Source: Cetorhinus maximus (taxonomy: Eukaryota). From it: a stretch of DNA of 44,677 nt. The notes beneath the pieces were generated by a model. That model was not told the DNA's origin and did no database searches. It saw only the letters and a list, made by a program, of their open reading frames with translations. The position numbers and the translations under genes were made by a program. Every line of letters begins with the position of its first letter. Position 1 is the first letter of the stretch. Shown piece after piece: positions 1-44,677 of the stretch. Location of the stretch: NCBI RefSeq assembly GCF_964194155.1, contig NC_135908.1, forward strand, positions 15,891,324 through 15,936,000, in the 5' to 3' direction.

Positions 1-4
1 TGGT

Positions 5-581
5 NNNNNNNNNNNNNNNNNNNNNNNNNNNNNNNNNNNNNNNNNNNNNNNNNNNNNNNNNNNNNNNNNNNNNNNNNNNNNNNNNNNNNNNNNNNNNNNN
101 NNNNNNNNNNNNNNNNNNNNNNNNNNNNNNNNNNNNNNNNNNNNNNNNNNNNNNNNNNNNNNNNNNNNNNNNNNNNNNNNNNNNNNNNNNNNNNNNNNNN
201 NNNNNNNNNNNNNNNNNNNNNNNNNNNNNNNNNNNNNNNNNNNNNNNNNNNNNNNNNNNNNNNNNNNNNNNNNNNNNNNNNNNNNNNNNNNNNNNNNNNN
301 NNNNNNNNNNNNNNNNNNNNNNNNNNNNNNNNNNNNNNNNNNNNNNNNNNNNNNNNNNNNNNNNNNNNNNNNNNNNNNNNNNNNNNNNNNNNNNNNNNNN
401 NNNNNNNNNNNNNNNNNNNNNNNNNNNNNNNNNNNNNNNNNNNNNNNNNNNNNNNNNNNNNNNNNNNNNNNNNNNNNNNNNNNNNNNNNNNNNNNNNNNN
501 NNNNNNNNNNNNNNNNNNNNNNNNNNNNNNNNNNNNNNNNNNNNNNNNNNNNNNNNNNNNNNNNNNNNNNNNNNNNNNNNN
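5..581. other. Assembly gap (N run)
   Basis: Continuous N bases. Confidence 0.99.
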
Positions 582-678
582 GTGTGTGCAGTGTGTGTGG
601 TGTGGTGTGTGTAGTGTGTAATGTGTGCAGTGTGTGCAGTGTGTGTGTGTGGTGTGTGTGGTGTGTGTGTACACGTGT
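582..678. repeat. Imperfect (GT)n microsatellite abutting the gap
   Basis: GTGTGT runs interrupted by CA/G; probably continues into the gap. Confidence 0.95.
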
Positions 679-819
679 AGTTCTGTGTCAAGAGCCAGGC
701 AGTCTGTCCAAGGCAGCAGAATTTGCGAATCACTTCCAGCTGGGTGTTATTTAGTGTGATCAAGGACAGGGTTGTAACATTCCAAACAAACAAATTGGAC
801 CAGCTAATTAATACATAAA

Positions 820-1205
820 GGACTTGCATTTATATAGAACCTTTCACAACTTCAAGATGCCCCAAAGTGTTCGACAGCCACTGAAGTACTTTTCAAAGAA
901 TATCCAATGCTATAATGCTGAAAACGTGCCATCCGGTATACTAACAGCAAGGTCCCACTCAGAAATGAGGTAACAGCCAGGCCATTTGTTTTTAGTGATG
1001 TTAGCTGAGGGTTAAACATTGGCCAGGACACTGGGGAGAGCTCCCCTGCTCTCCTTCAGTATACTGCATTCACCTGAAAGGACAATGGGACCTCAGTTTA
1101 ACACCTCACCCGAAAAGACAGCATTTCTAACAGTGCAGCCTCCCTCAATCTTCTGCCTCAGAGGTGAGACTGCAACAATGGAGCCATGGGCCATTGCACA
1201 TTGAA
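820..1205 (-). mobile_element. Deu-domain SINE (SacSINE1/AmnSINE-like), degraded
   Basis: Minus-strand tail TATATAAATGCAAGTC; core TGAGGGTTAAACATTGGCCAGGACACTGGGGAGA..CACCTGA..GTTTAACACCTCA; similar to copies at ~10.0, 14.0, 19.4 and 39.1 kb. Confidence 0.7.
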
Positions 1206-1269
1206 CCAGGGCTGATGCCTAACACAGAGATTTAGATCTTTCTCATGCGATCTCGATTACCCTTTTGAG

Positions 1270-1490
1270 TTCTCTGGATATGGGTGACACTGGGCAAGGT
1301 TGGGTTTTCTGACCAAGATGGGGATGACCACACAGTTTTGAAAGGGAGAGGGCACGTGTGAGGAGACAGACCATTTATAACGTCAGCTATCATGAGGCCG
1401 GCAAAGGAAAGTTGAGTGGTCAACAATTTAATAGGGATTGGGTCAACACAGCAGGAGGTGGATCCCGTGGAGGGAGGGTATCAGGGAGGC
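1270..1490 (-). mobile_element. L2-clade LINE ORF2 fragment (pre-RT region)
   Basis: Minus translation TSCCVDPIPIKLLTTQLSF..MIADVING..PLPFK resembles the L2 motif TSCxLDPIPTxLL...IVNxSL...FK. Confidence 0.7.
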
Positions 1491-1878
1491 AGCAGGTTGC
1501 CATGGCAGGTAAGTGAGGAAGAGGGTGCCCCAAGATGGCAGCGTCCTCCTTCCAACTTTGTTAAATTTAAAATAAAAACAAATCAAGCAACCAGACCACC
1601 ATCATGGAAAAACCAAGTTGGGCTTCCAACACTTGGCCCTAAGTGGTCAATGACAGTGAGTTGGCCACCAGCCGCTGGCAGGTGGGTAACCCTGCCACTG
1701 CCCCTACCACACCCCCTCCCCCCATCCTATCCCATGCCATCCCATCCCGCCTCCAGGAAAATGACCCGGGGTGGGGGGGTGGGGTGGAACGGAGCCAGGG
1801 GAACCAGCACGCCGACTGGTTTATTAGGAATTTCTGCCTCCATACCCATCCTCAGCAAGGGCCTAAAAACTCAGCCCC
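1490..1878. mobile_element. Probable non-autonomous PIF/Harbinger-type DNA element, partial
   Basis: GC-rich block ending AAAACTCAGCCC, matching the GGGC(T/A)GAATTTT-type termini seen on other elements in this window. Confidence 0.35.
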
Positions 1879-2328
1879 ATATGTGAAATAAACATATCAA
1901 CGAGTTAGTGACTTTGTTTTATTCGGCTTAGTAAGCTTTATGGACTTTCTTGAGCCATGGCGCGTCACAGGCGACAATACTTAGCGCAGTTACTTATAAC
2001 ACAATCGCCACTTTTCCAGAAGTAGGACTGGGCGGAGAACACTGCCAAACAGCGGGGTTCTACAACAGTGAACATGATTAAAGATGGCACCCGGTTCCTG
2101 CTCCTCTGCTGTCCTCCTATTAACCTGGGAATTCTCTCTGCCAGCGCCTCTCAGTAACTGCATCTCCCAGGATAGCTGAACCTGCCTTGATGCTTTCCAA
2201 TTTCAGAAAGACAGACACCAGGATGTTTATTGCGTATTAATGAGTGTTCAATTGTGGTTGAGCTTGGTGGCCACTAACTGGGGGGTTCACTTATGCCCCA
2301 ATTTATAGGAGCAGCTTAGCCAGAAGAG

Positions 2329-2468
2329 CTTCATCAGCATCCAAACCCGACATTTTAATTTAGTTACTTGAGGCTCCTTTAAATTTTTGTCTTTTTGTCA
2401 CAGTGTCCCTTTAAGGGGGCTGTCACTTTAATTAGCTTATCTTTTGCTTGATTGGTTTCCCAAAGAGA
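2329..2468 (+). mobile_element. Tx1-clade LINE 3' tail, copy A (very short)
   Basis: GACATTTTAATTTAG ORF-end motif shared with copies B and C, T-rich 3'UTR ending CCCAAAGAG; flanked by identical TATAGGAGCAGCTTA at 2304 and 2472. Confidence 0.6.
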
Positions 2469-2489
2469 TTGTATAGGAGCAGCTTAACC

Positions 2490-2789
2490 TGCGCCTGTGC
2501 CTGGCTAAAGTGGCCATTAGCAGGAGCAGTTGAGGGGGGTCATTAGACCCGACTGTCTGCCTCTCTCTTCCGTGGTTACATCCACGCCCGGGTATCCCTG
2601 GAGAGGGGGCATGCGGTGTCCACCGGTACACTTAAAGCCTTCCGCGACTGGTGGACACTACAGGGCCTCGAGTGCATCATCTTCACCCATAATGACATTT
2701 TATTAAGTTACCATTGAAGTTTATTTTTACAGCACCCCTTTCTGGGATGGTCCTTTACTTAACTTTTTTGTTCATTTGGTACTCAAAGG
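2490..2789 (+). mobile_element. Tx1-clade LINE 3' end (ORF2 C-terminus plus 3'UTR), copy B
   Basis: Frameshifted translation LAKVAISR..VIRPDCLP/LFRGYIHARVSLERGHAVSTGTLKAFRDWWTLQGLECII resembles the Tx1 ORF2 C-terminus; T-rich UTR follows. Confidence 0.75.
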
Positions 2790-2845
2790 TGTAAATAGGA
2801 ACAGCTGACTGACTGACTCACTCAGTTACATCTGGACCCAGTGGT

Positions 2846-2921
2846 GAGAAAGTATGTGGTATCCATTAATACATTTGAGGCCTTCTGTGACTGCTGAGCA
2901 CCAGGAGGACTGCGGTGTCAT
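2846..2921 (+). mobile_element. Tx1-clade LINE 3' end, copy C, left part (split by Gypsy)
   Basis: GTATGTGGTATCCATTAATACATTTGAGGCCTTCTGTGAC..GCACCAGGAGGACTG aligns with copy B GCATGCGGTGTCCACCGGTACACTTAAAGCCTTCCGCGAC..CAGGGCCTC. Confidence 0.65.
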
Positions 2922-3149
2922 TGTTATAGAGTTGATCTTCTAGACTTTTCTTAGTGGACACATTTAACTTTACTTACAAGGCAGCAGCAGCAACAACACG
3001 TGTGCATCAAACTCTATAACTAAAGATGAACTCTCTACTAGAGTTTCCCGCGCTTCTAACCCATTGGTTTACACAGATCACGTGATCTTACAACACAGGA
3101 TTATCCTTAAAGTTACAGTCTTACGTTTATCAGAGCTATAATTACTACA
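2922..3149 (-). repeat. Gypsy 3' LTR
   Basis: TGTTATAGAG...ATTACTACA (plus strand); direct repeat of 7322-7553. Confidence 0.95.
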
Positions 3150-3160
3150 TTCCTCCCCCT
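3150..3160 (-). promoter_or_regulatory. Polypurine tract (PPT)
   Basis: Minus strand AGGGGGAGGAA immediately before the 3' LTR TGTAG. Confidence 0.9.
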
Positions 3161-3235
3161 TTAACTTTTCTGTACAGTTTGTATTTACAAGGATATTTAT
3201 CTCATGACATTACAATATTTACACAGGTCACAAAA

Positions 3236-6200
3236 TTACAAGTTCAGTCTTTCAGGGGGTTTCCTGATCCGTGTGGAATGTCGCAGCTCCATGACTTCCG
3301 ATTCTTTGGCAGGAACCATGTTCTCTGGAACCGCGTTAACATCAGATACATCATTAGGCACAGACAGTTCAGTGTCTTCCACTCCGACAGAGACATCGGG
3401 CATGTCTATCCTTGACTGAGCAACTTCAACAGGAATCACAGGTTCAGCAATGGTTACAGGTGGAACATCATTTTGTTGGGGTATCTCCCTTCTTCTTAAA
3501 CGATCCACATGCATATGGGTGATCCGGCCTTCCACTTCCACGTGATAGGACAATGGTCCGGTCACAGAGCTTACTTTACCAGGTAACCACTTCGTTCCTC
3601 CACCGGAATTCCTTACATATACTGCTTCTCCGACAGGAAATTGTCGCTCACAACTATACAAATCCTGAGTCGCTTTTTGGCTCCCTTGACTTTTCTCCAC
3701 CTTCCCCTCCAAATTGGGAAGTATCAGGCTTAGTCTTGTTCGAAGACAGTGCCTCATCATTAATTCTGCAGGTGTTGCGCCTGTCGTAGTGTGAGGGGAG
3801 ATGGGGGGGGGTGGTTGTTCTGTAGTGAAATAGGAAATGAGCAAGTTTAGTTTCCAACCATTCACCTGTTAACTTTTTCATTCCCGCCTTAAAAGTTTGT
3901 CCTGCTCTTTCCGCCAGTCCGTTAGATGGCGGATGGTACGGTCCAGTCTTCACATGGTTGGTACCAGTGATGCTGTCAAATCTTTGAAACTCAGCGCTAG
4001 TAAACGCAGTACCATTATCAGAGACGATTACCTCTGGCAATCCATAAGTGGCAAAGCTCTGGTGTAGTTTTTCTATAGTAGCGCCTGACATTGCCAACTT
4101 TACCTCATAAACATCTAACCACTTGGAATGAGCATCTATAATCAGTAGAAACATGGTTCCAAGGAAAGAGCCAACGTAATCTATGTGCCAATCTCACCCG
4201 GGGTCTACCAGGCCACTCCCATGGGTGTAATGGGGCTGCCACCGGCAACTTCTGTAGCTGTTGACATTGCACACAGTGTTTAACCACCTTCTCAATATCG
4301 CCATCCATTCCCGGCCACCAAATATAACTTCGCGCTATCGTCTTCATTCATGAGCTTCCCGGATGGGCACTGTGTAACTCTACTAAGAGTGGTTCCCTTC
4401 CTTGTGAAGGAACTACTACTCGTGCACCCCATAATAGAATACCATCTTGACTGCTCATTTCGTGTCTTCAGTTGAAAAATGGCTTCAATTCATCAGAGAC
4501 TGGTTCCTGGGACCATCCATTAACACTTGGTCTCTCACTCGAGACAGGACTGGATCATGATTCGTCCGGTTTCTTATCTGCCTGGCACAGACTGGTGAAG
4601 AATCCAGGAAATTCATCACTAACATGAGCTCTTGGGACATGGTCATTGTTCTCTTGAAAAGGAAGGTGACTTAGGGCATTGGCATTGGCTATATGAATCC
4701 CTGGTCTATGAACAAAGGTGTATTCATGTGCTACCAAAATTAGGGCCCATCTTTGAATTCGTGCAGAAGCTATGGGTTATGTATGTGTGTATTGCCTTTT
4801 CCTCGTTAAACAGACCCAAAAGTGGTTTGTGGTCTGATGCTATTGTGAAGTGTTGCCCTTGCGCGTATTGGTGGAAATTTTTTTACACCAAAAGTAATCG
4901 ACAGACCTTCCTTTTCGATCTGAGAATATCCTTTATCGGTAAATATCCTGGATACATATCCTGTCGGCCTCTCTGTACCATCGTCCATTTTGTGAGATAG
5001 TACCGCTCCCATTCCATAGCGGGACGCATCGCAGATTAGCACCAATTCCTTCATCTGGTCATAATGCACTAACAAATTTGAAGAGTGTAAGAGCTTTTTG
5101 ACTTTCATGGGGTGACTTTCAAACCCAGCGCTGGTTTTTCTTTAGCAGTGAGTGTAGAGGGGCTAGAACTGTTGGTAAATTTGGTAGAAATCGGCCATAA
5201 TAATTTACCAAACCTAAAAATGATTTAAGTTCAGAGGCGTCCTTAGGTGCAGGTGCCTCTCTGATTGCTTTAACCTTCTCGTCAACCGGGTGTAACCCTT
5301 GGGCACATACCCAGTGGCCCAAATAAATAACTTCATTTGCCTGAAAAGTGTATTTTTCCTTCTTTAGGCGCACTCCTGCTTCTAAAAATCGTTTCAGGAC
5401 TTCCTCTAGATTAGCCAAGTGTTTCTTTTCTGTCAATCCAGTTATTAGTACATCGTCCAGGTAGACCATAACTTGAGGTCCCTGTAACAAGCTCTCCATC
5501 ATCCTCTGGAAACTGGTACAGGCCAAGGAAACACCGAGGGCAGGCGTGTGTATTGATATAATCCTTTGTAGGTGTTTATGATCACAAGTTGCTGATATGC
5601 GTGACTCACGTCAAGCTTTGTATACGTTGTCCCTCCTGCTAGTTTGGCATGGAGGTCTTCAGTCTTGGGAATAGGGTACCTGTCCAGTTTGGTTGCTTTG
5701 TTGACCGTTAGTTTATAGTCCCCACAGATCCGGATGGTCTGGTCTGTTTTAGGACTGGGGCTATGGGTGCTGCCCACTCTGAGAACTGAACCGCTTTTAT
5801 GACCCCCAGCCTCTCTAGCTGGTTCAACTCAGCGTCAACCTTCTCTCCCAGGGCGTATGGTGCCCATCTTGCTTTCAAGGAGTGAGGAGTTGCTTCTGGG
5901 TCCAGGTAAATCTTGCCCTGTAGGCCTTGGATTTTCCCAGTTCATCCTTGAAGAGGGTGTCGTATTTTTTCAGCAGCTCTGGCAGTCCCCCTGCTCGCAA
6001 CTGGGAGATTTCGGACCAGCTTAATTTAATCTCTTTCAACCTAGAAGGCTTGGCCCTTCACCTTCTACCACCATCACTGGGAGCTGTGCCGATTGGTGTC
6101 TATAATGAACAGTTACTCTGGTGATACCTTTTACCTGGATTTCTCCACCTGTGTACGTTTTCAACTTGGCAGATGATTGTTCCAAATTTAATTGATGATC

Positions 6201-7222
6201 ACCTTTATTTAAATATCTGAAAGTGTGTTCTCCTACTACAGTGGTAGAAGCACCCATGTCTATTTCCATTTTTAAGGGTTTACCATTCACATGCACTGTG
6301 ACAACTATTGCCTCTGTCTTCCCAGCTTTCTTGTTGAATAATGAATAAATGTCAGAATTGGTTGCTTCTGGCTCTTCCACACTATAGACTTCATTGGACT
6401 TCGATTATTGTTTGGAAGCCTGTTGAAATCTCGCTTTGCGCCATCTCATTATGTGCCCATTTCCGTGACAAAAATAACATTCTACTTTTTAAAATTGCCA
6501 ATCGTTAGGAGCATGACTGTTTCCGAGTTGATAAAAATTAGTTTTCAAATTCGCTGCTAAGCTGTTTCCTCTCAATTTTGGGATGTTTCCCGCTTCGTGG
6601 CGGCCTCCCAGCTTTTCACGCCGCTTTCAGCTGACTGTTCCCACCCAACTAGGAGAATGACGCCATTTCGCGCACCTTGAAGCACTTTTGAATCCCTTAC
6701 AGCACTTTCCATCGCAAGCGCTATTTCTAAATAACTTTCTTAAAACCAAGATCCACTTCAGCCAGCAATCTTCGCTGAACAGCAACCTCCCGCACGCCAC
6801 AGGCCAAACGATCCCCGATCAAGTCATTCAGGATTTCACCGAAATCACAATATTCTGCTGGTTGTTTTAATTTCACCACATAGGTAGCAAGGGTCTCCCC
6901 TGGGGCTCTATTCCATGAATTGAACCTGAACCTCTGCATTGTGACTGAGGGCTTGAGTTGAAAATGCCCCTTAACGAGGTCCACTAATTGACTGAAGGTC
7001 TTCGAATCTAGGGCACTGGGGGGCTGTCAAGCTTTGAATTAGACTGTAGGTCTTGCTCCCATAAATACACAGGAGAATCGTTCTCCTTTACCCACACCCC
7101 CCACCCCCCCCCCCAACCCCCCATATTTCATTTGCTTGAAAGTAGAATGTAAAACGTTCTATATATTGAGACCAGTCACTTGTGGCTGGCTCAAAGGGAT
7201 CGATTCTGCCAAACTTTGGCAT
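3236..7222 (-). pseudogene. Gypsy gag-pol polyprotein, multiply frameshifted
   Basis: ATG at 7222 (MPKFGRIDPFEPATSDWSQYIERF); CCHC-type knuckle ECYFCHGNGH (~6450-6490) plus a decayed first knuckle; protease EIDMGAS; RT YLDD; RNase H CDAS..YSQIEKE; integrase HSAHPG..CVQC, IDAHSKW, VSDNG, SNGLAER; C-terminus LRHSTRIRKPPERLNL. Confidence 0.93.
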
Positions 7223-7305
7223 TTTGGATGAGTATATCTTCTTTTCTTTTTAATGAACTTAGATACTTACAATCACTGGGTGAGGTACAGCACCGAATCT
7301 GATTT

Positions 7306-7318
7306 ATCCTCGTCGCCA
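7306..7318 (-). promoter_or_regulatory. Primer-binding site complementary to tRNA-Ser(GCT) 3' end
   Basis: Minus TGGCGACGAGGAT, 3 nt from the 5' LTR; vertebrate tRNA-Ser(GCT) ends ...ATCCTCGTCGCCA. Confidence 0.85.
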
Positions 7319-7321
7319 GTT

Positions 7322-7553
7322 TGTTACAGAGTTGATCTTCCAGACAACTTTTCTTAGTGGACACACTTAACTTTATTTACAAGAAAGCAGCAGCAACTAC
7401 ACACGTGCATCAAGCTCTATAACTAAAGATGAACTCTCTAGTCGAGGTTCCCTGTACTGCTAACTCATTGGTTTACACAGATCATGTGATCTTACAACAC
7501 AGGATTATTCTTAAAGCTACAGTCTTATGTCTATTAGGACTATAATTACTACA
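7322..7553 (-). repeat. Gypsy 5' LTR
   Basis: TGTTACAGAG...ATTACTACA; about 25 substitutions and 2 indels versus the 3' LTR by hand count. Confidence 0.95.
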
Positions 7554-7683
7554 GACACTGGGAATGACATTTTAATTCAAGTTATTACGTTTCCTTTAAA
7601 GTTTGCATCCATTCATTTCTTTTTGTTACAAGAGGACAGGCGCGTCTCTCTCAACTGAGGGACTAAATTGGTTTATAAAAGAG
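7554..7683 (+). mobile_element. Tx1-clade LINE 3' end, copy C, right part
   Basis: GACACTGGGAATGACATTTTAATT (DTGNDILI) continues the ORF end interrupted at 2921; UTR ends TTATAAAAGAG. Confidence 0.65.
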
Positions 7684-7879
7684 GTATCCTTGTGGAGCAG
7701 ACCTGAAACTGTAGTTGTTGGGTTTGGAGATACACGTTTTCAACAGCTCTGTAAGTAAGAGCTGATTGGTGTGTAAAAATTTGGCTCTACCTCCATCCTT
7801 CACTTCCCAGCCAACTTGGTAAAACGCAGGACAACCTGTGATGCTGCCTTGTTGGGTGATTGGCAACGCAATGGCCATC

Positions 7880-7962
7880 CCTTTAGAGAAAGCTTAAAAG
7901 AGCTGGCATGGGCACGATGGGCCAAATGGCCTCATTCTGCACTATTTGATTCCATGATTCTA
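7880..7962 (+). mobile_element. CR1/HER1 3' tail fragment
   Basis: GATGGGCCAAATGGCCTCATTCTGCACT..GATTCCATGATTCT CR1 3' motif. Confidence 0.7.
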
Positions 7963-8744
7963 AGTCTGTCTTTCTGTGTCCAGCTCTATTTTACACCTGC
8001 TCTAGAGAAAGACCTTGAAAATACGGTCCGCACCCAAAGGGAGGTTTCTGTCTTTGCTTCTGAACACTTGTTTCTGAATTTGCAGTGCGAGTTTGATGCA
8101 AAAAATAACCAGACACAAAAGAATTGACATTGCCAGGAAACAGATTGCATCAATAACATTTAAATAACATTTCACAGCAGGGTAGAGGAAGCCAGGACAA
8201 TCTGAAATGTGTCACAGCCAGTACACAACACTTGGATTTTCTTAAGGGTTCAACCACAAGTCCAAATGTATTGATGGTGCAACTTTGAAGCAATTAACTT
8301 TAAGCCGATCGAAATGTTTTATCTTTTTTTGAGACGCCCATGCTTTTATTTTCAATTTTAAAATACTTTTTTTTCTGCTCTGTGTCCCCAACTGCTGACA
8401 CAAATGCAAGTCTTTCTTTCTCCGGGGAATAAGGGAATCTTTACAGGTCCCAAAATTCCAGGTGACCAGAGAAGGCCAAGGGCAGCTGGATCGCTCAGCG
8501 GGAGACTGGAACGTGGGAACGACTCTTGTTGCACCCGCCAAGAAGCTCAGGGGTTGGAGTGGGGGAGGCGTGGGGTGAGCAAGGTAGGGTGTGAGTCTTC
8601 AATCCACCCTCCCCACCATGTCAAGAAGGCTTGTTGGGGATTCCTCCACATTGGGCCCAATGCTCCTCGGAGGCTAGGCTTTTGCTCCTTTCGATGCTGA
8701 AGACCTTTTGTCAGCTGCAGTTTCAAGCCCTTAAATTTTCACAG

Positions 8745-9020
8745 TGCCCTTCAGCCCATCAAGTCTCTGCTAGCTCTAAGCCCCATTCTCCTTTCCTTTC
8801 TCTGTAGTGTTTGAAAATTTCTAGTTCAAATATTTATCCGCCTCTTTTTTCAAAGTTGTTATAGATTCCACATCAACCATTGTTCCTGATCGGGCATTCC
8901 ATGTCCTAACCATTCCTAACAGCCTCTTCACTGTTCTTTTGGTGGTGATCTTGGATTGATGCCCTCTGATGTCCAACCCATTGACTAGTGGACGTAGTCC
9001 TTCCTGATTCACCTTATCAA
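8745..9020 (-). mobile_element. CR1 LINE 3' fragment
   Basis: Minus translation ..RGHQSKI..MVRTWNARSGTMVDVESITTLKKEADKYL is a CR1 ORF2 C-terminus. Confidence 0.7.
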
Positions 9021-9108
9021 GTCTTACAAAAACAGCATCAAGTTAAAATATGATTGCCCCACATTCATTTTTGAACAGGTGTGTTTTTTAAAACTGTTTT
9101 TGGCGCTT

Positions 9109-9631
9109 TGAACTTTGAACCATTGTCAATGTTACATTGACCTTTGAACCATTGTCTATGGTGTGTTGAACTTTGAACCACTGTCAGTGGTGCATTGACC
9201 TTTGAACCACTGTCTGGCATATTGAACTTTGAACCATTGTCAATGGTGCAGACCTTTGAACCACTGTCTATGACATGTTGAACTTTGAACCATTGTCAAT
9301 GGTTTTTTTCTATTATTCGTTCATGGGATGTGAGCTCCACTGGCTAGGCCAGCATTTATTGCCCATCCCTAATTGCCCTTGAGAAGGTGGTGGTGAGCTG
9401 CCTTCTTGAACCGCTGCAGTCCATGTGGTGTAGGTACACCCACAGTGCTGTTAGGGAGGGAGTTCCAGGATTTTGCCCCAATGGCAGTGAAGGAATGGCA
9501 ATATATTTCCAAGTCAGGATGGTGAGTGACTTGGAGGGGGACTTCCAGATGGTGGCATTCCCATCTGTCTGCTGCCCTCTGATGCATTGACCTTTGAACC
9601 ACTGTCTATGGCATGTTGAACTTTGAACCAC
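9109..9631. repeat. 29-bp minisatellite, 9 units with strict A/B alternation, interrupted by a LINE tail
   Basis: Cores TGA(A/C)CTTTGAACC at 9109, 9138, 9167, 9196, 9223, 9250 (AGACC variant), 9279, 9588 and 9617. Confidence 0.9.
9304..9580 (-). mobile_element. CR1-group LINE (partner of the tRNA-headed SINE), 3' end
   Basis: ORF end SWNSLPNSTVGVPTPHGLQRFKKAAHHHLLKGN* then GGGATGGGCAATAAATGCTGG..CACATCCCATGAACGAAT and an A-rich tail. Confidence 0.85.
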
Positions 9632-9974
9632 TACCTGAACAATGAGGCAGTTTGCGAAAGAAGCATTTCCAATTTACATGGACATGAACTTAATCTGTGC
9701 CTCTCATGATGACCAAGTGATGCAAATCAATAAGGCTAGAGGCTCGATACCTGGGCTGTGGGAAGTTGATGAATCCCAGTTGGGAGGTGGGGAAGTTCAA
9801 GGTTCACTACAACTGGTCTGAAAGGCTACACTTCCAATGCTATTAAATCCTGCCTCGGAGCTTAACAGTTAAGAAGGAAGCAGCATCCCCTGAAGTTCCC
9901 CACAACACTTAGTGTTGTTATAGATAGAGGTGCTTGTTTGGCCTTGTCAGTGAAAGAACTGTTGGAAAGGATAT

Positions 9975-10345
9975 GGGTTCATATCCCACTCCGGAGACCT
10001 GAGCACATAATTTAGGCCAGTGATTCTCATCTTACTTTGGTTAAAGGACCTCTCTTCAAATGGGTTAGTAATCACAGGCATTCAACACCACCCCACCAAC
10101 CCTCCCTCAACACCCCCGTCAAGATGATAACTGTATATAAACTGCTTCCGCACATTTACATTTCTGAATGTAAAGTTCTACCAACCTCACCAGGTTATCT
10201 GGTCATGATGACATTGAGTTTGTGCACAAGTTGGCTGCCAAGTTTCCTATGTTACAATAATATTTGCACCTCAAAAATATTTAAAATGCTTTAGGACTGC
10301 CTGAAGTTGTGAGAAGTTTTGTATAAATATAAATCTTCCCTTTTG
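9975..10345 (+). mobile_element. Deu-domain SINE, degraded
   Basis: B-box-like GGTTCATATCCC; core TATCTGGTCAT..GCACAAGTTGGCTGCC..TTTCCTATGTTACAA; tail TATAAATATAAATCTT. Confidence 0.6.
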
Positions 10346-10996
10346 TCCTCTGACTGGCTTCTTTCAGATTCCTTGTTTCGTTACATTTAACCAGTAAGTG
10401 AGTATACAGGAATTGTTAAAATCAACATTAGTTACGCAATCAAATAATCTGTTTCCCTCAGTAAGCTCATACTGATATATGTTATTGTAGTAGGACTTCC
10501 ACAAATAGCAATAAGTTTGGTGAACACAATACACGCAGAGGCTGAAGTTGGCCTTGAAAGAACTGTAGGTTTGAGTACATTAGGATTTTCTGATAAGCCT
10601 GCATTCGAATGTCAGAATGATAAGTAGCAATCAGCAACAGTCAATATTTATCACTTACTTTAACCCACGTTGTGTGCCCAGTCTGCTTCCTGAGCTTTTC
10701 AAACTCCCCTATGGCCCCATCTCTCCCTAGCTCCATAACCTCCTCCTGCCCCACACACACATATGGGATCTCTGCGCTCCTCCAATTCTGGCCTCTCGCA
10801 CATCCCTGATTTTTATCGTTCCTTCCACTAGAGGCTGTGCCCTCGGCTGCCTAGGCCCCAAACCCTAGGATTTCCTTCCTAAACCTCTCCGCGCCCCCAC
10901 GCCCCCCTCCTCCTTTAAGACCAATCTTTAAGACCAACTTCTGTGGAGTGAGAGAGACAGAGTTAACATTTCCAGTCCAGTATGACTTCTTCAGGA

Positions 10997-11028
10997 CTGA
11001 AGAAGAGTCATATTGGACTCGAAACATT
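10997..11028 (+). ncRNA. Minimal hammerhead-ribozyme motif of Penelope (disrupted)
   Basis: CTGAAGA-a-GAGTC-atattg-GACTC-GAAAC: conserved boxes with stem II; stem III/cleavage site interrupted by a MITE. Confidence 0.65.
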
Positions 11029-11121
11029 GGTCAGGATTTTCCGGCTCCTCACTCCGGCAAGATCGTCCGGTCCCGCCACAGGAGAACCCGTCACAGAGGG
11101 GAAGCTGGAAAGTTCGAGCCC
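11029..11121. mobile_element. ~93-bp MITE (PIF/Harbinger-like)
   Basis: Imperfect TIRs GGTCAGGATTTTCC / GGAAAGTTCGAGCCC; internal CCGGCAAGATCGTCCGG shared with the 29504 and 42058 copies. Confidence 0.7.
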
Positions 11122-11915
11122 TTAACTTTGTTTCTCTCTCCACAGATGCTGCCAGACCTGCCGAGTTTTTCCAGCGCTTTCTGTTTTTATTTCAGATTTC
11201 CAGCATCCGCGGTATTTTGCTTTTACTTAAAACCAACTTCTTTGACCGAGCTTTTAGTCACCTGTCAAATTTTGTTTAGATAATTCTCCTGCAAAGTATC
11301 TCTGGCGATTGGCATTATATAAACACAAGTTGCAGTTGTTGTAATTAAGCAGCAACATCGATATTTATTAGTTATTTGTCCACACATCCTAAACGCTTTT
11401 CCTTAATTTAGTTATTTGATGAGGAAGTCAATGAAGGACCGCATTCAACATAAGTGTCTTTTCTCTTTCTTTCCAGGAGTATTATTTCATTTGCTTGTAG
11501 CTGGGGATGAGTAAAAGCCCGTGTCATCCACTTCCCAAGAAAAAAATGATTGGAAACTTGGAAGGAAGCCATTGCTTCCAATGTCTCCAGATCTGTCAAG
11601 GCAACACTGAGTGCGTATCATTGCGCAATTTTTGTTTTGCACTTTGATCATGTTGGCCTCGGTTTTGAGGTAATTTGATTTTGCTAACGCAAATAGTGCA
11701 AAAATTACACAGTGTTCTTGGAAGTCAGAGGTAACTCATACACATTGTTGAAGGATTTAATAGTAAGATTGTGCAGAAGGTCCAAAGACCAAAACTTTGT
11801 CATCATCTGGAGCACAAATTACATCAAATTTTACAGTGGAGAAACATGACCATTTGGCCCAACGAGTCTATTCAGTGTTTGTGCTCCATACGAGCTTCCT
11901 CGCACTTTACTCCAT

Positions 11916-12300
11916 GGGGAGGCGATGGTGTACTGGTAATGTCGCTGGACTAGTGACCTAGACACCCAGGCTAATGCTCTAGGGGCAAGGGTTCAAATCC
12001 CACCATGGCAGCTGGTGGAAATAAATTCAATTAACAAATCTGGAATTGAAAGCTAGTCGGTAATGGTAACTGAAACTATCATTGATTGTTGTAAAAACCC
12101 ATCTGCTCCACTTTTAGGGAAGGAAATTTGCTACCCTTACCCAGTCTGGCCTACATTTGACTCCAGACACACAGCAGTGTGGTTGACTCTTAACTGCCCT
12201 CTGAAATGGCCTAGCAAACCACTCAGTTCTATTAGGGCTGGACAACAAATGCGGGCCTTTCCTGTGTTGCCCACATCCCATGAAAGAATAAATTTTTAAA
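11916..12300 (+). mobile_element. tRNA-headed SINE, full length, with 7-bp TSD, inserted in an old CR1 tail
   Basis: A box TGGTGTACTGG, B box GGTTCAAATCC, LINE-like tail CCCACATCCCATGAAAGAAT; TSD ACTCCAT at 11909 and 12301. Confidence 0.88.
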
Positions 12301-12707
12301 ACTCCATTCTATATCCTTATAACTATATTTTTTTCTCCCTCATCTGCTACTAACTTCCCTTAAATGCTATTCTTCTCAACTACTCCATGTGGTAGCAAGT
12401 TCCGCATTCTCTTGAGAGAAGTTTCTCAAGTTCCTCCTGAAATCCCCAATGGGATTTCTAAAATGCAAGGCTACTGATAAAACTGCGCGACATCAAAGTG
12501 AAGGCAGAGAATATAGATCAGTGATAAAAGGACCGTGAATTGCCTCAGATCCATTGTCGTGACTTTACCAGAAGCTCCACGTGTAAACAGGATTTCCACC
12601 GTTCTTCCCAGTGACCTTCTGGCCACAGAGCAGGAGTTCCTCCCAGGAAATGCACAGGAATGTTTTACGGGAATGGGTGCATGGATGAGAGACCTCGGTC
12701 GTGTGGA

Positions 12708-12852
12708 TATCACAGAACCACACAGTGCAGAAGAGGCCCTTCGGCCCATCGAGTCTGCACCGACACGTGAGAAACATCTGATCCCATTCGCCAGCACTTG
12801 GCCCATAGCCTTGAATGTTATGACGTGCCAAGTGCTCATCCAGGTACTTTTT
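12708..12852 (-). mobile_element. CR1 3' tail
   Basis: Minus: QGYGPSAGEWD then GATGGGCCGAAGGGCCTCTTCTGCACTGTG. Confidence 0.75.
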
Positions 12853-13235
12853 GATAGATTGGAGAAGCTGGGACTGATCTCCTTAGAGAAAAGAAGGTCG
12901 AGGGGAGATTTGAGGGAGGTGTTCAAAATGATGAGGGGCCTAGTCAGAGTGGGAAGGGAGAAACTGTTCCCATTGGCAGAAGGGTCAAGAGCCAGAGGAC
13001 ACCGAGTTAAGGGGATAGACAAAAAAGAACCAGAAGCAAGTGGTTGGGGTCTGGACTGCGCTGCCTGAGTGTGTGGTAGAGGCAGATTCAATGGTGGCTT
13101 TCAAAATGGGAATTGGCCAATTATCTGAGGAAAAAAGGTTTGTAGGTCTCGGGGAAAAGGCAGGGGAGTCAGACTAGCTAAGTTTCTCTTGCATGATGGG
13201 TCAAAAGGCCTCCTTCTACGCTGTAAATATTCCAC
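12853..13235 (+). mobile_element. CR1 ORF2 C-terminus plus 3'UTR
   Basis: DRLEKLGLISLEKRRSRGDLREVFKMMRG..EKLFPLAEGSRARGHR. Confidence 0.88.
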
Positions 13236-13461
13236 AATCCCAAGAGGACATCGGATGAGAGACACTTAGAATAAGAAGTGGATACTCAATATATATACTC
13301 AATACTCCCGAGGCGCAAGATATAGCGAGGAGAGGAAGGCTGGATAAAGTTGGAGCTTGGTAGGAAAATCTCAAGGGAAGATACAGGTAACCAAATTTAG
13401 CCTCCAACCATAAACTGGGCTTTAGGGTGTTCAGCAGAGATTAGAATTGAAGGCTGAGGGA

Positions 13462-13585
13462 AGCAAAATACTGCAGTCGCTGGAGAACGGATAGTGAAAT
13501 GCAAAATGTCTGAAAATACTCAGTAGGTCTGACAACACCTATGGAGAGAGAAGCAGGGTTAATGTTTCAAGTCAGAACTGAAAAA
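13462..13585 (-). mobile_element. Penelope terminal fragment
   Basis: AAGCAAAATACTGC..AATACTCAGTAGGTCTGACAACACCTATGGAGAGAGAAGCAGGGTTAATGTTTC, as at 34083. Confidence 0.65.
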
Positions 13586-13682
13586 TGTTAGAGAGCTCTA
13601 AATTCTGTTGCTAATCTGTAGGAAAGGAAAGGACAGTTCTCAGTAACAGCCTAAAGGACAAGGGTGAGGGTAGCCCTCACTA

Positions 13683-13748
13683 GCAGGGGCAGCAGGGGCA
13701 GCAGGGGCAGTAGGGGCAGCAGGGGCAGTAGGGGCAGTAGGGGCAGCA
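13683..13748. repeat. 9-bp tandem repeat (GGGGCAGYA)x7
   Basis: Directly visible; seven G4 runs. Confidence 0.92.
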
Positions 13749-13969
13749 TGGTGCTTATGGTGGAAGTTGGCCCCAAGTCTCCTAGCAGCTGAAGGCACTG
13801 CCGCCGCCCCCCCCCCGCTAAACCTGAACCTGCGGAGACAGTTTTCCTCCATCACCATCCCAAGTGCCCTCAGACTTGCACATGGCGTAAGGGTGAGTGT
13901 TGGCATTCATCCACCATCCATTCATCCAATTGCCCTGGCACACCTCCCTTGGTCCTTTATGCTGTTGGT

Positions 13970-15043
13970 CCAAACCTCACTCTAGAGACTTGATCTCAAA
14001 ACCTAGGCTGAAAAACCCTAGGGGGCAGCGTTGAGATTGTGCTAGAGGTGCCAACGAAGGCTATATCTACCCTCTCAGGTGGACATAAGTGTTCCCAAGG
14101 CACCATTTCACAGGATAGCAGTGGATGTATCCCCGATGTTCCAGACAATGGGCAGAATCTTCCAGAAACGAGAAGCTTGGTGAGCGGGGGAAGCTTCATT
14201 TGGTGTGAGCCCAAAAATCAGTTTCCCGACTGCGGGATGAACTTTAGGAATGATGTTCTCGGGACTTTAAAGGTGGGGTTATAGGTGAGTCGAGCTTCCC
14301 AGTGAACAATGTCAGGAAGCCCTTTTCCCTGCCTTAGCAAGTCACACATGCTCATTAAAAGACCAGCTGGCCAGAATTACGCCCCCCTTCCAAATTAAGC
14401 TCCCCGCCAACGACAAATTCGAACATTTATTTTCACGTCTGCACATAAGGCGCGTGTGCCTGGCAAGACTGACCTCTTCCACAGTTAATGGTGAGTTGCA
14501 GCCGCATTGTCCCCTTTGGGGAGCGTCTGTAAATGCCAGCCTACACTTAAAACCGGGTGGTGACAGTGCAAGCTGCATGGGCATTGGCCCAGGAAGGGAG
14601 GAAGGACTGACAGGGAAAGGTGGAGCAATGGCCAGGCAGATGGGGAGGGATAGTGAGGGGTGTCCGGGGAGGGGGAGTGAGGGCTGTCCGGGTGTGCTTT
14701 AAATATGGCACCTTGACCTTCGACCACATGAGGTAACGGTGGGGATGGCGACTTCCTGCCCACCCCCGCCATGGGAATCGGTGAGCTCCTCGCGGTGCTT
14801 ATGTAATGAACTGTCCAGTGCAGGATTGTCCACCCAGTTCCACAACTGGCACCGAACTTAGCCTCCAGAACAGAAGATTGCAGCTAAAATATATCCTTCA
14901 CCAACAGTACTAAAACCTGCCTTTATAACAGCGCTGTGTCTGGACATGCAAATTATCTGCCCAATTCCAACATTTACAATAATGACTACACTTCAAAGGT
15001 ACAACATTAGCTTTAAAGTGCTTTGAGAGAACCAGAGGTGCTA
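13970..15043 (+). mobile_element. Deu-domain SINE split by a DNA element
   Basis: CTCTCAGGTGGACATAA..CCCCGATGTTCCAGACAAT before 14150 continues as AATATATCCTTCACCAAC..ACTACACTTCAAA after 14885. Confidence 0.65.
14150..14885. mobile_element. Non-autonomous PIF/Harbinger-type element
   Basis: Imperfect TIRs GGGCAGAATCTTCC / AGAAGATTGCAGCT; cleanly interrupts a SINE; GC-rich interior. Confidence 0.6.
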
Positions 15044-15420
15044 TTTTCTTTTATTCTTTCTTGGGATGTGGGGGTCGCTGGCAAGGCCAGTATTTGTTGC
15101 CCATCCCTAACTACCCTTGAGCTGAGTGGCTTCCTAGGGCAATACAGAGTCAACCACATTGCTGTGGGTCTGGAGTCACATGTAGGCTAGACCAGGTAAG
15201 GACGGCAGATTTCCTTCCCTAAAGGGTGTTAGTGAACCAAATGGGTTTTTACAATAATCAATGATAGTTTCATGGTCGCCATTACTGAGACTGGCTTTCA
15301 ATTCCAGATTTATTGATTGAATTTAAATTCCACCAGCTGTCGTGGTGGGATTTGAACCCATTTCCCCAGAGCATCAGTCTGGATTACTCTGGATTACTCG
15401 CCCAGTGGTGTTACCGCTAG
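15044..15420 (-). mobile_element. tRNA-headed SINE
   Basis: Reverse-complement homologue of 11916-12300; B box appears as GGATTTGAACCC. Confidence 0.88.
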
Positions 15421-15575
15421 AGAATTCCAAAGGTTCACAACCCTCTGAGTGAGGAAATTTCTCCTCATCTCAGTCCTAAATGGCTGACCTTTTACCCTGA
15501 AACTATGCCCCAAATTGTAGACTCCAGCCAGAGGAAAACACTCCTTCAGCATCTACCCTGTCAAGGTCTCTCAGA
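15421..15575 (-). mobile_element. CR1 ORF2 fragment
   Basis: Minus FRTEMRRNFLTQRVVNLWNS, typical of the CR1 C-terminus. Confidence 0.75.
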
Positions 15576-16470
15576 ATTTTACCTGTAATGAGATCGCCTG
15601 AACCCCAGAGGGCAGAGGACCATTCTAGCCAATGGGCTGCCTTTTACGTGCCCCCCCGTGTTTTTAGCCGGGGGGAGGGTGGGGGTGGGGTGGGTGTGCA
15701 CATAAAATGATGCAGATGTCCACCCCACCACCCCACCCTGCGCTTTGTGGATATGGGGGGGGCCAGGTCCCATAGATAGAGCTCACCCCCAATAACACAG
15801 GGAAATAGGCAGCCAGCCAGCCATATTTAAATAACTAATCAAGGGTCAATTGAGCTTTTTACCAAGACAATTACCCCTGATAATACGCTGCCCGCACCAT
15901 AATACGGACAGAGTGGACTGGTCAGTTTTCTAAAAACCTTTTTCAAAGGGTGGGAAGGAATGGGGGGGCTACTATCTTTGGGGGTTGCCCTTCGTGGATC
16001 CAGGGGGCTGACCCCCGCCCTCCCCAACTAAGATAGTACCCCCTTTCTTCCTACCCACCTATTCCATAAAACACTCCGCCCTTTCTTCAAATTTTGTCTT
16101 TGGTTTTGCCACTACCCTAATTTAGGGGCTGCGTTTATTTTGTCCTTCATTTTGTTATTTTAGTTTATTTGGTTGACTCCAAAAGAGTTAAAACACTCCG
16201 CCCCACCCCCTGCCCCCTTCCCTAAACTGCCCAAGTCCACCCTGCCCAAGATCCCAGGCCTACCTGGTTCCGAGATCCATTGGCCTTCTTCCTCCTCCTC
16301 GCGTCCTGGCATCACCCACCAATGCGCTTTTGGCTCTGATGCCCAGGGCATCAGAGGTCCTCCCCAGCGAGGGGGCGGAGGTCACACTGCCCCACAATTA
16401 GCCCGCCCGCAGCACACAGGTTGACTACTCCACACTGACTTTGCTTCCGTTGGCGGTCAGGATCCTTCCC
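15575..16470. mobile_element. GC-rich non-autonomous DNA element (Harbinger-type), degraded
   Basis: Starts AATTTTACC; composition and ATATTTAAAT/CAATTGAG motifs resemble 39767-40495; ends not resolved. Confidence 0.35.
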
Positions 16471-17229
16471 CAACAAAGGATAACGTGCCTACTTTTGGTG
16501 CCAAGCTTAAGTGGAGCTGCTGCATGCTCAAGCCTTCTGACTCAGCGGCAGGAGCGTATCACTGAGGCGAGTGTTCATGAGACAGCCGTCTGAGCATTCT
16601 ACAGCCAGAGCATCACAACCGGAAGAATAAAGTTCCTCGGGTATCTGTGTCAAGGCTTCCTAGGGGGGAATCGCAAGAGAGAAAATAGGCCACACTGAAC
16701 GTTCGGCTAAGGGTATTGCCTGTCAGAACAAATTCCCATGGCAGCGGGTTTATCTTTCTGTAAATTGGGCTGAGGGAGGCTGTTTATTCTTAAATACTGT
16801 TATAGGGACAGTCGCAGCCAAGAGTAAGAATACATCGCCAACTGCATTATTGTTTTCGGACCTGGCACAGTAATATATTCTGTATCGATGTCAGTATTCC
16901 TTTAATGGGAAGTAGTAAACAGAGCTTAAAAATAATGCAGGCACAGAGCCTTCCGGCAATTGGAGGACTCCAACAGAGATCATGCGCCATAAATCACAAT
17001 TTAATTGATAGTTTAAATAACAAGACATGATAGGGCCTGATTATCCCAACCAGAGGATAACGTGTCATTAGAAAGACTAAAAGGGGCTGCCTTGAGGCAG
17101 ATTGGCCCACAATTATTTTCACTGAGATTCAATAGTGCCTAAATAAGGGGCTCCAGAAAATATTACCATTAATTCAGTTTAAATTAGGAGCTAAATTTCC
17201 AGTGAACCGTTTACTTATTTATTTACATC

Positions 17230-17470
17230 CTCTTGACTCCAGCCTCCGGAGAAGTCACCTCCATCACTCCTCCCTTTGTACCAGCTGTAGTGGCCGAGTC
17301 TTCAGTTTCCTGGCCTACACTCTGGGATTCCTTCCCTCCCACCCCCCCACCTTTCCCTCCCCCTCCCCCCATCTCTTTGTTTCTTTTTTAAGTTGCGCCC
17401 TTAAATCCCAACTCTTTAAAACAAGCTTGTGGTCCCGCCTCCAAAAATCTCCTCCTCGGCTTAAGAATCC
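17230..17470 (+). mobile_element. Old L2 3' fragment
   Basis: GGCCGAGTCTTCAG..CTCTGGGATTCC..CTTAAATCCCAACTCTTTAAAACAAGCTT, similar to the L2 at 10.7 kb. Confidence 0.5.
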
Positions 17471-17544
17471 ATGTCCTTATTGCCTGCAAATTCAAATGGA
17501 AAGTAGTCAACATGAGGTCGGAAAGGAGAGAAGAAATCTGAATG

Positions 17545-18365
17545 CCTGCGTGCAGTTAGACCTGGCCAATATCCAGGCTTGGACTGATAAGTGGCAAGTA
17601 ACATTTGTGCCACACAAGTGCTAAGAAATGACCATCTCCAACAAGAGAGAATCTATCAGTGTCCCTTTAATTGACATTCAATGACATTACCATCACTCCT
17701 TCCCCTACCATTAACATCCTGGGAGTCACCATTGACCAGAAATTGAACTGGACCGATCATACACTACATATTTACTACAAGAGCAGTTCAGAGGCTGGGG
17801 ATTCTGTGGCACGTAAATCATCTCCTGATTCCCCAAAGCCTGTCCACCATCTACAAGGCACAAGATGGAATACCCTCCACTTGCCTGGATGATTGCAGCT
17901 CCAACAACACTCAAGAAGCTCGACACCATCTAGGACAAAGCAACCCACTCGATCACTTATCTACCGCCTTAGCATTCACTCCCTCCACCAATGACACACA
18001 GTAGCAGCAGTGTGTACCATCTACAATATGCACTGCAGCAACTCATCAAGGCTCCTTCAACAGCACCTCCCAAACCCACAACCTCTACCATCTAGAATGG
18101 ACAAGGGCAACAAGTGCATGGGAACACCATCACCTGCAAGTTCCCCTCCAAGCCAAGACTTGGAACTATATTGCTGTTTATTCACTGAGGCAGAACTCAA
18201 AATCCTTGAACTCCCTTCCAAACAGTGCTGTGGGTGTACCTACACTGCATGGACTGCAGTGGTTCAAGAAGGTGGCTCACCACCACCTTCTCAAGGGTAA
18301 TTAGGGGTGGGTAAAAAATGCTGGCCTAGCCAGCGACAATCACATCCAATAAATTAGTTTTTAAA
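17545..18365 (+). mobile_element. CR1-group LINE, 5'-truncated (RT C-terminus plus tail)
   Basis: LDLANIQAWTDKWQVTFVPHKC, INILGVTIDQKLNW, TIYKAQ; same tail as 9304-9580. Confidence 0.88.
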
Positions 18366-19136
18366 AATCTCAGTCTTCACTACCATCCCACTCATCTGAT
18401 TTCCAATTGGCAAGGGGTGGTTGGTTAGTTCACATTGTCTTTTTAGTCGATATCGGATAACGATTTAAGACAATCACGGTCTGAATAGGACATGAATAGG
18501 ACAAGCCTAGAAGGGAAGCAAACACGATCATTTTCTGCTTAAGTGGCACAATGATGGGTTACTTTGTGACTTACGCCATTGTCAGGTAAGCCCCGGTGAA
18601 GGGACAAATGATTAGCTGATCATTCTATGCAAAACCAGAGGGCCCATAACCAAGAGGAAAGCTGGATATCCCCCTTCATTGTTCCTGCTGGACGCCAAGG
18701 CCTCAGGAGACTGCACAACCCCTTGGCTATTTTTGCTGCCATTAAAATGGATGGTTGGAAGGTCACAGGGAATTGCGCCCAATTTCCCAGAAATTCAAGG
18801 AGTGCAGCAATAAAATATCCTGGCTACCAATCCCTTCATTTACATTAACGGATACCTGGATCTGTGACAATTGCCTGTGTTACATGTCCAGCATGTTCTC
18901 AGTGTAAATCTCAGTCATGTTAGCGATTGTGAGCGCTGGAGGTAAACCTAAATTGTCAGCCCCGGGTACCTTGCCAAACAACGTTCCTATTAATACTGCC
19001 AAACTGATGGCAATCCGTCTCCTCTGTTTCACTGCACCATTGCAGGCTCTGCATAGCCAAGCAGTTGGGTACAAAATGCCAAGGGGGTGAAACCCTCTAC
19101 AGCTGATGGTTCCACAACCAAACCACACATACCAGA

Positions 19137-19243
19137 TAATAAAAGCAGAAAATGCTGGAAAAACTCAGCAGGTCTGGCAGCATCCCGTGGAGAGAGAAAC
19201 AGAGCTAACGTTTCAAGGCCAATATGAGTCTTCTTCAGAACTG
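19137..19243 (-). mobile_element. Penelope terminal fragment with decayed hammerhead motif
   Basis: AAAAGCAGAAAATGCTGGAAAAACTCAGCAGGTCTGGCAGCATC; minus CTGAAGAAGACTC..GAAACGTTAG. Confidence 0.7.
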
Positions 19244-19317
19244 GAACACATCCCAGACCTCAGTGTAGATGACGTCTTCTGCACTTTGGGTCAAAAGCGT
19301 CGTGGAACATAGGAACA

Positions 19318-19655
19318 TGCTGTAACATAGGAAATATGACAGCCAATTTGTGCACCGCCATCTCCCACTATCATCAGTGAGATAGTGACAATATATCTGG
19401 GGGGTTTTTTAAGTGATGTAGGCTGAAGAATAAATATTGGCTCCTCTATCAAATAGTGCCATGAGAGCAAATAGTGCCACTATTAAATAGTGCCACGGGA
19501 TCTCTTATGCCTACCTGAGAGCAGACAGGGCCCCAGTTTGACATCTCATGTGAAAGACCACATCTACTGACAGGGTAGCACTCCCTCAGCGCTGCGCTGG
19601 GAGTGCCGGCCTAGATTTCATATTGAGGCTTCTAGAGTGGAACTTAAACCCAATG
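19318..19655 (-). mobile_element. Deu-domain SINE
   Basis: AGCCAATTTGTGCAC..CCTGAGAGCAGACAGGGCCCCAGTTTGACATCTCAT..GCACTCCCTCAG; internal AAATAGTGCCA occurs three times. Confidence 0.75.
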
Positions 19656-20233
19656 TTCTCTCTAATTTTGATTTTGGAGGGCACAGTAAATTTGTTTTAA
19701 GTGCGTGGCCCCTATAAATTGTTTTTTACACGCCCTTGAAGGGGGACAGAGAGCTCTAGAAACTGGAGATGGTAGAGAAAAGGCGCCACCATTCGAGGAG
19801 TTTGTGTTACTCGCTGCAAACCGGTGAGTAGTTTCTGAGGAACAGCGAGTTTTGGGGGGGCAAATATTAGTTTCTGAGGCGCAGTTCCGGGTTCGAGTGA
19901 TGTTATCCCAGCGGAGATGTGGCTGGTAAGGATCCAGTGTGGACCCAGAACACGAGAATGGAGGGAGCAAGTGGAGGGAAACTGTGAGTGAGAGGGTTCA
20001 GGTGAGTTAGGAGAGGCGATGAGCTGAAGGCGGGCAAGAGGTAAGTTATTGACAGTTGCTAAGTTAAGAGTTGGTATTTTTAAGCATTCGGAATCAGCTG
20101 GGCTCCAGAAAGATATCAAGCGGTAGGAAAGGGGAGGGAAGTGGTGAGCCAGGGCTCACCCGACTTGCCAACCCTGTCATTCGCTGCCTCTCCCATCTCA
20201 CCAATATCCTCCAGCCTTGCCGTCGTTAGCAAC

Positions 20234-20315
20234 CCTCCCACTCACCGCCTCCACCACTCACCGCCTCCCCCGCTCACCGCCTCCCCCACTCACCGCCTCC
20301 CCCACTCACCGCCTC
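20234..20315. repeat. 16-bp tandem repeat (CCCACTCACCGCCTCC)x5
   Basis: CTCACCGCCTC at 20241, 20257, 20273, 20289 and 20305. Confidence 0.92.
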
Positions 20316-20335
20316 TCCCCTCTTTCTCTGTGCAG

Positions 20336-21137
20336 AGGGAGGCGATGGCAGTATTGTGGCTGGACTAGTAACCCAGAAACCCCGGGTAATGCTCAGGGGA
20401 CCTGGGTTCCAATGGTGGAATTTGAATTCAGTAAAAATCTAGAATTAAAAGTCTGATGATGACCACGAAACCATTGTCGATTGTTGTAAAAACCCATCTG
20501 GTTCACCAATATCCTTTAGGGGAGGAAATCTCTCATCCTTAACCTGGTCTGGCCTACATATGACTCCAGACCCACAGTAATGTGGTTGACTCTTAAATGC
20601 CCTCTGAAATTGTCGAGCAAGCCACTCAGTTGTATCGAACCACTACAAAGTCTCAAAAAAGGAACAAAACCAGATGGACCACCCGGCATCAACCTAGGCA
20701 CCGGAAACGACAACGGCAAACTCAGCCCTGTCAACCCTCAGAGCCCTCCTTACTAACATCTAGGGGGCTGGTGCCAAAACTGGGAGAGCTGTCTCACAGA
20801 CTAGTCAAGCAACGGCCTGACTCACAGCCTTAGGCAGCACCTTCCAAACCCCAGACCGTTACCACCTAGAAGGACAAGAGCAGCAGACACACGGAACAAC
20901 ACCACCTGGAAGTTCCCCTCCAAGCCACACACCATCCTGACTTGGAAATATATCGCCGTTCCTTCACTGTCGCTGGGTCAAAATCCTGGGACTCCCTTCC
21001 TAACAGCACTGCGGGTGTACCTACACCACAGGGGCTGCAGCAGTTCAAGAAGGCAGCCTTCTCAAGGGGCAATTAGGGATGGGCAATAAATGCTGGCTTG
21101 GCCAGCAAAGCCCACATCCGGTGAATGAAAAAAAAAA
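20336..21137 (+). mobile_element. Composite: tRNA-headed SINE body + LINE endonuclease start + LINE 3' tail
   Basis: SINE body to CCACTCAGTT (20631), then an extension encoding TNI*G/LVPKLGELSHRLVKQRPD (20752-20821), then ~310 bp of the LINE 3' end with poly(A). Confidence 0.8.
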
Positions 21138-21740
21138 CATACCTTGAAGTCCCGAGTGAAGTGCAGCCCAGCAGGTGCACGTCGCTTATGTGCTGTTGTG
21201 AAACACGTTGGTGTGGTTTCCCGCCGACGTGGGCAGACGATCCATTGGGAGGGGACAATTCCAGAAGGCTGGCCCAATATTGACATGCTGACGTATTACA
21301 GTGAGGTTCCCGGCGTCCGATGGCAGAGAGTGTGGCCCACCAGCAGCAAGCTGAGCAGACCATCACAATCTGGTTTCACGCCATCGTGAAACTGATCGCA
21401 CCATATTCCCGTGCCGATGGGCATGGAAAATCCCCGCCATTTTGCTTCCTAGGTCAAGAAAATGGATCATTTTGTTTTATGCCTCCATGTACAATTCTTA
21501 AAGGCTACTGAAAATTTCACAATGTTCATTTTCTTCTTATTCGATTTCATATCGAATTAACATCCTTAGCAGTGAACTTTGTTAATTATTACTTGTTTTA
21601 ATACCTATGGTGACTTTTTAAAAATAAATATTAAAAATATACATTATAGGTTTTTTGATTCTACAGGTGATGCACATCCACACAATACCTGGATACTGGT
21701 GCCCCAAATAAAACACATTCTGCATACGGAAGAAAATTAT

Positions 21741-24101
21741 TAGAGGAAACATTGCCCCACACTTCCGCCATTGGAGGGAACATTGCCCCACACTCCCGCC
21801 ATTGGAGGGAACATTGCCCCACACTCCCCCCATTGGAGGGAACATTGCCCCACACTCCCCCCATCGGAGGGAACATTGCCCCACACTCCCGCCATCGGAG
21901 GGAACATTGCCCCACACTCCCCCCATCGGAGGGAACATTGCCCCACACTCCCCCCATTGGAGGGAACATTGCCCCACACTCCCCCCATTGGAGGGAACAT
22001 TGCCCCACACTCCCGCCATTGGAGGGAACTTTGCCCCACACTCCCCCCATCGGAGGGAACATTGCCCCACACTCCCCCCATCGGAGGGAACATTGCCCCA
22101 CACTCCCGCCATTGGAGGGAACATTGCCCCACACTCCCCCCATTGGAGGGAACATTGCCCCACACTCCCCCCATTGGAGGGAACTTTGCTGCACACTTCC
22201 CCCCATTGGAGGGAAAATTGCCCCACACTCCCCCCATTGGAGGGAACATTGCCCCACACTCCCCCCATTGGAGGGAACTTTGCTGCACACTTCCCCCCAT
22301 TGGAGGGAACATTGCCCCACACTCCCCTCATTAGAGGGAACTTTGCCCCACACTCCCCCCATTGGAGGGAACATTGCCCCACACTCCCCCCATTGGAGGG
22401 AACATTGCCCCACACTCCCCCCATTGGAGGGAACATTGCCCCACACTCCCCCCATTGGAGGGAACATTGCCCCACACTCCCACCATTGGAGGGAACATTG
22501 CCCCACACTCCCCCCATTGGAGGGAACATTGCTGCGCACTCCCCCCATTGGAGGGAACATTGCCCCACACTCCCCCCATTGGAGGGAACTTTGCCCCACA
22601 CTCCCCCCATTGGAGGGAACTTTGCCCCACACTCCCACCATTGGAGGGAACTTTGCCCCACACTCCCTCCATTGGAGGGAACATTGCCCCACACTCCCCC
22701 CATTGGAGGGAACATTGCCCCACACTCCCACCATTGGAGGGAACTTTGCCACACACTCCCCCCATTGGAGGAAACTTTACCCCACACTCCCCCCATTGGA
22801 GGGAACATTGCCCCACACTCCCCCCATTGGAGGGAACTTTGCCCCACACTCCCTCCATTGGAGGGAACATTGCCCCACACTCCCCCCATTGGAGGGAACA
22901 TTGCCCCACATTCCCCCCATTGGAGGGAACATTGCCCCACACTCCCCTCATTGGAGGGAACTTTGCCCCACACTCCCCCCATTGGAGGGAACTTTGCTGC
23001 ACACTCCCCCCATTGGAGGGAACATTGCCCCACACTCCCCCCATTGGAGGGAACTTTGCCCCACACTCCCCCCATTGGAGGAAACATTGCCCCACACTCC
23101 CCCCATTGGAGGGAACTTTGCCCCACACTCCCCCCATTGGAGGGAACTTTGCCCCACACTCCCCCCATTGGAGGGAACTTTGCTGCACACTCCCCCTATT
23201 GGAGGGAACATTGCCACACACTCCCCCCATTGGAGGAAACTTTGCCCCACACTCCCCCCATTGGAGGGAACATTGCCCCACACTCCCCCCATTGGAGGGA
23301 ACTTTGCCCCACACTCCCCCCATTGGAGGGAACTTTGCTGCACACTCCCCCTATTGGAGGGAACATTGCCACACACTCCCCCCATTGGAGGAAACTTTGC
23401 CCCACACTCCCCCCATTGGAGGGAACATTGCCCCACACTCCCCCCATTGGAGGAAACATTGCCCCACACTCCCCCCATTGGAGGGAACTTTGCCCCACAC
23501 TCCCCCCATTGGAGGGAACATTGCCCCACACTCCCCCCATTGGAGGGAACATTGCCCCACACTCCCACCATTGGAGGGAACAATGCCCCACACTCCCCCC
23601 ATTGGAGGGAACATTGCCCCACACTCCCACCATTGGAGGGAACTTTGCCCCACACTCCCCCCATTGGAGGGAACATTGCCCCACACTCCCCCCATTGGAG
23701 GGAACATTGCCCCACACTCCCCCCATTGGAGGGAACTTTGCCCCACACTCCCCCCATTGGAGGGAACTTTGCCCCACACTCCCTCCATTGGAGGGAAGAT
23801 TGCCACATACTCCCCCCATTGGAGGGAACTTTGCTGCACACTCCCCCCATTGGACGGAACATTGCCCCACACTCCCCCCATTGGACGGAACATTGCCCCA
23901 CACTCCCCCCATTGGAGGGAACATTGCCCCACACTCCCCCCATTGGAGGGAACATTGCCCCACACTCCCCCCCATTGGAGGGAACATTGCCCCACACTCC
24001 CCCCATTGGAGGGAACATTTCCACACACTCCCCCCATTGGAGGGAACAATGCCCCACACTCCCACCATTGGAGGGAATTTTGCCCCACACTCCCACCATT
24101 G
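21741..24101. repeat. 31-bp minisatellite, ~76 units (GGAGGGAACATTGCCCCACACTCCCCCCATT)
   Basis: Directly visible, near-perfect tandem units with point variants. Confidence 0.99.
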
Positions 24102-24297
24102 GTCGGCCATCACATACATCTTTTCTACCACCTTCCCTAGCCACTTTGAAAGTAAACAGACTCAACATCACCTGACTGGATGATCACTGACTGTCAGTGA
24201 AACACATATTCACCTCCTACACCACATTCCCATCTCCACTCACACCCACCCCACCACACCCCACCATTCCATATTTTTATAACCAGCAAACAAAAAT

Positions 24298-24710
24298 GTT
24301 CTTTTCCTACTTGTTGACATCACTGGCAAGACTAGTATTAATTGCCCATCCCCTATTGCCCTTGAGAAAGTGGTAAGGAGCTGCCATCTTCTTGAACCAC
24401 AGCTCAGTTCATTTGGCGTCGGTACACCCACGGTGAGTGCTTTTGTCTGTAGTAGCCAAGCGACTTGCTAGGCCATGTCAAAGCCAATCACATTGTTGTG
24501 GCTCTGGATTCCCGTGTAGGCCCGAGCAGACCAGGTAAGAACGACAGGTTTCCTCCCCTAAAGGGCATTAGCGAAACAAATGGGTTTTAAAACAACAATC
24601 CATTAGTTTCATGATGATTATGCTTTTGGAATTTGAACTCATATCTCTAGGGCACTAATACAGGTCTCTAGATTATTAACCCAGTAACATTATCACAAAG
24701 CTATCATCCC
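24298..24710 (-). mobile_element. tRNA-headed SINE variant with extended LINE tail
   Basis: SINE body (CTTGCTAGGCCAT..GACCAGGTAAG..GGAATTTGAACTC) joined to ~130 bp of LINE tail (GGTACACCCAC..CTTGAACC..CCTTGAGAA). Confidence 0.7.
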
Positions 24711-25072
24711 TGTATGGGAGAAAGTGAAAAAAATACATTGCTAATGTTCCTATCTTTCTCTCGCCTGTTGCTGGAATGAGATTAATCATCGGGCGCCAGG
24801 ATATTCCTGGAGAGTTGGCCAATGCAATGCCGCCTGCAAAGAGCCTGCTAACAAATCTGAGTCAAAGCTAATGAGGGAGGCTCTTAAAAGGCTGAAGAAA
24901 TCTTTTGCTCTGATTCTTCACCCGGACAGGGAAAATTCAAACCATTCCCACTTGTAAAGTTTTGGAGTTGGGTAGGGGGATGGGGCATTGTTAGGGCAAA
25001 GTAGATCAACCCTTACTCTGTATCTAGCGTACTAGACATTGCCTTAATGACAATCTCTCCTTTAAATTCATT

Positions 25073-25950
25073 GGGCTGAATTTTGGACTCATCTTACCCG
25101 CCAGGAGTGGGCTGGGTGGGGGGGTTGGGCTGAAACGGGGAACATCTTTAAGGCATGGGGGAACCCAGAAGCTGGGGGACCCCCTGCAGACTGTGGGATT
25201 TTAACACCACTGAATGGTTTTCCAACCCAGAATCCAGCCTGTTAATCAGTCTAGTCGCGACATCTAGTCAAGCGGGTAGCAGGCATAGGAGGCTGGAGGT
25301 CCAGCTAGGACCACAGTGCCAAGGGAATGGGGACAACCATCAGGTTGGGAGGTGGGGAGGGAAAAGGAAGAGAAGATTGACCCCCACTGGGGACCAATTC
25401 CACAACAGGGGGCCAACTCTGAAATGGGGGAAGCAATCCTGAGGTCTCAGGGTTGAGGGGGGTGCTGGTCAGATCCCACGGTCCAGGAGTTTGTGGGGGG
25501 CGGATCTGAGGCATATGGGTTGGATGACAAGCCTGGTGGGGGGGATCCAAGGCCTGGGTGGGATTTGGAATCATGGCCCAGAGGTGAGGGAACATCAGAG
25601 TCCTGTGGTGGGGAGGGAGGCCTGGGGGGGATTTAGGGGATTGGGGGAATCGTAGACCTCAGGGAGATGGTTGGAGGTGGAGATCAGTAGGGTGGAGGAT
25701 TGGTACCCAACAACAGAGAGTTTCCCAGGCAGACAAGTTGGATCCAGTTCTCAGCTTAATTATAATATTTAAAGTTTTAACCCGTCCCCTTGGGATGGTT
25801 TGGTCGCCTGCCCACTGTCCCACCTCCATTAAAACCGGACGTGGGTGCTTTGGGTGGGAGGGGGGTTGCTGGGATTTGCATTCAGGCTTTTAACAGTTTA
25901 ACCGCTCACCTGACCAAACGCATCCAAGTTTTGATGTTGCAATCCCTCCA
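25073..25950. mobile_element. G-rich non-autonomous DNA element (Harbinger-type), degraded
   Basis: Begins GGGCTGAATTTT; right end decayed. Confidence 0.4.
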
Positions 25951-25964
25951 TTAGTTTGTTGGGT

Positions 25965-26160
25965 TCTCAGTCCACTCCCTGAAAAAGTGATAGAAGCTGA
26001 TTCAATGGTAACTTTCAAAAGCGAATTGGATAAATGTTTGAAGAGGAAAAAAATTTCAGGGACAGAAGAGGGGAGTGGGACTAATTGGATAGCACTAAAA
26101 TCAGCTTGGACACGATGGGCTGAATGGCCTCTTTTGGTGCTGTATGGTTACTGATTTGAA
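25965..26160 (+). mobile_element. CR1 3' end
   Basis: LPEKVIEADSMVTFKSELDKCL then GATGGGCTGAATGGCCTC. Confidence 0.78.
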
Positions 26161-26553
26161 TTCACATTATGTCAACATTGAGTTGGAATTGTAGGGAGAA
26201 GGTTAAATTGAATAAAACTTGGCAAAGCATAAATTTTCTTAAAAATGCTGACGTTGTTCTTTGAAAGTGTTTCTGATTAGGTGACTCCTGAGGCAATGTG
26301 ACCACGTATGACAAGCTACTAGATTTAGTGATTATGTACAAGAACTGTGTTATGTTATGGTCAGGAAGCAAAATGCACAGCTCTGAACGTAACTGTTTAT
26401 AAAATCACAGACTGACACTTCAAAAGTTGGCCATTTAGCTCACATTGCCTGTGTCCCATTATCATCACTGTCACTCTTAGATGGAGCTGTTCATTGTCTG
26501 CATTTACAGACAAAGCAAGGCTGTTGGTAAACTCAACCTGAACATAACACTAC

Positions 26554-27493
26554 TATCCCGACCAGAAGACAGGAAGGAAGATATATAATATATATATGAT
26601 ACACATCAACCTGGCCACTTTATAAAATTATTACTCTTATTTTAAAAATAGACAAGGCTGACTAACCATGACTCATACCAGAGGAATTTCTAACCTTCAG
26701 GAACCAGCAGAGACCTCATTATCTTTAAAGAAGTGCTAATGCGCTCTGTGACTGCCGACAATCAAATTCCAAAGAAATGCACCCACACCCTTTGCATTTC
26801 TAAGGCAGAGCACCAGCCAAAGGAGATGGTAAGTCTGCAAAGGACAAGAGAGACCCTGGCTCCTCTAATAAGCACCTCAAGATTCCAGACATGGGAAAAT
26901 ACATCCTTTGTCCAACACCCAGGAGAAGAAGTGGGAGGTTTGTCACATGACCTCCCCCCCCCGCCCCCCCCACCCCGCCAAGCTGCTCAAATCTGTAATA
27001 TTGCTGTGTGGAACTGAACCCAGGTTGTCTATCATTTCATCATCTAACAGGTAGCAGCAGAAAGAGCCCCGTCCGGGTAAAGCGTCTGGCCCTCATCTGG
27101 AACTGTGAACTACTAGAGCATTGGAGCTTCTGCATCTGTGCCTTCAAGACAAATGCATCTCCAAGTGCCTTCTCCCATCATGGAACTCCTGGCTTCTGGA
27201 AAATCGGATCACCCTGCAACAGTTTCAGCCTGCTAACCTCTGAAGGAATACGCCACCGGAATTTTGATTCTGGACTCTAGACTCACGTGAAACCGTAACT
27301 CTTATTTTTATCATGGTCTTGCCCTGCACCCCTTCTTTCCCTTATTCCACTAATAAAGGATTGGATCACTCCAAACTGAAGGGCTGTGGAAATCAAGCCA
27401 CCATTTATAAAGGGGGGAATCAGAAATTAAAAACGGGTAGTGAGAGGAGAAATCAGGGCTGTTTAAATTCATCCTCCCCTCCTGTCCAGAACA
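26554..27493 (+). mobile_element. 940-bp solo LTR with 4-bp TSD
   Basis: CTAC at 26550-26553 and 27494-27497; ends TATCCCGA (decayed TG) and CCAGAACA; AATAAA near 27352. Confidence 0.6.
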
Positions 27494-27637
27494 CTACGTA
27501 CAATTCAGATTTAGCACGAGGCTCTATATAGAGCTATCTCTCTCTCTCTCTCTCCATGCTCTGTTGTCATGTGATCTTATGTCACTGATGATGTAGACTA
27601 TATATTTGCATATTTAAGGTTAACCCTTTTTACTACA
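27494..27637 (-). mobile_element. Short LTR remnant related to 32592-32793
   Basis: Minus start TGTAGTAAAAAGGGTTAA versus TGTAGTATAAAGGGTTAA; shared ATATGCAAAT..TACATCATCA; left part probably lies before 26554. Confidence 0.6.
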
Positions 27638-27745
27638 GTGCTAACTCTTTGAAAGGGTTCCCCAACTCTTACTTCCTCTTTCCCCATAGCCCTTAAAAGC
27701 TTTCACCTTCAAGAATTTATCCAATTCCTTTTTGAAAACTACTCC
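27638..27745 (-). mobile_element. CR1 tail (its first part appears at ~26400-26455)
   Basis: GGCCATTTAGCTCACATTGCCTGTG (26429) continues as GTGCTAACTCTTTGAAAG..TTCCCCATAGCCC..TTTATCCAATTCC. Confidence 0.55.
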
Positions 27746-27794
27746 TATAGTGTGTCAGCTACGGCATGGTCAGTAGCCCTCTCTCCTTTGCTAG

Positions 27795-27900
27795 CGGTTT
27801 ATTAATTGCGTTTAATTGTTTAGAGGTGGTGGGCATTAACTGAGGATTCACTTATGCTTCTATAAATAGGAGCAAAATGAAACTAGGGTTGGTCAGTTAG
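27795..27900 (+). promoter_or_regulatory. TATA box + Inr-like element homologous to the Tx1 insertion site
   Basis: TATAAATA at 27861 and TCAGTT at 27893; upstream ~70 bp resembles 2235-2313. Confidence 0.45.
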
Positions 27901-27959
27901 AACACTCATGGAGGGAATGTGTATCTCTATGAATAAGAAGCTTAAGTGTGTATTGATTA

Positions 27960-28170
27960 CCTACAGTGACATCCTTCACTGCCTGGCTTTCTGTATGGAA
28001 ATATTCCATACCCATCAACCAGTGGAAAAAGTTTTTCCCAATCTAATTAATCAATTATTTTCAAAAATCCTACAAACCTCAACCAAATCATTCCTAAATC
28101 TTCAATATTCCAGGGAATACAAGCCCAATGTATGCAATCTCTCCTCATAATCCAACCCCCAGAGCCATGG
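27960..28170 (-). mobile_element. CR1 ORF2 fragment
   Basis: Minus DYEERLHTLGLYSLEY*RFRNDLVEVCRIF. Confidence 0.7.
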
Positions 28171-29503
28171 TAACACTCTCTCCTTTGTCGATTCACCGGC
28201 AAGTTACCAGGGCTCTTGGGGTTCAGGGAATGCTGAATGCAGTGATGGATTCTGTGCATGGCTGACCCAAAAAAGATTTAAGGCCGATTAAAATAAGATA
28301 CTACGAGTCTAGGTCCCCGAGTGGGAGTCTATTCCAGTAATGGTTCAGTAACAATGCCACATATGCATGTGAGAGAAAACCATTAGCTGCATCTCTGTAA
28401 CATATCCCTGATCGTGTTACATTACAAACTAAACAGCGACACTAAAGCTTGGCAGTATTTATTCAGCTGTAACGTATTGACCCGAGGGGATTCAGGTTTG
28501 TAGTGGAAATGCAGGTTGCCTGCTGCCTAAGCTGAGGAATTTGGCAAAGAACCATGTACACACCCCAGCAACACCGACCCCAGCTGAACAAGCAGGACTA
28601 GTATTTGGGAAAGAGGGCAAGAGTGCCCCAGGAAGAAAGAGGAGAGTCTGATTCTGAACAGATTTTTCCAAAGACTAAAATCAGCAATGGCGAAATGTAA
28701 GACACAAAAATTTCACCCTGACAATGTTTCCATTTAACTTTTGATAGTGGTTTTCATTCCCATGGCACACTACGCACAGGTAGTGTTAAATGTGCTAGTC
28801 CATGGCTTTCAGTCTATTAAAAAGCACAATCAAAACATTTGCTGTAATTAGTACACTGCTAATGGCCTTGCTCACAGTCAGTGGTTGAAACTATAGCAGT
28901 GACAAAAAATACCTCATTGGCTGTCGACAGTTTCAGGTTGTCCTGTTGTGAAAGGCCCTATATAAATGTTCTTCTATCATCCTTTCTTCACTTGCTGGTC
29001 AGGAAAGACCCCAAAGTGCTGCTTAAAGATGAGCAGGGAGTTTGATCGAAAAGGCTTGCATTTTCTATACATGTGGGGTGGGGTCTTGGCATTGTGGCCA
29101 ACATTCCTTCCTCCAAACCGCATCATCCATTTGATTCCTATGTGCAGGTTGGTTCCTCTATTATACTACAGAGCAATAATTGCATTAATAAAAAAGTAAT
29201 CGACTGGTTGTAAACCACTTTGGCAAGCCAAAGATGTGATGTAAGTGCACATTCATCTTCTTATCTCCCTTATCACCAACAAAATGACTCCAATAAGGCA
29301 ATCTTTGAGACTGGCTGAATTCATACCAGATAGTGCTCGAGTTGTAAACAAAACGTCCAAAGGTTATCCATTCTTATTCAGTCAGCCCTGGGGATAAATC
29401 GCCCCTCCGACAATCGACACACTTTCAAAAGTCGACTTTAGTGTCGCTTAATCACTACCTTTTCTCTCCCGCTATCGCTCGATTGTCCTCTGCAAAGTTG
29501 GAA

Positions 29504-29595
29504 ATCGGGAATTTTCCAAGCCCTTCACACCGGCGGGATCTTCCGGCCCCTCGCTGGCCCCACCGCGGTGGGGGAGGGGCTGGAAAATTCCTGCT
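29504..29595. mobile_element. ~92-bp MITE (same family as 11029)
   Basis: TIRs CGGGAATTTTCC / GGAAAATTCCTG; internal CCGGCGGGATCTTCCGG. Confidence 0.7.
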
Positions 29596-30141
29596 GGAGT
29601 CTTCCCCACCCCCCGCCCACCCCAGGCTTTCTGTTTCATTGAGACTGATCATTTTTTCTTTTAAAGATATATCATTTTTAAACACATTCCCCCTTTGCCA
29701 CTTCTGGTTAGGAAATGAAGGGGAGCGCTGACATCTCACTGCTTCTATAGGAAAGTCAGTCCCTCTCACCGTGTGATTCACACGCGTCTAATCTTAGCAT
29801 CAGAGCTGCCGGGCGTTCGCTGAATGCTTTTCCATCCTGCATTTTCCAGGCAGTTCACATTTTACCTGAGGGGTTTATCGAATTTCCAATTAAAAGGCTC
29901 ACGTACTGTCTTACTGCACCACTTGTAAGCAATTGGAAGTTAACCAGCTAACCACTGTGACCTCTCCCACAAAGGCTGCATTTTTTTCGAGGGCCACTTT
30001 AGTTGGCGGGTTTTTGTTCTGAATGAAAGGTTTCCTAGTCCGGGTGTATAGTTGTGTTTGTACAAGCAAGGTGGAGACGTCTACAATCTATAATAATACT
30101 CATAACAGTGCTCAGTTTTTGTCTGTCTGGACTGTTTTGAT

Positions 30142-30525
30142 TGGTCATGTCATGTCACTAGATGAGTAATACAGAGGCCCAGGCTAATTCTCTGGTGACA
30201 CGGGTTCAAACCCCACAACGGCTGCCGGTGGAATTTAAACTCGATGAATAACTCTGGGATATAAAGCTGGTCTCAGTAATGGTTACCATAGCAACCATCA
30301 TCGATTGTTGTTCAAAACCCCCATCTGGCCCAGGTCCTTTAGCGAGGGAAATCTGCCCATCCTTACCTGCTCTGGCCTACATTTGATTGCAGACCCACAA
30401 CTATGTGGTTTGACCCCCTGAAATGGCTGAGAAGCCCCCTTGAGTTCAAGGGCAATTAGGGATGGGCACCCAATGCTGGCTTTGCCAGCGACGACCACAT
30501 CTCATGAAAGAATAAGGAAAAAAAA
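30142..30525 (+). mobile_element. tRNA-headed SINE
   Basis: B box GGTTCAAACCC, conserved body, GTTCAAGGGCAATTAGGGATGGGC tail, poly(A). Confidence 0.85.
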
Positions 30526-30664
30526 TTTTAGGGGGTGCATTTGTTGCTGGTGTCTAGGTATACTAGGCCCCCAAATGTTACAATAAAAGTTTTAATATAT
30601 CTAATTAATCAACTGTTATCCCACAGGCACAAAACCTTTCATAACAACCTCAACAAACACTACA

Positions 30665-30982
30665 AGAGAGGGGGAGGGGTGTACCGGGGTGGTGGGGGAG
30701 GGGTTGGCATCTTGGGAGGACAGCGCAGTGGTGGTGGCATGCGGAAGTGGCATGGGAGGGGGAGGGGTGACAGCATGGGGTGGATGGCATAGGGGGGAAT
30801 GCATGGGAGGGAGGTGACAACATGGGGGAGCGGCATGGGAGGAGGGTGACAGCATGGGGGGAGTACAGCATGGGAGGGGGGGGATGCAGGGAGGAGTAGA
30901 ATGAGGGATGGGGATGATGTGAGAGGGATGGCATGAGTGTGGCAAGAGGGGATGGCAGGGGTAGGATAGAATGGCATGGGAT
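30665..30982. repeat. Degenerate G-rich GCATGGG(A/G)GG repeat
   Basis: Repeated GCATGGG and GGGTGACAGCATGGGG motifs. Confidence 0.7.
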
Positions 30983-31300
30983 GCCGACTTAATGAACTTC
31001 GTTTTGCCAGAAAGGTCCTAATTTCACTGACAATGTTTCATGGGTCTCTGTTAGTTAATAAGCCCTGGGACCTAGCGGCGCACTGATGCATATTTTTCAG
31101 AGGCATTTTCTGACTATCAGTGCACAGCTTTAAGGGGTAATATTGAAGGTCACACCAGCCATGGTGGGGGGGGCCTTGTAAATTAATGGTCAGAAAATTG
31201 CATGCAGCAAATGCCTGTATTTCCGATGAGGATGGAGAGTGAGTGTCAGTAACAGTCAGCGCCGTCAGTAACGCAAAGCTGAAAGAGTGCCCGAGTATTA

Positions 31301-31631
31301 TAGAGTTGCCATGCCGCTGGGGTTGTCCTGAGTCTTCAGAAACTGAAGATTAATGTCCAGGACACTGCAGTGAGCAAAACCAAGAAGAAAGATCGTAGGG
31401 GCTCTGAAGAAAATGGTGCTTGACTAAGTTACTTTGACTACTTTCATTTATCAGCTGTAAAGTGCTGTAGATTGAAAATTTAAAGCTGTTTGGCAAACAG
31501 TCAGAATTGATGCTTTCGGGTAATGGTGAAGGACTGTGAAGATTGACATGTTGGGTGACCAATGGCAGTTGAAGGGGGAGGTCATGTGATGAAATCTCCA
31601 GGGATACATCCAACCAGTGTTGGCGACACTA
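31301..31631. mobile_element. Old ~330-bp non-autonomous DNA transposon
   Basis: Terminal TAGAGTTGCCA / TGGCGACACTA (9/11 inverted match), of the TAGGGTTGCCA TIR type. Confidence 0.5.
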
Positions 31632-31949
31632 AGACCCGGCCACCTTGCTTTGGGATGTGAATCAGTGCTATGGTGGCAGCACAGTTGTCAGGGCAGAGTC
31701 TCCCTAACAGTGGTTGGGATAAGGCTGACAAGGCTCTGTGCTAATTGTGAACTGACCTAATATGACTCAATAATCAAAACAGGATTAGGCCATTTGGCCA
31801 CTCGATCCTACTCTGTCATTTAATTAAATCATGACTGATCTCTATTTAAACTTAATTTTCTAGTCTCACACTTTCTAGTCATTCATCTTTCCCTTTATCC
31901 TTCGTTCTTTCTATATCTATGGGGTGGACCTAACAGCAGAGGTTTCCAA

Positions 31950-32920
31950 CAGGTGAGTAACTCACCTCCCGACTCCCCAAAACCTGTTCACCATCTACAA
32001 GGCACAAGTCAGGAGTGTGAGAGAATCTAACCATTACCCCCTTGACATTCAATGGCATTGTCATCGCTGAATCCCACACTATCAACATCCTGGGGGTTAC
32101 CATTGACCAGAAACTGAACTGGACTAAGCCATGTAAATACTGTGGCTACAAGAGCAGGTCAGAGGCTGGGGATTTTGCAGAGAGTTACTCATCTCCTGGC
32201 TCCCCAAAGCCTGTCCACCACCTACAAGGCACAAGCCGGGAGTGTGATGGAATACTCCCCACTTGCCTGGATGAGTGCAGCCCCAACAACACTCAAGAAG
32301 CTCAACACCATCCAGGACAAAGCAGCCCACTTGATTGGCACCCCATCCACAAAAATTCGTTCCTTCCACCATTGACGCACAGTAGCAGCAGTGTGTACCA
32401 TCTACAAGATGCACTGGAGCAACTCAACAAGGTTCCTTCAACAGCACCTTCCAAACCCATGACCTCTACCAGCTAGAAGGACAAGGGCAGCAGATGCATG
32501 GGAACACCACCACCTGCAATTCCCCTCCAAGCCACTTGAAGGAACTATATCGTCGTTCCTTCACAGTCACTGGGTTAAACTCCCTCCCTAGTGTAGTATA
32601 AAGGGTTAATTCTAACCATGTGATATGCAAATGAGACAGTATACATCATCACAGGAAGTGATGCAACACACCTTGCTCTCTCTTGCAAACTTCATGGCAA
32701 AATGAAGCCACTGAAAGATGTTTCTCAATAAGGTTAGTGTTTTCTTTACCTCAGCAGACTCTGTTTTAGCACAGCAAGACCAAGAATATTATATCTAACA
32801 GCACTGTGGGTGTACCTACACCACCTGGACTGCTGCGGTTCAAGAAGGCAGCTCAACGCCACTTTCTCAAGGCAACTAGGTAACCAGCAATGCCCATATC
32901 CCAAGAACGAATAAAGGAAA
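31950..32920 (+). mobile_element. CR1-group LINE 3' portion, split by a solo LTR
   Basis: RAGQRLGILQRVTHLLAPQSLSTTYKAQAGSVMEYSPLAWMSAAPTTLKKLNTIQDKAA; AACTCCCTCCCTA|..|CTAACAGCACTGTGGG junction. Confidence 0.88.
32592..32793 (+). mobile_element. 202-bp solo LTR
   Basis: TGTAGTA..TATTATA (decayed TACTACA) ends; TSD CCTAG/TCTAA, each one change from the LINE's CCTAA. Confidence 0.75.
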
Positions 32921-33408
32921 GAAAATCGGCAACTTACTTTCTCTCCTGCCACAGGCTACCAGATGGCTACCAGATTTTATTTAAGTTCTACCAGGTCACT
33001 TGCCACCAGGATGGCAAGAGGGTGCAGAGCAATATTGGGCCTCCTTTGGCAGCCCACCGACCTTCGCGTAGGTGGCAGTAAGAGGTTTTTGGGCAGATCT
33101 CAAGGTAGGGAGTCCAAAGCAGGAGAGGTCCCAGCTTTCCTTGTGGGGAGTGAAGGAGCATTCCTCCTCCCTCCTGGGCATCACAAAGAAAATCTTTGGA
33201 TGTTTCTTTGGCCTCCATACAAGCTACTGACATTCTTCAGACTGGCAGTAAAGCCACTGTGACTTCCCCGCTCAGGCGCCAGGTAAAATGCCATCGGGGC
33301 CCTAATTGGTGAGTTAGGAGGCTCCCTTCTACATTTAGGCAGGCACTCCCCGCATCTGTAGAATATGGGAGACATTGGGAAAGGGTTGAATCCTGAGAGG
33401 GTAACCCT

Positions 33409-33907
33409 CATTTTTACCTGGCCAGTCTCCACCAAGAGTTATGGTTAAAATCAGGCCCTATCTCTCACTGAGACGCTCTCTCATTTTGCCAAAAATACAG
33501 GGATAGTGGTCGATTTCCTTGCTATGGCTCTCACTTCTGATTGGTCCATAGTAGCCATGTGACCAATAATATCACATGGTTCCTAGGGACTAATTAGCTC
33601 AATAGCTGATAGTGTTCAGGAAAAGGGCCGGGAGAAGGTTCGTCTGGAGTATAAGCAAAGCATGGACCCGTCGGAATGAACAGCCTCTTTTAGGCTGTAA
33701 ATTCTATACAGTTCTATGTAGTAGCAACACTCAAAATACAACGCTCAATGCACTCACTTTTCTACATAAGATTTCCAAAAAAGGTTATTTTACTTTTCAG
33801 TTTTATATTGACATACTTCAAAGGACTATAACCACTACTTGCAACCTCTCTTCCTCTTGCTAAATTTCTCTGTTTGCTCCTGTATCCAAGAAACCACATG
33901 GCTGATG
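33409..33907 (+). repeat. Local duplication, copy 1
   Basis: Colinear with 37123-37607. Confidence 0.93.
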
Positions 33908-34082
33908 TCATCAGCTACCTTGACATGACCATGAAAGACCACATTATAATGATTTGTGGAGGTCTGGAAATGAATTAGAAGTGGCAATCGTACCCGAATG
34001 AGAAAAATTGGAACGAGGCATCATTAGTTTCGTACATATCTTTGATATAAAATTAATCCTAACTCATGACATGATTATTGTT

Positions 34083-36345
34083 AATAAAAACAAAGTGCTG
34101 GACAAACTAAGCAGCATCTGTGGAGAGGGAAACAGGGTTAACGTTTTGAGTCGAATATGACTCTTCTTCAAAACTGAAGAGAGGCAGAAATGTGAGGGGG
34201 TTTGACGCTGTTCAGAAAGGGGGGAGGACAAGTTAGAACAAAGGGAAAGTCAGGGATAGGTTCAAGGGAGGGAGAGATTAAATTACAAAGATGTCATAGA
34301 CCAAAAGGCAAAAAGAGTGAAAATGGTTGCAATATGGAAACAAAGCATTGGTCCAAAGTAAGTGTTAATGGCAGCATGAAGTACAACTCTACGTGAAAGC
34401 AAAACAGAAAACAAGATAGAGACTGGCACTTGCAAAAAATAAAATCAAAATGAAGGTCAGAGTTCACAGTCTGCACTTGTTGCATTCAACGTTGAGTCCA
34501 GAAGGCTGTAAAAAGCACCCAGTCGGAAGATGAACTGTTGTTCCTCGAGCTTGCGTTAGGCTTCACTGGAACGTTGCAGCAGGCTGAGGACAGAAATACG
34601 AGCGTGAGGGCAAGATGATGGCAAGCAACTGGAAGGTTGGAGTCATGCTTGTGATTGTGTATTCCACAAAGCTGTCACCCAGTCTCTATTTGGTCTCCCC
34701 ACTGTAGAAGAGACATCATTGCGAGGTGTGAATACAATAGACTAAATTGAAAGAAGTACAGGTAAATGGCGGCTTCACCTGGAAGGAGTGTTTGGGGCCT
34801 TGGACAGTGAAGAGAGAGGGGGTAAAAGGGCAGTTGTTACACCTCCTGCGATTGTATGGGAAGGTGTCGTTGGAAGGGGATGAGGTGTTGGCAATGATAG
34901 AAGAGTGGACCAGGCTGTCGGGGAGGGAATGGTCCCTCCGGAATGCTGACAGGCGATGTGAGGGGAAGGTGTGTTTGGCAGTGGCATCAAGCTGGAGGTG
35001 GTGGAAATGACGGAGGATGATCCTTTAAATGTGGAGGCTGGTGGGGTGGAAAGTGAGGATAAGGGGAACCCTATCGTGATTCTGGGAAGGAAGGGAAGGG
35101 GTCAGAGGAAAAGTCCAGTGAGAGCCCTGTCAACCACAGTACCGGGGTAGCAGTGGGGTGGGGCGGGGGGGAAATTCCTCGGTTGAGTAAAATGGAAGAC
35201 ATGTCAGGAGCACTGTTGTGAAAGGTAGCATCATCAGTACAGATGCAACAGATAGGGAGAAACTGGGAGAAGAGAATGGAATCCTTACGGGAAACAGGTT
35301 GTCAGGAGGTATAATCAATGTAGCTTGGGAGTCCGTGGGCTTATAATGAATATTAGTAGACAGCTATCCCCATAAATGGAGACAGAGAAGTCAATGAAGT
35401 GAAGTGTCAGAGATGGACCATGTGAAGGTGAGAGAAGGGTGGAAATTGAAAGCAAAATTGATCAATTTTTCCAGTTCCAGGCGAGAGCAGAAAGCAGCAT
35501 CGATGCAGTCATTGATGTACCAGAAATAGGGATTTTTTTATTTCTTGTTCTTGATTTGGGAGGGGGCCTGAGTAGGAACACTCCACATACCCCACAAAAA
35601 GACAGGTATAACTAGGGCCCATGTGGGTATCTATAGCAACAACATTTATTTGGAGGAATTAAGACAAGTTAAACGAAAAATTGTTCAATGAGAGAGAACA
35701 AGTTCAGCCAGGCAAAGGAAGGTGGTGGTGGATGGAGACTGCTCAGGCCTCCATTCGAGGAAGGAGTGGAGAGCCCTCAGACCATCCCAGTGGGGGATGG
35801 GGGTGCAGAGAGATTGGATGTCCACAGTGATGAGGAGGTGTTTAGGGTTGGGAAACTGGAAATTGTTAAGATGACGTAGGGCTTCAGGAGAATCCCCAAT
35901 GTGAGTGGGAAGAGATTGGACAAAGGGAGGGAAAATAGAGTCAAAATAGAAAGAAATAAGTTCGGTGGGGCAGGAAAAGGCTGAAATGATGGGTCTACCA
36001 GGTCAGCCCAATTTTTGGATTTTGGGAAGGAGGTAGAAGGGGGTTTTGCGAGGTTGGGGGACAATGAGGTTGGGGGCAATATAGGAAAGATCTTCAGAGG
36101 AGATGAGGTCAGTGACAGTCCTGGAAACAATGGCTTGATGTTTGGTGTTGGTGGTGATAGAGGAGTGGACCAGGGTGTCGCAGCGGGAAGGGTCCCTTCA
36201 GAATGCTGACAGGGGAGGTGAGGTGAGGGGAAGATGTGTTTGGTAGTAGGGTAGTGGCATCACACTGGAGGTGGTGGAGATAGTGGCAGATGATCCTTTG
36301 AATCGGGTGTGGTGGAAAGTGAGGACAAGGGGGACAAACCAGGGG
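34083..36345 (-). mobile_element. Penelope-like retroelement (RT + GIY-YIG), degenerate
   Basis: Minus motifs TVDIQSLCT, QINVVAIDTHMGPSY, WYIND (YIDD), NLVYCI..FYSGETK (GIY-YIG), RKLEEQQFIFRLG; pLTR with hammerhead remnant at 34137-34170. Confidence 0.88.
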
Positions 36346-36644
36346 TAGGAAGGAAGAAGCATCTGAGAGTTGGTACTCAGCCAACATTTGAAATGCGTCA
36401 GCCTATTGGTTTACGGTCCTAGAATACACCTTTAAAGTAAACCTAAAGCAAAAATTGCTCAATCTCTAATGAGGCAAGCAACTGGAGTGGTTTTCACTGT
36501 TCAGTTCCAAATATGGTAACAGAAACTGACTTAGAATCCTTCAGGGTGATCCTTACCTAAACCTTTTCGTTTCAGAGTAAGGTACACTGCTCAAGACTAA
36601 TGTATTGTTCAATTGAGGATTTAATTTCCTCTTTTGATATATTC

Positions 36645-37075
36645 AGCAACAGCATTCAACAACATTTACGTAGCATCTTTCACGTAAATGTCCCAAGGCG
36701 CTTCACAGAGGCATTATAAACACCAAACCAATGGGATACGTTAGGTCAGATGGCCAAACGTTTGGTTGAAGAGTGGGTCTTAAGGAGCACCTTAAAGGAG
36801 GAGAGAGAGAGCTGGAGAGGTTTAGGGTGGGGTTAATCCAGTACTTAGGCCCCAGGCAGCCGAAGGCACGGCCACCAATGGTGGAGCGATTAAAATCAGG
36901 AATCTTCAACAGGCCAAAATTAGAGGAAGGCTAGGAGCTTCAGGACATTCCAGGGGATGGGAGAGACCAGGCCATGGTGGGATTTAAAAACAAGGATGAC
37001 AATTTTTAAATGGAGAAGTTGCTTAATTGAGGGCCAATGTAGGTCAAGTGAGCACAGGGATGATGTGTGACCACT
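36645..37075 (-). mobile_element. L2 LINE 3' end
   Basis: LKIPDFNRSTIGGRAFGCLGPK; tail GTGAAGCGCCTTGGGAC..GCTACGTAAATGTTGTTG. Confidence 0.85.
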
Positions 37076-37122
37076 TTGCGGAATGTCTCCATTCAGTCCG
37101 TAAGCGTGACCCTGGTGGCCGC

Positions 37123-37607
37123 CATTTTGACCTGGCCAGTCTCGACCAAGAATTATGGTTAAAATCAGGCCCTATCTCTCACGGAGACTCTCGCTCATTT
37201 TGCCAAATTACAGGGATAGCAGCCAATTTCCTGGCTATGGTTCTCACGTCTGATTGGCCCATACTGACCATGTGACCAATAATATCACACGGTTCCTAGG
37301 AACCAATTAGCTCAATAGGTTAGACTGATAGTGTTCAGGAAGAGGGCCAGGGGGGAGGCTCATATGGAGCATAAACAAAGCATGGACCTGTTGGAATGAA
37401 TGGCCTCTTTTAGGCTGTAAATTCTATCCAGTTCTATGTAGCAGCAACACTCAAAATACAATGCTCAATATACTCATTTTTTCTACATAAGATTTCCAAA
37501 AATATTATTTTTCTTTCCAAAGGGCCCTTGACCACCACTTGCAACCTCTCTTTCTCTTGCTAAATTTCTCTGCTTGCTTCTGTATCCAAGAAACCATGTG
37601 GCTGATG
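37123..37607 (+). repeat. Local duplication, copy 2
   Basis: Colinear with 33409-33907. Confidence 0.93.
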
Positions 37608-37611
37608 GCTT

Positions 37612-38145
37612 CTGGTGGCCTGTCATTTTAATTCTCCACCTTGCGCTCTCACACTGACATCTCTGTCCTCGGTCTGCCGCACTGTTTCAGTGAAACTCAA
37701 CGTTGAGCTTGAGGAACAGCGTGTCATCTTTCAACTCGGCACTTTACAGTCTTCCAGACACAACATTGAGTTCAACAATTTCAAACCATTATTTCATTGC
37801 CCATTTTGTGTATTTCGATTTTTCTCTCCTTTTTCTCACTTGCAGTCATCTGCACACCTGCTCTCGGCACATCTTCTGTTTTTTTTTTGTTTCTTCTCTT
37901 GCCTCATCACTGTTCCCTTTGACCCTGGAGGACTAACTCTTCTGTCGTTCGATCTCTCCTGTCTTCCACCCTATCGCAGACCTTCCTTTTGGCCTTGTTC
38001 CCACCCACCCCTTGCTCCAAGCTTACTACGCCTCAAACTTCACCACGTTCTGAAGAAACTCTGTTTCTCTCTCCACAGATGTTGCCAGGTCTGTTGAGTA
38101 ATTCCAGCATTTTTTTGCTTTACTTCAAGATTTCCAGCATCCATT
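37612..38145 (+). mobile_element. Penelope 3' fragment (GIY-YIG C-terminus + UTR)
   Basis: VACHFNSPPC..LEEQRVIFQLGTLQSSRHNIEFNNF, then CTCTCTCCACAGATGTTGCC tail. Confidence 0.85.
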
Positions 38146-38682
38146 TCACTTGAAGATGGATACGGCCCTGTGGAGGTATGAGTAAAAGGATAGGTTGATA
38201 GAATTAGGTGAAGAAGAGCGGAAGGGGGCTCATGTGGAGAATAAAAAAGAACAGCATTAACCTGCTGGGCCGAATGGCCTGTTACCATGCTGTAAATACT
38301 CTGTAATTCTACTTAACACCTGCCTCAGGCCCACTGGAATCAGACAGTTAGTGCAAGTACAGTTCTCCGTTGAGTAAATTTCTAGAGACAGCGTGCAGCC
38401 AACAAGTCGCTTAAATTGCAAATAGACACTGCTGATTGATAAAGTGAGGCCGCAATGTGCCCTCGTATATCGGGTATCCTTTTATTAGTTGCATCTTTAC
38501 ATCCAGTCATCTTTTTTTTTTGGCAAAGTGGGTTTTTGTGCTTTAAAATTTTGAAAATGCTTCAATTTGCTGGTTTATGAGGGAAAAAGCTGGGGTTTGG
38601 GGCTAATTTTGACAAATCTTTCAAAGGACTGGTACAGAAATGATGGGCTGAATGGTCACCTGCTTCTCTGTAGGTCTCTTTA

Positions 38683-39330
38683 CGAAGTGTAGTCGCTGTT
38701 GCAATGTAGGAAACCACAACAGCAAGTTTGCACACAGCAAGGTGGTGGTGTAACGGTATTGTCACTGGACTAATAATCCAAGAGATCCAGTGTAATGCTC
38801 TGGGGACCAGGGTTCAAATCCCATCATGAGAGATGGTGGAATTTAAATTCAATAAAAAATCGGGACCTATGAGCATTGTTGTAAAAACCCATCTGGTTCA
38901 ACTAATGTCCTTTAGGGAAGGAAATCTGCCATCCTTACCTGGTCTGGCCTACATGTGGGTCTGGAGTCACGGCATTGTGATTGACTCTTTAAAAAAAAAA
39001 ATGCCCTCTGAACAAGTGAAATAGGGGATGGGCAATAAATGCTGACCTAGCCAACAACACCCACATCCCATGAACAAATAAACAGAAAAGAGCTCCACAA
39101 ACTGTAATGAAATAAATCACCAGATAGCTGGTTTAGTGAGGTTGGTTTGGATGCCAAGGAGAACTGCCCTGCTCTTCTTCAAATGATATTCTATGCCCAC
39201 CTGAGAGGGCAGATGAGTTTAAAGTCTTCGTCTAAAAAGGGGGCACCTCTGACAGCACAGCACTCCCTCCGTACTGCATTAGCGAGTCGGCCTAGATTTT
39301 AGGGACTCGAACACAAAACACTCCAGCTCA
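38683..39330 (-). mobile_element. Deu-domain SINE split by a tRNA-headed SINE
   Basis: GAAGTGTAGTC..TTTGCACACAGCAAG continues as CTCCACAAAC..CCACCTGAGAGGGCAGA..GCACTCCCTC. Confidence 0.7.
38741..39082 (+). mobile_element. tRNA-headed SINE
   Basis: CTGGACTAATAATCCA, B box GGTTCAAATCC, conserved body and tail. Confidence 0.85.
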
Positions 39331-39766
39331 CGCATTTGCTTACAAAACAGTCGTGTTTCCTTCGCGTTTCGGTATTCACTCCCCCAGCAGCTGAGCGGAA
39401 GCATGGTGATATTTGTGGCTCAAGGGTGGTCCTTCCTCCTGTAGACCCTGGGTGTAAAGAACCACCTGGGTGGAATTCATTGAGGAGAATCGAGCTACGG
39501 CACTCCCATGGCTGCGCCTAATATTGCACCCATTGCAATTAACTCCTGTCCAATCTTACTCAGTACTAATTGCTGTGAACTGATGCCTTGAATACAGTTT
39601 ATGATGCATGAGTGACAGAGAATTTTATACAAGTGGAATGGCCAGTGGTGTATCACAGAATTTTTACAGTGCAGAAGGAGGCCATTCGGCCCATCGTGTC
39701 TGCACAGGCTCTCCGAATGAGCATTATGACTCAGTGCCTTTCTCCTGCCTATTCCCCATAGCCCTG

Positions 39767-40495
39767 GGGGAGGATCTTTAGGTCGGTGAGCAGGGGGGCG
39801 GGTCCCGCTCGCCGACGCGTAAAGTGACGCGGGATGACGTCAGGTGGAACCCCCAACGTCACCCCGCCCCATTTAAATTTTCAGGTCGGCGGGGGCGCAG
39901 CCGAATCAGCTGTGCGCCCGCCGACCTGTCAACAGCCAATTGAGGCCATTTAAAAACGAGTTGACCTCATTAGTGGACCTGCCCGTCCAACCTTAAGGCT
40001 GGCGGGCAGGCCGGGAGCCCTGGTGAGCTTAAAAAAAAAGCATGAAACCTCATCCACGGGTGGGATGAGGTTTCATGAGGGTTTTTAAATATTTGACAAG
40101 AGTTTCAGTGAAGGTGATGGACATGTCCCAACTCATGTGACGGTGTCACCTGAGGGGACATGTCAGGGAAATGTTGCTATCACTTCCTTAACATTTTTAA
40201 ATTTGGAGCCGATCTCCCTGAGGCCGCACTTAGCCTCAGGGAGATGAGTGCGCTATTTTGTGCGCATCTGCGAAAGAGCGCACTCCTGGCTGAGGGAATC
40301 CCCCCTCCCCGCCCGCACAGGGAGTGCACAGCGCTTCCTGGAGGACGTCACGCTGGGCGGGCCTTAATTGGCCCGCCCACATAAAATGGCAGTGTGCCCC
40401 CAATTGGGGGCACCAATCGGAGGCACGTCTGCCCACGCCCGCTCCTGCACTTCCCCCCACTATGGGGGTGGCGGGGGGGGGGGGGGATTTTCCCC
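39767..40495. mobile_element. 729-bp non-autonomous PIF/Harbinger element in a CR1 tail
   Basis: 3-bp TSD CTG (39764, 40496); TIR GGGGAGGAT / ATTTTCCCC; removing it restores CCATAGCCCTGCAAATT; CpG-rich. Confidence 0.75.
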
Positions 40496-41164
40496 CTGCA
40501 AATTGTTTCTATTTAAATAATCATCTAATGCCCTCGCGAGTGCCTCGATTGAACTTTCGATGCCACGATTGAACCTGTATGTTGGCCAATCAGAAAATTT
40601 GGTCGCACTTCTGAACTCTTTCCTACAAAGTTGTGAGACAGATTCTCCTCTTCCTGTGCCTGAGACTGTCGGATATCATAGCCTCTGTGGGACCAGCCTC
40701 GTGTCATCTTTTGGTAGCAAAATAAGTTTGGCCCAATCTCTGCCAAACCCTTAGTCTTACAAGCGATGATCACCTCTTCCAGATGTGGCACGCACAGAAT
40801 TTACCTGTGTGGAGGACAGTCACAGGAGAATAGTTGACAGATGGTGATGATGATGATAGGATCATGGATTTATATAACGTTTATATAACAATATTAAGTG
40901 GGAGGCCATCTGGTCAATTGTGCCTCCTTGGCAAAGCAACCCAAATAGCCCTACACCCTTGCTCTTTTTAATAACCCTGTAATTTTTTTCCCCTATCATA
41001 TGTTTATCCAAATCCCTTTTGAAAGTTACTACTGAATCTACTTCCACTGCCCTTTCATTCCAGTTCACACAACTCACCGTATAAAAAATGTGGCCTCACC
41101 TTGCTCCTGCTTCTTTTGCCACTAACCTTAAATCTAGTTTCCCTGATTCTTCTACCTTTTCTTT

Positions 41165-41497
41165 AAATTTATTCTTTTCTGGCAGGGCCAGCACTTATCG
41201 CCTTTGAGCTGAGTGGCTTGCTAGGCCATTTCAGAGGGCAGTTAAAAGCCTGGAGTCATATGTAGGCCAGACCAAGTAAGGACAGCAGATTTCCTTCCCT
41301 CAAAGACATTAGTGAACCAGATGGGCTTTTACCACAATCAACAATGGTTTCACGGTCAACTTTATTGAGACTAGCTTTTCAATTCCAGATTGAATTTAAA
41401 TTCCACCAGCTGGGATTTGAACACTTGTCCCCAGAACGTTAGCCTGGGCTTCGGGATTACCAGTCCAGTGACATTACTGCTGTGCCACCATCTCCCC
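41165..41497 (-). mobile_element. tRNA-headed SINE inserted in a CR1 fragment
   Basis: Reverse complement of the same family; minus start GGGGAGATGGTGGCACAGCAGTAATGTCACTGGACTGG. Confidence 0.82.
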
Positions 41498-41989
41498 TGT
41501 CAAAGCAATTTGTGATTATAACAGCCTTTAATTTTCCTTTTTTCTAAGGAGAACAGCCTTGATCCTTCGGTCTCCCCCTATACCTGAGGTCCATTATACC
41601 GGGTCCTGTAATGGTGATTATGATGATGTCTTAACAAGGTTGCATTGGTTCCATTGGCATTTGGTTCCATTTCAGAAGGTTCACATCCAATAACGTGCTG
41701 CATCCCACGGAGTCTACTGAATTCTGCTCCGGACACGAGAATGCAGGAAGGATATTCTAAAGCCTAGGAGCGGATATAGCAAAGGTTAACCAGAATGTTT
41801 CCAGCACTTGAGTTAAATTATCAGGACAGGCTGCACTTGTATTCCTTTGGTCTGATCAAGGCATTTAAAATGATAAAAAGTCTTTGATAACAGATTTTGA
41901 TAAAGTAAAGAGAATCTATCTTCTCTAGTGGATGGATCTAGAACAAGAAGATATAAGTTTAACATTAGTGCCAGGTCATTCAACGGTGA

Positions 41990-42320
41990 AATGAAAGCAG
42001 GAAATGCTGAAAATACTCAGCACATCAGGCAGTATCTGTGGAGAGAAAGAATGTTAGCGGCCAGAATTATCCAGCACCCCCGCCCTGGGGCGTTCCACCA
42101 CGGCAGGGCTGGTGAGACATTGAAATCTCGGTTCGCATCGGCGAGACCGGAAGATCCCACCGGCATTAGGGGCTGGGAAATTCCGGCCAACGTTTCAGGT
42201 CAATACCCACATTCTGATGAAATTTGAAACATTAACTCATTTTTCTCTCTCCGCAGATGCTGCCCGGCCTGCTGAGCGTTTCCGGCATTTTCTGTTTTGA
42301 TTTTGGATTTCCAACATGGT
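41990..42320. mobile_element. Penelope inverted-repeat fragment containing a MITE
   Basis: GAAATGCTGAAAATACTCAGC..TCTGTGGAGAGA and its inverse TCTCTCCGCAGATGCTGCC..GCTGAG; CTGATGA..GAAAC remnant at ~42214. Confidence 0.75.
42058..42188. mobile_element. ~130-bp MITE (same family as 11029 and 29504)
   Basis: TIRs GGCCAGAATT / AATTCCGGCC; internal CCGGAAGATCCCACCGG is the reverse complement of the family core. Confidence 0.72.
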
Positions 42321-42389
42321 TTTTTGGCGCTTTACCACAAATGTACCAAATACTATGATGATGATTGGTAATTTGAAACACTGGTAATT

Positions 42390-42760
42390 TGAAACATGTA
42401 AGATCCTGAGGGGTCTTGACAGAGCCGATGTGGATAGGATGTTTCCGCTTGTGGGAGAATCTAGGACTAGTTTAAAAATAAGGGGTCGCTCATTTAAGAC
42501 AGAGATGAGGAGAAAATATTTTCTCTCAGAGGGTCGTGAGTCTTCCTCAGAAGGCGGTGGAAGCAGAATTTTTGAATATTTTTAAGGCAGAGGTAGATAG
42601 ATTCTTGATTAACAAGGAAGTGGGGGGAGTGAAAAGTTATCAGGGATAGACGGGAATGTAGAGTTGACTTTATAATCAGATCAGCCATGATCTTATTAAA
42701 TGGCGGAGCAGGCTTGAGGAGCTGAGTGGCCCACTCCTGCCCCTAATTCGTATGTTCATA
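42390..42760 (+). mobile_element. CR1 3' end
   Basis: ETCKILRGLDRADVDRMFPLVGESRT..FKTEMRRK; UTR ATCAGCCATGATCTTATTAAATGGCGGAGCAGGC..CTCCTGC. Confidence 0.88.
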
Positions 42761-43390
42761 ATATAAACGAAGGGTTCTCTATTGAAAAATAGCAGGATTC
42801 TGGGAGAGCGCTCCATACATGTGTTACTCCTGATCAACACTGCCCCAACTACTATATCACATGTTAACTTGCATTGCTTCCTGTGATGAGGCGTACCAAA
42901 CTAGTTACATATTCAGCAGTATGTTAGTCATTATGTTAAATTACATGCGCACTACAAAGCAATATCACAACATGCAGTATTTTGCTTTCGATTCAGGAGC
43001 GAAACCAGGAAGCAGCTCTTCCCACAAAGGGTTGTAGAAACCTGGAACTCTCTCTCTGCCCTGAAAAGCTGTGGATGGTGATCAACTGAAGCTTTCAAGG
43101 CCAAGGTTTTTGTTAGACGTGGGGCATTAAGCAACTATGGAGCAAAGGCAGATAAATGGAGTTGAAGTGAAGAGTGGTCCATCTTATGTATGAGATGTTA
43201 AACCAAGGCCCCATCTACTTTGGTGAATGTCAAAGATCTCATGCAAATCAGCGGACAGGAAGTCTCCTGGTCAATCTTGCTCCTTTACCGAAAGCACCAA
43301 AGCCAATGAACTGGCCACTCGTTCGCCTCACTCAGTCTTGGTGGAACTCTGCAGTGCACAGCTTTGCTGCCGAACTTTGACTGAATCATA

Positions 43391-44677
43391 AGCCGGAATT
43401 TTCTGGCCCAGTTGGCATTGGGTGTCATGGCGGGCGGGAGGATACAATATGGTGAGAAGGCCAAAAATCGAGGAATTTCTCACCGGTGTGAAAGCACAGT
43501 GGGATCATCTGACGGTGTCCGCCATGGCGGAATGTCAACCCCGCTGGAGGCTGGCGTGAACCCGCTTTGCATCCTACTAATGGGATGCAAAGTAAGGCCC
43601 GACTGGAATTGTCCTCCCCACTGCATGGGGAGGATGCACGAAGCCTGTAAATGAAGCTGAAAGACAACATTACACATTATAATCTGAAAAGATATTCACT
43701 TTCACTGAATAAAGTGACAAAATGCATTCACCTGTGCCTCTACTTGTGATCAGAGTTTCTTAACTTTTTAGGCTTATCACTTCTTCTAGGTGCTGCCCTG
43801 ACATCCGCAGCAGGGGTGGAGACAGCCTGTGGAATGGTTGGCCCTGTTGCCTCTGATGACTTCGGTGTGTGTCCTCTGGAAAGCCGAGGCCTTGAGGGCC
43901 CCTACTTGCGTTGGCTGTCCCCCTGTGGGCCAGCTGCTCCCTCTGTGGGGGTCACAGGCAAAGGGGGCTCGAAGAGAGAGGACAGCCTCTGAGATTCCTG
44001 AGTGGGTGACTCAGAGGTGTCCTCCTGCCTTCGGGTGCACAAGGGCCCCGGCCTGACTCCTTGAGGGGAAGGAGCACCTGGGGGGGGGGACATCGAGGTG
44101 CCCTGTTTCCCCTTCGTGTTGCCACTGCAGGAACTCATTACCGCGATGGAGTGCAGGTCTGCACACATCTCCAAGTTCTGCTGGACCAAGGTCTCCGTGG
44201 GGATCTCCATACGTGAACATGTGGGCACCATTTCATCAGACAGCAGGTGGACGCATTCCTCCGACTTGTGTGCCACTCTGTTGAGGGCTCCCATCAGCTC
44301 TACGTGATGTTCCCCTGCCCTCCACTGACTCTCCAGGATGAGTTGGAAGGCCAAATCCAGGGGCTCGTCATCTGACTCAGACCTCACAGATGCCTGATCC
44401 CCAGCAGTCCTCCGAGTACTGGGGATCGCGGCTGAACCTGCCTCCTCCTGCTGCGGGAACACGTGTCCATGCCGTGACCACCAGACTGTGAACCCGAGCC
44501 CGCTCTAGATCTAGGTCCCACCGAGGTGCGTGTCTCTGCGCTGGTGGAAGGTGTGGGTGTAAGTGCTGTGACAGGTTGCTTATTTCCAGCTCTTCAAAGG
44601 AGGAGGTGTTCTCTTGGCTGGAGGTGAGGACCTGGATGGAGCTGAGGGATTGGCTGGCTGAGGGTGTTAGTCGCTTG
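43391..44677 (-). mobile_element. PIF/Harbinger-type element with decayed accessory (Myb/SANT-type) protein C-terminus, truncated by the window end
   Basis: Left terminus AGCCGGAATTTTC; minus coding remnant ..DDEPLDLAFQLILESQ..LMGALNRVA.. and basic tail STPAADVRAAPRRSDKPKKLR. The Myb domain itself is not in the window. Confidence 0.5.

Follow-up and report, generated by a model that had tools for sequence, protein, structure and literature searches.

In the 44,677-nucleotide stretch of Cetorhinus maximus DNA that was analysed (contig NC_135908.1, positions 15,891,324 to 15,936,000, referred to as the window), the TATA box of one solo Ty1/Copia LTR has, in all probability, been hit three times independently by Tx1 LINEs, whose 5'-truncated copies were likely placed there by the Tx1 endonuclease during target-primed reverse transcription. 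The solo LTR spans positions 2224-7826 and is bordered by the same 5-bp flank, CAGGA, at both ends (5/5 match).

Structure of the locus

Features of the window:
2219..2223, + strand: left copy of the 5-bp target duplication (CAGGA) of the solo Copia LTR, identical at 7827-7831
2224..2299, + strand: left half (U3 side) of the solo Copia LTR, starting with TG; profile match 2230-2299, E 8e-5; 76% to the empty LTR at 27800
2300..2318, + strand: Tx1 target duplication 1, the decayed LTR TATA box; 17/19 letters common with duplication 2
2319..2467, + strand: Tx1 copy A, last ORF2 codons and 3' UTR, 5'-truncated, likely inserted last; tail profile match 2323-2467, E 9e-20; relatives found
2468..2486, + strand: Tx1 target duplication 2, by sequence comparison with the other copies
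2487..2789, + strand: Tx1 copy B, ORF2 C-terminus and 3' UTR, 5'-truncated; tblastn to the intact ORF2 aa 1249-1296, 56%, E 5.5e-10; tail profile match 2670-2787
2790..2808, + strand: Tx1 target duplication 3, nearest to the TATA word of the empty LTR, by sequence comparison
2809..2921 (start approximate), + strand: Tx1 copy C, 5' part, a decayed ORF2 end; set by eye against copy B and relatives
2922..7553, - strand: decayed Gypsy-type LTR element nested in copy C; LTRs 88% alike (204/233); RVT_1 at 5122-5610, rve at 3657-4193
7554..7684, + strand: Tx1 copy C, 3' part and tail, likely the first insertion; tail profile match 7554-7683, E 6e-15; relatives found
7685..7700, + strand: Tx1 target duplication 4, the most decayed TATA copy; position fixed by the LTR right half after it
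7701..7826, + strand: right half (R-U5 side) of the solo Copia LTR; profile match 7703-7811, E 3.6e-14; end set by the flank duplication
7827..7831, + strand: right copy of the 5-bp target duplication (CAGGA) of the solo LTR, matching 2219-2223
27795..28000 (ends approximate), + strand: empty LTR of the same subfamily with an intact TATAAATAGG site, the pre-insertion state; left and right profile matches contiguous, 27800-27859 and 27878-27997

Three copies of the motif described in the first-pass annotation were present, two of them as an identical 15-mer at 2304 and 2472 and the third with 3 mismatches at 2794, and all three Tx1 tails were recovered with the 3'-tail profile. The boundaries proposed there were accurate overall, with small shifts for copies A and B; copy C was found to start at about 2809, not at 2846. 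The very weak fourth motif copy (7685-7700) proved to be real, as the four copies lie between the two LTR halves, the left one ahead of the first copy and the right one after the fourth. The window DNA to the left of the first motif and to the right of the fourth represents two halves of one repeat, the left and right LTR profiles having been built from empty copies only. The identities between the tails were determined to be 77% (A/B), 64% (A/C) and 60% (B/C). Being only 60-77% alike, the tails are separate copies and not the product of a tandem duplication, which agrees with the earlier description of them as distinct.

Duplications 1 and 2 share 17/19 letters and duplications 2 and 3 share 13/19, the fourth being the most decayed. 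Since the duplication pairs are more alike from right to left, the sequence comparison suggests that the copies were inserted in the order C, B, A, and the Gypsy-type element later landed in copy C. This element, in which RT precedes integrase on the minus strand, is a later event outside the targeting system.

The exact window 15-mer gave 7 matches in 4 Gb, 2 of them in the window, and was not enriched; the flanks of the other 5 matches contained no Tx1 tail or LTR match by blast. The matches are at chance level, and the decayed window motif is therefore a poor probe. The 15-mer is a decayed copy of the TATAAATAGGAACAG of the LTR.

Genome-wide association of Tx1 tails with LTR right halves

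The three window tails, which held no LTR sequence, were used as the sole queries. After the removal of 3 self matches and 2 duplicates, 85 loci were kept, a small sample of the 29-30 best blast matches per query that leans to well-preserved copies. The full 3' ends were placed in 65 loci by a tail profile cut at the last word of the element, and 20 broken tails were excluded. Direct continuation into an LTR right half was determined for 36/65 full tails, and a further 15/65 led into a stacked tail or a later LTR right half; for the remaining 14/65, neither an LTR nor a second tail lay downstream. The junction carried TATAAA, with one mismatch allowed, in 46/65 full tails versus 3.5% of random positions. 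The LTR right half was located on the strand of the tail in 56/85 loci and on the opposite strand in 2 (Fisher p 2e-20), and the left half was detected on the same strand in only 29/85 loci within the 1.5-kb flanks. The junctions are thus non-random, more than half of the sampled full tails running into LTR right halves.

The exact junction word gave 416 matches compared with 22 for the reversed control. The first 30 of the 416 loci comprised 13 with a right half immediately after the word, 11 with a stack or a later half, and 6 with neither. When the search was conducted from the LTR side with right-half queries, 21/29 A-type LTRs were intact and 6/29 had a Tx1 tail at the TATA; the corresponding values for the C-type were 24/29 and 2/29. 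Several Tx1 subfamilies strike several LTR subfamilies, nearly always in the orientation of the LTR itself. In the main text of Kojima 2015 (PMC4494074), a family is regarded as target-specific if over 20% of its flanks are of one type. Here, one target accounted for 36/65 full tails (55%), and for at least 36/85 loci (42%) when the broken tails were counted as misses, so that these families are target-specific by this rule.

A general preference of these Tx1 families for the short word TATAAA(G/T)AG, arising from nicking or from base pairing between the primer and the RNA 3' end, with Copia LTRs as merely the commonest carrier, differs from targeting of the LTR in degree only and is considered unlikely. 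Such a preference would explain why 8/14 off-LTR tails are still located at TATAAA-like words and why the duplication of L017 lies at a TATAAA word in unrelated DNA, and it has a parallel in the young sister family described below, which keeps TTACA at 62/69 junctions in mixed flanks. However, first-look searches gave 772-3135 LTR candidates per query, placing the LTRs in the thousands, whereas an AT-rich word of 6-9 letters is expected by arithmetic to occur between tens of thousands and millions of times in 4 Gb. Despite the far greater abundance of the word, 55-78% of the tails were LTR-linked, indicating that a longer recognition sequence or the LTR context is needed. The targeting of the Copia LTR TATA box is preferential, strong but not absolute.

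Junction anatomy and proposed insertion mechanism

The element ends at (C)TCAAAAGAG and the next bases are the TATAAA of the LTR; the inserts are flanked by the two copies of a 14-15 bp duplication that begins with TATAAA. At 34 loci an insert lies between a left and a right half, and there the sequence following the left half recurs after the tail. In the 17 single-tail loci, duplication columns 1-14 matched in 59-94%, column 15 in 47%, and the columns beyond in 6-35%. The longest insert measures about 6.5 kb (L343), and the 5' truncation points are independent; the minimal inserts, of about 11 bp (L326) and 17 bp (L324), are situated between two TATA copies. The outer 5-bp flanks matched in 4-5/5 letters in 10/29 split LTRs with both ends called and no matched flank was detected in 19/29, the end-calling being so crude that it missed the perfect CAGGA pair of the window. 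The matching flanks across split LTRs indicate that the LTR was present before Tx1.

At the L343 locus, a Copia 3' LTR is split by a near full-length, decayed Tx1 copy, which comprises ORF1, APE and RT and lacks a 5' duplication. Promoter capture, i.e., a duplicated TATA driving a full-length LINE, is not supported by this single copy (n=1), whose 5' UTR is long and is not preceded by a TATA copy.

In the proposed mechanism, the APE domain would nick the bottom strand at the 5' edge of TATAAA, priming reverse transcription, and a second nick would be made 14-15 bp further on. Each duplication would restore a target, and both copies could be reused, resulting in stacks. The core word TATAAA is probably read first, since copies outside LTRs likewise show a tendency towards TATAAA-like words, and the longer LTR context would raise the rate. 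The serial insertion into a site rebuilt by each duplication, as envisaged in the first-pass annotation, is supported: neither of the outcomes that would speak against it, random junctions or a motif belonging to the element's own consensus, was found.

It is very improbable that tail and LTR spread as a unit, be it by mobilization of Copia LTRs into which a Tx1 piece had previously inserted or by Tx1 read-through transcripts that include the LTR right half (3' transduction). Joint spread could account for the pairing of A tails with A-type LTRs (9/11) and of C tails with C-type LTRs (9/15), and for the many filled loci that show no left half within 1.5 kb. However, the matching of tail and LTR types also fits shared age, and the C-type LTR of the window itself harbours A and B tails. 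The insert length differs at nearly every locus (153-2145 bp outside the window), the right halves extend to the TAACA end, and for the loci with both halves joint spread is contradicted by the outer 5-bp flanks matching across the split LTRs. That the motif is the 3' or 5' end of Tx1 itself and the stack a local duplication, as the TATAAA after most tails might suggest, is refuted by the empty LTRs, which carry the motif without any Tx1 sequence, and disagrees with the motif preceding 5' ends cut at many different points, with the dissimilarity of the three tails (60-77% alike) and with the full-length copy L343, which does not start with the motif.

Classification of the target element

Intact LTR copies are about 215 bp long, start with TG, end with TAACA and contain TATAAATAGGAACAG and AATAAA, as determined from the best 40 of 2217 candidates obtained with an intact-copy query. 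Some LTR copies have a purine tract and an RNase H-like frame just upstream. The 97-aa RNase H stretch alone had no Pfam or PDB match. With the frame, taken from beside a C-type 3' LTR, as a query, 150 scored relatives were obtained, and longer pieces of them yielded RVT_2, integrase upstream and a weak copia gag. RVT_2 was present in 3/18 pieces, on elements with a sister LTR subfamily to which the window subfamily is linked via the RNase H stretch of L117 (60-66% identity) and a shared PBS; rve was located upstream in 2 pieces, and copia gag was detected below the cut-off in 1. The longer pieces with RVT_2 settled the Copia assignment, where the RNase H stretch alone gave none.

A PPT was found ahead of the 3' LTRs and a PBS after the 5' LTRs (C-type example L175); the PBS, TGGTAGCAGAG, located after the 5' LTR, is complementary to tRNA-Met. 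In accordance with Ty1/Copia elements, the target elements have an RVT_2-type RT, an integrase upstream of RT, RNase H as the last domain, TG..CA LTRs, a PBS, a PPT and a 5-bp target duplication. The 5-bp flanks of the empty LTRs matched in 4-5/5 letters in 5/18 copies with both ends called, two of the five being near-duplicate loci. On the basis of RVT_2, the upstream integrase, the weak copia gag and the tRNA-Met-type PBS, the target is the TATA box of a Ty1/Copia LTR, the function as a TATA box being suggested by its sequence and its place in the LTR. The TATA-like character of the target had been recognized in the first-pass annotation, and its identity as a Copia LTR promoter word, together with the limits of its specificity, is added here.

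Identity of the Tx1 copies and the young sister family

In a homology search with the 141-aa decayed ORF2 end no match was found among longer proteins, and the intact ORF2 of a sister copy, L223, was used instead. In L223, Exo_endo_phos and RVT_1 were detected above the cut-off and zf-RVT below it, and the Tx1 architecture, consisting of ORF1 and an ORF2 with APE, RT and a C-terminal zinc finger, was observed. The TATA-type copy L343 matches ORF1 and ORF2 aa 1-1296 of L223 in pieces. The best named full-length match of the intact sister ORF2 was the Xenopus Tx1 149 kDa protein with 50% identity over 100%. In the ORF2 tree, which was constructed without an L1 outgroup from decayed fragments in an alignment anchored on L223 (one TTACA copy), the Tx1 copies of this genome grouped with Xenopus Tx1 and two other proteins (UFBoot 98-100) versus three fish or unnamed relatives. 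An origin of the TTACA family from within the TATA families was not supported by this tree, in which the two came out as sisters (UFBoot 79 and 100 for the TATA clade), a result compatible with a switch in either direction.

Most of the copies recovered in the protein search belong to the young family with an intact 1296-aa ORF2. An intact TATA-type ORF2 was not found in this search, dominated by the TTACA family, or among the 4 long TATA-type copies that were extended, one of which was near full length and decayed. The TATA-type copies are old and decayed, and thus no host function is implied. As passengers brought next to a TATA box, a tRNA-head SINE and one histone H2B retrocopy were observed.

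In the young sister family, TTACA followed the tails in 62/69 junctions with mixed flanks, and an A- or C-type LTR right half was present at only 1/49 loci. The copy L231 of this family is adjoined by a DDE_Tnp_4 transposase (one locus), and the preferred target is therefore likely a Harbinger element.

Younger Copia LTRs

The 70 Copia loci picked by RNase H comprised 45 TATA-less 3' LTRs, 7 readable TATA-type LTRs and 18 unclassified ones. The 45 LTRs have AGAATAAAAAG in place of TATAAA, and none of them (0/45) is interrupted there. TATA-type LTRs were filled in 2/7 cases in the same sample (Fisher p 0.016 vs 0/45) and in 8/58 cases in the LTR-based samples (p 0.009). The TATA-less LTRs are younger, with a median nearest identity of 0.92 compared with 0.87-0.88; the apparent escape is therefore confounded with age, and simple timing fits the emptiness equally well. 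A transposon chase, in which Tx1 was a parasite of Copia promoters, younger Copia escaped via AGAATAAAAAG and the surviving sister Tx1 moved to TTACA, likely in a Harbinger element, is a rather doubtful scenario. If it were true, both specificities would coexist in one genome, in endonucleases sharing about 60% identity, of which one is intact.

Discussion

The targets of Tx1 families are listed in Kojima 2015 (PMC4494074), and according to its main text specific LTR retrotransposon groups are preferred by two crocodilian families, Tx1-8_Crp and Tx1-4_AMi. The suggestion of an unrecognised Tx1 target class in the first-pass annotation was therefore too strong. The main text gives neither the LTR superfamily nor the site for these two families, members of the Keno/Tx1-Mar group, and the words "TATA" and "shark" are absent from it; in the present case the site is base-precise, the TATA box of a Copia LTR with a 14-15 bp duplication. 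LTR-preferring Tx1 families are thus already known, and a defined Copia LTR TATA-box site is added. Within titles and openings of abstracts, a scope outside of which lay Repbase Reports, subscription journals and the supplement of Kojima 2015, no description of Tx1 insertion at an LTR TATA box or in Copia elements of cartilaginous fish was found.

The closest named full-length relative is Tx1L of Xenopus laevis, the APE endonuclease of which is sequence-specific in vitro according to PMC1950540. Similarly to the families described here, Tx1L targets another transposon; in contrast, its target is the DNA transposon Tx1D and not an LTR promoter. Tx1-9_AMi is described in the main text of PMC4494074 as preferring Harbinger DNA transposons, which resembles the young sister family. 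However, the site of Tx1-9_AMi is about 300 bp from the Harbinger 5' end, whereas that of the sister family looks internal and is Harbinger-linked at one locus only. The target element, and not the inserting Tx1, is comparable with GalEa-like Copia (CoRex1; PMC3587641): its PBS agrees with the GalEa PBS TGGTAGCAGAGC in 11/12 letters, the LTR is about 215 bp vs 217 bp, and both have TG..CA ends.

With these results, a one-sentence remark in the literature on LTR preference gains a defined target: the Copia LTR TATA box, occupied in a fixed orientation with a 14-15 bp duplication at no fewer than several hundred sites. The TATA-type families and the intact TTACA sister in one genome represent a natural pair for asking which endonuclease residues set the specificity, a question that is relevant to site-specific retrotransposon tools.

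Young Tx1 family at the TTACA site

An intact copy of the young sister Tx1 family was found at L223, one of the family's loci (L221-L240) sampled elsewhere in the genome. Both reading frames of the family, ORF1 of 717 aa and ORF2 of 1296 aa, are intact, the junction word is TTACA and head-to-tail arrays are frequent. At L231, one of its loci, a DDE_Tnp_4 domain was detected, and the preferred flank of the family likely lies inside a Harbinger-like element.

G000:C14:46128300-46138200 (L223): intact young Tx1 copy
L231:1310-1999: DDE_Tnp_4

Copia LTRs and inserts at or near the TATA site

In the younger Copia subfamily (L242-L312; LTR pairs 80-97% alike), the TATAAA of the older LTRs is replaced by AGAATAAAAAG, and none of the 45 3' LTRs was interrupted at this position. 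The 5' LTR of the Copia at L263 carries an insert of about 300 bp, 16 bp past TATA, ending in AATAAAA; neither a duplication nor a Tx1 tail was present.

L133 contains the complete coding sequence of a histone H2B (Pfam Histone), intronless and with a cut 3' UTR. It interrupts an A-type LTR precisely at the TATA site, with one LTR half on either side, and no clear duplication surrounds it. It was possibly a host mRNA brought in by the Tx1 machinery.

L133:1090-1500: histone H2B coding sequence

Other repeats in the window

A SINE-like repeat is abundant, with numerous copies in both orientations.

21739-24102: tandem array of a 31-bp unit present in 76 copies, with 93% matches
9108-9303; and, at approximate positions, 12111, 15044-15384, 18295, 20514, 21067, 30450, 38909: 29-bp minisatellite and dispersed SINE-like repeat copies

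tRNA-head SINE

A tRNA-head SINE, the 3' end of which resembles the Tx1 tail, was present at both target types. It also forms stacks, up to three copies deep at a single LTR TATA box, in which the duplications are 14 bp long.

L173, L313, L319: TATA sites
L197, L208, L212, L231, L236, L239: TTACA sites
L256: additional locus

The SINE is likely a passenger of Tx1.
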